Assembly (NCBI GenBank): GCA_965247115.1
Contig: CBDFGR010000003.1
Coordinates: 1,184,001-1,248,000 of the forward strand
Direction: 5' to 3'
From: Myxococcota bacterium
Lineage (GTDB): Bacteria; Myxococcota_A; UBA9160; SZUA-336
Length of the DNA stretch: 64,000 nucleotides
In this document: piece by piece, positions 1-64,000 of the stretch
Layout: each line of letters opens with the position of its first letter
Numbering within the stretch: the stretch's first letter is position 1
Program-made: the position numbers and the translations under genes
The notes under the pieces: generated by a model
Database searches by the model: none
What the model saw: only the letters and a program-made list of their open reading frames with translations
Told to the model about the DNA's origin: nothing

Positions 1-720
1 TTCGTCGTGTCGCAACTTCTGCTTCCGAACCTTCAGATACTCCTCCTGACTCTCCCAAGGGATGCCATAGCCATTGAATCGCTGAGCGTCCCCAAGCGCG
101 TAGAAGAGCAAGACATCGTGCCGACGCTCAAAGTGGTGCGCCAGCCGTTTGTTCCACCCGGAGTAGTGCCAGATGATCTCGTTTCGGAAGCAACGCGCAC
201 CGAAGACGGCATCCATGAGTACTTTGAGATAGTGACTTGCCCCGGGGTCGCAGTGAAGCACGATCGAGCCAGTGGGCTTCAACACTCTTCGGAGCTTTAT
301 CAGCCGCGGAGCCATCATGGCCAAGTACGCCATCATGTCCTGCTTCTTCAGGAACCTCTTGAAGGCGTATAGGCGCTCAGCGACTTCACCGCCCTCTGCA
401 ACGCCGAGTTCGAAGGCCTCCGCTGCGCTCGGTGTCCATCGCCAGGTGTCTTCGAACGCCCGTCTCTGGGCAGATGATCTTCGCCCTGAGGGATCTAAGA
501 AAAACTGGTTGTAGTCCTGCTTGCTATTGAACGGCGGGTCCAGATAGACAAGATCGACCGATGCCTTGCGGATCTCAGGGAGGACTTCGAGGTTGTCGCC
601 GTAGTAGAGGACGTTGGGACTCGCGGGCTCGAGATCCAGCTCGAAGTCCGTCTGTGTGCCCGCAGCGTCTCGCGCGACACCGCGCCGGGTCGCCCTCTTT
701 CGCTTCCGTGAAGTTGCCAT
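1..720 (-). CDS. Site-specific DNA amino-methyltransferase (N6-A/N4-C), runs off the left edge
   Basis: Not in the ORF track; translated by hand from ATG 720: MATSRKRK...NVLYYGDNLEVL...VDLVYLDPPFNSKQDYN...AFEDTW...RRVLKPTGSIVLHCD...FRNEIIWHY. DPPF catalytic motif. Confidence 0.9.
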   Translation of the reverse strand, partial: MATSRKRKRATRRGVARDAAGTQTDFELDLEPASPNVLYYGDNLEVLPEIRKASVDLVYLDPPFNSKQDYNQFFLDPSGRRSSAQRRAFEDTWRWTPSAAEAFELGVAEGGEVAERLYAFKRFLKKQDMMAYLAMMAPRLIKLRRVLKPTGSIVLHCDPGASHYLKVLMDAVFGARCFRNEIIWHYSGWNKRLAHHFERRHDVLLFYALGDAQRFNGYGIPWESQEEYLKVRKQKLRHDE

Positions 721-929
721 CGTTACGAATCCCTTACAGGATGAACGGATGCGGGGGAGAGCGCATGAATGGCGGCATTCATATCGCACGCGGTTACCCG
801 AGGCGCAACACCTTGGTGTCGCAATACTCAGAGGAAGCCTGCATCTTGTAGGGCCAAACCTTCGTAGTACAACATGCGCAGGTGCCGAGTGCGTCCAGCC
901 CGCACGGAAGGGCACTAAGACCGCTGGCC

Positions 930-1304
930 TCATCCCGACAGGTCGAGCTGGAGCTCGCGCGGATGGGGCAACTCGCCAACCTTCCAGCCCTGAACGTGGA
1001 GCCGGGTCGGCTCGTAGTGCTCGCCGACGTAGGTGTGGTACTCAGGCCGCTCGCGTTCCGTACGCTCCACGGCCATCTGCCGTCCCTCGGGCGTGTCGAA
1101 GACGATATCTACGCCCTCCCCCCACCCGGACCCGAACTGGTGCTTGCTCTTCTCGTGGCCGCCCACAAGCGCGTTCCGCCTCTCGGTGCGGCAGCCCCCC
1201 GTCACCGATCCGCCGTACCAGCAGCAGAGCTGCCAGCACCAGAGGACGAACTCGCCTACATCGACCCAGTCGATCTGGTGCGGCTCCGAGAGAGGCAGGC
1301 TCAT
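930..1304 (-). CDS. Peptidase M15-like protein, probable phage endolysin
   Basis: VTGGCRTERRNALVGGHEKSKH...VDI...LHV resembles the M15A R/SxH/D/H pattern. ATG 1304 overlaps the upstream stop (ATGA). Confidence 0.7.
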   Translation of the reverse strand: MSLPLSEPHQIDWVDVGEFVLWCWQLCCWYGGSVTGGCRTERRNALVGGHEKSKHQFGSGWGEGVDIVFDTPEGRQMAVERTERERPEYHTYVGEHYEPTRLHVQGWKVGELPHPRELQLDLSG

Positions 1305-1708
1305 GGCGCCAGCGAACGCATCCAGTCCGGCTTCCTCTTGTTGTGCCGGCAGCGCAGGCCCGCTTCCGGGCCGCAGGTGTCGTAAGCACCGAAGTTCCCG
1401 CCCACGAAGACCGCGCGGTGGTAGAGGAACCGGACCCAGCGCCAGCGCCACGGGAGCGATGTGCGGATGTTCTCCTTGAGCTCCCCATCGGCGTCGTTCT
1501 TGCGCTGCCACGTCATCGAGCCGGCCGGGTGACAGCGGGTGCAGTACCTCCAGTCGTGGATCCGGCAGGCCCAGCGGAAGTCGAAGCCGAAGAGGTCGTC
1601 CGGCGAGCTCGAGCAGCCGTCGTCCTGGAAGTGCTCCGGGATCTCTGCAAGCGTCCGCTTCGCCTCCTTCGGGATCGGCCGCTGCAGTCGGCCGTCTAGA
1701 AGCCCCAT
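1301..1708 (-). CDS. Prokaryotic-type phospholipase A2-like protein
   Basis: DDGCSSSPDDLFGFDFRWACRIHDWRY, later AD..L..N and YHRAV, match the Streptomyces-type PLA2 CxxHDxxY signature. Confidence 0.8.
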   Translation of the reverse strand: MGLLDGRLQRPIPKEAKRTLAEIPEHFQDDGCSSSPDDLFGFDFRWACRIHDWRYCTRCHPAGSMTWQRKNDADGELKENIRTSLPWRWRWVRFLYHRAVFVGGNFGAYDTCGPEAGLRCRHNKRKPDWMRSLAP

Positions 1709-1726
1709 TCCCCTCTCACCCCCCGC

Positions 1727-2011
1727 TCACTCATCGACCGTGACGCGGCCCGTGATCGGGACCTCGTCCGTTACGGCAGCGGGTTTGTCGCTGCCGCTGC
1801 ATCCGACCCGCGGGACCTCGTCCGCTACGGCAGCGGGTTTGTCGCTGTCGCTGCATCCGACCCGCAGGGCGTTGCCCATGACCTCGAGCTCGGCCTCGGC
1901 GCCGCCTTCAAAGCCGCAGATATCCCACATCACCCAGCCGTGCTCTCCTGGCCCGATCTGCATCGCGCAGGACGGCAGGAGCAGCAGCGCAAGGATGAGA
2001 GCTTGTTTCAT
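1727..2011 (-). CDS. Phage lipoprotein (possibly spanin-like)
   Basis: MKQALILALLLLPSC lipobox-type signal; lies within the lysis cluster; internal 18-aa duplication. Confidence 0.65.
   Translation of the reverse strand: MKQALILALLLLPSCAMQIGPGEHGWVMWDICGFEGGAEAELEVMGNALRVGCSDSDKPAAVADEVPRVGCSGSDKPAAVTDEVPITGRVTVDE
1757..1865. repeat. 54-bp tandem duplication (2 copies)
   Basis: Units start at 1757 and 1811 and encode RVGCS(D/G)SDKPAAV(A/T)DEVP. Confidence 0.9.
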
Positions 2012-2316
2012 GGTGTCCCCCCTCGGATCGCACGGACGACCTTCTCGGGGATGTCGTCCACCTTCCCTTCGAGGCTGCCGAGACGTCGCTCCACGTCCCG
2101 TAGCTGCTGCTGGACGCCCGATAGGTCGCGCTCGGCAGCACCGATCCGGTCGCTATTCGATGCGGACCGTTCCGCCACCGGCGCCACGGCCTTCTCCACG
2201 TGCTCCTCACTCGCCACATTTCGGACCAGCGTGAAGTAGATGGTGAGGAGGATTCCCAGGGCCGTCCCGGCGGCGGCTGCAATCGGACGCCAGTAGCCGT
2301 TGGAGGAGCTGGGCAT
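2008..2316 (-). CDS. Single-TM coiled-coil phage protein (holin- or i-spanin-like)
   Basis: N-terminal hydrophobic helix followed by a heptad-like segment; first gene of the lysis cluster. Confidence 0.55.
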   Translation of the reverse strand: MPSSSNGYWRPIAAAAGTALGILLTIYFTLVRNVASEEHVEKAVAPVAERSASNSDRIGAAERDLSGVQQQLRDVERRLGSLEGKVDDIPEKVVRAIRGGTP

Positions 2317-2328
2317 ATCAGCTAGCGG

Positions 2329-2979
2329 TCATGGCAGGGCAATCGCTTCCAGCTCAGTCAGGCTCTGCGCCGCGTCCAGCGAAGGAGTCAGGGTTGCCGG
2401 CGCATCCCGGAGCACTTGCTTCCGCGTAGATATGCGATTGATCTCCGATCGGTTGTCCTGCTCAAGCGTACGAACGGCCTCAACATCAAGGGTCTCGAGC
2501 TCGGCGTTTCGTTCCGTACGGAGCGCCGCCAGACGGATGGCTCGCGCCTTCGGCAGATCCATGTCCACCGACGGATCCTCGGTGGTCCAGTCCCAGGCAT
2601 CTCGATACTTCCACGAGACCTGGTCCGACGGAATCGTGCCCTCGTCCACGATCGCGACCACCTGGGCGCCGGCGAAGCCTTCGTGGCCATCCTGAGCGAG
2701 CTTCTGGAGAAGCTCCGCACCGATGCGCTGGGCAAACTCCTCCTCGGTCTCCGCCCAAATGGGATCGAGCGCGGCCACCATATCGACGTAGGAGGCTCCC
2801 GTGCGGCCAAACCGCTCGACGAATACCTGCTCGAGTGGTCGAACTACTACTTGCTGGCGCGTATCCAGCGGGTCGGTTCCCATCTGAACGGGGACGACAG
2901 TCTCGATTCGCCGCTGCCCGTAGGCGGGCCTGGAGAACGCCAGTGTCCCCGTGTCGAGCTTGATCAGGATTGTCTTCAT
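2329..2979 (-). CDS. Phage tail-fibre-associated (assembly-like) protein
   Basis: ATG 2979 overlaps the tail fibre stop (TAATG). YRDAW...DLPKARAIRLAALRTERN...KQVLRDAP resembles Tfa-like C-termini. Confidence 0.6.
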   Translation of the reverse strand: MKTILIKLDTGTLAFSRPAYGQRRIETVVPVQMGTDPLDTRQQVVVRPLEQVFVERFGRTGASYVDMVAALDPIWAETEEEFAQRIGAELLQKLAQDGHEGFAGAQVVAIVDEGTIPSDQVSWKYRDAWDWTTEDPSVDMDLPKARAIRLAALRTERNAELETLDVEAVRTLEQDNRSEINRISTRKQVLRDAPATLTPSLDAAQSLTELEAIALP

Positions 2980-4053
2980 TACTGGTCTCCAAAACCCAAA
3001 GCGCAGCAGATCGACGCGTCCGCGAAGACCTCCGGGTTCGCGCCGTCGGTGATCAGAACGGCGATCGATCCTGACGCCATCGAGCCCATGGTGATATGGT
3101 TGCTGGCCCTGGCATCGCCAGAGTCGCTCGAGTTTGCCAAGGCTCCGAAGCACCAGTTTGCCGATGAGAAGTTCGTGCCGATCGTGATCGTCTCTTTTCC
3201 AACCCCGGTATTCGTCAGCGCCGTGACGTTGTAGCTGGCGTCGATGGTCGTCCCGCTCGTATCCCACTTGACCCAGAACTTCGCGGCGCTGGGGTGGTGG
3301 TGCTGCACGCTGGGCGTGACGCTCACTGCACCAGACGTGCCCGCCTCCATCTGGATCTGGCTCGCATAGGGCCGAAAGAGATTCACGATCCGCCTCCAGC
3401 CGTTCGACTGGAGCAATGCGAGATCACGCGGAATCCGAACCTTCTCCGCGTGGACCTCTTCCCCGACCCACACGCGGACCTTGCGGATGTCGATGATTGG
3501 ACTCGTAGCGGCGTTGTGCCAGAGATCGAAGCCAAATCCGAAGTACGCCCCAGTGCTCGGAGGTCCCGGCCGCAAGGATCGGAACCCCGGCCGCGTCGAA
3601 GCTCAGGAACTTCGACGCCCTCGCGATTGCCGAGCCAAGCTCTGTGTCCAGGATCCCATCGCCGAACGGGATCCGAATCGCGCGCTCGACCCGCGAGCGA
3701 GTTGCCTTCTCCTGGTTCGTAAGCACGTCCAGCGCGGTCTCGTGACTCGCGGCCGGGAAGGAATCTGCCGTCGTGTAGTCCGTCTCCTGCTTGAGCGGCG
3801 GATCGCCGTAGATCACCACCTTCTCGGTGGCGACCGGCGCGACCAGGAAGGTCACGTTCCCGCCCGTGGCATCCCCGACCCCCGAAACCGTGTAGTCGCT
3901 GATCCGGGTCTGGAGCGCATCGACGCCCGTCGCGATCGTGCGCTTGATCACCTTGAGGTCGTCGGCGTCCAGGTAGCGCCAGGGAGCCGCGAAGACGGTG
4001 GTAACACCGTTTCCGGTATACTCGACAAGGTTCTGTTCGGCCGTGATCGTCAT
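2979..4053 (-). pseudogene. Phage tail fibre (T7 gp17-like N-terminus) split across two frames
   Basis: YTGNGVTTVFAAPWRYLDADDLKV anchor domain in 3424..4053; fibre-type C-terminus (AKFWVKW...SYNVTALTNTGVG) in 2979..3575; frame change near 3560. Confidence 0.75.
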
Positions 4054-4061
4054 GGACGCTC

Positions 4062-6910
4062 CTATTGCTCCCGTCGTGGCCCCGTGAGCAGGACAGCCGG
4101 GTTGCTCGACTCGCCCTCCTCAAGAGCGACCACTCCCCGCGTGAAGCGATCCACCGTTACCGCGGGGTAATGGAAGAGGATCCCGGCGGCCTGATTCACG
4201 GCGCGGAACTGCGCCTCGTCGGCCTCCCCTTGCGCAAGCTGCCGCATGGCCCGGCCGGCGGAGGCGAAGAAGCGCGTACCCGCAGGACCGTCCCAGGTGT
4301 AGTACCCGGCGATGAAGCCCGAGAACTCCCGCAGCCCCACCATCGTCCCGGCCAGGTACTCGAGCTGCCAGCGCACCAGCTTCTCCGGGAGGTCCGCATC
4401 GTCATCCCCGCTCCCCTGGATCGCGTCCCGCATCATCTCCGTCAGGACCGCCGGCGCCGTGTAGAGCAGCAGCATGTCCACAGCGAAGCGCCCGACCTCG
4501 CGCGGCTGCTTGAAGTTCGTGCGTCGCCACGACTCCGCCGTCAAGTTGAAGGTCGTGTTGAAGAAGCTGTAGAAGTTCGTCCAGAGCCGTTGGAGCGGGC
4601 TCCCACGCTGGATCTGCGCCAGGTCCTTGATCTGCCCGCCGCCCTGCGCATCCAGCACGGCTTGGTCCGCGAGGGCTACCGCTCGAGCCTCGTTGCCATC
4701 CGCATCCATCGCCTTCTCGTAGGCGCCGAGCCAGGTCGGGATGTCCGCGACCAGCTGCATCTTCACGATCATGTAGAAGTAGGCGTCCATCACGGGAGAG
4801 AACACGTCGCCACCGCCCACACGGTTCTGGATCTCGTTGATCTCCCGCTGCTGAGTTCGCGGCCGGAGCTTCATGAAGGTGGACTTGTCCGCGATCCAGG
4901 CCGCCGTGTTCTCCATCGTCGCGGCGTCGCGCATCCAGCGCATGAGGCCTCGGCCGACCCACTTCGGACCGATTCGAACCATGGACTGCGTAAGGCCGTA
5001 GGGCTGGAGCAGCGCCGTAATCACGTTGAAGCCCATGCCGGAGATCGAACTCCCCTTTCGGAGGTAGTTCATCGCGCGGTCGAAGGAGGTCTGCGCCGGC
5101 AGGCTGCCGGCCGCCACGTCCTCGATCGCGTGCTGGATCTGGCGCAGGACCGGGAAGCCGTAGCCATCCAGGATCGCGCTCTGCACCCGCCGATCCCCCA
5201 CGATCTTGTTGGCGTCGATCAGCCACTCGTGGAAGGCGAGGTCATGGATGACCTGGTCGAAGTGCTCGAAGATGACGCCAAAGTCGAGTCGAATGGGCCG
5301 CACCACGTCGCCTCGGAACCGGGCCTTCGTGTGGCCCCTGCGGGTAGAGGCGCGGGTATACGCGCCCCTCATGGCCTGCTTCGCCGCGTCCGCTGCGATG
5401 TTCGCGCTTGCCCGCGGGCTCAGCCGCTCGTCGAAGGAGATCGGGAAGTAGCCTCCGCGCAGATGCCCGCCCGGCACATCCCGGGGCACCGCCTCCACCT
5501 TCTCCTCGGCGACGCCCGCGACACGCTTCTGTTTCGCCGCGATCTCCGGCCAGTAGGAGTCGATGGCCTCCCAGATCTGATTCAGGAACTCCACGTCCGT
5601 CGGCGTGAGCGTGTCCAGGATGGCCGCACCATCCGCCGCGCTCCAGCCGTGCCCGTCGAGGATTCGCTGCTCGTTCACGGCGTTCCCCATGTTCAGCGCA
5701 ACCATCAGCCGGGCCTCGTGGGAGAGCGAGATGTTCGTTCCGGGCACCACGAACTTCTGGCGCAGAGAGGGCTTCGTCAGCGTACCCAGCGTGACCTTCG
5801 CCGCCGTCTTCCGCAGGGCCTCCCCGAAGCCGAGGTAGGGCTGGAAGATCTCGGAGAGCTGCATCGTGACCTTCGCGCGCTCGTCTGCCTCGAAGTCTCC
5901 CTTCTCGTTCAGCGGCCGGACCAGGAGCTCCCACAGGGTCCCGCCGTCCTGCATCCCGTCCATCTCCCGAATGAGGCTCGAGAGCTTCCGGTGAGAGGCG
6001 AAGTAGTCGCCCATCGTGGTCCTACGCTGCTCAGCCGGATCCCGCGTCTCGATCTCCCGGGGCTTCGTCGTGCGGGCGTTCTCCCGGATGGTCTCCACGG
6101 CCTGGCCGACCCGCGCTTCAAGCTCACGCTTCCCCTGCACCGTTAGGAGCTCAAGCTTCAGCTTCGCGAGGTGGTCGATGTTCTGGACCGCATCCGTGAG
6201 CCCATCGAGTTGGTTCACCGTGAGGTTCCGCCAGGGCGTGCGGAACGCGTCGTTCCGGAGGTCCTCGTCGATCGTTACGACCTCACCAGCCTCCTCCCGC
6301 TCGGTGATCCAGTCCGCCAAGGCCTGCCGTCGGTCTGCGGCCTTGTCCGAGATGCGGCGGAAGTCAAAGCGGTCATGGAGTGCGTCGATCTGGTCCAGAT
6401 AGGACTCTCCGGCGAGCCCGATCCTGGATCGGACCCGGCCCTCCGCGAAGCGCCGATGGAAGGCCCGATTCTTGAGTGAGCGCTCCCGAGCCTTCGTGGA
6501 CTCCATCGCGAGGTAGTGGTTGAGCAGCTGCTTCCGCTTCGCGTCGTGCGCCGTGGTCCAGTCCTGCGCTGCGATGGCCTCCACGGCCTGCCGCGCCATG
6601 CGGGCCTCGGCGGAGCGGTGCACGCCGGGCCGCAAATCCCGGATCCGCTTCTCGCCGACCAGACGCTCTGACGCGGCGCGCGCCACTTGGACCGGCGTCG
6701 GGCGGATGCCCGCCCGCTTGGCCAGTGCCCGGACCTCCCTTACTAAGAAGCGCCCGGTCTGGTCCCGCTCCGTCGCACCAAGCGCCTTGTCGGCCAGCGT
6801 CCCGTCCCGACGCATGTCCCCGAAGCGCTCCCGCATCCGGGTCTCCGTCTCCTGATCAATCACGGCCTGCCGGTTGCCTGAGGCTTGGAGGGCCCGCACG
6901 AGCGCATCGC
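4062..6910 (-). pseudogene. Large podovirus-type internal virion/ejection protein, 5'-truncated
   Basis: About 950 aa of helical phage-like sequence (PTWLGAYEKA...ADQAVLDAQGGG..KDL) just upstream of the tail fibre. Sequence above ~6910 is antisense to an unrelated gene. Confidence 0.7.
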
Positions 6911-6911
6911 A

Positions 6912-7532
6912 GGCGTTTGGATCAATCCGAAGCCGCTGCAACGACCCCACCCCCCGATGTACGTCGTGGCGCCTTCTTTTGCTGCGAAAACGGGAACGGC
7001 GATGGACCGCGTTGCGCGAATGGGGTTCGACGTCGGTGCAATCGGCGGCTTCTTTACAGGTCTCACAGGGGGTGAGATGTGGAGGCAGTGGTGGGAGGCA
7101 TGGCAGCGCGCTTGCGAACGCAATCATCGTGATCGCAGCTACGCCCGGATCCACACCTTCGCTACGAGCTACGTCACGGACGATCCAGAAAAGGCGTGGG
7201 CGGAACATCGCCTCGGTTTTCTGCACAGCTTCAACTACGAGCGGCAGGGGGTGCGCCCCTACAGTTCCCTGTTCATGGAAAAGTCACCGGAGCAGCCCGA
7301 GGACATCCCGGGGTGGGAAAAGGTGTTCGTCACGCCGGACGATGCGATCGCCGAACTGTGCGCTTCCTATGCCGACGGGGCGCCGGACGAGATCCATTTG
7401 ATCCCCAAAAAGCCCGGCATGAGTTGGGAACAATCGGGGCAATACATGCGGAATTTCATCGAGAGGGTCGCACCGGCCGTCCAGGATTTAGCGCCCGAAC
7501 GTGAATCCGCTTGCCGCGTGGACGCGACGTAG
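6912..7532 (+). pseudogene. LLM-class flavin-dependent oxidoreductase, C-terminal fragment
   Basis: Begins at the mid-protein LLM motif WINPKPLQRPHPPMYV and ends FIERVAP; N-terminal half absent. Confidence 0.8.
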
Positions 7533-7704
7533 AGGGGCGCTCTGGCGACTGCGGACGGTGCTGAGAATTCGAGACGAGGGGCTGCCGCTGCCCCGTCGCC
7601 GTGGGCGGACATCAGCAAGATCGAAGACTCCTACTACGTTCACGAGGGAGTCGATGCGTACGTCTTCTACGATTACAACCTGCGCCACGACGCCGCGGTA
7701 TTGC

Positions 7705-7975
7705 AAGATCGTCAACTCAGCAACCCTGCGGCGGTGTGACTTCGGATCCGTGTAGCGGCCTGTGATTGCGAAGCGTCCCATCGACGAGGTCGAGTGCCCG
7801 AGGTGGAGCGCCGCGTCGACGATCCAACCTCCGTGCTCTTGGATCCGAGTCGCTGCAGTCGCCCGCAGCCCGTGGAAGTGGAGCCCCTCAATCTTCGCGC
7901 GTTCGCAGGCAGCCTCCCATGATCCGCGGACGCTCTTTCGGCGCGACCCCGATCTGGTGTGCAGTTTCCAGGCCT
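7705..7975 (-). pseudogene. Tyrosine recombinase C-terminal remnant
   Basis: SWEAACERAKIEGLHFHGLRATAAT...HLGHS...TGRY (HxLR, LGH and Y motifs). Confidence 0.8.
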
Positions 7976-8027
7976 TCCGCAAGCTGATAGGCTGCACACG
8001 GCTGCCCGAATCGGAGGTGTCGGTCCC

Positions 8028-8498
8028 ATGGATCGTCCCAAGCCCGGCGTCGCTCTCACGATCGCGGCCCTGCTCTTCGTCGTCATCGCCGTGGAGAGCT
8101 TCCTGAAGCCATACGATCCGATGGAATTCTTGGTGCTCGGGTTTCGCACGGATGGACTTCTGGAGGCGATCGTTGCACGTGTTCACGCGGCGCTCATGCT
8201 CGCGATCGCCTATGGCATCTGGCGGCTCAAGCGCTACGCCCTCTACTTCCTGCTGGTCTACACACCGTACGTACTGTTGAATATCATCCTGTTCTCGTTG
8301 CGCTACGACTGGCCCGATCTTCAAAGCGGAGGTCCAACCGGGATCCTCTCCCCGCTATTTGGGACCGGGATCCTTGGGCTGCCCTCTCCGGGCGACATCC
8401 CCGGTCCCCTGTACGCGGTCATCTGGACGCTCATCTCCCTCGGCCCGCTCGGCGGAACGGCCTATCTGCTGTCGCGGCGTCGTCCCGAATTGAGCTGA
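8028..8498 (+). CDS. Hypothetical ~4-TM membrane protein (copy A)
   Basis: GGAGGT RBS, ATG 8028, hydrophobic segments; paralogue at 11195..11635. Confidence 0.8.
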   Translation: MDRPKPGVALTIAALLFVVIAVESFLKPYDPMEFLVLGFRTDGLLEAIVARVHAALMLAIAYGIWRLKRYALYFLLVYTPYVLLNIILFSLRYDWPDLQSGGPTGILSPLFGTGILGLPSPGDIPGPLYAVIWTLISLGPLGGTAYLLSRRRPELS

Positions 8499-8601
8499 GT
8501 TGCGCTCCTACCTATGGAAGGGCACTCAAGGAGGGTCTTTCGGGTTCTGACAATGGCTTCCCCGTTCGATCGAGTCGTCTGAAGGTCAGGAGAGGATTGC
8601 G

Positions 8602-10485
8602 ATGAAACTCGAAGGAATCACACGCCGGGATTTCGTCGGCGGCTTTTCCCTGGGAGTCGGCGCGTTGGCAGCCGGGCTCTCGCCGCTCGAGGCGGTGGCG
8701 CGGGGGCTGCTACCGCCCCAAGCGATCGGCGACTACCCGCCGGCGCGCACGGGCCTGCGCGGCTCGCACCCGGGCTCCTTCGAGGTGGCCCATGCGGTCT
8801 TCCGCGAGGGCAAGCGCTGGCCGCATCCCGAAGAGCGGATCGATGCCACCTACGACCTCGTGGTGGTGGGCGCGGGCTTCGGCGGACTCGCGGCGGCCTG
8901 GTTCTTCCGTCAGCAGGCCGGTCCCGACGCGAAGATCCTCTTGCTCGACAATCACGACGACTTCGGCGGTCACGCCAAGCGCAACGAGTTCGACGTCGAC
9001 GGCAAGACGCTGGTGGGCTCCGGCGGCTCCTCCTACATGGTCTCGCCCGAAGCCTGGTCTCCGGAGCTGAAGTCGCTGCTGAGGGAGATCGACGTGGACG
9101 TCCGGCGCTTCGAGAGCGAGTTCCTCGATGCGGACTTTCGGAAGAGGCACGGGCTGTCGGCGGGAATCTTCTTCGACGCCGCCCGCTACGGAGCGGACTC
9201 GATCCAGCCCGACGCCCTCGGGAGACTGAGCCGCGAGGGGGCAGAGCGGGCGGTTGCAAACTATCCGATCTCGGAGCACGCGAAGGCCAAGCTGGTCGAG
9301 CTCGTGACCACGAAGCGCGAGGTCTACCCGGGGGTGACGCTCGAGGAGAAGCGCAAGCGTCTCAAGCAGACGAGCTACGAGGAGTACCTGCGCAGCGAAT
9401 TCGCGATGCCCGACGAGGTGCTCGACCTGATCCGCAACTTGCACGTCGGCCTCGGTCACGGTGCCGACGCCGCGACGGCAATGCACGCCTCGTTCTGGGA
9501 GGCGCCGGGCCTGCGCGATGTCGACCCGAGGGTCTGGGGTCCGGACAACTACGTCGGACGCCTCGAGGCCGGCATCAACCACTTCCCGGACGGCAACGCG
9601 ACCCTCGCCCGGCTGATGGTGCGCAAGTTGGTGCCCGGCTCGGTACCGGGCAAGACCCTGGAAGACAGCATGACCGCCCGGGTCGCCTACGACCGGCTCG
9701 ATCGCGACGAGAACGCCGTGCGCATCCGGCTCGAGAGCACGGCCATCGACGTGCGTCAGGCCGAGGGCGGCAAGTCCGTGGACGTCACCTACATCAAGGA
9801 TGGCACGGCCTACCGGGTGCGGGGCAAGCACGCCGTCGTGGCCTGCTGGGGCAACGTGATTCCGCACATCTGCCCCGAGCTGGGAGACGTCCAGAAGAAG
9901 GCGCTCAACTATCCGGAGAAGTGGCCCCTCAACGTCATCAACGTCGCCCTGCGCGACTGGAAGGCCATCGCGAAGTCGGGATTCGACAGCGTCCGCGCGC
10001 CGAACGGCTTCTTCACCTCGGTAGGGACCGGCACACCGATCAGCGTTGGCAGCTATCGGTTCAGCCGTTCGCCGAACGAGCCCATCGTGCTCGGCATGTA
10101 TCACGTACCCGTGGTCTTCGTGCGTCAGGGAACCTCACGTGAGCGCATCAAGGCGGGTCGCCATGCGCTCCTCGCCATGAGCTACGACGACTTCGAGAAG
10201 AAGATCGTCGATCAGCTCCAGGCCATCTGGGGACCCTACGGCTTCGATGCGGAGCAGCAGATCGCGGCCATCAGCGTGAACCGCTGGCCCCACGGCGTGA
10301 CTTACTTCTACGACTCGCTCTTCGACCCGTTCGATTGGAGCGTCGAAAACGGCCCTCACATCCAGGCGCAGCGGCGCATGGGCCGCATCTCGTTTGCGGG
10401 TGCGGACGTCGGCAACGAGCCGCTCGCCCATCGCGCCCTGCAGGAGGGGCTCCGCGCCGCCCGCGAGCAGCTCGCTCTGGGCTGA
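8602..10485 (+). CDS. Tat-exported FAD oxidoreductase, spermidine dehydrogenase (SpdH)-like, copy 1
   Basis: TRRDF twin-arginine signal, GLRGSHPGSFE, VVGAGFGG, NHDDFGGHAKRNEF, HFPDGN, NRWPHG. Confidence 0.85.
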   Translation: MKLEGITRRDFVGGFSLGVGALAAGLSPLEAVARGLLPPQAIGDYPPARTGLRGSHPGSFEVAHAVFREGKRWPHPEERIDATYDLVVVGAGFGGLAAAWFFRQQAGPDAKILLLDNHDDFGGHAKRNEFDVDGKTLVGSGGSSYMVSPEAWSPELKSLLREIDVDVRRFESEFLDADFRKRHGLSAGIFFDAARYGADSIQPDALGRLSREGAERAVANYPISEHAKAKLVELVTTKREVYPGVTLEEKRKRLKQTSYEEYLRSEFAMPDEVLDLIRNLHVGLGHGADAATAMHASFWEAPGLRDVDPRVWGPDNYVGRLEAGINHFPDGNATLARLMVRKLVPGSVPGKTLEDSMTARVAYDRLDRDENAVRIRLESTAIDVRQAEGGKSVDVTYIKDGTAYRVRGKHAVVACWGNVIPHICPELGDVQKKALNYPEKWPLNVINVALRDWKAIAKSGFDSVRAPNGFFTSVGTGTPISVGSYRFSRSPNEPIVLGMYHVPVVFVRQGTSRERIKAGRHALLAMSYDDFEKKIVDQLQAIWGPYGFDAEQQIAAISVNRWPHGVTYFYDSLFDPFDWSVENGPHIQAQRRMGRISFAGADVGNEPLAHRALQEGLRAAREQLALG

Positions 10486-10698
10486 GCCACTGCCGGTCCA
10501 TACGTGCTGGTGGCGATCGACGGGGACGGGGCATACGCGTGGCCTCGCAGGATGCGCTCGAACCGTCGCATCTCGTAGCTGTATCGTGGCTGTGCTTCCG
10601 GGTCGTCGCGCGATACAATGCTCACTTTCTGGGTACTTTCCGTTCACTTCGTACTGATTCACCGCAGTATCATCAATTAGTCACAGAGGAGAGGCAGC

Positions 10699-11127
10699 AT
10701 GAGGTCCACACTTGCACTTCTTAGCGCGGTCGGGCTGCTCGCCGGGTGCGAGGATCCGGCTCCGCCTCCCGCCGAGATGGTCGTCGAGGCGGGGCAGATC
10801 CAGATCGTGCATCCGGACGAGTACCTCGAGGAGTCCGACGGGACCACGCTGTTGCGCAAGCTGGCCACCAGGTCCCGTGGATCGAATCGAGTCGAGTTCC
10901 AGCATGTCGTGCTTACCGAGGCTCTGGAGGGGGGCCCAGTGACCTACGACAGTCAGGACGAGTTCGTCTACGTGCTCAAGGGCCAGATCGACCTCACCAC
11001 CGAGGGTCAGACACATCACATCGGGCCCGGCGGCTTCTTCTTCGTTCCCCAAGGTTTGCCCTACGACTTCAAGGTGACCGAAGCACCGCTCGAGGCCGTT
11101 GCAGTCTTCTCTCCGCCGGGCGAGTAA
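10699..11127 (+). CDS. Cupin-domain lipoprotein
   Basis: LLAGC lipobox; DEFVYVLKGQ...IGPGGFFFVPQG cupin motifs. Confidence 0.8.
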   Translation: MRSTLALLSAVGLLAGCEDPAPPPAEMVVEAGQIQIVHPDEYLEESDGTTLLRKLATRSRGSNRVEFQHVVLTEALEGGPVTYDSQDEFVYVLKGQIDLTTEGQTHHIGPGGFFFVPQGLPYDFKVTEAPLEAVAVFSPPGE

Positions 11128-11194
11128 CGGAGCGGTCGCCCTTCATGCATAACCGCCGGTCACGAGGCGTCGCACGGAACGGTGGGTGCCCAAC

Positions 11195-11635
11195 TCAGCT
11201 CAATTCGAGACGACGCCGTGACAGCAGATAGGCCGTTCCGCCGGGCATGCCGACGGCGAAGAGCGTGTAGATGACCGCGAACAGGGGACCGGGGATGTTG
11301 CCCGGAGAAGGCAGCCACAAGCCGAACCCCCCCGGGTCGAACCACTCGTAGCGCAACGAATACAGGATGATATTCAACAGCACGTAGGGTGTGTAGACCA
11401 GCAGGATGTAGAGCGCGTAGCGCTTGAGCCGCCAGATGCCATAGGCGAGTCCGAGCATGAGGGCTGCGTGCACGCGGGCAGCGATCGCCTCCAGAAGTCC
11501 ATCCGTGCGAAACCCGAGCAGCATAAATCCCGCGACCGGCCCTGTTTGGAATGGCTTCAGGATGCTCTCCACGGCGATGGCGACGAAGAGCAGGGCCGCG
11601 ATCGTGAGAGCGACGCCGGGCTTGGGACGATCCAT
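11195..11635 (-). CDS. Hypothetical membrane protein (copy B, inverted relative to A)
   Basis: MDRPKPGVALTIAALLFV... nearly the same as 8028..8498. Confidence 0.8.
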   Translation of the reverse strand: MDRPKPGVALTIAALLFVAIAVESILKPFQTGPVAGFMLLGFRTDGLLEAIAARVHAALMLGLAYGIWRLKRYALYILLVYTPYVLLNIILYSLRYEWFDPGGFGLWLPSPGNIPGPLFAVIYTLFAVGMPGGTAYLLSRRRLELS

Positions 11636-11750
11636 GGGACGACACCTCCGACTCGGGCAGCCTATCAGGTTGCTCGCTCTCCCAGTGTCGATCCGCACCC
11701 GGTACACCCGCACCGGGTCGAGGATGTTCTTGACCTCTTGCTCGCCTTCC

Positions 11751-12200
11751 TCAGGTCCGAGGTGCGAGGCGGAAAATGGACTCGAAGTCCTCGACGGTGT
11801 ACTCGAACGAGCTCCCGCCGGCGTACTTCGCGTGGAAGGCGGTGAAGACTCTTTGCTTGAGCTCCCGATCGTTCACCGTGGTGGCGTTGAGCTCGTAGGC
11901 GTTGTCGCCGACTCGGACCCGAACCTCTTTCGGGCGCGCTTCGACTCGTTGTACCCAGCCGCGATCCGGCGTGCCCACCACGTAGATCGCGCCGTCGAAG
12001 GCAACGCCCCAGAGATTCACCACGCGAGGCAGCAGCGCTCCCTGGGACTCGAGCTGGATCACCGGGTGGTCCCGCATGAACGCGAAGCTCTCGGGCGCCG
12101 CGGTCGCGACGCCTCCGAGCCGGAGGCCCGGCGTTTGCTCCCAGGGCCCACAGCCGATGAGGACGAGCACCGCGAAAGTGTGCCAGCTGCACGCCAGCTT
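11751..12200 (-). CDS. Putative lipoprotein with a split-barrel (DUF2255/PNPOx-like) domain; start uncertain
   Basis: VLVLIGC lipobox-like; PRVVNLWGV..DGAIYV...WVQRVEARP.EVRVRVG...KY. No clear ATG. Confidence 0.55.
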   Translation of the reverse strand, partial: KLACSWHTFAVLVLIGCGPWEQTPGLRLGGVATAAPESFAFMRDHPVIQLESQGALLPRVVNLWGVAFDGAIYVVGTPDRGWVQRVEARPKEVRVRVGDNAYELNATTVNDRELKQRVFTAFHAKYAGGSSFEYTVEDFESIFRLAPRT

Positions 12201-12256
12201 TCTCCGTAGTGGGATCTTTTGACAGCACGTCGTCGTCGCTGCCCGCAACACCGACC

Positions 12257-14158
12257 CTACTCGACGCCAAACGCGAGCAGCACGTTGCCAGGGGCGCTCG
12301 TGATGTTGTAACCGGATCCCATGAACAGCATACCCCCGACGATCGCCGGCCCATGGCCACCGATCGAGCCCCCCCTGGCTCGCACGCCGTTCACCGTCTC
12401 GTACTCTTGCATGGTGTTGTATTCCCACAGGACCTCGCCGTCACCCGTCGAGTACGCGCGCAGGGTGCCGTCCTTCGCCCCCGCGAACACGGCGCCGGGG
12501 ATGACCGTCGCCGCCCCGAACAGTCCAGAGCTGCACCAGGTCGCCTCGGGGTCGGAGCAGTTCGTCGGCTTCGCGTGCGTCGTGGACCAGACCCGCTCGC
12601 CCGTCGCGGGCCGGAGCGCGACCATCGCACCCGTCTCGTCGGTGTCGCATTGGATCCCCACGAAGTCCTCGGCGGCACCGGCAGAGCAAACCGCGAGGGG
12701 TCTGTAGTAGAGCTCTCCATCCGCGGCGGCGCCCATGCCGGAGCCTTGTGGCCACACTCCGTCACCGGCCTGCGCGACCCACAGCACTGCGCCGCTATCG
12801 TCGGGGTCCAGTGCCGTGATCCTCCCGCTCTCCTGCCCCGCGATCAGAATCTGGCGCCCGTTCGGCAGCGTGTACAGGACGGGCGACCCCGACACGTCAT
12901 CGTTGCGATTCCGTATGTGACCGGGGCAATTGATCGCGCGCTCGGCCTCGGTCGTCCCATCTCCCCCGCAGTTCTGATCGTTGGCCAGGAGCTGGATCGA
13001 CCAGCGCCTCTTGCCGGTGTCGAGGTCGAAGGCGATGACGGCGTCACTGGAGCCCGAGTCCGGCACATCGATATAGCCATTGCTCGTACCGACGTAGAGG
13101 ACGCGGCGCCGGTAGTCGAGCGTGGGCGCCGCCCAGATCGCGGCACCCGATGGGCCGTACAGCTGCGTGCCGGCGGAGTTCTTCCTGACCGGCCTGGGAC
13201 GTTCCGGGATCGTGTAGGTCTTCCAGATCTGCTGGCCGGTCGCAGCATTCAGGGCCACCACACTGCCCTGGAACGTGCAGCACTCGTACGAGGGGTTGCG
13301 GGGGCGGGCCTCCTCGTACGAGCCTACGGGGACATACAGGCGTCCCCCCTGGGTATCGAGCACAGGCGAACCCGTGATCTTTGCCGCGCTATGGTCGTCC
13401 ACAGACATCGTCCACAGCTGCTCGCCCGTTTCGGCGTCCACGGCGTGGACGTTCGGCCCCAAATCCCCGAAGTACGCGGCGTAACGGTCTTGCGACCCGG
13501 GCACGGTCCCCACGCTGACGGCCGTCACGACGGCTTGCCCGGCCTCGAAGGACCAGTGCACACAGCCGGTCCGCGCGTCAAGCGCGTACACCACTCCGTT
13601 GTCGCTACCCACGAATACCCGACCCCCAGCGACGGTCGGCTGGCCCCGGACTGAGGTGCCGTCCGGAAAGCCGAACGCCCACTTGCGCCGCAGCCGCGGC
13701 ACCTGTTCGACCGTCAGCCCCGCGGAAGCGGCCGGCTGAAAGCGAGCGCTGGACGTGGGATCGGGGCTCATGCCGTTCCAGTGCGGGCCGACCGACGGAT
13801 CGCCCATCGGCATGCCACTGGCGCAGCGGTTCGGCATCGCCGCAGCCGAGCGGTCCGCCGCGTTTCCGAACGGGCGCCCGGTCAGGGACATGGCCAGCCC
13901 GCGCCTCTCCTGCTCCGAGAGCTCGCTCACATTGGCCGCCATCGAGCCGGTCGTCAGCGCCTTGAACACCCGCTCCGGGGACAACGCTCGGAGGGCTTCG
14001 CGACTGACCGCGCCGGGGGCGTGACTGGTCGCTCCATGGCAGACCGCGCACTGCTCCTCGAAGAAGAAGAGCCACCGAGAATCCGTCACCTGCGCCGATG
14101 TCGCCATCGGCAGCAACACCGTGACGGCGACAGACGCCACCAAAAACCATCTCATCAT
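12257..14158 (-). CDS. Cytochrome c/PQQ dehydrogenase (PVA dehydrogenase-like), copy 1
   Basis: Signal peptide, CAVCH heme motif, Trp-docking PQQ propeller repeats, YECC, NVLLAFGVE end; GGAGG RBS. Confidence 0.9.
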   Translation of the reverse strand: MMRWFLVASVAVTVLLPMATSAQVTDSRWLFFFEEQCAVCHGATSHAPGAVSREALRALSPERVFKALTTGSMAANVSELSEQERRGLAMSLTGRPFGNAADRSAAAMPNRCASGMPMGDPSVGPHWNGMSPDPTSSARFQPAASAGLTVEQVPRLRRKWAFGFPDGTSVRGQPTVAGGRVFVGSDNGVVYALDARTGCVHWSFEAGQAVVTAVSVGTVPGSQDRYAAYFGDLGPNVHAVDAETGEQLWTMSVDDHSAAKITGSPVLDTQGGRLYVPVGSYEEARPRNPSYECCTFQGSVVALNAATGQQIWKTYTIPERPRPVRKNSAGTQLYGPSGAAIWAAPTLDYRRRVLYVGTSNGYIDVPDSGSSDAVIAFDLDTGKRRWSIQLLANDQNCGGDGTTEAERAINCPGHIRNRNDDVSGSPVLYTLPNGRQILIAGQESGRITALDPDDSGAVLWVAQAGDGVWPQGSGMGAAADGELYYRPLAVCSAGAAEDFVGIQCDTDETGAMVALRPATGERVWSTTHAKPTNCSDPEATWCSSGLFGAATVIPGAVFAGAKDGTLRAYSTGDGEVLWEYNTMQEYETVNGVRARGGSIGGHGPAIVGGMLFMGSGYNITSAPGNVLLAFGVE

Positions 14159-14254
14159 CGTGCCTCCTCTCCGTCGGCGCCCCCCGGTCCGAGGAGAATC
14201 AGATCCGTGCCCGAAGAGGTCACGTCTCTGGAATATCTGCTCATCTTGGCGACC

Positions 14255-14284
14255 AGGATGGCAGCGGACCGCCTGAGCCGTCAA
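14255..14284 (-). promoter_or_regulatory. Putative sigma70-type promoter of PQQ copy 1
   Basis: TTGACG-N18-CATCCT; same element upstream of copy 3. Confidence 0.5.
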
Positions 14285-14502
14285 GTCACGTGTGCGTGCT
14301 TCTTTCAGCCAGCTCTTGCATCCCGACTGCGACAGGACGACTCAGAACAAGCTGAACTTTCCCCTTGACAATGGAGATTCACGAGGAGCAGCATCGAGCT
14401 GTAGGATCTACGAGGCCCAGCAAACCTCGAGATAGGCGTGAGACGCGGTCCGAGGGTGGCCGCGGCTTGGAGTGCCTATCGGACGCTAGGAGGGACTCAG
14501 AA

Positions 14503-16989
14503 GTGCGTACCATCATTGCGGCAAGCGTAGCGTTCCTATTGCTGCTCACCGGAGGCGCCGTGGCGGACGAACCGGGTGCGGAGCAGGAGCCCCAAGGGGC
14601 GCAGTTGAGCACCGAGGCAGCGGAGAGCACCGAGCCGGCGTCGAGGATTGCGCCGCAGTCGATCGAGGAGATCACCGTCACCGCGCGGAAGCGGGAGGAG
14701 GGGAGCCAGAGCGTCCCCATCTCGATTAGCGCGTTCACCGGCGCCGATCTCGAAGAAGCCCAAACGACCAACATGTTTCGAGTTGCGGAGCTGACGCCGA
14801 ACTTCGAGATGCGCGAGAGTTTCAGCAATTCGAGACCGGCCATGTACATCCGTGGCGTCGGCGTGAGTGACTACGGCGCGGAAGCCGCGAGCGCAGTGGG
14901 AGTCTACAGAGACGGCGTGTACTACGGGGTGCAGACGGGCTTGACGTTCCAGATGTTCGATCTCGAGCGGACGGAAGTCCTGCGCGGACCGCAGGGGACG
15001 CTATACGGCAAGAATACGACCGGCGGTACGGTGAACTTGCACTCACGGATGCCTGGCGACGAGTTTGGCGGTTACTTCAAGGCCAGCTATGGGAACTACA
15101 AGAGCTTCAACTTAGAGAGCGCCGTCGACATCCCGATCAACGAGAGACTTAAGGCACGCGTGGCCTTTGCGCGGAGGGAGACGGACGGCTGGATCGAAAA
15201 CCACTTTCCAGGCGGCATCGATGACCTCATGAGCGACGACCACTGGGCGTTTCGGACCATTCTCAGCTGGGAGCCAACCGAAGACCTCAGTCTGCTCCTG
15301 AACGCGCACGGGGGGCGGCTACAGAGCGATTGGACCTACATTGGCAGAGGGCTCATGGATCCCGACGATTTCCATGCCCCGAGCTTCAACTTTATCGGCC
15401 CGGACGGCGAATTCAGGGATCCGTTCAACTGTCCGAGGGACGCTTTCGGAGCAAGCGGGGGACGAGGTCGGGACTTGGGCTGTGGGGATCTTCGCGGCCA
15501 TGTGGGAGGCGGTGAAGAGAGCTTGTACGATGTCTACCATAATTCGCCTCAGACTGAAGAGGTCAATCTATGGGGCGCCTCGCTGACTGCCAACTACGAC
15601 ATGGACACTCGCTGGGGCCCCGTGACCTTGACCTCGATCACGGCGTACGAGTCGGCCGGAGAGGATCAGTTCGAGGACGTCGAAGGTAACGCCACTCAAG
15701 GTCTCCACGTATCATGGTGGGCCAATACCGGGCAGTTCACACAGGAGCTGCGCGCGGCGTCTGCCGGAGACGGTCGTCTGAATTGGCTCGTAGGAGCGTG
15801 GTACTTCCAGTCGAAGATACACAACCGGAACGACGCGTACGCTCCCGAAGAGGAAGACGGTAGTACTATCGGTTCGGACTTCGGCTTTTATACAACTAGT
15901 GTCAGCGGCGACAACTGGGGCACAGAGAACTACGCCTTCTTCGGGCAGGCGAGTTACGACCTGACCGAGCGTCTCAGCGTCACCTCTGGGCTTCGCTACA
16001 GCTGGGAGAGGAAGTGGAGCAGGCAATACAACTACCGGTTCTTCGCGTACGACCCCGACGACCCGGAGGGGGGTACCGCCCAGGGAACCCCTTGCGGCGC
16101 CGACGTAGAGATCCACTATGATCCGGCGAACTGCGGACCTGGTAGGAGTGAATCCGATAGCTGGCAGGCCATAAGCGGAGATTTCACGCTCAACTACCAG
16201 CTTACGGATGACATCATGCTGTACGCGAGCTACAGGCGGGGCTTCAAGAGTGGCGGGTGGACCACTGCGTTGAACAATAGTGCAAGGGCCGCAAGGGACC
16301 CGGCAACGAACGGCGCCGCAATACTGAACACCACGGTCGACGAGGAGATCCTGCAATCCTATGAGGCGGGGATCAAGTCGATGTGGTTCGACCGGCGCCT
16401 TCGAGTCAACTTCAACACCTTCTTTTACGACTACGATGACCTGCAGGTGTTCGCGCTCGCGGTCATAGGCGGACAGCTCACCACAGTCTTGGATAACGCA
16501 TCTGATGCCACGATCTGGGGCGGCGAGCTCGATGTCATGGCCCGCCCCCTTCCCGGGCTGGAGCTCCGGGCGACGGGAGCGTGGCTGAGCACGGAATACA
16601 AGGACTACTTCTCGGTGAGCCGAGAAGCGGACTTCTCGGGCAACGAGTTGATCGCTGCCCCGAATTACACAGGAAGTGCGTCAATCTCCTACGAGTTCGA
16701 TCTCTGGGACGGCGTGCTGCGAACGCAGCTCTCCACGAGCTACTCCGACGAGCTCTATTTTGCAGCCGCCAACAATGCTAACCGGAGCAGGGCGGGGAGT
16801 TACTGGATAGTGCACGGCGGCCTCAGCTATCGGCTTCCCGATGATCGAACGGAGATCAGCGTCTGGGTGAGGAACTGGAATGACAAGGAATATCTCACGA
16901 ACCACTTCGACGTCTCCGGGTTGGGTTACGATCTGGTCCGGGGCGGGAGGCCACGCCACTATGGAGTCACCGTGAACTACGCCTTCTGA
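14503..16989 (+). CDS. TonB-dependent outer-membrane receptor
   Basis: AGGAGG then GTG 14503; signal peptide, IEEITVTARKREE, EVLRGPQGTLYGKN, terminal NYAF. Confidence 0.95.
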   Translation: MRTIIAASVAFLLLLTGGAVADEPGAEQEPQGAQLSTEAAESTEPASRIAPQSIEEITVTARKREEGSQSVPISISAFTGADLEEAQTTNMFRVAELTPNFEMRESFSNSRPAMYIRGVGVSDYGAEAASAVGVYRDGVYYGVQTGLTFQMFDLERTEVLRGPQGTLYGKNTTGGTVNLHSRMPGDEFGGYFKASYGNYKSFNLESAVDIPINERLKARVAFARRETDGWIENHFPGGIDDLMSDDHWAFRTILSWEPTEDLSLLLNAHGGRLQSDWTYIGRGLMDPDDFHAPSFNFIGPDGEFRDPFNCPRDAFGASGGRGRDLGCGDLRGHVGGGEESLYDVYHNSPQTEEVNLWGASLTANYDMDTRWGPVTLTSITAYESAGEDQFEDVEGNATQGLHVSWWANTGQFTQELRAASAGDGRLNWLVGAWYFQSKIHNRNDAYAPEEEDGSTIGSDFGFYTTSVSGDNWGTENYAFFGQASYDLTERLSVTSGLRYSWERKWSRQYNYRFFAYDPDDPEGGTAQGTPCGADVEIHYDPANCGPGRSESDSWQAISGDFTLNYQLTDDIMLYASYRRGFKSGGWTTALNNSARAARDPATNGAAILNTTVDEEILQSYEAGIKSMWFDRRLRVNFNTFFYDYDDLQVFALAVIGGQLTTVLDNASDATIWGGELDVMARPLPGLELRATGAWLSTEYKDYFSVSREADFSGNELIAAPNYTGSASISYEFDLWDGVLRTQLSTSYSDELYFAAANNANRSRAGSYWIVHGGLSYRLPDDRTEISVWVRNWNDKEYLTNHFDVSGLGYDLVRGGRPRHYGVTVNYAF

Positions 16990-17211
16990 AGGCGGACGTG
17001 CGTGGCCGAGAGCGTGGGCCAAGGACCGCTCCGAGAGCGATCTGGACGAAGCAAGCGAACTCAGCAGGCTGGTCGTAAGGTTGGCCGACTGACACTCGGG
17101 AGTGTTATCGCACCGTGCCCCGTTTCGACATGACCCGCGTACCCTTGGTTAGGTCGAGATCGTTGCACCTAGGCCATCCTCAGAAGCCGGTTTAGTTCCC
17201 CGCCTCCCCCG

Positions 17212-19113
17212 CTACTCGACGCCAAACGCGAGCAGCACGTTGCCAGGGGCGGGCGAGCTCGACGTGGCGTAGCCGGATCCGGTGAACAGCATACCCCCGG
17301 CGATCGCCGGCCCATGGCCACCGATCGAGCCCCCCTTGGCTCGCACGCCGTTCACCGTCTCGTACTCCTGCATGGTGTTGTATTCCCACAGGACCTCGCC
17401 GTCCGCCGTCGAGTACGCGCGCAGGGTGCCGTCCCTGGCCCCTGCGAACACGGCGCCGGGGATGACCGTCGCCGCCCCGAACAGTCCCGAGCTGCACCAG
17501 GTCGCCTCGGGGTCGGAGCAGTTCGTCGGCGTCGCGTGCGTGGTGGACCAGACCCGCTCGCCCGTCGCGGGCCGGAGCGCGACCATCGCACCCGTCCCGT
17601 CGGAGTCGCAGTGGAGACCGACCCTCTCCCGTGCCGATGAGCAAAACGCGAGGGGTCTGTAGTAGAGCTCTCCATCCGCGGCGGCGCCGAAGCCGGAGCC
17701 TTGTGGCCACATCACGTCAGCTGCCTGCGCGACCCACAGCACGGCGCCGTTGCGGTCGGGGTCCAGTGCCGTGATTCTTCCGCTCTCCTGCCCCGCGATC
17801 AGGATCTGGCGCCCATTCGGCAGCGTGTACAGGACGGGCGACCCGGACACGTCGTCGTTGGGATTCTGTTTGAAACCGGGGCAGTCAATCATGCGCTCGG
17901 CATCGGTCGCTCCAAGAACCGAGCAGTTCAAATCGCCGGCTAGCAGCTGGGTCGACCAGCGCCTCTTGCCGGTGTCGAGGTCGAAGGCAATGATGGCGTC
18001 ACTGGACCCCGAGTCCGGCACATCGATATAGCCATTGGCCGTGCCGACGTAGAGGGCGCGGCGCCGGTAGTCGAGCGTGGGCGCCGCCCAGATCCCGGCA
18101 CCCGCTGGGCCGTACAGCTGCGTGCCGGCGGAGTTCTTCCTGACCGGCCTGGGACGTTCCGGGATCGTGTAGGTCTTCCAGATCTGCTGGCCGGTCGCAG
18201 CATTCAGGGCCACCACACTGCCCTGGAACGTGCAGCACTCGTACGTGGGGACGAGGCGGGCGACCTCCTCCCACGTGCCTACCGGCACATACAGGCGTTC
18301 CCCCTGGGTATCGAGCACAGGCGAACCCGTGATCTTCGCCATCTCATGGTCGTCCACAGACATCGTCCACAGCTGCTCGCCCGTTTCGGCGTCCACGGCG
18401 TAGACATTCCCCTGGAAGTCCCCGAAATACGCGGCGTAACGGTCTTGCGACCCGGGCACGGTCCCCACGCTGACGGCCGTCACTACGCCTGTTGCGGCCT
18501 CGAAGGACCAATGCACACAGCCGGTCCGCGCGTCAAGCGCGTACACCACTCCGTTGTCGCTACCCACGAACACCCGACCCCCAGCGACGGTCGGCTGGCC
18601 CCGGACTGAGGTGCCGTCCGGAAAGCCGAACGCCCACTTGCGCCGCAGCCGCGGCACCTGTTCGACCGTCAGCCCCGCGGAAGCGGCCGGCTGAAAGCGA
18701 GCGCTTGTCGTGGCATCGGGGCTCATGCCGTTCCAGTGCGGGCCGACCGACGGATCGCGCATCGGCATGCCACTGGCGCATCGGTTCGGCATCGCCTCGG
18801 CCGATCGGTCCGCCGCGTTCCCGAAGGGCCGACCGGTCAAGTACTCGGCCAGCCCGCGCTTCTCCTGATCCGAGAGCGCGCTCGCGTTGGCCGCCATCGT
18901 GCCGGTCGTCAGCGCCTCGAACACCCGCTCCGGGGAGAACGCTCGGAGGGCTTCGCGACTGACTGCGCGGGGGGCGAGACTGGTCGTTCCATGACAGACC
19001 GCGCACTGCTCCTCGAACACATCGAGCCAATGAGACTCCGTCACCTGCGCGGAGGTCCCCGTCGGCAGCAACACCGAGACGGCGACGGACGCCACCAAAA
19101 ACCATCTCATCAT
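17212..19113 (-). CDS. Cytochrome c/PQQ dehydrogenase, copy 2
   Basis: Same architecture as copy 1 (CAVCH, YECC). Confidence 0.9.
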   Translation of the reverse strand: MMRWFLVASVAVSVLLPTGTSAQVTESHWLDVFEEQCAVCHGTTSLAPRAVSREALRAFSPERVFEALTTGTMAANASALSDQEKRGLAEYLTGRPFGNAADRSAEAMPNRCASGMPMRDPSVGPHWNGMSPDATTSARFQPAASAGLTVEQVPRLRRKWAFGFPDGTSVRGQPTVAGGRVFVGSDNGVVYALDARTGCVHWSFEAATGVVTAVSVGTVPGSQDRYAAYFGDFQGNVYAVDAETGEQLWTMSVDDHEMAKITGSPVLDTQGERLYVPVGTWEEVARLVPTYECCTFQGSVVALNAATGQQIWKTYTIPERPRPVRKNSAGTQLYGPAGAGIWAAPTLDYRRRALYVGTANGYIDVPDSGSSDAIIAFDLDTGKRRWSTQLLAGDLNCSVLGATDAERMIDCPGFKQNPNDDVSGSPVLYTLPNGRQILIAGQESGRITALDPDRNGAVLWVAQAADVMWPQGSGFGAAADGELYYRPLAFCSSARERVGLHCDSDGTGAMVALRPATGERVWSTTHATPTNCSDPEATWCSSGLFGAATVIPGAVFAGARDGTLRAYSTADGEVLWEYNTMQEYETVNGVRAKGGSIGGHGPAIAGGMLFTGSGYATSSSPAPGNVLLAFGVE

Positions 19114-19242
19114 CGTGCCTCCTCTCCGTGAGGAATAGGCATTATAAACGGCCAGGCCTGACCTCGACATCGTGGCCGCTTCTGTGAAATGATCGCCTCT
19201 ATCCCTATAGCTGCCGACCGCGGGTCAGCAGAGAGGATTGCG

Positions 19243-21156
19243 ATGAGACTCGACGGAATCACACGCCGGGATTTTATCGGGGGCGTCTCCCTGGGAGTCG
19301 GCGCCTTGGCAGGCGGGCTCTCGCCGCTCGAAGCGGTGGCGCGGGGGCTGCTGCCGTCCCGGGCGATCGGCGATTACCCACCGGCGCGCACGGGTCTGTG
19401 CGGCTCGCACCCGGGCTCCTACGAGGTGGCCCACGCGGTCTTCCGCGAGGGCCAGCGCTGGCCGCAGCCCGAAGAGCGCAGCGACGCTACCTACGACCTC
19501 GTCGTAGTGGGCGCGGGCTTCGGCGGGCTCGCGGCTGCTTGGTTCTTCCGCCAGCAGGCCGGTCCCGACGCGAAGATCCTCGTGCTCGACAACCACGACG
19601 ACTTCGGCGGCCACGCCAAGCGCAACGAGTTCGACGTCGATGGCAAGACGCTGATCGGCAGTGGCGGCACCAGCTACATGGTCACGCCGGGAAGCTGGAC
19701 CCCCGAGCTGCAGTCGCTGCTGCAAGAGATCGCGGTGGACGCCCGGCGCTTCAAGACCGAGTTCCACGACGCGGACTTCCACAAGAAGCACGGGCTGTCG
19801 GCGGGCATCTTCTTCGACGCCGCTGGCTACGGAGTGAACTCGCTGCAGCCGAACGCCCTCAGTCTGCTCCGGGGAGTGAATCCGCCGAGCCGCGAGAGGG
19901 TGGAGCAAGCCGTGGCGAGCTATCCGATCTCGGACCGGGCGAAGGCCAAGCTAGTCGAGCTCGCGACCGCGAAGCGCGAGGTCTACCCGGGGCTCACGCT
20001 CGAGGAGAAGCGCAAGCGTCTCAAGCAGACGAGCTACGAGGAGTACCTGCGCAGCGAATTCGCGATGCCCGACGAGGTGCTCGACCTAATCCGCAACTCC
20101 ATGACCGCTTTCGGCTTGCCCGCCGACGCGCTGTCGGCCTTCCAAGCCTCGTTCTACCAGCCTATGGGCCTCCGCGCTATCGAGCCGGAGGTGTGGGGTG
20201 CGGACAACTACCTCGGCGGGGGCCTCGAAGACGACCCCGACCGAGGGATCCACCACTTTCCGGACGGCAGCTCGAGCCTGGCCCGGCTGATGGTGCGCAG
20301 CCTGGTGCCCGGCTCGGCACCGGGCAAGACCATAGATGACATCGTGACCGCCCGGTTCGCGTACGACAGGCTCGATCGCGACGAGAACCCCGTGCGCATC
20401 CGGCTCGAGAGCACGGCCATAGACGTGCGGCACGCCGAGGGCGGCAAGTCCGTCGACGTCACCTACATAAAGGACGGCACGGCTTACCGGGTGCGGGGCA
20501 AGCACGCCGTGGTGGCCTGCTGGGGCAACGTGATTCCGCACATCTGCCCCGAGCTGGGAGACGTCCAGAAGGATGCGCTCCACTATCCGGAGAAGTGGCC
20601 GTTCGTCGTAACCAACGTCGCCGTGCGCGACTGGAAGGCCATCGCGCAGTCGGGACACCACAGCGCCTACGCCCCGAACGGCTTCTTCAGCCGGGCGGGC
20701 ACCGACCGGCCGGTGAGCGTGGGGGCCTATCGGTTCAGCCGTTCGCCGGAAGAGCCCATCGTGGTCAGCATGACTCACCTGCCCGCGAACTTCGTGCGTC
20801 GGGGGACCCCGCGCGAGCGCTTCAGGGCGGGTCGGCATGTGCTCCTCGAGATGAGCTACGACGTCTTCGAGAACAAGATCGTCGATCAGCTCCAGGCCAT
20901 CTGGGGACCCTACGGCTTCGATGCGGAGAAGCAGATCGCAGCGATCAGCGTGAACCGCTGGCCCCACGGCGTGACCTACGTCTACGAGCTCTCCGATCCG
21001 CTCGACTGGGGCAGGGACAAGGGCCCCCACATCCAGGCGCAGCAGCGGATGGGCCGCATCTCGTTTGCCGGCTGCGACGTCGGCAACCAGCCGATCAGCC
21101 AGCGCGCCATGCAAGAGGGGCTCCGCGCCGTCCGCGAGCAGCTCGCTCTGGGCTGA
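19243..21156 (+). CDS. SpdH-like Tat-exported FAD oxidoreductase, copy 2
   Basis: MRLDGITRRDF; collinear paralogue of 8602..10485. Confidence 0.85.
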   Translation: MRLDGITRRDFIGGVSLGVGALAGGLSPLEAVARGLLPSRAIGDYPPARTGLCGSHPGSYEVAHAVFREGQRWPQPEERSDATYDLVVVGAGFGGLAAAWFFRQQAGPDAKILVLDNHDDFGGHAKRNEFDVDGKTLIGSGGTSYMVTPGSWTPELQSLLQEIAVDARRFKTEFHDADFHKKHGLSAGIFFDAAGYGVNSLQPNALSLLRGVNPPSRERVEQAVASYPISDRAKAKLVELATAKREVYPGLTLEEKRKRLKQTSYEEYLRSEFAMPDEVLDLIRNSMTAFGLPADALSAFQASFYQPMGLRAIEPEVWGADNYLGGGLEDDPDRGIHHFPDGSSSLARLMVRSLVPGSAPGKTIDDIVTARFAYDRLDRDENPVRIRLESTAIDVRHAEGGKSVDVTYIKDGTAYRVRGKHAVVACWGNVIPHICPELGDVQKDALHYPEKWPFVVTNVAVRDWKAIAQSGHHSAYAPNGFFSRAGTDRPVSVGAYRFSRSPEEPIVVSMTHLPANFVRRGTPRERFRAGRHVLLEMSYDVFENKIVDQLQAIWGPYGFDAEKQIAAISVNRWPHGVTYVYELSDPLDWGRDKGPHIQAQQRMGRISFAGCDVGNQPISQRAMQEGLRAVREQLALG

Positions 21157-21287
21157 GCCACTTCAGGACCATACATAGTAGCGATCGACGGGGACGGGGA
21201 TGCGCGTGGCCTCGCAGGATGCGCTCGAACCGTCGCATCGCGTAGCAACCCGGGGCCGAGAAACCGTGTTCCGCGAGCTGGACAGCG

Positions 21288-23174
21288 CTACTCGATGCCA
21301 AACGCGAGCAGCACGTTGCCTGGGGCGGCCGTGATGACGTTGTAACCGGATCCCATGAACAGCATGCCCCCGACGATCGCGGGCCCATGGCCACCGATCG
21401 ATCCCCCTTTGGCTCGCACGCCGTTCACCGTCTCGTACTCTTGCATGGTGTTGTATTCCCAAAGGGTCTCGCCGTCTCCGGTCGAGTATGCGCGCATCGT
21501 GCCGTCCCTCGTCCCCGCGAACACGACGCCGGGGATGACCGTCGCTGCCCCAAACATTCCCGAGCTGCACCATTCCGCCTCGGGGTCGGAGCAGCTCGTC
21601 GGTTTCGAGTGCGTGGTGTACCAGACCCGCTCGCCCGTCGCGGGCCGGAGCGCGACCATCGCACCCGTCTCGTCGGGTAACGCGAGGGATCGGTAGTAGA
21701 GCTCTCCATCCGTGGCGGCGCCCATGCCGGAGCCTGCTACGGAGAGCCCGCCCGTGCGCACCGTGCCCAGTATGTCCCCGGCCTGCGCGACCCACAGCAC
21801 GGCGCCGTTGTTGTCGGGATCCAGTGCCGTGATCCTTCCGCTCTCTTGCCCCGCGATGAGAATCTGGCGTCCGTTCGGCAGCGTGTACAGGACTGGCGAC
21901 CCGGACACGTCGTCGTTGCTGGGTTGTATGAAACCGGGGCAGTTGATCCTGCGCTCGGCAGCCGTCCCTCCACCTCCCCCGCAGTTCAAATCGCCGGCTA
22001 AGAGCTGGGTCGACCAGCGTCTCTTGCCGGTGTCGAGGTCGAAGGCGATGACGGCGTCACTGGACCCCGAGTCCGGCACATTGATATAGCCATTCGCCGT
22101 GCCGACGTAGAGAACGCGGCGCCGGTAGTCGAGCGTGGGCGCCGCCCAGACCCCGGCACCCGATGGGCCGTAGAGCTGCGTGCCGGCGGAGTTCTTCCGG
22201 ATCGGCCTGGGACGTTCGGGGATCGTGTAGGTCTTCCAGATTTGCCGCCCGGTCCCGGCGTCCAGCGCCACCACGCTGCCCTGGGACGTGCAGCACTCGT
22301 ACGAGATGTTGACGAGGCCAGCGCCCTCCTCCCACGAGCCTACCGGCACATACAGGCGTCGTCCCTGGTTATCGAGCACGGGCGAACCCGTGATCTTCGT
22401 CATCTCATGGTCGTCCACAGATATCGTCCACAGCGGCTCGCCCGTTTCGGCATCCACGGCGTAGACGTTCGCCCGGAAATCCCCGAAGTACGCGGCATAA
22501 CGGTCTTGCGACCCGGGCACGGTCCCTACGCTGACGGCCGTCACTACGGCTTCCCCGGCGTCGAAGGACCAGTGCACACAGCCGGTCCGCGCGTCGAGTG
22601 CGTACACCACACCATTGTCGCTACCCACGAAGACGCGTCCCCCAGCCACCGTCGGCTGGCCCCGCACCGCGCTGCCATCCGGAAAGCCAAACGCCCACTT
22701 GCGCCGGAGCCGCGGCACCTGTTCCACCGTCAGCCCCGCAGCAGCGGTCGGCTGAAAGCGAGCGCTGGTCGTGGGATCGGGGCTCATGCCGTTCCAGTGC
22801 GGGGTGGCTGCCGGATCGCCCATCGGCATCCCACTGCCGCAGCGGTTCGGCATTGCCTCGGCCGAGCGGTCCGCCGCGTTTCCGAACGGGCGACCGGTCA
22901 CGAACACGGCCATCCCTCGCTTCTCCTCCTCCGAGAGCGCGCTCGCATTGGCCGCCATCGAGCCAGTCGTCAGCGCCTCGAGCACGCGCTCAGGGGACAA
23001 CTCTCGCAGGGCGTCGCTACTGACCGCGTTGGGGACGAGACTGGTAGTTCCATGACAGGCCGCGCACTGCGCCTCGAACATGAAGTCGTACCGAGAATCC
23101 GTCACCTGCGCCGAGGTCGCCATCGGCAGCAACACCGTGACGGCGACAGACGCCACAACAAACCACCTCATCAT
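21288..23174 (-). CDS. Cytochrome c/PQQ dehydrogenase, copy 3
   Basis: CAACH, YECC, PQQ repeats. Confidence 0.9.
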   Translation of the reverse strand: MMRWFVVASVAVTVLLPMATSAQVTDSRYDFMFEAQCAACHGTTSLVPNAVSSDALRELSPERVLEALTTGSMAANASALSEEEKRGMAVFVTGRPFGNAADRSAEAMPNRCGSGMPMGDPAATPHWNGMSPDPTTSARFQPTAAAGLTVEQVPRLRRKWAFGFPDGSAVRGQPTVAGGRVFVGSDNGVVYALDARTGCVHWSFDAGEAVVTAVSVGTVPGSQDRYAAYFGDFRANVYAVDAETGEPLWTISVDDHEMTKITGSPVLDNQGRRLYVPVGSWEEGAGLVNISYECCTSQGSVVALDAGTGRQIWKTYTIPERPRPIRKNSAGTQLYGPSGAGVWAAPTLDYRRRVLYVGTANGYINVPDSGSSDAVIAFDLDTGKRRWSTQLLAGDLNCGGGGGTAAERRINCPGFIQPSNDDVSGSPVLYTLPNGRQILIAGQESGRITALDPDNNGAVLWVAQAGDILGTVRTGGLSVAGSGMGAATDGELYYRSLALPDETGAMVALRPATGERVWYTTHSKPTSCSDPEAEWCSSGMFGAATVIPGVVFAGTRDGTMRAYSTGDGETLWEYNTMQEYETVNGVRAKGGSIGGHGPAIVGGMLFMGSGYNVITAAPGNVLLAFGIE

Positions 23175-23228
23175 CGTGCCTCCTCTTCGTCGGCCACGTC
23201 TCTGGAGCAGTGGCTCATCTTGACCGCC

Positions 23229-23257
23229 AGGATGGCAGCGGACTGCCTGAGGGTCAA
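23229..23257 (-). promoter_or_regulatory. Putative sigma70-type promoter of PQQ copy 3
   Basis: TTGACC-N17-CATCCT. Confidence 0.5.
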
Positions 23258-23358
23258 TCTCGCCACTTCCAATCTCCGCCAAGGCCTCGTAGGGTGGGAG
23301 AGCAGAGTACCCCCATCCCGATGTCCGACCGGGTGTCTCCGGTCAGGAGGTGAGCGCC

Positions 23359-24147
23359 ATGTCGATTGTCAACCTCTCGCTCGACGGAAAGGTCGCCCTC
23401 ATCACGGGCGGCTCGAAGGGAATCGGTCGGTCGATCGCGCTCGCGTTCGCCGAGAACGGCGCCGACGTCGCCATCGGCGCGCGCGGCAAGGAGGCCCTCG
23501 AGGCGACGGCCAAGGAGATCGAGGCGCGGGGGCGGCGCAGCCTGGCCCTACCGACGGACGTGGGCGAAGAGCAGCAGCTGCGCGAGCTCTACGAGCAGAC
23601 TGCCAAGCAGCTCGGCGGAGTCGATATTCTGGTCAACAACGCCGCGTTCGGCGAGATCCAGCCGCTCGAGGCCATTACGCCGGCCGACTTCGAGCGGGCC
23701 ATGCGCGTCAACGTTGGGGCGGCGCTGCTGCTCTCTCAGCTCTGTCGAGAATCGATGAAGAAGCGCGGCGGCGGCGTGATCATACACATCTCGTCGGACG
23801 AATCGCTGCGCCCCTCCGCGGGTATCGGCGCCTACGCCATGGCCAAGATCTGCCTCGCCCACCTCGCCAAACACATGGCTGCGGAATGGGGAGCGGACGG
23901 GATTCGGGTGCTCTCCATCTCGCCGGGTCTGGTTCGCACCGAGATGGCCCAGGGGCTCTGCGAGCTCATCGAGCGCCAGGGCGAGGATTGTACGCTCAAC
24001 CCGATGAACAACAGGATCGGTGAGCCGCACGAGATCGCCGGCTTCGCCCTGCTCGCGGCGAGCCCTGCCGGGAGCTACATCAACGGCGGCAACTACGTGA
24101 TCGACGGCGGGACCCAGTCCCTGCAGCCCGTCAAGATCGTCGAATAG
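23359..24147 (+). CDS. Short-chain dehydrogenase/reductase
   Basis: TGGSKGIG, NNAA, YAMAK (YxxxK), SPG motifs. Confidence 0.95.
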   Translation: MSIVNLSLDGKVALITGGSKGIGRSIALAFAENGADVAIGARGKEALEATAKEIEARGRRSLALPTDVGEEQQLRELYEQTAKQLGGVDILVNNAAFGEIQPLEAITPADFERAMRVNVGAALLLSQLCRESMKKRGGGVIIHISSDESLRPSAGIGAYAMAKICLAHLAKHMAAEWGADGIRVLSISPGLVRTEMAQGLCELIERQGEDCTLNPMNNRIGEPHEIAGFALLAASPAGSYINGGNYVIDGGTQSLQPVKIVE

Positions 24148-24199
24148 TTCGTCAAAGGCGGTCCGGAGCGCATCTCCAGCGCGCGATCGGCGGGCGGGA

Positions 24200-25228
24200 T
24201 TACACGAACGCCTCGATGACCGCGCGATGCGAGGCGAGGATCTGCTCTTCGCTGCATCGCCAGCTCGGCGCCTCCAGGATCGCCACGTCGACGATTCCCT
24301 CGAGCTCGGCGACGCGCGCCCTGACCTCGTCGCGATCGCCGGCGATCGCGTAGGCATCCAGCATCGCGTCGCTCGTTGCCTCCGCGATTGCGGAGAGATC
24401 TCGGGCCAGCCGAGCCTCGCGAAGAAGCTTCCACTCGGCGGCGAAGCCGTCCCGCTCGAAGGACGATTGGGGGACGGTTCCTCCCTCCGCGTAGAAGCTC
24501 AGCTGCTGGCCAGCCAGCTGGCGGGCCTCCTCGCGGTCATCCGATACGCAACAGACGTACATCCCGACGAGCTCCACGGTCTCCATGCTCCGGCCCGCCC
24601 GCTGCGCGCCGATCGCCAGGTTCGGACGGATCTCCTCACGCACGTGCCGGGAGGTGGCCCCCGGGAACATGATCAGGCCGTCGCCAATCTCACCGGCGAG
24701 CTGAATCGCCCGAGGCAGTCGCACGCCCAGGTGCACGGGCACCTCGCGGCGCACGGGCCTTCGGGACGACACCAACCCGGGCACGTGGAGAGCGCAGTGC
24801 TCGGAGTCGTAGTCGAGCGGTTCCCCCGGTGCGTCGTACCAGATCCTCCAGGCGTATCGAAGCACCTCGACCAGATCCCGGAGGCCATCCAGCGGCGGTC
24901 GCTCGCGTCCCACGGCCCAGCCGTCCTCGCTGCCGGGATGCAGCGAACCACTGCCCAGCCCGAGTACCAGCCGACCATCGGAGAGCTCGTCGAGGTCCGC
25001 GGCAACCCTCGCGCTGATGTAGGGGCTGCGGACGAAGCCCATCACCACATTGGTGCCGAGCCGGATCCGCGTGGTGGCCTCCGCAATGGCCGCCACCGGC
25101 ACGCTGTAGCTCCGCCGGAACTCGGGCATCCAGAGCGACTCGAAGCCCGCCTGTTCCGCGCTCCTCGCCAGCTCCACCCCCGACCGAAGCGAGGTGTGCT
25201 CGCTCCCGATCATGAGTCCGAGCTTCAC
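24200..25228 (-). CDS. LLM-class (Mer-like) flavin/F420-dependent oxidoreductase
   Basis: AEQAGFESLWMPE, TTRIRLGT, LDELSDGRLVLGLGSG, LAGEIGDG. Confidence 0.9.
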   Translation of the reverse strand: MKLGLMIGSEHTSLRSGVELARSAEQAGFESLWMPEFRRSYSVPVAAIAEATTRIRLGTNVVMGFVRSPYISARVAADLDELSDGRLVLGLGSGSLHPGSEDGWAVGRERPPLDGLRDLVEVLRYAWRIWYDAPGEPLDYDSEHCALHVPGLVSSRRPVRREVPVHLGVRLPRAIQLAGEIGDGLIMFPGATSRHVREEIRPNLAIGAQRAGRSMETVELVGMYVCCVSDDREEARQLAGQQLSFYAEGGTVPQSSFERDGFAAEWKLLREARLARDLSAIAEATSDAMLDAYAIAGDRDEVRARVAELEGIVDVAILEAPSWRCSEEQILASHRAVIEAFV

Positions 25229-25240
25229 GTCGCTGATTCG

Positions 25241-26152
25241 CTACGCGCCTTCGAGCAGAACGATCGGATCCTGCCCCATCTCGAGGCAGCCGATGAGCGG
25301 GGCCTCGACAGCGTAGCCGATCAGCCTCTGCACCTCGCGGGGAAAGTGTCGCGCCACCTCGGGGGGCCACATGAGCTGCTGGTTGAGCTCGCCGCGCAGC
25401 CATCCGAGGGAGTAGGCCATGATGAAGCCGCGGCGCACGCGGTCCGCGGTGATGTTGGCGCCACCCGCGTGGAGGAGGGGGCCAACCCAGATCGCCGCAG
25501 AGCCCGGCGGCATCTCCACGACCGCGATCTCCTCGGGTGCGGGCTCGCGCGGGGGGCGGTTATATCGTCCCCAGCCGCCTTCGCGCTTCGGTTCGTAATG
25601 GAGGGCCTCCGGCCAGCGGTGGCTGCCCAGGAGTGTGCGCGTCGCGCCCACATCGGCTGTGTACTCGCCCAGTGCGAAAAACGCAGTCATGCTCATCGGA
25701 AATCGCGCGCCTTCGACCGGCCACAGACCGTCGTCGCGGTGGAACGGTTGCCCAGTCTCCCCGGGGTACTGCTCGAACACCTGGCTCTGGTGCACGAGGA
25801 TGGAGGTGCAGTGTTCCTTGAGGACAGATTCGGCCACCTCGACGACGCGCGGATGAGCGACGAGATGCTGCGTGATGGTAGGCGATCGAGTGAGCGTATT
25901 GTTGAGGCGCTTCTGGTGCCCCAGGAATTCCCCCATCTCCTCTTCCGCGTGCTCACATCCGAGAGGCGTCTCGGTCAGCAGAGGGTCGAGTTCCGCGTTG
26001 ATCCGCGCGACCAAACTCGAGTCGATCACGTCCCGCAGCACGACGAGACCGTCCCGGTCGAGGGCCTCGCGGATCTCCAAAAGGTCGGCCGACGCAGAGA
26101 AGTGCTGGGGCCCTCGCCCGAGCGAAGCGGCCGTAGCGGTACTCACTGCCAT
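25241..26152 (-). CDS. Phytanoyl-CoA dioxygenase (PhyH) family Fe/2OG enzyme
   Basis: QPFHRDD (HxD), GATR..GSH.W, HAGGAN...R, GWLR.E.NQ. Confidence 0.9.
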   Translation of the reverse strand: MAVSTATAASLGRGPQHFSASADLLEIREALDRDGLVVLRDVIDSSLVARINAELDPLLTETPLGCEHAEEEMGEFLGHQKRLNNTLTRSPTITQHLVAHPRVVEVAESVLKEHCTSILVHQSQVFEQYPGETGQPFHRDDGLWPVEGARFPMSMTAFFALGEYTADVGATRTLLGSHRWPEALHYEPKREGGWGRYNRPPREPAPEEIAVVEMPPGSAAIWVGPLLHAGGANITADRVRRGFIMAYSLGWLRGELNQQLMWPPEVARHFPREVQRLIGYAVEAPLIGCLEMGQDPIVLLEGA

Positions 26153-26265
26153 CGCCAATCCTCCCTCTTCGGGCATCGATGCAGGTAGAGTAAACGAATC
26201 GGCACCCCTGGACAATCTCGTTGCAGCTTCGCCGGCCATAGACTGGGGTGGCGAGATCGCCATCG

Positions 26266-28140
26266 CTACTCGACGCCAAACGCGATCAGCACGTTGCCCG
26301 GGGCGCTCGTGATGACGTTGTAGCCGGAGCCCATGAACAGCATGCCCCCGACGATGGCCGGCCCGTGACCACCGATCGAGCCCCCCTTGGCGCGCACGCC
26401 GTTCACCGTCTCGTACTCCTGCATGGTGTTGTACTCCCACAGGACCTCGCCGTCGTCTGTCGAATACGCGCGCAGGGTGCCGTCCCTCGCTCCGGCGAAC
26501 ACGGCGCCCGGGATGACCGTCGCCGCTGCATACAGTCCCGAACCGCACCAGGCCGCCTCCGGGTCAGAGCAACTCGTCGGCTTCGCGTGCGGGGTGTACC
26601 AGACCCGCTCGCCGGTCGCGGGGTGGAGCGCGGCCAGCGCACCAGCCTGGTCGGGGAGCGCAACGGCACTGTAGTAGAGCTCTCCATCCGCGGCGGCGCC
26701 GAGGCCGGCGCCACCTGGGCCCAGTACATCCCCCGCTTGCGCGACCCACAGCACTGCGCCGTTGTCGTCCGGATCCAGTGCCGTGATCCTGCCGCTCTCC
26801 TGTCCCGCGATCAGAATCTGGCGCCCGTTCGGCAGCGTGTACAGGACGGGGGATCCGGACACGTCGTCGTTGGGACCTGAGCCTGGAAACGAAGAAGTGA
26901 TGTACCCGGGGCAGTTGATCCTGAGCTCGGCATCCGTCGTTCCACCTCCCCCGCAGTTCTGATCGTTGGCCAAGAGCTGGGTCGACCAGCGCCTCTCGCC
27001 GGTATCGAGGTCGAAGGCGATGACGGCGTCGCTGGAGTCCGAGTCGGGCACGTTGATATAGCCATTGGCCGTGCCGACGTAGATCGCCCGGCGCCTGAAG
27101 TCGAGCGTCGGCGCGGCCCAGACCCCGGCACCCGACGGACCGTACAGCTGGGTGCCTGCCGAGTTCTTCCTGATCGGCCTGGGACGTTCGGGGATCGTGT
27201 AGCTCTTCCAGATCTGCTCCCCGGTCCTGGCGTCCAGCGCCACCACGCTGCCCTGGGACGTGCAGCACTCGTAGAAGAGGTTGTTTCCAGCGCCCTCCTC
27301 CCACGAGCCTACCGGCACGTACAGGCGTCCCCCCTGGGTATCGAGCACGGGCGAACCGGTGACCTTCGCCATCTGATGGTCGTCCACAGACACCGTCCAG
27401 AGCGGCTCGCCCGTCTCCGCGTCCACCGCGTGGACGTCCGCCTCGCGGTCCCCGAAGTATGCGGCATGCTGGTCTTGCGACCCGGGCACCGTTCCCACGC
27501 TGACGGCCGTAACCACGGGTTTCCCGGCGTCGAAGGACCAGTGCACACAGCCCGTCTTCGCGTCGAGCGCGTACACCACTCCGGCGTCGCTGCCCACGAA
27601 CACCCGACCCCCGGCCACCGTCGGCTGGCCCCGCACCGAGCTGCCATCGGGAAAGCCGAATGCCCACTTGCGCCGCAGTTGCGGCAGCTGCTCGATCGTC
27701 AGCCCCGCGGCGGCGGCCCCTTGAAAGCGAGCGCTCGTGGTGGGATCGGGGCTCATGCCGTTCCAGTGCGGGCCGGCGGACGGATCGCGCATCGGCATGT
27801 CATCGGCGCAGCGATTCGGCATCGCCTCGGCCGAGCGGTCCGCCGCGCTTCCGAACGGGCGGCCCGTCACGTACCTGGCCAGCCCGCGTTTCTCCTCATC
27901 CGAGAGCTCGCTCGCATTGGGCGCCATCGAGCCGGTCGTCAGCGCCTCGAGCACGCGCTCCGGGGGAAACGCACGGAAGGCTTCGCGGCTGACCGCGTTG
28001 GGAACGAGACTCGTCGTTCCATGGCAGACCCCGCACTGCTCCTCGAACAGGAAGAGCGCATCAGCATCTGTCACCTGCCCCCAGGTCACCCTCGGCAGCA
28101 ACACCGTGACGGCGACAGACGCCAGGACAAACCATCTCAT
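26266..28140 (-). CDS. Cytochrome c/PQQ dehydrogenase, copy 4
   Basis: CGVCH, YECC, PQQ repeats; ATG 28140 with GGAGG RBS. Confidence 0.9.
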   Translation of the reverse strand: MRWFVLASVAVTVLLPRVTWGQVTDADALFLFEEQCGVCHGTTSLVPNAVSREAFRAFPPERVLEALTTGSMAPNASELSDEEKRGLARYVTGRPFGSAADRSAEAMPNRCADDMPMRDPSAGPHWNGMSPDPTTSARFQGAAAAGLTIEQLPQLRRKWAFGFPDGSSVRGQPTVAGGRVFVGSDAGVVYALDAKTGCVHWSFDAGKPVVTAVSVGTVPGSQDQHAAYFGDREADVHAVDAETGEPLWTVSVDDHQMAKVTGSPVLDTQGGRLYVPVGSWEEGAGNNLFYECCTSQGSVVALDARTGEQIWKSYTIPERPRPIRKNSAGTQLYGPSGAGVWAAPTLDFRRRAIYVGTANGYINVPDSDSSDAVIAFDLDTGERRWSTQLLANDQNCGGGGTTDAELRINCPGYITSSFPGSGPNDDVSGSPVLYTLPNGRQILIAGQESGRITALDPDDNGAVLWVAQAGDVLGPGGAGLGAAADGELYYSAVALPDQAGALAALHPATGERVWYTPHAKPTSCSDPEAAWCGSGLYAAATVIPGAVFAGARDGTLRAYSTDDGEVLWEYNTMQEYETVNGVRAKGGSIGGHGPAIVGGMLFMGSGYNVITSAPGNVLIAFGVE

Positions 28141-28323
28141 CAGCGTGCCTCCTGGATGGACTGTGTTCCCCACTCGTGGCCTCCTTTGCGGATAAGCATC
28201 ATAAGGGTATGGCGTCTGCAGGGCGAGCCATGAGCCCGGTGGGAAGTGGAAGGTGGTGCCTCCCGAGCCCGTCGGGAATTCTCGAGTTGGGAAATCAACA
28301 ACACCCAACGAGAGGAGGCACCG

Positions 28324-29391
28324 ATGGAACGAACCATCGGGATGGACGTCCACGCTGCGAGCTGCACGCTGGCGGTGATCTCGCAGGCCGGGAAGCGGTT
28401 GAAGGACTTCCCGGTCGAGACCAACGGCCAGGCCCTGGTCGAGGCCATCCGCATGATTCCGGGCCGGAAGGTTCTGGCCTTCGAAGAGGGACTCCAGAGC
28501 GCGTGGCTGTACGAGACGCTGAGTCCTCACGTGGACGAGATCGTCGTGGCCACGATCAGGGAGAGCCGAGGGCCGAAGAGCGACAAGCGCGACGCGTATC
28601 GCCTGGCCGAGAAGCTACACATGGGGAACCTCGACCAGCCGGTCTTCAAGGCCCCGCGAGAGTTCACGCGGCTGCGCGAGCTCTCGCGGATCCACATGAC
28701 GGGGGTCGGAGACGTCGTGCGAGTGCAGGCTCGGATCAAGAGCCTGTACCGATCGCGCGGTGTCCTGGTGACCGGCCTGGATGTCTACAGCCCGCGGCGC
28801 CGCAAGGAGTGGCAGAAGCAGCTCTGCTCCAGCGCGCAGACGAGAGCGACCAGGCTCTACGAACATCTCGACTTCTTGTTGGAGCAGAAGAAACGAGCCG
28901 AGGCCGATCTGCTTCGAGAGGCGAAGAAGCAGCCCATCGTGCCGATCCTGGAGACCGCACCCGGCCTCGGACCGATCCGCGCAGCACGGCTGCTCCCGAT
29001 TGTCGTGACGCCCCACCGCTTCCGCACGAAACGACAGTTCTGGAGCTACTGCGGGCTGGGCATCGTGACCCGCTCGAGCTCGGACTGGATCCAGACGGCC
29101 GACGGAGGCTGGATCAAGGGGCGGGTCCCTCAGACGAGAGGGCTATCCCGCCAGCACAATCGCGTCCTGAAGAGCATCTTCAAGGGCGCCGCGACCACGG
29201 TGATCACGCAGCGCAACAAGGATCCGATCTATGCGCGCTACCAGCGGCTTCTCGATGGTGGCACGAAGCCGACGCTCGCGAAGCTCAGCTTGGCGCGCAT
29301 GATCGCAGCCACGGTGCTGCGGATGTGGAAGGACGAGGAGGAGTACGACCCCGGACGAGCCAGTCCGCCCACGGAGACACGCGAAGGCTAG
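28324..29391 (+). mobile_element. IS110-family recombinase/transposase, intact ORF
   Basis: IGMDVH, FEEG and KSDKRDA (DEDD); PGLGPIRA, FRTKRQFWSYCGL, RSSS in the C-terminal domain. Confidence 0.92.
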
Positions 29392-29436
29392 GCGACTGCT
29401 CGATCGAGAGAGTCGATGAGAAGGCAAGCACCCGAG

Positions 29437-29780
29437 AACTGGCGGACGGGGACCACGGGCAGCACGCGATCGACTAGGTGGGCGGCGGTGTCGGCCATGC
29501 GGCGGCCGCCGCAGGAGGGGCAGAACCCCCGCCCCTTGCATGAGAATGCGACGAGCCGGTCGTGTCCGCAGGCCACGCAGCGAAGGCGCACGAAGCCGTA
29601 GCACAGCAAGCCACACTCGAGGTAAGCGCGCAGCTCACGCTCTACGAAACGGGGGACCGGGCGCTCCCGCTCCTGGGCGTGCGCGAGGAATGTCTCGACG
29701 TGCTCGCGGAGGACGGTATGAAGCACGCCGTTCTCGGGTTCCCGCCTCGAGCGGTCGCACTCCGCGGGTGGGCTCGGACG
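29437..29780 (-). pseudogene. IS91-family transposase N-terminal zinc-binding fragment
   Basis: YLECG.L..GF.R.RC..C...LVAFSCKGRGFCPSCGGRRM...VPVRQ, then breaks off. Confidence 0.88.
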
Positions 29781-30056
29781 AAGAGGGGGCTCGGGAGACA
29801 TGCAGGCGGCGCAATGCGAAGCCGATGCCCACGCTGGCACCCTCTTCGGCGTTGGAGAGGCGGTCCGAGCGGTGCAAGTTCACTCTCGTACACATCCCCG
29901 TGGCGACGCGGGCTCACGAGACAATCGGCGATGGGCCGGATGGGCGCATCCCGCTCGCTAGATTCAGTTCATGCAACGTCTGGAGGCGACGAGGTTCCGC
30001 GAGCCTCGTCCACAACATTCAACTCCGGAACGGCCGAGGACCCGGTCCGCAAGACT

Positions 30057-30495
30057 TCAGACGTCCCAGGCCCGTCTCCGAACCGCGTCGATCAGCTGCT
30101 GCGGTGCGATGTGTCGGAGATACCGATCGGTGGTCGCGAGGCTCGAGTGGCCGAGCTGAGCCTGGACGAGATTCGTTGGGAACCCCTCAGCCGCCAACTC
30201 AGCAGCGTGCGAGTGGCGGAGGCCGTGCGCGTGGACGCGCTTCTCGATGCCGACCTTGAGGGCGAGGCGCCGCAGCAGCGCCCGCACGTAGGCGTCCTTG
30301 AGGGGAGCTCCGCCGAGCGTGCATAAGACAGGCTGACGACCATCGACGCCCAGCTCCCGCCGCCGGTCCAGCCAGCGGTCGACGAGCGCGAAGGCACCGG
30401 GGTCCAGGCCGATCGTGCGGCGCTTGTCGCCCTTGCCGTGGAGAACGGCCACTGTTCCCGCCCGTGGGTCCAGGTCCTTCGGAAGGAGCGCAAGC
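30057..30495 (-). pseudogene. Tyrosine recombinase, 5'-truncated catalytic fragment
   Basis: GKGDKRR, HGLRHS, LGHSSLATTDRY; sequence up to and including the first catalytic Arg is missing. Confidence 0.88.
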
Positions 30496-31455
30496 GACGC
30501 GAAGCTGCGCGGACTCGGCGAGATCACGGACCTCGTTCGTGCAAGCGCGGCGCAGCCGATGATCCGTGCTGCGAGGGAAGCTGCGGGGGACGCTGTGAGG
30601 GACGCTGCGGAGGTCGCTGCGTGGATCGCTGCGAGGGAAGCTGCGGGGAACGCTGCGCGGATCGCTGCGGGGGACGCTGCGGGGGCCGCTGCGGGGGACG
30701 CTGCGAGGGACGCTGCGAGGGACGCTGCGAGGGACGCTGTGGGGGCCGCTGCGGGGGACGCTGCGGGGGCCGCTGCGAGGGACGCTGTGGGGGCCGCTGC
30801 GGGGGCCGCTGCGAGGGACGCTGCGAGGGACGCTGTGGGGGCCGCTGCGGGGGCCGCTGCGAGGGACGCTGCGAGGGACGCTGCGAGGGACGCTGCGAGG
30901 GACGCTGCGAGGGACGCTGTGGGGGCCGCTGCGGGGGACGCTGCGAGGGACGCTGCGGGGGCCGCTGCGGGGGCCGCTGCGAGGGACGCTGCGAGGGACG
31001 CTGCGGGGGCCGCTGCGGGGGCCGCTGCGAGGGACGCTGCGTGGGACGCTGTGGGGGCCGCTGCGGGGGCCGCTGCGAGGGACGCTGCGGGGGCCGCTGC
31101 GGGGGCCGCTGCGGGGGACGCTGCGAGGGACGCTGCGGGGGCCGCTGCGGGGGCCGCTGCGAGGGACGCTGCGAGGGACGCTGCGGGGGCCGCTGCGGGG
31201 GCCGCTGCGAGGGACGCTGCGTGGGACGCTGTGGGGGCCGCTGCGGGGGCCGCTGCGAGGGACGCTGCGAGGGACGCTGCGGGGGACGCTGCGGGGGACG
31301 CTGCGAGGGTCGCTGCGGGAGCCGCGGCGGGGGCCGCTGCGAGGGTCACCGCGTGGGACGCTGCGAGTGCCGCGCTCGAGCCGACCGTGCTCACGCTCCA
31401 GGATTCGGCACGCGATCTCGTTTGTCGAATGCTCGCGGTGGGGGAGTCCGCATGA
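30495..31455 (+). pseudogene. Phage Ala-rich AA(R/G/W)(D/A)-repeat protein, 5'-truncated
   Basis: LRGLGEITD...(AARD/AAGA/AAWD)n...ALEPTVLTLQDSARDLVCRM; co-oriented with the phage early genes; no start. Confidence 0.7.
30568..31370. repeat. 12-bp minisatellite GCTG(C/T)G(A/G/T)GGG(A/C)C, about 66 units
   Basis: Directly visible; 30921-31089 is repeated exactly at 31101-31269. Confidence 0.97.
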
Positions 31456-31486
31456 TGCGCCGTGCCGAGCGGGCCCGGAGGTCACG

Positions 31487-31717
31487 ATGCGACTGGAGGA
31501 GATCGTGAAGCGGCGCCCCACGACGCGCCTGCGGAACCGCCGCGAGCTCGCGCACGGTCGCCGCGTTGCCCCGACGCCCGAGCTCGTGCCGATCGATCGC
31601 GTCCTCGGACCTGAGCGCTGTGTCCTGTGCCGGGAAGAGGCCGCCGACGACATCACGGGCCTTGACGACAAGGGCGTGTGTCTCACCTGCCGAGCGGCCG
31701 CACGGCTGCGGTTATGA
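31487..31717 (+). CDS. Small phage protein with two CxxC pairs
   Basis: GGAGGT RBS; CVLC...CLTC; ATGA coupling to the next ORF. Confidence 0.55.
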   Translation: MRLEEIVKRRPTTRLRNRRELAHGRRVAPTPELVPIDRVLGPERCVLCREEAADDITGLDDKGVCLTCRAAARLRL

Positions 31718-31938
31718 GCATCGAGATTATCGAGAGCCGGGCGCACCCCACGATGTGCGCGATGTACTGCACCACCTCCGACGTAGCCTTCGGGCCCGTG
31801 TTCACGTCCCATGAAGAGGCGGAGCGGTTCATCGCCTATTGCTGGCTCCAGACGGGCGATGACCCTCGGGGCGTCGAAGGGTGCGTCCTAGAGCGCCTGG
31901 TCACGGAGATGCGAAAAGAAGAGCCATGCGCCCTTTGA
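31714..31938 (+). CDS. Small phage hypothetical protein
   Basis: Coupled ORF MSIEIIE...AMYCTTSDVAFGPVF. Confidence 0.6.
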   Translation: MSIEIIESRAHPTMCAMYCTTSDVAFGPVFTSHEEAERFIAYCWLQTGDDPRGVEGCVLERLVTEMRKEEPCAL

Positions 31939-32096
31939 TCGTCGCGCCCAAGCCCTTCCCGCGCGTCCCGCAAGACCTCCGCGAATTGCTCGCGGAAATC
32001 GACCTCTATCTCGCGCAGCGAGAGCGTCAAGCGCGGCTGGAACGGCCGCAGCTCCGCGACCTGCGCGCACGAATCCAACGAGAACTCACGAAGTAA
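31926..32096 (+). CDS. Small phage hypothetical protein
   Basis: Fills the gap in a tightly packed operon. Confidence 0.45.
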   Translation: MRPLIVAPKPFPRVPQDLRELLAEIDLYLAQRERQARLERPQLRDLRARIQRELTK

Positions 32097-32108
32097 AGGA
32101 GAGATGCC

Positions 32109-32906
32109 GTGAGCATGTTAGATCAGGTCACCACAGGGAGAACGATCCGGCCCCCGCGGATCGTCATTCATGGCAGAGGAGGAGTCGGCAAGACGACCTT
32201 CGGCGCGAGTACGCCGAATCCGATCTTCCTGCCCGCAGAAGAGGGACTCGGCACGCTCGACGTGCCTCATGTTCCCATTCCCACGAGCTACGCCGAGATC
32301 CTCGAGACGATCACGGATCTGCAACGTCAGGAGCACGTCTACCGAACCCTCGTCATCGACACGATCGACCACGTCGAGCCTCTCGTCTGGGAGGAGACGT
32401 GTCGTCGCATGTCCGAGGGGGGGCGGAAGACGTACGAGCACGTCGAGGATTTTGGGTATCAGAAGGGCTACCTGTTCGCCGATCGCGAGTGGACGCAGCT
32501 CTTTCACGCGCTGGACGCGATCCGACGCGACCCCGGCATGATGATCGTCGTGCTCTCCCACAACGAGAGCAAGACGTTCGAAGATCCGGTGATCGGTCCC
32601 TACGACCGCGTCACTCCGAAGCTCCACAAGCGAGCGAACGCGCTGCTCTACGAGTGGGCCGACATCGTCGGCTACCTGGAGATCCAGCGAGCCACGATCG
32701 AGAAGGAGGGCGCGAAGAGTCGGAAGGTGCGCACCAGCGCCACAACCGGCACGCGCGAGCTCTTTCTCGAAGACACCGGAGCCTTCATCGCGAAGAACCG
32801 CTACGGGCTTCCGATCCGCATCGAGGTGCCCCAGGCCAACCCCTACACCCCGCTCCGCGAAGCGCTGAAGTCGGCGCTCGGAGTCCAGAAGCAGGAGGCC
32901 GCGTAA
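32109..32906 (+). CDS. Sak4-like AAA ATPase (phage recombination)
   Basis: HGRGGVGKTT, TLVIDTID, FGYQKGY, EWADIV, AKNRYGLP. Confidence 0.9.
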   Translation: MSMLDQVTTGRTIRPPRIVIHGRGGVGKTTFGASTPNPIFLPAEEGLGTLDVPHVPIPTSYAEILETITDLQRQEHVYRTLVIDTIDHVEPLVWEETCRRMSEGGRKTYEHVEDFGYQKGYLFADREWTQLFHALDAIRRDPGMMIVVLSHNESKTFEDPVIGPYDRVTPKLHKRANALLYEWADIVGYLEIQRATIEKEGAKSRKVRTSATTGTRELFLEDTGAFIAKNRYGLPIRIEVPQANPYTPLREALKSALGVQKQEAA

Positions 32907-33410
32907 ATGCCGCGGATCGGAGCAGCGTTACACGATGTAGAGGACGACGACATGCCGAGAGACAGTTGGATCGCCCTCGAGTCCGGTGACTACCCGTTTA
33001 TGATCACCGACACCGAGTACAAGAGCACCAAGGCCGGGAACGGGATGTGCCTGCACGTCACGTTGCATTGTATCCACCCGGATCACTCTCGAGTGGAACT
33101 GCGAGATTTCCTGACGCTCGAGCATCCCAATCCAGACACGGTTCGGATCGCAAAGGGTCGCCTGAAGCAGATCGGACTGGCCTGCAAAGTCAAGAACCCC
33201 GACTTCATCCAGGACAGCGAGGAGCTCCACAACATCCCGTTCCTCGCCAGCGTCTCGAAGGAAGAGGCACAGGATCCAAAGTACGGGGATGTGGACGGCT
33301 ACGAGAACCGGATTGCCAAGTACAAGCAGATCGACGGCAACGCCCCGATGTCCGAGCCACTGCCAGAGCAGTCGCAGCCTACTCAGGCCTCCGGCGACCT
33401 CCCCTTCTGA
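32907..33410 (+). CDS. DUF669-type phage ssDNA-binding protein
   Basis: Follows Sak4; GDY...I...EYK.TKAGNG; acidic GDLPF tail. Confidence 0.8.
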   Translation: MPRIGAALHDVEDDDMPRDSWIALESGDYPFMITDTEYKSTKAGNGMCLHVTLHCIHPDHSRVELRDFLTLEHPNPDTVRIAKGRLKQIGLACKVKNPDFIQDSEELHNIPFLASVSKEEAQDPKYGDVDGYENRIAKYKQIDGNAPMSEPLPEQSQPTQASGDLPF

Positions 33411-34144
33411 TGGCCGAGCTCCCCCGCATCCGGAGTCCGCAGCCCCAGATCGCCAACCGGATCTTCCGGGCACTCGAGAGGCGGGAGGCCGATCGTCCGC
33501 GGAGCGGAAACCTCACCATGAGCGGCATCGGAGAGTGCGCGCGCCACCTCTGGGCCGAGCGAAACGAGCACTCGACGCCGAAATCCAGGCCGGGCCGGGT
33601 GCTCGCGATCTTCGAGTACGGAAACGCGACCGAGTCCCATGTGATCGGGCTCCTCCGCCTCGCGGACTACCTGATCGGCGCGGAGCAGCGTCGCGTCACC
33701 TGTGATCTCGGCGATGGACTCACACTGCGCGGCCGGATCGACGGAACGATCCTCCTCGGCAAGAAATATTCCGAACGGCTGGAGGCGCTGCTCGAGGTGA
33801 AAAGTGCGAAGGCGTCGCAGTTCGAGGAGTGCAAGGCGAAGGGCTACGAGAAGTGGAATCCGAAGTACGCGGACCAGCTCCAGATGTACATGGGCGCGGG
33901 AGGCTTCCACATCGCCATTGCCTTCGTGTATTGCAAGGACATCTCCGAGCCCTACCCGGAGAAGATCCGCTTCGAGCCGGAGCGCTACGAGGCCCTGAAG
34001 GCGAAGGCACGTCTGATTCTCACCTCCGAGGAGCCACCCAAGCGCCCCGACGAGGCGACATCGCAGTACTGCGCCTTCTGCAAGTGGTGCGACTCGAACG
34101 AATGGTGCTGGTCGCCTGTGGCGGAGACGCGATTCGACGACTGA
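33410..34144 (+). CDS. Cas4-like PD-(D/E)xK exonuclease
   Basis: IGECAR, GRIDG, LEVKS, QLQMY, C-terminal CKWC...C cysteines. Confidence 0.85.
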   Translation: MAELPRIRSPQPQIANRIFRALERREADRPRSGNLTMSGIGECARHLWAERNEHSTPKSRPGRVLAIFEYGNATESHVIGLLRLADYLIGAEQRRVTCDLGDGLTLRGRIDGTILLGKKYSERLEALLEVKSAKASQFEECKAKGYEKWNPKYADQLQMYMGAGGFHIAIAFVYCKDISEPYPEKIRFEPERYEALKAKARLILTSEEPPKRPDEATSQYCAFCKWCDSNEWCWSPVAETRFDD

Positions 34145-34145
34145 C

Positions 34146-35369
34146 ATGACGGACCTCGACCTTCGCCTCATCTTCTCTTCCGAACCGGACCTTGCCCATG
34201 CCATGGTGGCGCTCATGGGGGAACTTCCCGGACGAGTGATGGAGGTCGATTGGCGGGATGCGAAGGATGGCCTCCCGCGGTTCTACCTGGACTTCGGACG
34301 CCGCCGCGTCTACACGATCCCACTCCCAGAGGGAGGGGGGATCCCGCTAACCAGCCGGGAGATGGCGCAGAAGCTCTTGGACGCCATCCACCTACAGATG
34401 GCCGCGGGGCACTCGCTGGACAACCTGCTGGCCAAGTACCGACCCCGGTCTGCCGTGAATCGCATCGACCGCCGAGCCAACCAGTGGCTCCGCAAACTCG
34501 AGGAGCAAGCGGCGTCGGGGGAGCGTTCTCCCGGCTACATCCGGTTGGTCCGGGGCTACCTCCGAGGCCCCTTCTCCTACCTGGCGAACCGGACCGTCAC
34601 CGAGCTCTCCTACGGAGTGCTCGAGGACTGGAACCTCTGGATGGCGAGCGAGCTCGGGCTCTCGCCTAAGACGCGCCGCAACGTGCTCGGAGCCCTACGC
34701 GCACTTCTCGGATGGCTCCAAGAGCGCAAGGAACTGCGCGACGTGCCCAAGTTTCCGACGGTGGCTCGGGTCGAATACGCTCCGACCATCATCTCTCCGA
34801 AAACGCAGCAGGCCATCCTCGACGAGATCCCGTACGAGAGACGAGGGATCTTCCTCGCAATGGCCCGGACCGGAATCCGGCCAGGAAGCGCGCGCGCGCT
34901 CGACGTGTCGGACTGGCGCGACGGCTGGCTAATGGTCTCTAAGGCCGCGAAGGGAGGGAACGCCACCGCAGAGATCCGGGGCACGAAGACGGGGAAGATC
35001 CACCGGCTTCCCATCCGAGAGATCGCGCCGGACCTGGAGGAGTGGCTGGTCATACACACCCACCCCGCTGATCGGGACAGCGGGAAGACGCCTCTATTCC
35101 TGAATCCCTACGCGCACAACCGAGAGAGACGATGGCTCCTGTCCGCCCTCGAGCGGAACTGGGCCACGGCGTGCAAGGTGGTAGGGGTAAAGGTGAGTCT
35201 CTACGAAGGAACGAAGCATTCGCTCGGCACGGCGCTGATTGCCGACGGCGTCGATGAGAGGATCGTACAGAAGCTATTCGGCCACGCGGATATCCGATCC
35301 ACGCGCATGTACACAGTGCTCTCCGACCAGGGGATGATCGACGCGCTGCGCGGGCGGGGAGATTCGTGA
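34146..35369 (+). CDS. int: Prophage tyrosine integrase
   Basis: TGIRPG, TKTG, YEGTKHS, FGHADIRSTRMY; ends ~75 bp from the tRNA 3' end. Confidence 0.92.
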   Translation: MTDLDLRLIFSSEPDLAHAMVALMGELPGRVMEVDWRDAKDGLPRFYLDFGRRRVYTIPLPEGGGIPLTSREMAQKLLDAIHLQMAAGHSLDNLLAKYRPRSAVNRIDRRANQWLRKLEEQAASGERSPGYIRLVRGYLRGPFSYLANRTVTELSYGVLEDWNLWMASELGLSPKTRRNVLGALRALLGWLQERKELRDVPKFPTVARVEYAPTIISPKTQQAILDEIPYERRGIFLAMARTGIRPGSARALDVSDWRDGWLMVSKAAKGGNATAEIRGTKTGKIHRLPIREIAPDLEEWLVIHTHPADRDSGKTPLFLNPYAHNRERRWLLSALERNWATACKVVGVKVSLYEGTKHSLGTALIADGVDERIVQKLFGHADIRSTRMYTVLSDQGMIDALRGRGDS

Positions 35370-35370
35370 T

Positions 35371-35401
35371 GTGTCCCAAGGTATCCTCGGTGTATCCTCG
35401 G
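35371..35401. repeat. Direct repeats GTATCCTCGG x2 plus one degenerate copy; likely integrase arm sites
   Basis: 35381-35390 and 35392-35401, between int and the tRNA. Confidence 0.55.
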
Positions 35402-35445
35402 GAATCGAGACGACTGAAAACACTAGTCGTTTCGGCCACTTTCGG

Positions 35446-35527
35446 TGCCGGGGACAGGACTCGAACCTGCACGCCTTGCGGCAATGGCTCCTAAGGCCAC
35501 CGCGTCTGCCAATTCCGCCACCCCGGC
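35446..35527 (-). tRNA. tRNA-Leu (anticodon TAG)
   Basis: GCCGGGG/CCCCGGC acceptor stem, D-arm TGGCGGAATTGGCAGACGC, CTTAGGA loop, long variable arm, GTTCGAGTC; CCA not encoded. Confidence 0.97.
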
Positions 35528-35649
35528 GAAGGGAGCGAGGGTAGCAAAAGGGGGAATCCCGACGGCGGGCTCTATCGGGGTCCCCGTGCGGTGCGTGGTC
35601 CGGAGTCCGGGGAGAGAGTTGTGGTCAGCCGATCCCGCGCATCTTCGCG

Positions 35650-37050
35650 TTAACGCGCGTCTTCGCTCCAGTCGTCGGAGCGGAGGTCGAGCTCGCGAAT
35701 CTTCTGCTGCAGGCTCTGGCGCACCATCCCGATGGACTCCGCGGTGCGCGAGACGTTCCCGTCGTGCTCGCGCAAGGCGCGGATCAGGTACTGACGCTCG
35801 AAGCCCTCGACCATCTGCTTCTTGGCGTCGCGGAACGACATTTCAAGCGAAATGCCGGCATCGCCTCCTGAATCGCCCCCGGACGGGTCCAGGTCCAGGT
35901 CATCCACCCCAATGGTCTCTCCCGAGGACAGGACGGCCGCCCGCTCGATCGTGTTGCGCAGCTCGCGGACGTTGCCGCGCCAGGGGTGGCGGACCAGGTC
36001 GGCGAGCGCATCCGGATCGATGCTCTTCTTGTCGCGCCCGAGACGTTCGGCCACCTGCGAGAGGAAGCGCTCGACCAGCGCCGGGATGTCCTCCGCGCGA
36101 TCCCGTAGCGGGGGCAGCGTGACCTCGACGACCTTCAGTCGGTAGTACAGGTCCTCGCGAAAACGGCCCTCCTTCACCTCGGTCTCGAGGTCGCGGTGGG
36201 TCGCGGCCACGACCCGAACGTCGACCTCGATCGGCGCGTTGCCACCGACGCGCTCGAAGGCGCGCTCCTGCAGCACGCGCAAGACCTTGGCCTGCGTCTC
36301 CTGTGCCATATCTCCGATCTCGTCGAGGAAGATCGTTCCGTCGTTCGCCGCCTCGAACTTGCCGACCCGACGCGCATCGGCTCCCGTGAAGGCACCCTTC
36401 TCATGTCCGAATAGCTCGCTCTCGATCAGCTCACGGCTGATCGCCGCGCAGTTCACGGCCACGAAGGGACGATTCTTGCGCGAGCTCCGCTGGTGGAGCG
36501 CCTGCGCGACCAGCTCCTTGCCCGTCCCGCTGTCACCGCGCACGAGCACGCTCAGATCGGTCTCCGCGACCTTCTGGATCATCTCGAAGATCTGGCGCAT
36601 GGCGGGACCCGAGCCAATCAGGTTCTCGAAGCTGTACTCGCGCTCGACGCGCTCGAGCAGCATGCGGTGCTCGCGCTGCAGCCGTGTCCGTTCGAGCGCC
36701 CTCGACACCACCACGCGCAGCTCTTCGTTGTCGAAGGGCTTGGGGACGTAGTCCTCCGCCCCCTCCTGCATCGCCTCCACCGCGATCTTCTCGGAGCCGT
36801 GCGCCGTGATCATGACGACCGCCGTCTCCGCGCGACGCTGCTTCGACGCGCGCAGCACGTCCATGCCCGTCGAGCCGCGACCGAGCGAGAGGTCCGTCAG
36901 GATCAGGTCGTAGGTCGTGTCCGCCAGCTTTCGCTGCGCCATCTCGCCGTCGTCGGCGAGCTCGACCTCGTACCCATCCCGTCGCAGCAGTCCACGCAAC
37001 GCCAGCTGGATGCCCTTCTCGTCCTCGACGATCAGGATGCGAGGCTTCAT
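35650..37050 (-). CDS. Sigma54-dependent response regulator (NtrC family)
   Basis: REC domain, GDSGTGKE, GAFTGA, FLDEIG, Fis-type HTH. Confidence 0.96.
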   Translation of the reverse strand: MKPRILIVEDEKGIQLALRGLLRRDGYEVELADDGEMAQRKLADTTYDLILTDLSLGRGSTGMDVLRASKQRRAETAVVMITAHGSEKIAVEAMQEGAEDYVPKPFDNEELRVVVSRALERTRLQREHRMLLERVEREYSFENLIGSGPAMRQIFEMIQKVAETDLSVLVRGDSGTGKELVAQALHQRSSRKNRPFVAVNCAAISRELIESELFGHEKGAFTGADARRVGKFEAANDGTIFLDEIGDMAQETQAKVLRVLQERAFERVGGNAPIEVDVRVVAATHRDLETEVKEGRFREDLYYRLKVVEVTLPPLRDRAEDIPALVERFLSQVAERLGRDKKSIDPDALADLVRHPWRGNVRELRNTIERAAVLSSGETIGVDDLDLDPSGGDSGGDAGISLEMSFRDAKKQMVEGFERQYLIRALREHDGNVSRTAESIGMVRQSLQQKIRELDLRSDDWSEDAR

Positions 37051-38207
37051 GCACTCACCTCAGCGCCCGCTTGCTTGGGGAACGTCAGCACGAACTCCGT
37101 TCCCTGACCGGGCGTCGAGTGAAGCTCGACACGACCGTTGTGCGCGTCGACGAGCTTTCGCGTGATCGCCAGGCCGAGCCCGGTGCCGTTGGACTTCGAC
37201 GTGTAGAACGGGCGGAAGATCTTCTTCTGCGTCTCGGGGTCCATGCCGCCGCCGTTGTCCCTGATCCGGACCCAGACCGCTGTGCCTGCCAGGTTCTCGC
37301 CGAGGGCGACCTCGAGGTTTGGATCCTCGGTCCCCACCTCCTGGAACGCGTCGAGCGCGTTGCCCACCAGGTTGATGAGCACGCGTCGGAGCTTCTCGGG
37401 ATCCCCCTCCATCGAGCCCTCGCAATCCACCTCCAGCGTAAGCTTGACCGCGGCGCTGTCGATCCGATCGCGCAGGGTGTCGAGCGCGCTCTCCAGCACC
37501 TCCTGGAGTTGCATCTCGCGCACGTCCATCGCCTCCTCACGCGCGTATCGGAGCAGGTGCGAGATCGACCGCTCCACCCGGTCGAGCTCCTTCAGGGCGA
37601 CCTGGGCGTACTCCACGTTGTCCGTTGAGCCAGGGTCCTCGCCCAGCTGCTGCACCAGGCTCTTGGCGGCCGTGATCGGGTTGCGGATCTCGTGCGCGAT
37701 CGAGGCCGAGAGCTCCTCGAGCGAGCGCAGATTCTCTCCCTCCAGCGCACGGCGCTCCCGCGTCACAGAGCGTGCCACCTGCGCGTCCACCTCCGAGCTC
37801 ACCCACTTGCGCCGCAGGTCTGGCGCGACGATGGCCTGAAAGAAATGCGAAGCCAGGCCGATTCCCCAGGCCAACCCGACGATCGTCGAGGCGACCCTCC
37901 CGGCCACGAAGAAGAGGAAGAAGCAGACGAAGAAATACGTCACAAAGTGCTGAACGAACTTGATCTTTCGCTCCGCGTTTCGTCTCGCCTCCTGGTAGGC
38001 CTGCTCCTCCGGCGTCAGCTGCTTTTCGGGCCGGCGTCTCCGGCTCCGCGAGCGGCGCTGTGAGCTTCCCACCTGGTGAGCCACCTTACGGGCCAGCCGC
38101 TGGGCGTCCCGTTCTGCCCGGAGTGACGCGCGCCGCGATTTGGCTGCCCGCTCGCGCTCGCTCGCGCGTCTCTTCCTCCCGTGAAGCTCGTCCCAGGTAT
38201 CGGACAT
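37047..38207 (-). CDS. Sensor histidine kinase with 2TM domain
   Basis: Two TM helices, AHEIRNP H-box, NLVGNA, DNGGG, GTGLGL. Confidence 0.94.
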   Translation of the reverse strand: MSDTWDELHGRKRRASERERAAKSRRASLRAERDAQRLARKVAHQVGSSQRRSRSRRRRPEKQLTPEEQAYQEARRNAERKIKFVQHFVTYFFVCFFLFFVAGRVASTIVGLAWGIGLASHFFQAIVAPDLRRKWVSSEVDAQVARSVTRERRALEGENLRSLEELSASIAHEIRNPITAAKSLVQQLGEDPGSTDNVEYAQVALKELDRVERSISHLLRYAREEAMDVREMQLQEVLESALDTLRDRIDSAAVKLTLEVDCEGSMEGDPEKLRRVLINLVGNALDAFQEVGTEDPNLEVALGENLAGTAVWVRIRDNGGGMDPETQKKIFRPFYTSKSNGTGLGLAITRKLVDAHNGRVELHSTPGQGTEFVLTFPKQAGAEVSA

Positions 38208-38298
38208 CGAGTTCTCCCCGAACAGACCGGCCCAGCGGCAGAAGCGATCTTGCCGGGACTCTTGGATTGTAGACGACACCTTCACGCAAGTGGAGACC

Positions 38299-38314
38299 AG
38301 CAAGCTCCATGCCG
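38299..38314 (-). promoter_or_regulatory. Sigma54 -24/-12 promoter
   Basis: CGGCATGGAGCTTGCT = GG-N10-GC, ~90 bp upstream of the kinase ATG. Confidence 0.65.
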
Positions 38315-38405
38315 TCGTGCGAGCTCTTCAAGATCAGCAGCTTACGCGGGGCTCCTGACCGGCGCCGCAGCTCGCAGCAGTCAGGCGCAGCCAGCTCGCT
38401 GCACC

Positions 38406-39548
38406 CTAGGGGGCCTCGTTCGACATCACGACGGTCCCGCTGGCGGCGAACATTCCGCCGACGCCGTGGGCGATCGAGATCCGGGCCCCAGGCACCTGCG
38501 CGGCGGCAGTGCCGCGTAGCTGGCGCACGCTCTCCTGTAAGGCGTACATGCCGTACTGGCCCGAGTGCATGAAGCTGAGCCCACCGCCGTTCGTGTTCAA
38601 CGGGAGCTTGCCACCTGGCGCCGTGTTCCGTTCCCAGATGAACTTGCCGGCCTCCCCCCTGGCCACGAAACCCAGGTCCTCGAGCCCGTAGATCGGCAAG
38701 TGCGCGAAGGCATCGTAGATCATCAGGTGATCGACATCCTCTGTGGTGATCGCGGCCTCGTCGAAGGCCTTCTTGCCCGACACCCGGAACGCCTTGGAGG
38801 TCGTGAAGTCCTCCATCTGGCTGACCATCGGTGTCTCGACGCTCTCACCGGTCCCCAGGACATAGACGGGGCGGCTCGGGAAGTCCCTGGCACGTTCGGC
38901 ACTTGTCAGGATCAGGGCGCCGCCACCGTCGGTAACCAGGCAGCATTCGAGCAGGTGAAACGGGTACGCGATCATCCGCGACTCCAGCACGTCGTCGACG
39001 CTGATGGGGTCCCTGTACGAGGCGCGCGGGTTGTGCCCTGCCCACTCGCGCTGGATCACGGCCACCATCGCGAGTTCCTCGTGACTCAATCCGAACGCCT
39101 TCATGTAGCGCAGGACCGGAAGGGTGAAGAGCGTGGTGGGGCCGATCGGACCGTACGGAGCTTCGAACTGGCCGGACAGACTGGCCGGGGATCCGCCGAA
39201 GCCCCCACGGCCCACCCGGGAGCGTCCGCTCTCGCCGTGCGTGATGAGCACGGTGGTGCAGAGCCCATCGTTGATGGCGGCTGCGGCGTGGCGCACGTGG
39301 AGCATGAAGGAGCAGCCTCCGACAGACGTGCTGTCCACCCACGTCGGTGTGATCCCCAGATAGTGGGCGATCGCGGTGGGCGATTCTCCAGACGTCGCGA
39401 CGCCGTCGATGTCCTTCGCTGTGAGCCCCGCATCGGCGAAGGTATTGAGGGCTGCGTCGGCGTGGAGCTGGATCTGGAAGCTGTCGGGGATCACGCCCAG
39501 CTCGGTGGTCTCTGCCGCACCCACGATGGCGATGCTCTTCGGCCTCAT
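38406..39548 (-). CDS. Thiolase-like protein (SCP-x type)
   Basis: VGGCS, CCLVTDGGGA, YDAF, LNTNGGGLS. Confidence 0.92.
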   Translation of the reverse strand: MRPKSIAIVGAAETTELGVIPDSFQIQLHADAALNTFADAGLTAKDIDGVATSGESPTAIAHYLGITPTWVDSTSVGGCSFMLHVRHAAAAINDGLCTTVLITHGESGRSRVGRGGFGGSPASLSGQFEAPYGPIGPTTLFTLPVLRYMKAFGLSHEELAMVAVIQREWAGHNPRASYRDPISVDDVLESRMIAYPFHLLECCLVTDGGGALILTSAERARDFPSRPVYVLGTGESVETPMVSQMEDFTTSKAFRVSGKKAFDEAAITTEDVDHLMIYDAFAHLPIYGLEDLGFVARGEAGKFIWERNTAPGGKLPLNTNGGGLSFMHSGQYGMYALQESVRQLRGTAAAQVPGARISIAHGVGGMFAASGTVVMSNEAP

Positions 39549-39549
39549 C

Positions 39550-39966
39550 TCAGGCCTCCAACGGGCGAAAGTGGGGTAGCGAGATGGTGTCGTCCATCTC
39601 GGTGAAGACCACTTCCAGCGGCATGTCGAGGATCAGGGCCTCCGGGGTCTGCGGGCTGTCGACGATGTTCGTCATCATCCGCGGCCCCTCCTCGAGCTCC
39701 ACCACCGCGATGGCGTAGGGCCCGTCGAAACCTGGTGCGGGGCGGTGGTTGATCACATAGCTGTAGAGCGTCCCCTTCCCGCTCGCCAGGAAGACCGAGA
39801 CGGAGCGCGAGCCACAGTCGCGGCAGAAGGGCCGCGGCGGGAAATAGACCTGCTCGCATTTGTCACAGCGTTGCAGACGCAGCTCACCTGCTCTCGTGCC
39901 CTCCCAGAAGTGCTCGGTCTCGGGAGTCGGAACGGGAAGGGCTCTGCGGGGCTTCGCTGACGCCAC
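39550..39966 (-). CDS. DUF35/ChsH2-like Zn-ribbon OB-fold protein
   Basis: FWEG...QRCDKC..YFPPRPFCRDC, VELEEGPRMMTN; paired with the thiolase. Confidence 0.92.
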   Translation of the reverse strand: MASAKPRRALPVPTPETEHFWEGTRAGELRLQRCDKCEQVYFPPRPFCRDCGSRSVSVFLASGKGTLYSYVINHRPAPGFDGPYAIAVVELEEGPRMMTNIVDSPQTPEALILDMPLEVVFTEMDDTISLPHFRPLEA

Positions 39967-40094
39967 GGATACCTCCAATCGAGAATCGAGCGGCGATTAT
40001 ACGGGCAAGCGGAGCCAAGATCTGACCGATCGCGCCTGGCACGGCTCCAGGCTATCCTAGCTCGAACCGAGGTCTAGGTCGGGAAGGGACGCAG

Positions 40095-40406
40095 ATGGAC
40101 TACCACGAGCTTCGAGCTATGACGATCGCGCAGCTGCGAGAGGTTGCCGCAGGCGTGGAAGGGCTCACTGGCTACACACAAATGCGCAAGGAGCAGCTGC
40201 TGGAGACCGTCTGCGAGCGCCTCGGAATCCCGCTTCACGAGCACCACGAAGTGGTCGGGATCAACAAGGCGGCGATCAAAAAACAGATCCGCGCCCTCAA
40301 GGTCCAGCGTGGAGAGGCGCTCGAGAAGCGCGACCACACCGGGCTGAAGCAGGTGCGCCGCCGGCTCCACAAACTCAAGCGGACGCTTCGCCGCGCCACC
40401 GTCTGA
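40095..40406 (+). CDS. Small basic hypothetical protein with a Rho-N-like helix
   Basis: ELRAMTIAQLREVA...MRKEQLL; RBS present. Confidence 0.7.
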   Translation: MDYHELRAMTIAQLREVAAGVEGLTGYTQMRKEQLLETVCERLGIPLHEHHEVVGINKAAIKKQIRALKVQRGEALEKRDHTGLKQVRRRLHKLKRTLRRATV

Positions 40407-40538
40407 GCCTTCTGACGCAACAGTCGGGCTGCAGCCCGGCGCCCCTCCTGCGCGCTCGTTGCGCACTGGCTGGTCCAGGGCTAGCAGACTCACCAGGTAG
40501 GGGGTCTTCTTGCGGCGGCACCCGCAGGCGGATGGGAA

Positions 40539-41792
40539 ATGGCCATAATGGGGGCGATGCCGGACCCCAAGGACCGACTGGCTGAGCTCCGAATCGATCG
40601 GGACCCGACCGCTGGCGTGAACCGCCGACCGGCGCTCCTCGCCGCGGCGGCCGGTCTGGTAATCGCGGCAGTAGCAGTCGGCTGGTGGGTGAGCGATCCC
40701 GCTCGGGCCACCGTGCGCACCGCTCCTGTGACGCGCAGCACGGGCGCCGGTGCCGCCGATACGGGCGTGCTCGACGCGTCCGGCTACGTCACCGCGCGCC
40801 TACAGGCAACCATCTCCTCGAAGGTCACCGGCAAGATCGTCGAGGTGCGCGTGGAGGAGGGCATGGCCGTGCAGCAGGGCGACATCCTCGCCCGGCTGGA
40901 CAGCTCGACGGTGGAACGTCAGGTCGAGGTTGCCGTTGCCCAGGTCGAGTCTGCACGCAGCTCGCTAGCCGAGGTCCGGGTGCGGCTCGCCGAGGCAGGG
41001 ATCAACCTGCGCCGTACCCGCGATCTGGTCACCGCCAACGCCAGGAGCCAGTCACATCTCGATGCGGATCAGGCTGCGTCCGACGCTCTCGAAGCTCGGC
41101 TTGCGGTCGGCGAACGGGACCTGGCCGTGGCTGATCGCCTGCTGGCCCTGCGCCGCCAGGAGCTCGAAGACCGGATCATCCGCGCTCCGTTCAGTGGGGT
41201 AGTCGTGACCAAGAACGCCCAGCCAGGCGAGATGATCTCGCCGGTCTCCGCGGGCGGAGGCTTCACGCGCACCGGGATCTGCACGCTCGTTGACATGAGC
41301 TCGCTGGAGATTGAGGTCGACGTGAACGAGGCCTACATCAACCGGGTCACGCCCGGTCAGAAGGTCAGGGCCACGCTAGACGCCTACCCGGACTGGAAGA
41401 TCCCCGCCACGGTCATCACGCCCGTTCCGACGGCGGACAGGCAGAAGGCGACGGTACGCGTGCGCATCGGCTTTGACGAGCTGGACCGCCGCGTTCTGCC
41501 CGACATGGGCATCAAGGTCACGTTCCTCGACAACTCCGGCCCCGACGTTGCAGCCAGTGGTGCGGCCACCGGTCCGGCCCCCCCGCTGATTCCTTCTGCG
41601 GCCGTGCGCGATGACGCCGGTCAGGCGGTCGTCTTCGTGTACTCCGGCGGCTCGCTCGAACGGCGGGCCGTGCGTCTGGGATCTCGCAGAAGCGATCAGG
41701 TGGAGGTCGTGGCCGGTCTCCGGATCGGCGAGCAGGTCGTCGTGGAGGGGCCCGAGGACCTCGACGACGGCGATCACGTAGTCACCCGCTAG
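40539..41792 (+). CDS. Efflux periplasmic adaptor (MFP/HlyD family)
   Basis: TM anchor, [32 protein letters not shown]. Confidence 0.93.
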
Positions 41793-41808
41793 CAGATCGG
41801 GGATCAAG

Positions 41809-42504
41809 GTGTCCGAGAACGAAATTCTGGTCGCGGTCGACAATCTACACAAGACCTACTCGCGGGGTTCGGAGCGCATCGACGTGCTGCTCGGGCTGAG
41901 CCTCGAGGTTCCGAAGGGTGACTTCCTCGCGCTGATGGGTCCCTCGGGCTCGGGCAAGACGACGCTTCTCAACTTGATCGGCGGTCTCGACCAGCCCTCC
42001 GAGGGCACTGTGGAGGTCGCGGGCGAGCGGATCGATCGCGCCTCGGGACGCAAGCTCGCAAGCTGGCGGGCCCGCCATGTCGGCTTCGTCTTCCAGTTCT
42101 ACCACCTGCTCCCGGTGCTGACCGCCGAGCGGAACGTCGAGATTCCGCTGCTGTTGACGCACTTGAGTCGGGCAGAACGGCGACAGCACGTGCAGGTCGC
42201 ACTCGCCGTCGTGGGACTCGAGGATCGGGCCAAACACTACCCCCGGCAGCTGTCCGGCGGACAAGAGCAGCGAGTGGGAATCGCCCGCGCCATCGTGAGC
42301 GATCCGACGCTCCTGCTCTGCGACGAGCCAACAGGCGATCTGGATCGCAAGAGCGGAGACGAGATTCTCAACCTGCTCCAAGCCCTGAACGAGGAGCACG
42401 ACAAGACCATCGTCATGGTGACGCACGATCCACACGCGGCGGCCCGGGCCAAGCGCGTTGTGTATCTCGACAAGGGAGTGCTCAGCGGGAGGCCAGAGGT
42501 ATGA
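41809..42504 (+). CDS. ABC transporter ATP-binding subunit (LolD/MacB-like)
   Basis: [25 protein letters not shown]. Confidence 0.96.
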
Positions 42505-43655
42505 AGTTCCTGCCCCTGCTCTGGCGGAGTCTGACGCGAAAGAAGGTCCGCACGACCTTCACTCTGCTGTCGATTCTCGTCTCCTTCCTGCTGTTCGGAC
42601 TCCTTGGAGCCCTGGAGCGTGCCCTGAGCCTGGGCTCCCAGACGGCGGGAACCGATCGGCTGGTGACCCAGCACAAGGTCTCATTCATCCAGCCTCTACC
42701 GCTCCGCTACTGGTCAACGATCCAGTCGGTGGACGGCGTGGAGGTGGTCTCTCACCTGACCTGGTTCGGGGGCTACTACCAGGAACCGAGCAATCGCTTC
42801 TCGCAGTTCGCAACGGACGCCGAGACCTACCTGGCGCTGGGATCGGAGCTGGAGCTCACCAACGCCCAAAAGGAGGCCTGGCTGGCCGAGCAGACTGGCG
42901 CGCTGGTGGGCCGCTCTGTCGCCGATCGCTTCGACTGGCAGCTCGGCGACCGCATTCCCCTCCAGGCGACCATTTTCCAGACGGAGGATGGATCCGCCTG
43001 GGAGTTCATCGTCGCCGCGATCGTCGAAGACACCGGCCCGGGCGGGGGTCCGGAGTTCATCTTCCACCACGACTACCTCAGCCAGAGAGGTGGAACCTTC
43101 GGAAGCGAGATGAACTGGGTAGGGCAGTTCGTAAGCCGCATCGACGACGCGGGCCGTGCCGCCGAGATCGCCGCAGACATCGATCGCCGCTTTACTAACT
43201 CCGGGGCGGAGACCAAGACCGCCACGGAGAAGGCCTTTGCTCAGGGCTTCGCGAACCAATTGGGGAACATCCGCGCCATCGTGCTCGGGATCACCAGCGT
43301 CGTCTTCTTCACGCTGCTCCTTGTAGCGGGGAATACCGTGGCACTGTCCGTACGCGAGCGGACGGAGGAGCTGGGCGTGCTCAAGGCCTTCGGGTTCACG
43401 AATGCGACCGTGATGGGCCTGGTCTTCGCGGAGGCGCTCAGCCTTGCAGCTCTGGGCGGTGGGGCCGGTCTCGCCTTGGCCTGGCTCGGGGCAAGTGTGG
43501 TCGACCTCCAGGGACTGCTGCCACCACTCTACGTACCCGGTGAACGAATGGGCATGGGTCTGGTTCTGATCGTGCTCTTCGCCCTCGTCGTGGCCGCCCT
43601 GCCCGCCTGGCAGGCCCTCCGCCTCAGGATCGTCGACGCGCTGCGGAGCGCCTGA
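42501..43655 (+). CDS. ABC permease (MacB/FtsX-like)
   Basis: [17 protein letters not shown]; 4-TM topology. Confidence 0.93.
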
Positions 43656-43657
43656 GT

Positions 43658-44857
43658 ATGCGGGGCTTGCTCGCCTGGCTCTCGCAGACCTACGCCGTCA
43701 CGGCGCTGAACCTGCGCAGTCTCCGCGAGAGGCTCGGCTCGTCTGCGGCAACGGTCGTGGGCGTTGCCGGCGTGGTCATGGTGTTTGTCGGGGTGCTCTC
43801 CATCGCCGCGGGCTTTGCGCACACCATTCTCTCCACCGGCCGACCGGAGGTCGCCATAGTCGTACGCTCGGGAACGAACGACGAGATGAGCAGTATCCTC
43901 CTGCAGCCGGACACGCGGGTCATCTCGGATGCGCCCGGCGTGCTGAAGGGGGAGAGCGGGCCGATCGCGTCTGCCGAGGTCTTTGTAATCGTCGATCTCC
44001 CGAAGAAGTCCACAGGAACGGACGCAAATGTGCCACTGCGTGGTGTAGAGCGGACCGCCTTTGAGGTCAGGAACGAGGTTCGAATCGTGCAGGGCCGCAT
44101 GTTCGAGTGGGGCAGGAAGGAGATCGTCGTCGGCGAAGCTGCCGCTGCCCTCTTCGGAGGGATGGAGGTTGGCTCAGTCAAACGCTGGGGCGAGAACGAG
44201 TGGAAGGTCGTGGGGATCTTCAGCGCCGGAGGGAGCATCGAGGACTCCGAGCTCTGGACGGACGTGCGCGTCCTGCAACCGGCTTATGATCGGGGCAACA
44301 GCTTCAACTCGGTCCGCTTGCGGCTCGAGTCCGCGCAGGCCTTTGATGCGTTCAAGGACGTACTCACTACGGATCCCCGGCTCAGCGTCAGCGTGTTGCG
44401 CGAGGAGGCATACTACGCCGGCCAGTCCAGCGTTCTCGTCGGAATCATCCAGGTCCTCGGCTACATGATCGCATTCCTCATGGCCGTGGGCGCGGTCTTC
44501 GGTGCGCTGAACACGATGTACACGGCGGTCTCCGCCCGCACCCAGGAGATCGCGACCTTGCGGGCGGTGGGCTTCGGGGCGAGCCCGGTGGTGTTCTCGG
44601 TCCTGATCGAGTCCCTGCTCCTCGCGGCGGCCGGGGGGCTGATCGGCGGCGGCCTGGCGTACGGGCTCTTCAACGGCTTCCAGGCCACAACGCTGAACTT
44701 CCAGAGCTTCAGTCAGGTCGCCTTTGCCTTCGCGGTCACACCGGACCTGCTCCTGCGCGGCACCCTCTTCGCCCTACTCATGGGCGTGATCGGCGGCTTC
44801 TTCCCCGCGGTTCACGCAGCACGGCTGCCAGTCGCCACCGCTCTCCGAAAGGCCTGA
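43658..44857 (+). CDS. ABC permease (MacB/FtsX-like)
   Basis: VSARTQEIATLRAVGF. Confidence 0.93.
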   Translation: MRGLLAWLSQTYAVTALNLRSLRERLGSSAATVVGVAGVVMVFVGVLSIAAGFAHTILSTGRPEVAIVVRSGTNDEMSSILLQPDTRVISDAPGVLKGESGPIASAEVFVIVDLPKKSTGTDANVPLRGVERTAFEVRNEVRIVQGRMFEWGRKEIVVGEAAAALFGGMEVGSVKRWGENEWKVVGIFSAGGSIEDSELWTDVRVLQPAYDRGNSFNSVRLRLESAQAFDAFKDVLTTDPRLSVSVLREEAYYAGQSSVLVGIIQVLGYMIAFLMAVGAVFGALNTMYTAVSARTQEIATLRAVGFGASPVVFSVLIESLLLAAAGGLIGGGLAYGLFNGFQATTLNFQSFSQVAFAFAVTPDLLLRGTLFALLMGVIGGFFPAVHAARLPVATALRKA

Positions 44858-44954
44858 GTCACAGGGTGAAGTTCATCCCACTGGGCGCATCGTTGCAGAG
44901 CTCTGGGCTGCGTATACTGCGTCCAAGAAGCACAGAGTCAAGAAGGGGCCGTCC

Positions 44955-45824
44955 GTGGCCAACACCGTGATCGCCGAGAACCTGAAGTTCCCCGAGGGCC
45001 CCGCCTTCGACCGCGACGGGAACCTGTACGTCGTCGAGATTCAGGGGGGACAGGTCTCGAAGATCGCGTCCGACGGCAGCGTATCCGTCTTTGCAAAGAC
45101 TGGCGGCGGACCGAACGGCGCCAACTTCGGGCCGGACGGGCAGCTCTACGTCTGCAACAACGGCGGGTTTCCGGGATCTGACAGAGAGCCTGGCCGCGTG
45201 GAACGCATCGCTTCCGACGGCAGCGTGACCGTGTTGATTCGAGAGGTCGACGGCGAGCCGCTCAACTCGCCTAACGATCTCGGCTTTGACGAGTACGGCA
45301 ACTTCTACTTCACAGATCCGGTCTTTGGCGCCGCAGGAGTCGAACTCGACGGTGCGCCGGCGGGAAACATCTGCTTTCACGACACGAGTGGGAGGACGCG
45401 CAGACTGCACACGGCCTTCGCGTTCCCGAACGGCATCGGTGTATCGCCCGACGGACGGACCCTCATCGTCTGTGAATCGATGACGTTCAAGCTGCACGCC
45501 TTCGATATCCTCGAGCCGGGCGTCCTCGGCGAGCCGCGCGAGTTCGGCTTTCTCGGCGACGGCGCCATCCCGGACGGGTTTGCCTTCGACGTCGACGGGA
45601 ACATCCTGTGCTGCGGCTTCGAGAGCGGCCAGATCCACGTCTTCGCGCCCGGTGGCGGCGCCAAGATCGGCACCCTCGACTTCGAGGACAAGCGGGTCAC
45701 GAACGTGTGCTTCGGCGGACCCGAATTCAAGTCCCTGTTCGTGACCGAGAGTGGAGCCGGGCGCGTCGTGCGTGTCGACTGGGAACGGCCCGGAATGGTG
45801 CTCTTCCCCGACCGCCGAGGTTAG
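44955..45824 (+). CDS. SMP-30/gluconolactonase family protein
   Basis: FPEGP, SPNDL, FPNGI, PDG, TNVCFGG. Confidence 0.93.
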   Translation: MANTVIAENLKFPEGPAFDRDGNLYVVEIQGGQVSKIASDGSVSVFAKTGGGPNGANFGPDGQLYVCNNGGFPGSDREPGRVERIASDGSVTVLIREVDGEPLNSPNDLGFDEYGNFYFTDPVFGAAGVELDGAPAGNICFHDTSGRTRRLHTAFAFPNGIGVSPDGRTLIVCESMTFKLHAFDILEPGVLGEPREFGFLGDGAIPDGFAFDVDGNILCCGFESGQIHVFAPGGGAKIGTLDFEDKRVTNVCFGGPEFKSLFVTESGAGRVVRVDWERPGMVLFPDRRG

Positions 45825-45830
45825 GCACGC

Positions 45831-46733
45831 TCAGCCGGGCCGACCCACACATACACCGCTGGCGATGGCCGCCGCGCCCTCGTGGTTCAGCAGGTCGAAG
45901 AAGATCTCGTGTGTGCCAGCTGAGGTGATGCGTTCTTCGAGACAGCGGACCGACACGGTCTTTCCCATCAAGACCATCGCTCGGAACTGGCCCGCAATCC
46001 GAGCCAGGCGAGCTGGATCCGCACCAAGGCAGCGGTCGATCAGCTCCCGCATGGCCAGCGACAGCGTGGCCGTGCCGTGCAGGATGATGTCCGGGAGCCC
46101 AGCGGCGAGCGCCACGCTGCGCTCTGTGTGGATCGGATTCCAGATGTCCGCGCACTCCGTGTAGACGTGCGCAGCATCGGGGCGGATCGGAACCTCTGCG
46201 GACCAGACGGGCTTGTCAGGCAGGCCTCCGGGATCGGGGAGGGGTGGCGGGCTCACGAGTTCGCGGTCAGGACCGACAGTGGCCGCCCCGCGAACGATCC
46301 CGCCGGTGTCTAGCTCTGCGACACGCTTGCCGAAGGAGTCGCGCAGCTCGTAGCGTTGCGTGCTCAGCACGCCGGACCGAACCTGACGGACAGAGGTCAG
46401 CTCGCCCTGACACGTGATCACGTCGCCACCGCGCATAGCGCGCTCGAAGCGAGCATCGACCCAGGCGTGTACGCCACGCCGAGCGTTCTCCAGGCTGACC
46501 CCCAGGTCGGGGGTGTGCCTTGCGTTCCACTGCAAGGAGAAGATCAGGCCGGGGTGCGCGACCAGCCCCTCTGGTCGCGTATCGTCGAAGTACGCGGGGT
46601 TGAAATCACCGACACCGGCCGCGAACGCCATGATGCGTCGTGGTGTCAGCTCGACCGAGCGCGCCACCGTGCGCAATCCGACCGTCTTGGTGGGAACGGG
46701 CTCGAGCCCCAGCGTCTCTGCTTGCGCTGTCAC
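45831..46733 (-). CDS. Double-hotdog MaoC-like dehydratase
   Basis: GDFNPAYFD, WNPIHT...AGLPDIILHG. Confidence 0.88.
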   Translation of the reverse strand: MTAQAETLGLEPVPTKTVGLRTVARSVELTPRRIMAFAAGVGDFNPAYFDDTRPEGLVAHPGLIFSLQWNARHTPDLGVSLENARRGVHAWVDARFERAMRGGDVITCQGELTSVRQVRSGVLSTQRYELRDSFGKRVAELDTGGIVRGAATVGPDRELVSPPPLPDPGGLPDKPVWSAEVPIRPDAAHVYTECADIWNPIHTERSVALAAGLPDIILHGTATLSLAMRELIDRCLGADPARLARIAGQFRAMVLMGKTVSVRCLEERITSAGTHEIFFDLLNHEGAAAIASGVCVGRPG

Positions 46734-46759
46734 GCTGTCTCCTCCAACTGCGCGCTCGA

Positions 46760-47950
46760 TCAGCGCCGCGGCAGGCCGAGCACACGCTCGGAGATGATGT
46801 TGCGCTGGATCTCGCTGGTGCCCGCGGCGATCGTGCCGCCGCAGGACTGGAGCTGACGCGCTCCCCAGTGCCCGCCGTCGATCGCCCTGGCGGAGCCAGG
46901 CCAGAGCTGGCCATAGGGGCCCGTGAGCGAGTTGCCGAGCCGCGACATGCGATGATCGAGCTCGGAGCGATAGACCTTCATGGTGCTCGACTCCGGGCCC
47001 GGCTTCTCGCCCTGTGCCAGGCGCGTGAGCAACCGCAAGGAGTTCAGCCGCAGGATCTCGACCTCGGTCGCAAGCTGTGCAAGGCCCTGGCGGAACACCG
47101 GATCCGTGGCGGCCGACCGTCCGCCACGCTGGGTGCTGCGAGCCAGGTCGGTGATCCGGCCAACGCTGCGCTGGTACGTGAGGTAAGCCGAGAGCGTGCT
47201 CGCGCCGCGCTCGTAAGACAAGACCGTGTTCGAGACGCGCCAGCCTTCCGTTGGCTTTCCGACGATGTTCTCGGCGGGTACCTCCACATCCGTGAAGAAG
47301 GTCTCGTTGAAGTGCCGATTCCCCGTGATCTGCACGAGCGGACGGACCTCGACGCCTGGCGTCTGCATGTCGATCAGGAGAAAGCCGATGCCGCCGTGCC
47401 TCTCGGCCTCGGGATCCGTACGCACCAGGCAGAAAATCCAGTCAGCCTGATGCGCTCCCGACGTCCAGATCTTCTGGCCATTGACCACGTAGCGATCGCC
47501 ACGGAGCTCAGCGCGTGTCTGCAGGTTCGCCAGATCGGATCCTGCTCCCGGCTCCGAGTAGCCCTGGCACCACATCCGCTCCGCGCTCAGCATCGGGAGG
47601 AGGTGCGTCTCGCGCTGCTCGGGGCTGCCGTGGTGCATCAGGGCGGGACCGCAGAGCCCGATTCCGGAGCCGTTCACGCTGGGCGGTGCGTCCGCCCGCG
47701 CCAGCTCCTCCAGCAGGATCGCGTTCTCGACCTGCGTGCGACCCTGGCCGCCGTACTCCACGGGCCATGTAATGCCCACGTAGCCGGCCTCGTAGAGCTC
47801 GCGATGCCAGGCACGATGCTGGTCGAAGTACTCGTCTCCGCCGCGCTCATCCGGATCGGCCTCTTGCCACCAATCCGGGATGTTCTCGTCGAGCCAGCCC
47901 CTGATCGAGGCTCGATAGGCCTCTTCACTCTCGCTGAACTTGAAGTCCAT
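46760..47950 (-). CDS. Acyl-CoA dehydrogenase
   Basis: CQGYSEPGAGSDLA, NGQKIWTS, GTSEIQRNII. Confidence 0.95.
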   Translation of the reverse strand: MDFKFSESEEAYRASIRGWLDENIPDWWQEADPDERGGDEYFDQHRAWHRELYEAGYVGITWPVEYGGQGRTQVENAILLEELARADAPPSVNGSGIGLCGPALMHHGSPEQRETHLLPMLSAERMWCQGYSEPGAGSDLANLQTRAELRGDRYVVNGQKIWTSGAHQADWIFCLVRTDPEAERHGGIGFLLIDMQTPGVEVRPLVQITGNRHFNETFFTDVEVPAENIVGKPTEGWRVSNTVLSYERGASTLSAYLTYQRSVGRITDLARSTQRGGRSAATDPVFRQGLAQLATEVEILRLNSLRLLTRLAQGEKPGPESSTMKVYRSELDHRMSRLGNSLTGPYGQLWPGSARAIDGGHWGARQLQSCGGTIAAGTSEIQRNIISERVLGLPRR

Positions 47951-48039
47951 GATGCGCTCCCCCGAGGATCGATCTGTCCCAGTATCATACCTACGGGGGG
48001 AAGGAGAAGCGGGCGAGTCGCCGGTGGCTTAAATGGAAT

Positions 48040-48071
48040 GCCCCCGGGACCGCGCTCTGGGTCCCGGGGGC
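48040..48071 (-). terminator. 12-bp GC hairpin downstream of the aspartyl protease gene
   Basis: GCCCCCGGGACC/GGTCCCGGGGGC followed by ATTCCATTT on the minus strand (weak U-tract). Confidence 0.45.
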
Positions 48072-48116
48072 GCTCCCACTGCGAACGCCACGCCCGAGTG
48101 GCGTCGCAATACTTGG

Positions 48117-49034
48117 CTAGCGGTAGCGGAAATCCCTTGGCGCGGTCCAGGGACCGCGTGAGCCGGCAGCATCGACCGCGGCGACGCGCCAGAAGTACGT
48201 ACCGGGTCGGAGCCGCTCGACGTCCAGGCTACGGAGCTCGGTGCTGGTTCCGCTCACCAGGGTGTGCTCCACGACGTCTCGAAACGACTGGTCTGGGGAG
48301 ATCTCCAGATGGTAGCGGCTGGCACCATCCACACGCCCCCAGGCAAATTCGTAGTCGAGGATGCTCTCGCCCTGATTCCGCTCGGAGGAGATCTCCTCGA
48401 GCGTGAGCGTCTGGCGGACCGGATCCGTCTGGACGCGGAAGTGCTTGAAGAAGGACATGCCGAGCAGGCCGGTCTCGAGCGAGTCCAGGACGACCATCTC
48501 GACCTGCTCCAGCACGGCGTCACCGAGGCGCAGATTGCGCAGGGTGACGACCGGCGCGATCAGCGTCTCAGCCGAGATTCCGCGAACCTCGACGCGAGGC
48601 GTCCGCGCATCGATCCGGATCCCGAGCTGGTCCACGACGGAGCGCGGGATCGAGTTCATCATCGCGCCCGTATCGACCACGAAGCGGGCCTCGACGGAAT
48701 CGTTCAGAAGAGCCCGGACCTGCATCTGTAGGCCGGCACTCTCCAGGGAGACGATGTGGCGCAGAGAGGAGGTCCTCGTCGCGGCAGGGCTCGTCTGGCG
48801 CGCGACCACGTTGAAGCGCGTGTCGCGCGTTCCCGCCGCGACGGAAGAAAGGTCTTGCTGGTGCAGTGCCGGCACGCCAGCCGGGTCGTCCGTGAAGTGC
48901 AGACGACCTTGGGCGTCCACCCACTTGTACATGTCCGCCGAGGCAGGGCTCGCGATCAGGGTCAGGAGCAGCACAGCGGCTGCCAGGTGGCTAAGGAGTC
49001 GGGGCGGTGAATGGGGAGAATCACAAGTATGCAT
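48117..49034 (-). CDS. Secreted DUF4124 + retropepsin-like aspartyl protease + FN3-like protein
   Basis: Signal peptide, YKWVDAQGRLHFTD, FVVDTGA, GLLGMSF, YFWRVAAVD. Confidence 0.88.
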   Translation of the reverse strand: MHTCDSPHSPPRLLSHLAAAVLLLTLIASPASADMYKWVDAQGRLHFTDDPAGVPALHQQDLSSVAAGTRDTRFNVVARQTSPAATRTSSLRHIVSLESAGLQMQVRALLNDSVEARFVVDTGAMMNSIPRSVVDQLGIRIDARTPRVEVRGISAETLIAPVVTLRNLRLGDAVLEQVEMVVLDSLETGLLGMSFFKHFRVQTDPVRQTLTLEEISSERNQGESILDYEFAWGRVDGASRYHLEISPDQSFRDVVEHTLVSGTSTELRSLDVERLRPGTYFWRVAAVDAAGSRGPWTAPRDFRYR

Positions 49035-49040
49035 CCCCGG

Positions 49041-49150
49041 CTCCTTTCGCCAACCGTTCGACCCGATCGCGAGCCCGCTTGGGCGCTACTCGCGAGATAG
49101 GGCACTGGCTTTGCGTCCCCGTCTTTCGACGGGTTTGCCTCTTCGTGGAG
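49041..49150 (-). ncRNA. c-di-GMP-I (GEMM) riboswitch, variant copy
   Basis: GGCAAA-CCCGTC-GAAA-GACGGG-GACGCAAAGCC...CGGTTGGCGAAAGGAG. Confidence 0.88.
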
Positions 49151-49220
49151 CAGGCTGCACCCTTGCATCCTGCACCCATGGTGCGGCGTCTGAAACGCTA
49201 CACCGTTGCTAACAAGTCAC

Positions 49221-49249
49221 TCATCGGTCAGTCGTCCGCGCTTCTTTAG
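49221..49249 (-). promoter_or_regulatory. Sigma28/FliA-like promoter
   Basis: CTAAA-N16-ACCGATGA. Confidence 0.6.
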
Positions 49250-49348
49250 CTCAACCGCGGACTTTCTTGAACTCCCTGGCCGGTCGGGCCCAACGGCGCC
49301 AGGTTGCCGGTAAACTGCCGGCCGCGGCGTCCGAGTCGCCACGACGGC

Positions 49349-49636
49349 CTAGCTTGGGTCCTCCACCTCGATGGACGTGGCCACCCAGCCGTCGGCGGTG
49401 CGCTCGAAGCTGATGACCACGTAGCTTCCGATCGGCAGCGTGGTCAGGTCGTACACATCCTCCGGCACGTAGAACTCCAAGGAGCCCAGATAGACGGTCT
49501 GGGAGAGTGCGTAGACCTGCGTCACGAGTCCGGAAAGCGGCCTCTCGACGCTTGCAGCCTCGGCTTCTGTCACGCCGAGATAGGGCGAGCCCAGACTCAG
49601 GGTCAGGAGAGCCGCTAGAAGCCAGTTAGAGCGCAC
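49349..49636 (-). CDS. Small secreted protein (OB-fold-like), copy 2
   Basis: GGAG RBS, GTG 49636, signal peptide, 95 aa; paralogue of 53929..54216. Confidence 0.8.
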   Translation of the reverse strand: MRSNWLLAALLTLSLGSPYLGVTEAEAASVERPLSGLVTQVYALSQTVYLGSLEFYVPEDVYDLTTLPIGSYVVISFERTADGWVATSIEVEDPS

Positions 49637-49653
49637 GGTGGGTTCTCCTCTGC

Positions 49654-52600
49654 TCAGAAGCGCTGGCGCCAGTAGACGAGGTCTACCGGATTGGGCAGCA
49701 GACCCGGAGCCCCGATCGACACGATGTGGCCCGCCGACGTTTTCAAGAAGATCTGCACGCCGCCGTCCAGCGAGTTGGAGACGGTGAGGCGGGGATCCGA
49801 CGGGACACCCAGCCCCGACGTCACCCGACGACCCTGGTTCGAGGAAGTCGCCGGATCGAAGAAGCCCTGGCCGGTGGCCAGGTCGAAGACGTGGGCAAAA
49901 GCCTGACCGTCCGCATCGCAGACGCTGCCCGTCCCGTCGTCCGGGAGGTAGCTCGTGGTAACGAGGACTCCGCCGAACGCAGCGTGGTTGGTGATGAACT
50001 TCTCGCCGTCCTCTGCAATGAAGTAAAACCCCAGATCGGTCAGGTCCGGATCGGACGTAAGACCCGTAATGTCGGTCAGGTTCGCCTCGGTGAATGGAGC
50101 CACGGGGACGGAACCCACCCCGGTGGGATTCGGGTCCTGAATTACGTAGAAGCGATTGTTGTCGTCCACCCCGGGATCGCCCTGGTAGACAATGTCGGTA
50201 CGCTCGCCCGTCGCGAATCCCAACGTGAGCTTGCCGGAGAGGTACGTCACTACGGGAGGAAAGAAGATGCCGCGATGGTGCAAGGCGCCGCCCGACACGA
50301 GCTGCGAATCTGCCCGGAATACAACACCAGCGGGCCACCCGTCGAAGAGACCGTCGATGTCGGTATCTTCGGCGATCCTGGAGATGTCCCACTTCCAGAG
50401 CTGGCCTCCCGCATCACCGATGTAGATCAGGTCGGCGAAGCTATCGAAGTCCAGATCGAGGACAGCGGGCGTGCTCGGCAGCGCGTAGAGCATCTGAGAA
50501 AGCTGAGCATCGCTCCCATCGTATGAGACCTGTGCGAGAACCTGGCCCGTGTCCAGGGCAACCATGAAGATCGCCTTGCTGTCATCGCTCCAGCTCGCAG
50601 CTGTGGGGTCGGACACGTACGTAAGTAGGTTGGGGTCACCCGCCGCGCGGAAGCCGCCACCGAAGATCGCGACCCACTGCTCGCGACAATCACCATCGTC
50701 CGCCGTGTTCTTTCCGCAGTGGTCTCCGAAGCCAACTGCGGCTTTGACCTTGATTCGCGTGATGATCGGTTCCGACCAGGACTCGCCAAGCGGGATGCTG
50801 GGGTCGTACAGCTCCCAGAGGAGCTTCGGGTAGGGACCGTGCGGTCCCCCGACCGCCGAGGGGTCCGTGACGTCGAGGGCGAGGTAGCCATCGCCACCCT
50901 GACGCATCCCCGTGACGAGAACCGTTGTCCACTCGGTCCCGTCCTTCGTGGTGTCTGCCGGCGAGCTCGCGAGCCAGGCATCGGCGGCGGATGGACTTCC
51001 GTCCACGTAGTACTCGCTGCGTGGGTAGTTTCTCGGGATCAGCTTGAGCTTTGGCACCAGGAAGCCCGGAACGTATGCAAAGTCTTCGTTGCCGGTCCCC
51101 AGGTCGTAGTAGTCGGTCTCGACCTCGGGCGTCGCCAGGTTGTCGCCAAACCTGTAGTCGCCCGCCTCGATAGCATGGAGCATCCCATCGTTCGCGCCAA
51201 CGTAGAGACGACGAGTCCGATTCTCGTACGTGTTGAGAAAAGTCCCAGGCTGAGCGAGCGGACCGTAGCCTTCTTCCCCGCGGAAGCCTGAAGGAGGCGG
51301 ACCAATCACGAGAGGGTTCGAGTGAAATGTGTCGCCGAACACCCACTCTCGGAGCTCCGATGTGTTCAGATCCAGGTCGAAATCGAAGCTGTCCTGACCG
51401 TAAAGAAAGTCCACGAGCTCGCCAGCCAGGGTAGCCGTGTCCGGGAACGGAACTGCTGGATCATTCGGATACAGGCCCAGCTCCGCCGGGGTCAGGCCCA
51501 GGTCCGCATCGCTGATCGTTGCCTTCGTGAAGTCGGCACGGACGCCGCCCTGGGTCGTGTAAATGCGTCGTGCGGGATGCGCGGGGTCGAGCAAGCGCTC
51601 ATAGACATCCCAGAACGGGTTCCTTGGCTCGATGAACGTATCCGTCGCATCGATTGCGGGATTGCCGTCCTTGTCCACCACCTCGAGCGAGGGCGAGAGG
51701 CGGTACGCCTCCAGGTGTCCCTCCCAGAGTCCGCGTCCGACCCTGGGGATAAACCACGCGGAGAACATGCCGTCCCCAAAGGCCGTACGGCTCGATGGGA
51801 CAGTCGAGGCTGTGAACGACGCGGCACGCTCCAGAATATCCAGCAGCGCGGCCTCGAGCGTCGCGGCCAGCTCGTTAGCGGTCCGCGCATTGTAGTACTC
51901 GCCCGAGCTGTTCAGCGCGGTCTCGCGAAGCAGTGGGTGATCAAACGTGAATCCCACCGTGTAGGTGACGATGTTCTGGGGCCCAGGCAAGTCGGGGCGA
52001 AGGTCGTTCTCGTACAGGTGGTACCCGACGTCGTCCAGCCAGTCTGTGCCGAGGGACTGGTAGGGAGGCATGTCGATTCGCCCGGTGTACTCGTCCGGCG
52101 ACTCGTTGGTGTCAACGTCAGCATTCCCGATCGCGCACATGAAGCCACCCGTGCCGCCAGGGTTGTGGTCGAAGTTGTCCATCGTGGGGGCGCCATCCGT
52201 GAGCACGACCACGAAGTTCTTGCGGCACGGGCCATCCTCCATCGGGTTCGAATTCCCGATGTTCCCGTTGGCCGCGCAGTTCCCGACGGAGTTGTCACCG
52301 GACATGTACTCGGCTACGTCGACGAGGGTCTCAGCCAGGGGGGTCCAGCCGCCAGGTTGCGTGTTGTTGATCCGAGCCACGAGCGAGTTCTTGTTTCCTG
52401 TCCCGATCGGACCGTCTATAGTCCCGCCGTTCGGATCGTTCCCCGAGCCGAACTTCGTCAGCCCGAAGCGCACGTTCTCGTTGAAGCCGTCGGGGTTGAT
52501 GAGATCAATCAGCTGCAGGAGCGCAGCTCTTGCCGTATCAAGTCTGTCCTGCGTCGGGATCGCAGGCGTAGTGCCGCTGATGATCTGTGTGAAGAGCCAG

Positions 52601-53064
52601 CTCAAGTAGTTCTTCGACCAGAGTGTCCGTGTGCCACCTGCCGTGAACTCGGGCAGCGTAAAGCGGTACTGTTGTCCCTGCGCCGAACAGGACCAGCCCG
52701 CCGGGGCAGCGGCGCAGCCCAGCGGAATGGAGGTCTGGGAGCAGCTGACACGGTCCCCGGAGTCGAGCGAGCTTCCGCTATCGGGGCAGCGGTCGAACGG
52801 GTCTCCAATGCCGGGACAGAACCCATCCGATCCGGCCATGGCCGGCACAGGTCCGATGTCGCACTCCGCGAGGACTGCGCCCATGTCGTGGAAGAGGTCC
52901 GCGTCGAAGGCGTCGTACCACATCGCGTGCGCCATCGAGCCAGAGTTGTCCAGAAGCAGCATGACGTTTGGCGGGACCACGGAGGTGACCAGATCGAGGT
53001 CGGACTGGCCGAGCGCCCGCGTGGGCACAGCAAGCAGGAGGAGTAAGACAAGTAGGCCCCTCAT
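49654..53064 (-). CDS. pilY1: Type IV pilus tip adhesin PilY1/PilC with vWA domain, copy 2
   Basis: LLDNSGSM MIDAS, TPLAETL, VLTDG; propeller motifs LYVGANDGMLHA and YYVDGSP; YWRQ end. Confidence 0.92.
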   Translation of the reverse strand: MRGLLVLLLLLAVPTRALGQSDLDLVTSVVPPNVMLLLDNSGSMAHAMWYDAFDADLFHDMGAVLAECDIGPVPAMAGSDGFCPGIGDPFDRCPDSGSSLDSGDRVSCSQTSIPLGCAAAPAGWSCSAQGQQYRFTLPEFTAGGTRTLWSKNYLSWLFTQIISGTTPAIPTQDRLDTARAALLQLIDLINPDGFNENVRFGLTKFGSGNDPNGGTIDGPIGTGNKNSLVARINNTQPGGWTPLAETLVDVAEYMSGDNSVGNCAANGNIGNSNPMEDGPCRKNFVVVLTDGAPTMDNFDHNPGGTGGFMCAIGNADVDTNESPDEYTGRIDMPPYQSLGTDWLDDVGYHLYENDLRPDLPGPQNIVTYTVGFTFDHPLLRETALNSSGEYYNARTANELAATLEAALLDILERAASFTASTVPSSRTAFGDGMFSAWFIPRVGRGLWEGHLEAYRLSPSLEVVDKDGNPAIDATDTFIEPRNPFWDVYERLLDPAHPARRIYTTQGGVRADFTKATISDADLGLTPAELGLYPNDPAVPFPDTATLAGELVDFLYGQDSFDFDLDLNTSELREWVFGDTFHSNPLVIGPPPSGFRGEEGYGPLAQPGTFLNTYENRTRRLYVGANDGMLHAIEAGDYRFGDNLATPEVETDYYDLGTGNEDFAYVPGFLVPKLKLIPRNYPRSEYYVDGSPSAADAWLASSPADTTKDGTEWTTVLVTGMRQGGDGYLALDVTDPSAVGGPHGPYPKLLWELYDPSIPLGESWSEPIITRIKVKAAVGFGDHCGKNTADDGDCREQWVAIFGGGFRAAGDPNLLTYVSDPTAASWSDDSKAIFMVALDTGQVLAQVSYDGSDAQLSQMLYALPSTPAVLDLDFDSFADLIYIGDAGGQLWKWDISRIAEDTDIDGLFDGWPAGVVFRADSQLVSGGALHHRGIFFPPVVTYLSGKLTLGFATGERTDIVYQGDPGVDDNNRFYVIQDPNPTGVGSVPVAPFTEANLTDITGLTSDPDLTDLGFYFIAEDGEKFITNHAAFGGVLVTTSYLPDDGTGSVCDADGQAFAHVFDLATGQGFFDPATSSNQGRRVTSGLGVPSDPRLTVSNSLDGGVQIFLKTSAGHIVSIGAPGLLPNPVDLVYWRQRF

Positions 53065-53606
53065 CGGTACGTGTCCGATCCCTCGCTGACCCGATACTGA
53101 GCCTGGAGCTCGGCTCTCCCTCCAACGGGATCCGTCGCGACGAGGTCCGTGCGATAGATGCCAAAGGAGAAGGTGTTCCCCGTATTGAGGTTGAGCTGGT
53201 CTCCGTCGCGGCGAGCGCGCCCTACGAACTGGATCACCTGAGGTGCTGCGTTGTTGGCCGTGCCCGTTCGCACCTGGGTGTAGAACCCAGCGCTGCTCTG
53301 CACAAACTGGGAATCACTCAGGGGCGTGATGTCCGGGTATTGGGTGTCGCCGATGTGGAGCTGGTCTCTGACAAGGCTCAGGGCGCCATCCGCTGCGAAG
53401 AAGGTCCGGAGCTTGCGGGCGGTTCGTCCGCCGGCCGTCGCCTCACCCTGGGCGCTCTGAAGGGCGCTCAGCCCCACGGCGCTGATCAGGAGCAAGATGA
53501 TAACGCTGAGAAGCAGCGCGAGGCCCGCCTCGCCGGGGCGACGCGCGGCGATCGTGTGGCGGAACTCGAATACGGGTGGGCCCGGCTTCCGAGGCTCGAG
53601 CATCAT
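53061..53606 (-). CDS. pilX: PilX-like minor pilin, copy 2
   Basis: Prepilin site EAG|LALLLSVIILLLI, FFAADGA; ATGA coupling to pilY1. Confidence 0.85.
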   Translation of the reverse strand: MMLEPRKPGPPVFEFRHTIAARRPGEAGLALLLSVIILLLISAVGLSALQSAQGEATAGGRTARKLRTFFAADGALSLVRDQLHIGDTQYPDITPLSDSQFVQSSAGFYTQVRTGTANNAAPQVIQFVGRARRDGDQLNLNTGNTFSFGIYRTDLVATDPVGGRAELQAQYRVSEGSDTYR

Positions 53607-53609
53607 CCG

Positions 53610-53714
53610 CTCCCTTCGGTAACCGTTCGACCCGTCCAGACAGCATGAGCTGCGCTGGGCTAGGGCACTGGCTTTGCGTCACCGCCTTACGACGGCTTTG
53701 CCCTTGTCGAGGAG
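53610..53714 (-). ncRNA. c-di-GMP-I (GEMM) riboswitch
   Basis: AAGGGCAAA-GCCGTC-GTAA-GGCGGT-GACGCAAAGCC...CGGTTACCGAAGGGAG. Confidence 0.92.
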
Positions 53715-53795
53715 TAGGCAGGGCGCACCTGCCCGACTCGTTGTAATTCTCCCCAAGAGCCACGGCGTCCAGGGGCCGCCGGACTCATCTGCGCT

Positions 53796-53824
53796 ATTTC
53801 GGTGACACGCGAGTGGATCTTTAG
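53796..53824 (-). promoter_or_regulatory. Sigma28/FliA-like promoter
   Basis: CTAAA-N16-ACCGAAAT. Confidence 0.6.
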
Positions 53825-53928
53825 TCAGCGCGGACACCTGCGCGAACTCGCGTGGTTCCTCCGCCCGTTGCCGTCTTGGGAGGCCCGAAGTTGGGGAGTC
53901 GGGCAAGTATTTGGATTGGGAAGCACGT

Positions 53929-54216
53929 CTAATCGGCCTCCGGGTCAAGCTCGATGGAAGTGGCAAGCAACTGACCACCCGATCGCTTGAAGCTGACCAC
54001 CACGCGCGCCCCCTCGGAGAGCTCGTCCAGGTCGTATACCTTGGCCGGGACGTAGAACTTCATGGGTCCCACATAGAAGGTGCGAGCGTGCGGGTGAACC
54101 TGGTTCACGAGGCCGGAGACGGGCCGCTCAGCCTCCGCTCCGTGGGCAGCTCCGATTCCGCCTGCAAGGCTGAGGGCGAGTGTCAGAACGGCAGCTAGAA
54201 GCCATGGTTTGCGCAC
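53929..54216 (-). CDS. Small secreted protein (OB-fold-like), copy 1
   Basis: Signal peptide, ERPVSGLV...FYVP..VYDL..L..G..VVVSF. Confidence 0.8.
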   Translation of the reverse strand: MRKPWLLAAVLTLALSLAGGIGAAHGAEAERPVSGLVNQVHPHARTFYVGPMKFYVPAKVYDLDELSEGARVVVSFKRSGGQLLATSIELDPEAD

Positions 54217-54232
54217 GGTCTCCCTCCTCTGC

Positions 54233-57200
54233 TCAGAATCGCTGACGCCAGTACACGAGACTCACGGGGTCGGGCCACAGGTCGTCAGCGTCAATGGAGA
54301 TTAGCTGTCCCGAGGACGACTTCAGCAGGATCTTCACGCCGCCCTCGACCGAACTCGAGACGGTGATCCTCGGATCCGAGGGCACGCCAAGACCTGCATC
54401 GGTGCGGCGAAGGTTGGGATCGAAGAAGCCGAGTCCGGACTCGATATCGAATATATAGGCAAAGGACTGACCCACGGCGTCGCAGATATCACCGGTTCCA
54501 TCGTCGGGCTTGTAGCTCGTCGTGATGAGGATCCCGCCGAAAGCAGCGTGGTTCGTAATGAACTTCTCGCCGTCCTCGGCGATGAAGTAGAACCCGAGAT
54601 CCGTCGGGTCACTGTCCGCAGGGAGACCCGTGATATCCGTGAGATCGGCCTCCGTGTATGGCACCACCGGCACGGACGTGACGCCTGTCGGATTCGGATC
54701 CTGAAGCACGAAGAATCGATCGTTGTCATCGCTGGCGGGATCACCCTGGTAGTCGAGCTGGGTTCGCTCCCCGGTCCCGAAGGCCAGTACGAGCTGTCCC
54801 TTCAGGAACGTGGCAACCGGCGGAAAGAAGATGCTCCGGTAGTGCAGGCCGCCGCTCGAGACGTTCTCGGGCGGAATCTGAAACAGCACGCCTCCGGGCC
54901 AGTTGTCGAAGAGCCCATCGCTATCCGTATCGTCCGCAAGCTGCGAGATGTCCCACTTCCAGAGCTGTCCGCCCACATCGCCGATGTAGACCACGTCTGC
55001 GAAGCCGTCGAAATCGAGGTCCAGGACGGCTGGCGTGCTGGGCAGCGAGTAGCGCATCTCGGCGAGCTGAGGATCGGCTGGATCGTAGGCGAGCTGCGCC
55101 AGAACCTGACCGGTAGCGAGGTCAACCACAAAGATGGCCTTGCTGTCGCCGCTCCAACTGGGATCGGCCGGATCCGAGACGTAGGTAGGGAAGTTCGGAT
55201 CGCCACTCGCACGGTACCCCCCGCCGAACACCGCGACCCATTGCTCACGGCAATCGCCGTCGTCACCGTCCGCGCCGCAGTGGTCGCCAAAGCCCGTACC
55301 TGCCCTGACCTTTACCCGCGTGATGATCGGCTCCGACCAGGTCTCTCCCAGTGGGACGGTCGGATCGTCAAGCTCCCAGAGGAGCTTCGGATACGGACCG
55401 TGCGAGCCGCCAACTGCAGCGGGATCCGTGACGTCGAGCGCGAGATACCCGTCCCCACCCTCGCGCATTCCCGTGACCATGACCGTCGTCCACTCGTCGG
55501 GCTCCTTGACGGTATCCAGCGCGGAGCTCCCGAGCCAGGCATCCGCAGCAGACGGGCTGCCGTCCACGTAGTACTCCGTGCGCGGGAAGTTCCGCGGGAT
55601 CAGCTTGATCCTATCCAGGAGGAACCCTGGGATGTACGCGAACTGCTCGTCACCGCTGCCCAGGTCGTAGTAGCTGGTCTCGATCTCCGGCGTAGCGGGG
55701 TTGTCGCCGGAGTTGAAGTTGCCTGCCTCGATAGCGTGGAGCATGCCATCGTTGGCTCCGGCAAAGAGACGCCTCGACCTCTCCTTGTAGAGGTCGAGGA
55801 AGGTCCCGGGTTGGGCGAGCGGACCGTAGCCCTCTTCTTTCCTCAGGCCGGGCGGTGGCGCTCCGATCACGAGCGGGTTCGAGTGGAACACGTCGCCGAG
55901 CACGGCATCGCGCAGCTCAGAGGTATCCGCGTCCCTGTCCTCATCAAACGTGTCGTGTCCGTACAGGTAGCTCACCAACCCGTCGGCCAGCGCTTCGGTG
56001 TCTGCGAAGGGAACCGCTGGGTCGTTTGGATAGAGACCGAGCTCGGAAGTCTGCAGAGCGAGAGCTGTGGCGTCGATGGTCGTGGTGTTGAAGTCCGCTC
56101 GGATTCCCATCTCTGTGGTGTATATCTGCCGAGTCGGATGGGAGGGGCTCCGAAGCCGATCGTGCACGTCCCAGAACGGATTGTGCGGCTCGATGAAAAC
56201 GTCTGTCGCGTCGATGGCCGGATTGCCGTTGCGGTCGAGCACTTCCAGCGCCGGGGACAGCCGGTATGCCTCGATGTGACCCTCCCAGAAGCCGTTGCCA
56301 GGCCGGGGCATGAAGGAGGCCACGAACATGCCGTCTCCGAAGGCCGTGCGACTTGACGGAACGGTCGTGGCAGCGAAGGACGTGGAGCGCTCGATGATGT
56401 CGACGAGGGCCGCCTGGAGCGTCGTAGCAAGCTCACTCGCGTTGCTCGCCACGAAGTACTGCCCGGTGCTGTTGACTGCCGTGTCGCGAAGCAACGGGTG
56501 ATCGATGGTGAAGCCGACCGAATAGGTCACGATGTTCTGCGTGCCCGTCAGGTCGGGGCGCAGATCCGTGTTGTACAAGTGGTAGGCAACGTCATCCAAC
56601 CAGTCTGTTCCGTCGGACTGGTAGGGAGGCATATCCGTGCGTCCGCTGTACGCGTCGGGGGACTCGTCCGTGTCCCCGTCCGCGTTGCCGATCGCGCAGA
56701 CGAAATCCGCGGTGCCAGGGCCGTTCCGGAAGTCATCCCTGGTGGGCTCGCCATCCGTCAGGACAACCACGAAGTTCTTCCGGCAGTCGCCATCCTCCAT
56801 GGGGTTGGACCCGCTGATGCTGCCCGACGCGGAGCAGCTGCCAACGGAGTTGTCTCCGGACATGTTCTCTGCAATGTCGACGAGGGTCTCTGCCAGAGGG
56901 GTCCAGGTGGTGGGATCGGTGTCCTCGATTTCGTCGATGAGCGAGGACTTGTTTCCGCTCGCGATCGGCTCCCGGATGTAGCCGCCACTTGGCTCACTGC
57001 CCGAGCGAAAGTTCGCGAGCCCAAAGCGGACAGCTTCAGGCTGCCCGTCGGGATTGATCAGGTCGACGAGCTCGAGGAGGGCGTCCCGCGCCGTATCGAT
57101 CCGGTCCACGTTGGGGATTGTCGGGGTGTTCCCGTTGAGCAGCTCCGCGAAGAGCCAGCTCAGGTAGTTCCTTGACCATCGTGTGGTGCCACCACTCGTG

Positions 57201-57616
57201 AACTCCGGCAGCGTGAAGTGGTAGCGCGACCCCGTAGAGCAGGACCAGCCGGCCGGTGCAGCAGAGCAGCCCCCTGGAACCGTACCGAGGTCGCAGTGCA
57301 CGTGACTGCCGGAGCTCTTCCTGTTCCCGTTGTCGGGACAGCGGTCCAGGCTGTCTCCGCTACCGGGGCAGAACCCGTCCGAGCCCGCAATCGCCGGGAC
57401 CGAGCCGATGTCGCAATCGTTCCGAACCGCTCCCACGTCGTAGAACACTCCCGGGTCGAAGTCGCCGTGCCACATGGCGTGCGCCATCGAGCCGGAGTTG
57501 TCCAGAAGGATCATCACGTTCGGGGGCACGGCCGTGGTGACCAGGTCGAGGTCGGACTGTGCCTGGGCACTGCCGGCTGCGAGAACCATGAGTGCCGCGA
57601 CGAGCGTGACTCTCAT
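54233..57616 (-). CDS. pilY1: PilY1/PilC with vWA domain, copy 1
   Basis: Collinear paralogue of 49654..53064. Confidence 0.92.
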   Translation of the reverse strand: MRVTLVAALMVLAAGSAQAQSDLDLVTTAVPPNVMILLDNSGSMAHAMWHGDFDPGVFYDVGAVRNDCDIGSVPAIAGSDGFCPGSGDSLDRCPDNGNRKSSGSHVHCDLGTVPGGCSAAPAGWSCSTGSRYHFTLPEFTSGGTTRWSRNYLSWLFAELLNGNTPTIPNVDRIDTARDALLELVDLINPDGQPEAVRFGLANFRSGSEPSGGYIREPIASGNKSSLIDEIEDTDPTTWTPLAETLVDIAENMSGDNSVGSCSASGSISGSNPMEDGDCRKNFVVVLTDGEPTRDDFRNGPGTADFVCAIGNADGDTDESPDAYSGRTDMPPYQSDGTDWLDDVAYHLYNTDLRPDLTGTQNIVTYSVGFTIDHPLLRDTAVNSTGQYFVASNASELATTLQAALVDIIERSTSFAATTVPSSRTAFGDGMFVASFMPRPGNGFWEGHIEAYRLSPALEVLDRNGNPAIDATDVFIEPHNPFWDVHDRLRSPSHPTRQIYTTEMGIRADFNTTTIDATALALQTSELGLYPNDPAVPFADTEALADGLVSYLYGHDTFDEDRDADTSELRDAVLGDVFHSNPLVIGAPPPGLRKEEGYGPLAQPGTFLDLYKERSRRLFAGANDGMLHAIEAGNFNSGDNPATPEIETSYYDLGSGDEQFAYIPGFLLDRIKLIPRNFPRTEYYVDGSPSAADAWLGSSALDTVKEPDEWTTVMVTGMREGGDGYLALDVTDPAAVGGSHGPYPKLLWELDDPTVPLGETWSEPIITRVKVRAGTGFGDHCGADGDDGDCREQWVAVFGGGYRASGDPNFPTYVSDPADPSWSGDSKAIFVVDLATGQVLAQLAYDPADPQLAEMRYSLPSTPAVLDLDFDGFADVVYIGDVGGQLWKWDISQLADDTDSDGLFDNWPGGVLFQIPPENVSSGGLHYRSIFFPPVATFLKGQLVLAFGTGERTQLDYQGDPASDDNDRFFVLQDPNPTGVTSVPVVPYTEADLTDITGLPADSDPTDLGFYFIAEDGEKFITNHAAFGGILITTSYKPDDGTGDICDAVGQSFAYIFDIESGLGFFDPNLRRTDAGLGVPSDPRITVSSSVEGGVKILLKSSSGQLISIDADDLWPDPVSLVYWRQRF

Positions 57617-58155
57617 CTGTACGTGTCAGCTCCCTCGCTGACCCGGTACTGCGCCTGGAGCTCGACGCTTCCCCCCACAGGATCCGTCGCGACGACTTCC
57701 GTGCGATAGATTCCGAATGTGAAGGTGTTGCTCGAGTTGATGTTCAGCTGATCGCCGTCCCTGCGTGCACGGCCAACGAGGAGGATCTCCTGAGGCACGG
57801 CGCTGCTCGTGCTCCCGGTTCGAACCTGCGTGTAGAGGTCCGCGCTGTTCTTCAAGAACTGCGAGTCATTCAGCGCCGTGATGTTCGGGTACTGGGTATC
57901 GCCGATCGTGAGCTGATCCTTGACCAGGCTCAGCCCCCCGTCGGCGGCGAAAAAGGTTCGGAGCTTGCGGGCGGTCCGGCCACCTGCGCTCGCCTCGCCC
58001 TGGGCACTCTGGAGGGCACTGAGACCCACGGCACTGATCAGGAGGAGAATGATGACGCTGAGAAGAAGAGCGATGCCGGCCTCGTCGCGGCGGCGTGTCT
58101 CGAACTTCTTGTGGCGCTCAACGGGTGGGCTCGGCTTCCGAGGCACGAGCATCAT
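57613..58155 (-). CDS. pilX: PilX-like minor pilin, copy 1
   Basis: EAG|IALLLSVIILLLI. Confidence 0.85.
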   Translation of the reverse strand: MMLVPRKPSPPVERHKKFETRRRDEAGIALLLSVIILLLISAVGLSALQSAQGEASAGGRTARKLRTFFAADGGLSLVKDQLTIGDTQYPNITALNDSQFLKNSADLYTQVRTGSTSSAVPQEILLVGRARRDGDQLNINSSNTFTFGIYRTEVVATDPVGGSVELQAQYRVSEGADTYR

Positions 58156-58159
58156 CCGG

Positions 58160-58252
58160 TCCCTTCGGTAGCCGTTCGACCCACCCGCCTGCGCAGGCTA
58201 GGGCACTGGCTTTGCGTCACCGCCTTACGACGGCTTTGCCCTTGTCGAGGAG
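58160..58252 (-). ncRNA. c-di-GMP-I (GEMM) riboswitch
   Basis: Same core as 53610..53714 with a shorter P3 tip; ends CGGCTACCGAAGGGA. Confidence 0.92.
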
Positions 58253-58333
58253 CAGGCAGGACGTACCTGCCCAACTCTGTGTGATTCTCCCAACGAGCCC
58301 CGGAACCGCAAGGCACCTTGACTCACGTGCACT

Positions 58334-58362
58334 GTTTCGGAGACACATGCTGCGATCTTTAG
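58334..58362 (-). promoter_or_regulatory. Sigma28/FliA-like promoter
   Basis: CTAAA-N16-TCCGAAAC. Confidence 0.6.
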
Positions 58363-58569
58363 CCAACGCCCGACAGGCTGGGGAGCCGTACTGTCCCCAG
58401 ACCTCTTGCGCGCCCGCGAAACTCCCGATGTCGACGTAACCGGCAAGAAGGTGAGTCACCCCATTGTGGAGCGCCAGGTTTCGGCCCTCCGCCGCGTCCC
58501 GGGCCTCGAAGATGGGGTCATGCCCTCCCCCAAGTGTGAGCTTGCCTTCACGCCCGATTTCTTCCGCAG

Positions 58570-59115
58570 TTCCGAACTCCTCGAACAGAGACACGCACGG
58601 TTAGGCGTCTTCCCAGCCCGCGCCGTCGAGTGCCTGCAGTCCCACTAGGTAACAGCTGTAGCGATCCGCGATCGTGAGCGGATAGCAGGAGCCCCAGGAC
58701 CCGGACTGGCTCTGTAGTCCGCCGTCCCGGCGTTTCGCCGGCGAGCTCCAACCAGCAGCTTGCGTGGTCCGCACGTAGGATGACGGCGACGGGCTGCGAC
58801 GAGCGCCTGCTCCGCAGCCTTCGACATTTGGTGCGGGCAGTGGTGCGGAGCTCGGCCTCGGTCTTCCAGCCCCGCGGCTCCTTGCTCGCGGAAGCGGTGG
58901 ATCCACTTGTAGCCCGTCTGGCCGCTCACCCCAAAACGCTGACACAGCTCGATCATGGTGTAGAGCCTGCTCTCGTAGTCCGCGATGGACCGAATCCTCT
59001 CTTGCACGGCTGACGTCTCCGCCCAGGGCATCGCTGCCCCCTTTGCCAGAACCCAGCGAGGAGAGTGTCAGCGATGTTCTGGTACTGGAATGTCAACCAC
59101 CTACCAGGTCTGTAC
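58570..59115 (-). pseudogene. IS481-family element remnant with internal deletions
   Basis: MPW...ELCQRFGVSGQTGYKWIHRF...GLEDR.RAPH HTH region; out-of-frame CYPLTIAD.YS.YL; two TGTCA-initiated repeats at 59066-59115. Confidence 0.85.
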
Positions 59116-59116
59116 C

Positions 59117-59145
59117 TTGACAGAATAAGTAGAAGGCCCTATTCT
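59117..59145 (+). promoter_or_regulatory. Near-consensus sigma70 promoter
   Basis: TTGACA-N17-TATTCT, 19 bp before the RAYT start. Confidence 0.7.
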
Positions 59146-59163
59146 ACACCAATTGGTGATTGA

Positions 59164-59862
59164 GTGACGAAATCAAACAGGCAGCTCTCCCTTGATCTAC
59201 GGCCGCCCGCGCGGCGTGGTGGTCGGCGCGAGGGGGCTGGGCGCAAGCCTGGGCCGAATCCGCTGGTTCGGCACCGACGTCGGCAGAGTCTCGCCTCGAG
59301 GCATCCGTGCCACGTGACCCTACGGGTCAGGGAAGGTGCTCCGTCGTTGCGAGCTCCGGCCTTCGTGCAGGCGTTCGAGGAGACGCTGGCACGGGGTTGT
59401 GACCGTGGAGAGTTTCGCCTCGTTCACTACGCGCTCTTGAGGGATCACGCACACTTCATCGTCGAGGCGAAGGATGGTGGTGCGCTCGGTCGGGGGATGA
59501 AGTCTCTCGGCAGGAGGATGGTCTGGGCGATGCGGCGTGCGTTTGGGTGGCGTGGGGGGCTGCTGGCGGATCGCTACCACATGCGGGTGTTGAAGACGCC
59601 GCGCGAGGTCCGGAATACGATCCGGTACGTGCTGCTCAACGCGGCACGGCATCGGCGGAGAGCGGTCCGGGAGCTGGATCCCGCCTCGTCGGGACGCTGG
59701 TTCGATGGCTGGAGAAGAGGCTCTGCTGCACACAACGAGCGTCGCACGGGGCCTCGATCCGTAGCCCCCGCACACACGTGGCTGTTGACGATGGGGTGGC
59801 GGCGGTACGGGTTGCTCGATCCCCTGGATGTACCGGGAGCAGCTCGCGCTTCGCCTGCCTAG
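59164..59862 (+). CDS. RAYT/Y1 HUH tyrosine transposase-like protein
   Basis: GGRREGAGRKP, HVTLR, DHAHFIVEA (HUH), DRYH, RYVLLN. Confidence 0.85.
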   Translation: MTKSNRQLSLDLRPPARRGGRREGAGRKPGPNPLVRHRRRQSLASRHPCHVTLRVREGAPSLRAPAFVQAFEETLARGCDRGEFRLVHYALLRDHAHFIVEAKDGGALGRGMKSLGRRMVWAMRRAFGWRGGLLADRYHMRVLKTPREVRNTIRYVLLNAARHRRRAVRELDPASSGRWFDGWRRGSAAHNERRTGPRSVAPAHTWLLTMGWRRYGLLDPLDVPGAARASPA

Positions 59863-60040
59863 TGGGCGGGTACGCTCGTGGTACAGCTCTGTGAGCTCCA
59901 TCCCGAGCGCGCCGTTTGGGTATGAAGAGACGGTCCTAGCCGTCTCGTACCGGAGCAGATGCCGAACAGCATCCCAACGACGCCGAACCAGATCCAGATG
60001 ACGCGGTGAGAAAGGGGGTCCTCTCTGCCCGTCGGTCCGG

Positions 60041-61363
60041 TCAGGGGGCCGCTACGACGTCGTGCGCCTCCCGCGGGTCGGCTCGCCGGTCCGCGCCGAG
60101 GGCCTCGCTCGTTCGCTTGTCGACGCTTCGTAGCGCTGGGCTGCAGCCCGTGAAGAGCAGGGTGACAGCGATGACGGAGACGGCCGCCAGGGCGACCGCG
60201 ACGGGCGCGCCGAACTCCTCGGCCACGGCGCTCATCGGCAGTGTGCCGAGCGGGGTGACTCCGAACGACATCATCATGAAGCTCGAGATTCGCCCTCGGA
60301 TGCGGTCCGGGATGAGCAGCTGTACCGCGGTGTTGTTGAGAGTGTTGAAGATGCTGGCGGCGATGTTCGCGATCAGCACCAGGGGCAGTGCGAGCGAGAA
60401 GTAAGGGCTCAGCGCAAACAGCAGCAAGAAGAACGCGAACGCGAACGCGCTGGCAACCATCAGCGACAGCCGCCCCAGGGCGTCGCTGCGCTGGGCGAGG
60501 TAAGCGGAGCCGATCAGTCCTCCAATGCCGGCCACCGCGTGGAGCGTGCCGAGCCCCCGGGAGCCAACCATCCAGACCTCTTCGGTGAATACCACCAGCA
60601 GCGTCTGGAACGGCATGGCCAGAAACATCGGAACGATTCCGAAGAGCAGCAACATCAGCACTACACGGTTGTGCGCCATGTAGCGCACGCCCTCCACCAG
60701 GTCTCCCAACACCGACGCTTCTTGCAGCTGAGCTGGCGGCGGGGACCGCTCTACGCCCAACAGGCAGAGCATGGCCACAACGTAAAGCGCGCTGCCAAAC
60801 GCGAAGGCTCCGGCCAGCCCGACCAGCGGGATCAGGAAACCCGCCACGGCCGGACCCAGGATGCGTGTCGCGTTCATGCCGCCCATCTGCAGCGCAATGG
60901 CGTTCTGCAGGCCGCGCTTGCCGATGATGTTCACGACGATTGCGGAGCTGGCGGGCATGATGAAGGGGTAGGTGCACCCGATCAGGCTTGCCGCGGCCAC
61001 CAGGTGCCAGAACTGCAGCTCGCCCAGGACGAGCAGCGAGAGGACCGCGACCTCGCTGCTCACGAGGATCCCCTGGCCAATCAGAATGAGCCTGCGTCGT
61101 TCGACGCGATCGGCGACTACGCCTCCGAGGGGTGACACGACCATCATGGGAATCGCCACCGCAAAGTTGATGATGCCGAGAGCCAACGGACTCCTCGTCA
61201 GATCGAAGGCGATGATCGAACGTACGATCATCTGGGCTCCCATGGCGAAGAAGAAGCCGATGTTGCTGGCGAAGAGCCAGCGGAACTGCACGCTCTCCAA
61301 CGAGGAGAGCGCAGCCCGCCACCCCGTCCTCGCGGCGGGTCCTCGGAAGGACGGTTCCTTCAG
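60041..61363 (-). CDS. MFS transporter (start uncertain)
   Basis: About 12 TM helices; GGVVADRVERRRL motif A; RGRISS. Confidence 0.9.
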   Translation of the reverse strand: MKEPSFRGPAARTGWRAALSSLESVQFRWLFASNIGFFFAMGAQMIVRSIIAFDLTRSPLALGIINFAVAIPMMVVSPLGGVVADRVERRRLILIGQGILVSSEVAVLSLLVLGELQFWHLVAAASLIGCTYPFIMPASSAIVVNIIGKRGLQNAIALQMGGMNATRILGPAVAGFLIPLVGLAGAFAFGSALYVVAMLCLLGVERSPPPAQLQEASVLGDLVEGVRYMAHNRVVLMLLLFGIVPMFLAMPFQTLLVVFTEEVWMVGSRGLGTLHAVAGIGGLIGSAYLAQRSDALGRLSLMVASAFAFAFFLLLFALSPYFSLALPLVLIANIAASIFNTLNNTAVQLLIPDRIRGRISSFMMMSFGVTPLGTLPMSAVAEEFGAPVAVALAAVSVIAVTLLFTGCSPALRSVDKRTSEALGADRRADPREAHDVVAAP

Positions 61364-62238
61364 TCCCCGGTCTCCATCGGCAGGCTTTCGTCCCTGACCC
61401 ATTCGGACAGCGAGCCGTCGTAGACGGCGACGCCCGTATGCCCCAGCAGGGTGAGCGCGAAGGCATCGACCGTGGCCGAGATTCCCCCACCGCAATAGGT
61501 GATGATGCGCTCCTTGTCGAAGGCGCCTACACCATCGAACTCGCGACGTAGCTCCGACGCGGCCTTGAAGGTACGAGACTCGCGCTCCATGAGGTTCGCG
61601 TAGGGTACGTTCCCGCTGCCAGCAATGTGCCCCTTGCGCCCGTAGCTGAGCTCTGCCTCCCCGGTGTGGGTCTCGCGCGGCAGCGCGTTGAGCGTCGCCA
61701 CGGTGGGATCTCCGATCGCCCCGAGCACCTCATCCTGGCCCGCCCAGAGCTCGGGTCGCAGATTCGCCTTGAAGCTCTCGCTGGCGTATCCGCAGGGCCG
61801 CCGGCACACGATCCGCCCCTCGCCCGTCCACTTGTGCCAGCCGCCGTCCAGCAGGGCGACCCGGTCGAAGCCGGAGGCGCGCAGCATCCACCACATGCGT
61901 GTGGCCCACATGGCGTGACTCGTGCTGTAGAGCACCACGTGCGTGTCCATCCCAATCCCGGCGGCGGAGAGAACGCTCTCCAGCTGCTCGCGCGGCGGCA
62001 GCGTGAAGCTCAGGCTGCTGGAGGAGTCCGCCAGCTCGTCGGCCAGGTCGAGGAAGCCGGCGGTCGGTATGTGGCCCTTCTCGTAGTCGTCCCTCCCGCT
62101 CTCGATGCGATAGGTCCGAGGCGGATCGGGAAGCAAGTGCACGGTAGTGTCGAAGACGCGGAGCTCGGGAGCGCCCAGGTGATCGACCAGCCACTCCGTG
62201 TCGACCAGCTGGTCTGGATTCTCATAGCCGCGCGTCAT
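61360..62238 (-). CDS. Tandem-rhodanese sulfurtransferase (SseA-like)
   Basis: LVDTEWL, GHIP.A, LDGG..KW, YCGGG active-site loop, YDGSLSEW. Confidence 0.93.
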   Translation of the reverse strand: MTRGYENPDQLVDTEWLVDHLGAPELRVFDTTVHLLPDPPRTYRIESGRDDYEKGHIPTAGFLDLADELADSSSSLSFTLPPREQLESVLSAAGIGMDTHVVLYSTSHAMWATRMWWMLRASGFDRVALLDGGWHKWTGEGRIVCRRPCGYASESFKANLRPELWAGQDEVLGAIGDPTVATLNALPRETHTGEAELSYGRKGHIAGSGNVPYANLMERESRTFKAASELRREFDGVGAFDKERIITYCGGGISATVDAFALTLLGHTGVAVYDGSLSEWVRDESLPMETGD

Positions 62239-62553
62239 GTCTCCACTCCTCGGGTCTGCTCTGCGTGAACACGGAGAACTCATGATAGCGCGGACCGGGC
62301 ACGCTTCGTGCTTTCGCTCGACGGGAGACAGGAGGCACCGTCATGCGTACCCCCCAGCAGCGCGGAGCTGCCATCGCTCCCCGTCGACCATCCGCATCCG
62401 CCCGAGGCGCAACCCATCCTGGCCAGCTGCGCCAGAAATGGCGGACCGAGCGGGACAAGCCCGGCGCCTGGGAGCTTGCCCGGGTCTGGCTGTGCCTTTC
62501 CTCGGCTTGCGCGCTCTTCTGGATCCTGTTGATCGCCTGGATCGCGCGCCTGC

Positions 62554-62769
62554 TCAGCTAGCCTTCGCCCGCAGCGCCAGCGCCGGAAGCGACTCGAGCA
62601 GCTCGGGCGCGGACGGATCGAGCGCGTAGAACGACCAGATGCCGACCTTCGTCGCGGTGAGCAGCCCCGCCTCGCGCAGCGTCTTCAGGTGGTGCGAGAT
62701 GGTCGGCTGGGAGAGCTCGAAGTGACCGACGAGATCGCAGACACACGTGGGGCCGGCCTGGGCGCTTAG
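62554..62769 (-). pseudogene. ArsR/SmtB regulator 3' fragment interrupted by IS5
   Basis: CVCDL...LSQPTISHHLKTLREAGL; the N-terminus is replaced by the IS end at ~62770. Confidence 0.82.
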
Positions 62770-64000
62770 CAGGCTGCGGAGAAAGTGACTGGTTGAGGGG
62801 TGGTCCTTCCGACGAGGGGGTTCACCGGCCGAGGGGCGGGGCGCGATTCCCGGTTCGAACCGGTCTTGGGCTCCGCTGATCGCGGGGCGGTTTCGCACAT
62901 GACCTACGTGGCCTCCAGCAGCTTGCGGATCCGGATCAGGTTGTAGGCTGCGGCCGTGAAGGTGAAGACCCAGCCGACCCGATCCGTGCCGCGGTGTCGG
63001 GTCTTGCGCATCAGCCCCACGGTCTTCATCCAGCCGAAGACCTCTTCCACCCGTTTGCGAAAACGCTGACTCAGTTCGTAGCCCCGGTGGCGCGTCGTCC
63101 GCCCGTCGATCGCGCTGCGTCGATTCGTCGTGTTCTGCGCCACGTGTGGGGTCACGCCCAACTCTCGAAGCTCTTCCACGAACCCCTTCGTGTCGAAGCC
63201 CTTGTCTCCGCCCAATGTCCTCCGACGCCCGCCTCCCAGACCTTCCACCATCTCGAGCGCCGCTTCGCGCTCCGCATATCCCGACGCCTGCGTGAGCTTC
63301 GCCGCGACCACCAAGCCGTTCCGGTTCTCCGTCACCACGTGTCCCTGGTACGCGAGTCGGGCGCCTTGGCCTCTCATACCGGCGAGTCGTGCGTCGGGAT
63401 CCGTCGTCGACGCATGCGTCTGGTTGCTCCGCTTCTCGCCTCGGAAGTTCACCGTCGGGTTGCCCGGGTCATCGTCGTCTCTCCGTTCCTCGTCCTTCCG
63501 TACGAAGCTCTTCTGGCTCGCCCACGCCTCGATCAGCGTCCCGTCTACCGTGAAGTGCTCCAACGACACCCATCCCTCGGTCTCGGCCTGCTCCAGCACT
63601 GCGTCGAAGAAGTGCTCGGCAATCTCGCCCTTGAGCAGCCGGTCTCGGTTCTTCGTGAACACCGTGGCGCTGAACACCACCTCGTCAAGCTCCAGACCCA
63701 CGAACCAGCGATACAGCAGGTTGTACTCCAGCTGCTCCACCAGCTGCCGCTCGCTCCGGATGGTGTAGAGCACCTGCAGCAGCAGGGCGCGCAGCAGCTG
63801 CTCCGGGGGCACGGACGGGCGCCCTACGCCTCTGGCGTAGATCGCGTCGAAGCGCGGCGATAGCCGCTGCAGCGCCGTGTCGACCATGCGCCGCATCGCT
63901 CGAAGCGGATGATCATCCGGAATCCGCGACTCCAGCGACACGTAGCTGAACATCCCGCCCTGAAGCGTCCCCTGTCCTCTCACGCCTCCCCCTTTGGGGC
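62770..64000 (-). mobile_element. IS5-family insertion sequence, transposase 62904..63983
   Basis: IPDDHPLR, GRPSVPPE, TVDGTLIEAWAS, GDKGFD, RKRVEEVFGW; terminal CAGGCTGCGGAGAAAG next to TTAG. Confidence 0.93.

Follow-up and report, generated by a model that had tools for sequence, protein, structure and literature searches.

We suggest that a c-di-GMP-I (GEMM-I) aptamer preceding an aspartic protease gene, in which G replaces the ligand-pairing base C92, is a working riboswitch variant whose preference for its signal is weakened or changed. Judged from sequence comparison, this is likely because G92 recurs in 16 intact switches with companion changes. These 16 distinct aptamers all belong to one lineage-specific GEMM-I subtype and were found in 6 genomes and 5 metagenome contigs. 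The aptamer lies in a 64-kb window (the whole stretch of DNA that was analysed, 64,000 nucleotides), to which positions refer unless a contig is named, and in which Rfam identifies three c-di-GMP-I aptamers.

Identity and register of the variant aptamer

The aptamer (49046-49149, minus strand) matches RF01051 over its full length (1-87) at 57.4 bits (E 1.3e-08, cmscan), above the gathering threshold of 35 bits. The alignment reads gGCgaa where the consensus has gCCgaa, placing the G at 49050 in the C92 column, with a posterior of * throughout the 3' end. Counting nine bases from G83 (49059) to 49050, an independent anchor, gives the same position. The initial annotation, which had read a G in place of the C found in the two pilX aptamers (ending CGGCTACCGAA and CGGTTACCGAA), is confirmed, and its description of a perfect P2 with a GAAA loop, of a P3 extension and of preserved G20 and A47 equivalents (G at 49139, A at 49112) holds as well. 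Features that it had not noted are a J1/2 of 4 nt (AAGA), compared with 5 nt in the pilX copies, a U at position 89, and the ability of G92 to pair with C46.

In aptamers of this class G20 makes a Hoogsteen contact and C92 a Watson-Crick pair to the ligand (excerpts of PMC6140456 and PMC5888326). Here the G20 and A47 pocket bases of RF01051 are present and the Watson-Crick partner of the second guanine is G. The C44 (C49115)-G83 (G49059) pair, the GAAA loop of GNRA type, and the G14 (49144)-C93 and C13-G94 pairs could, judged from the sequence, all form. The A20 with C92 of GEMM-Ib is absent, the pocket being G20/G92 in 16 of 16 copies. The aptamer also falls outside the c-di-GMP-I-GGC and -UAU variants: RF01051 is the best overlapping clan match and the triplet is G-A-G.

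No C enters the pocket under either the Rfam or a slipped register; with P3 slipped (G50-C93, C51-G92) the following bases are GAAAGG, and this register is disfavoured by U89. A private mutation was rejected, as the sister species (G002) has an orthologous gene (91% identical) whose aptamer differs at 3 sites and keeps G92. A read error was rejected too: for contigs assembled from 8 runs (8 studies, one run possibly being the source sample) no difference is listed at 49050. No RNA run was listed as covering the stretch. The same run contigs do differ at nearby sites (e.g. 48987 and 49026, in some runs), and in two runs 49000-49200 is recovered in one piece with 0 differences.

Anatomy of the element and its gene

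On the minus strand a CUCC arm (49147-49150) is predicted in all folds tested to act as the anti-Shine-Dalgarno arm of a P1 extension by pairing with the Shine-Dalgarno-like GGAG (49041-49044), which stands 6 nt before the ATG. There follow C13-G14, J1/2 and G20 (49139-49145), the P2 hairpin CCCGUC-GAAA-GACGGG (49118-49133), and C44-G45-C46-A47 (49112-49115), which provide the tertiary pair with G83, the pocket floor and the stacking A47 (roles from excerpts of PMC11705072 and PMC9049102). P3 (49052-49110, with G83 at 49059 and U89 at 49053) is of the type GCCAGUGCCC / GGGUCGAACGG that is the hallmark of the host-class subtype, and carries a distal extension (49095-49089 / 49073-49067). Neither this P3 nor that of any of the 99 subtype aptamers has the customary CUAA/UAUG tetraloop receptor, and in nearly all 99 an extension of P1 pairs with the ribosome site.

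The aptamer lies 11 nt upstream of the ATG that starts a 305-aa gene (48117-49034, minus strand) with DUF4124 and clan AA aspartic protease domains (PF13511, PF13650), a signal peptide predicted by eye and a TIGR02281 match below cut-off. A terminator-like hairpin, a consensus match only, lies 3' of this gene (48040-48071, minus strand), and no sigma-70-type promoter match was found.

Two G20/C92 aptamers on the same strand served for comparison, one before a pilX-like gene and pilY1 (53615-53712) and the other before pilX and pilY1 (58164-58250). They belong to two tandem pilX-pilY1 cassettes (49654-58250) with one C92 riboswitch each; a third pilX-riboswitch unit is found on contig C1 (L007). 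Between pilY1 and the G92 leader, 49349-49636 (minus strand) probably encodes a short secreted protein of ~95 aa, with a GTG start after GAGGAG.

Recurrence and range of G92

When 225 genomes of the class were scanned with a pattern that left position 92 unspecified, 50 of them yielded 84 matches in all, carrying 59 C, 18 U, 7 G and 0 A. The G92 copies came from two families: one each in the host (G000) and G002, three in G017 and two in G060. The host itself has 4 C92, 2 U92 and 1 G92 aptamers and no A20 pocket; of its U92 aptamers, L002 (C3:1449629-1449717) precedes an HDOD gene and L004 (C3:1509860-1509946) a type IV pilin.

Across 185,579 species genomes (GTDB) the G92 pattern gave 116 loci, 14 of them true G92 aptamers by eye: nine of the subtype, six repeating known sequences and three new (L293, L295, L347), and five of ordinary type. 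The other 102 were dropped as C92 aptamers with a chance match downstream or as non-aptamers. In metagenomes, a scan that accepted either A or G at this position yielded five true aptamers among 50 loci, all with G; the remaining 45 had no aptamer 5' half. No A92 appeared in the two scans permitting A (12 G92 vs 0 A92), and the 5' half was intact in all 12 G92 matches, though the class and metagenome patterns left it unspecified. The patterns used miss copies with an odd P2 or a very long P3. A viral scan with a loose pattern gave 109 loci, mostly chance matches, with no genuine G92 seen by eye.

The presence of G92 in 16 aptamers before unrelated genes contradicts the earlier proposal of an effect on the protease gene only. 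Nor is the aptamer general to protease orthologues: of 30 homologue loci fetched (flanks up to 1.5 kb, some cut by contig ends), only those of G000 and G002 showed one. The secure range of the subtype G92 is one class. A spread over three phyla was judged weak, the two copy-bearing genomes outside the class (G225 and G226) being isolated among their relatives; the subtype aptamer was not found around G226 (150 phylum members and 40 relatives) or around G225 (60 relatives), and transfer or mis-binning is possible.

The five ordinary-type G92 aptamers (L262, L299, L324, L333, L339; register confirmed) are scattered over unrelated bacteria. Two of them have A20, and L299 precedes a sigma-factor-like gene (fliA-type, by eye). 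A tree of 93 aptamers, built with four sites masked and poorly supported, shows G92 as scattered: it requires 11 changes, where shuffling gave 14.9 on average and 11 at the least. This tree cannot separate one origin from many.

Companion changes and signs of selection

The comparison set comprised 99 distinct subtype aptamers, 16 with G92 and 83 others, and Fisher p-values for G92-linked features in it are overstated, kin not being independent. G20 and C93-G94 are kept in 16/16 G92 copies and P2 is fully paired in 15/16, with compensatory changes in P2, and the distal P3 loops vary. J1/2 has 4 nt in 16/16 G92 copies vs 40/83 of the other genotypes, and starts with AA in all 16. A G stands two bases before G20 in 12/16 G92 copies vs 4/40 among the other 4-nt linkers.

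At positions 89-90 the sequence C89-U90 occurs in 0/16 G92 copies vs 64/83 others. We attribute this avoidance to slippage of P3, since folding predicts that a C at 89 together with G92 raises the probability of a slip, by four bases of the 3' strand, from 0.11 to 0.55. The sole G92 copy with C89 (L394) has C90 and a predicted slip of 0.02.

The G92 copies of G017 have three different linkers and a P3 hairpin style common with a U92/C89 paralogue, which argues against pure hitch-hiking. The kept fold and the avoidance of C89-U90 point to selection for a folded, working pocket, and the comparison of aptamers supports well the view that a working aptamer has been kept. A recurrent pocket change, a conserved fold and covarying bases, which together would mark a new variant class, are all found in these 16 copies, kin among them not being independent.

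Genes behind the aptamers

The Pfam comparison of genes took in 58 proteins from among the downstream ORFs. A20/C92 aptamers precede an SLT transglycosylase in 8/12 cases, G20/U92 aptamers an HDOD, EAL-HDOD or PilZ gene in 8/12, and G20/C92 aptamers a pilin or PilX in 6/22. Behind G20/G92 (12 tested) we found the aspartic protease, a subtilase and two beta-propellers, whereas 8/12 had no Pfam match, at least two probably being wrong frames; the gene at L293 reads after frame correction as a ResA/TlpA-like TPR protein. Unlike the other genotypes, none of the 12 tested was a pilin, EAL, HDOD, PilZ or SLT gene, and most genes behind G92 read by eye as secreted proteins.

Some loci bring the genotypes together. 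In G226 related ResA/TlpA-like genes stand behind one G92 copy and two C92 copies, a subtilase gene stands behind G92 in L087 and behind A20/C92 in L021, and G225 has a triple tandem of near-identical units at ~217 nt spacing (L450:1, minus strand, C3:59089-59612) with pockets U92-G92-G92, each followed by GGAG.

A20/C92 aptamers, of cGAMP type, were seen 27 times, and precede SLT lytic transglycosylase genes at L013, L014, L399, L411, L418, L421, L423 and L440. The U92 aptamers L432, L434, L435 and L048 of genus g29 precede EAL-HDOD or PilZ genes; the Hypr motif pattern was found in 0/12 genomes of this genus, which suggests that U92 there reads c-di-GMP rather than cGAMP.

A high-threshold c-di-GMP switch as the proposed explanation

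Folding without ligand (ViennaRNA) predicts that G92 extends P3 by the pairs C44-G94, G45-C93 and C46-G92. The probability of the extension pair between C46 (49113) and G92 is 0.79 in this copy, averages 0.54 over the G92 copies and falls to 0.01 after reversion to C. The extension fold is predicted at -56.5 kcal/mol vs -54.2 for the aptamer fold, a gap of 2.3 kcal/mol that tertiary contacts and ligand together could cross. The extension occupies bases of G21-C46, C44-G83 and the top of P1, C44-G83 being essential for binding (excerpt of PMC11705072). No covariation was seen for the three extension pairs, which are invariant. The ribosome site is masked in every predicted fold, and we infer OFF control from the anatomy alone.

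The explanation that we place first, tentatively and at a little under an even chance, is a low-affinity, high-threshold c-di-GMP translational switch. Without ligand, the G92-C46 helix would disassemble the pocket and the top of P1. One guanine of the ligand would keep its G20 contact and A47 stack, the second would have no Watson-Crick partner, and the aptamer fold would be reached only at high ligand. Closure of P1 (G14-C93, C13-G94) would then tighten the CUCC/GGAG helix that covers the ribosome site, and translation would fall. C92, U92 and G92 may thereby grade the threshold within a single regulon, whose products are surface and secreted proteins.

We rank the c-di-GMP reading first because G92 occurs at loci and in gene families where C92 and U92 copies are found too, and because no new synthase accompanies it. 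The ResA/TlpA-like genes of G226, the G225 tandem and the subtilase of L087/L021 speak for a common regulon, and the seven canonical-Asp GGDEF domains of the host also count in its favour. In Smith 2010, affinity was reportedly still biologically relevant in many pocket mutants. Mutations at the C92 site and at G20 are said to change the off-rate more than the on-rate (excerpt of 10.1101/617340, citing earlier work), and wild-type Vc2 binds at 0.011 nM (excerpt of PMC9049102), which leaves room for a loss of affinity.

Against this reading stands engineered Vc1 C104G, the only direct measurement of this substitution: in dialysis at 30 uM RNA it abolished the sequestration of c-di-GMP, although Vc1 is a weak binder (excerpt of PMC4744006). 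Plain weakening also gives no account of why G occurs and A does not, for which only the predicted C46 pair would offer an explanation. The lack of pilin or signalling genes behind G92 in the 12 tested hints at a separate signal. Finally, with the ribosome site predicted to be masked in all folds, the OFF direction of control is putative.

Alternative readings

It may be that G92 locks the C46-G92 extension, so that a ligand-blind, fixed structure uncouples the gene from the signal. This is unlikely, although no other fold is predicted lower in energy, here or for the alignment consensus, with the mean probability given above against that of the revertant, and engineered Vc1 C104G lost binding and kept expression (excerpt of PMC4744006). 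If the structure were blind to ligand, drift would be expected in G20, C13-G14, P2 and the GGCAAA strand, yet they are kept in 16/16. Several copies persist per genome (3, 2, 2, 2), with a tandem duplication in G225, and the invariance of the extension pairs, with no covariation, also weakens this reading.

A changed specificity of one kind or another is, its three forms taken together, as likely as the c-di-GMP reading. Slightly more doubtful than a fixed structure is a sensor of 3',3'-c-AMP-GMP bound in flipped orientation, with G on G20 and A on G92 as a G-A pair. In its favour, all 6 G92 genomes have a Hypr-type GGDEF (Ser plus GGDEF, a criterion from an excerpt of PMC6456294), but the motif is common, occurring in at least 41 of 81 class genomes. 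In the host it is one of nine GGDEF matches (C2:1522505-1522981, GHLVGS...GGDEF); eight of these have a readable motif, the other seven of canonical Asp type. A motif scan also recovered one identical stretch twice in the host, at C2:777905 and C3:2498594, possibly a mobile element. No A20 aptamer appears among the readable RF01051 matches in 5 of these 6 genomes. Adenine would be better read by U92 than by G92, and a purine-purine pair is wide for the GEMM-I pocket, which likewise counts against c-AMP-GMP.

Less probable again is a sensor of a pyrimidine-containing dinucleotide, G92 pairing with c-CMP-GMP in Watson-Crick fashion or with c-UMP-GMP by wobble. G for C is the exact Watson-Crick swap and would explain why G occurs without A; the companion change in J1/2, the G two bases before G20, fits as well. 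An engineered G20A/C92U aptamer binds c-di-AMP, so that the pocket can be re-read by pairing (excerpts of PMC7288161 and PMC9049102), and cUGMP and cCUMP are minor products of bacterial CD-NTases (excerpt of PMC7288161). Against this, a SMODS-family cyclase, sought with one Pfam family, turned up in only one of five G92 genomes and not in the host, and GGDEF sites select against pyrimidine NTPs (excerpt of PMC6456294). No unusual GGDEF specificity residue common to the G92 genomes was found; at the base-specificity position, normally Asp or Ser, the GGDEF domains of L214 (G017) and L471 (G226) carry Asn or Gly. The sharing of loci and gene families by G92, U92 and C92 also argues against such a ligand. 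The initial annotation had inferred an altered response or ligand, perhaps pyrimidine-containing: the changed response appears likely, but nothing that we found supported the pyrimidine. A diadenylate cyclase domain was present in 5/5 G92 genomes searched.

A one-base ligand, where G92 itself would occupy the second slot (e.g. opposite an adenine of J1/2) and G20/A47 would read linear pGpG or a single guanine nucleotide, is improbable and speculative: the invariant 4-nt linker beginning AA (16/16), the absence of A20 from the group and the 23 class III cyclase-domain matches of the host would fit, but a 4-nt AA linker is also found in about half of the other genotypes (40/83).

Relation to known systems and meaning

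With Vibrio cholerae Vc2 (RF01051) the aptamer shares its fold, G20, G21-C46, C44/G83, A47, the GNRA loop, G14-C93 and C13-G94, and differs in G92, the 4-nt J1/2, the P3 without the CUAA/UAUG receptor and the P1 extension over the ribosome site. Gs1761 of Geobacter (GEMM-Ib, A20/C92) is likewise a single pocket change on the same scaffold in hosts with Hypr GGDEF; there, however, the change is at the Hoogsteen site 20, whereas here it is at the Watson-Crick site 92 with G20 kept in 16/16. Rare pocket variants of class I are reportedly named by their three pocket bases (Weinberg 2017), and the G20/A47/G92 combination would presumably be called 'GAG'. Engineered Vc1 C104G has the same base at the same pocket position, but is a knockout in a weak aptamer that lost binding, while the natural copies carry U89 and J1/2 changes (excerpt of PMC4744006). 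Rfam c-di-GMP-I-GGC and -UAU (names in an excerpt of PMC12452182) are, like the present group, variants of this kind. A literature search gave no description of c-di-GMP-I-GAG, of C92G/C92A or of natural U92/G92; the supplements of Weinberg 2017 and Smith 2010 may list them.

A natural C-to-G swap at the Watson-Crick contact, together with companion changes, is the signature that lay behind new riboswitch ligands on other scaffolds. Whether riboswitches for further cyclic dinucleotides exist is a question posed in PMC10043782 (excerpt), and the 16 RNAs make it testable, with siblings of C92, U92 and A20 type in those genomes to serve as controls. That G20/A47/G92 constitutes a new riboswitch class for c-CMP-GMP, c-UMP-GMP or another guanine signal is unlikely; if true, such a molecule would be an everyday second messenger for secreted proteins and more than an anti-phage alarm. 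If instead C, U and G set graded thresholds within one genome, this would show one scaffold tuned across a regulon.
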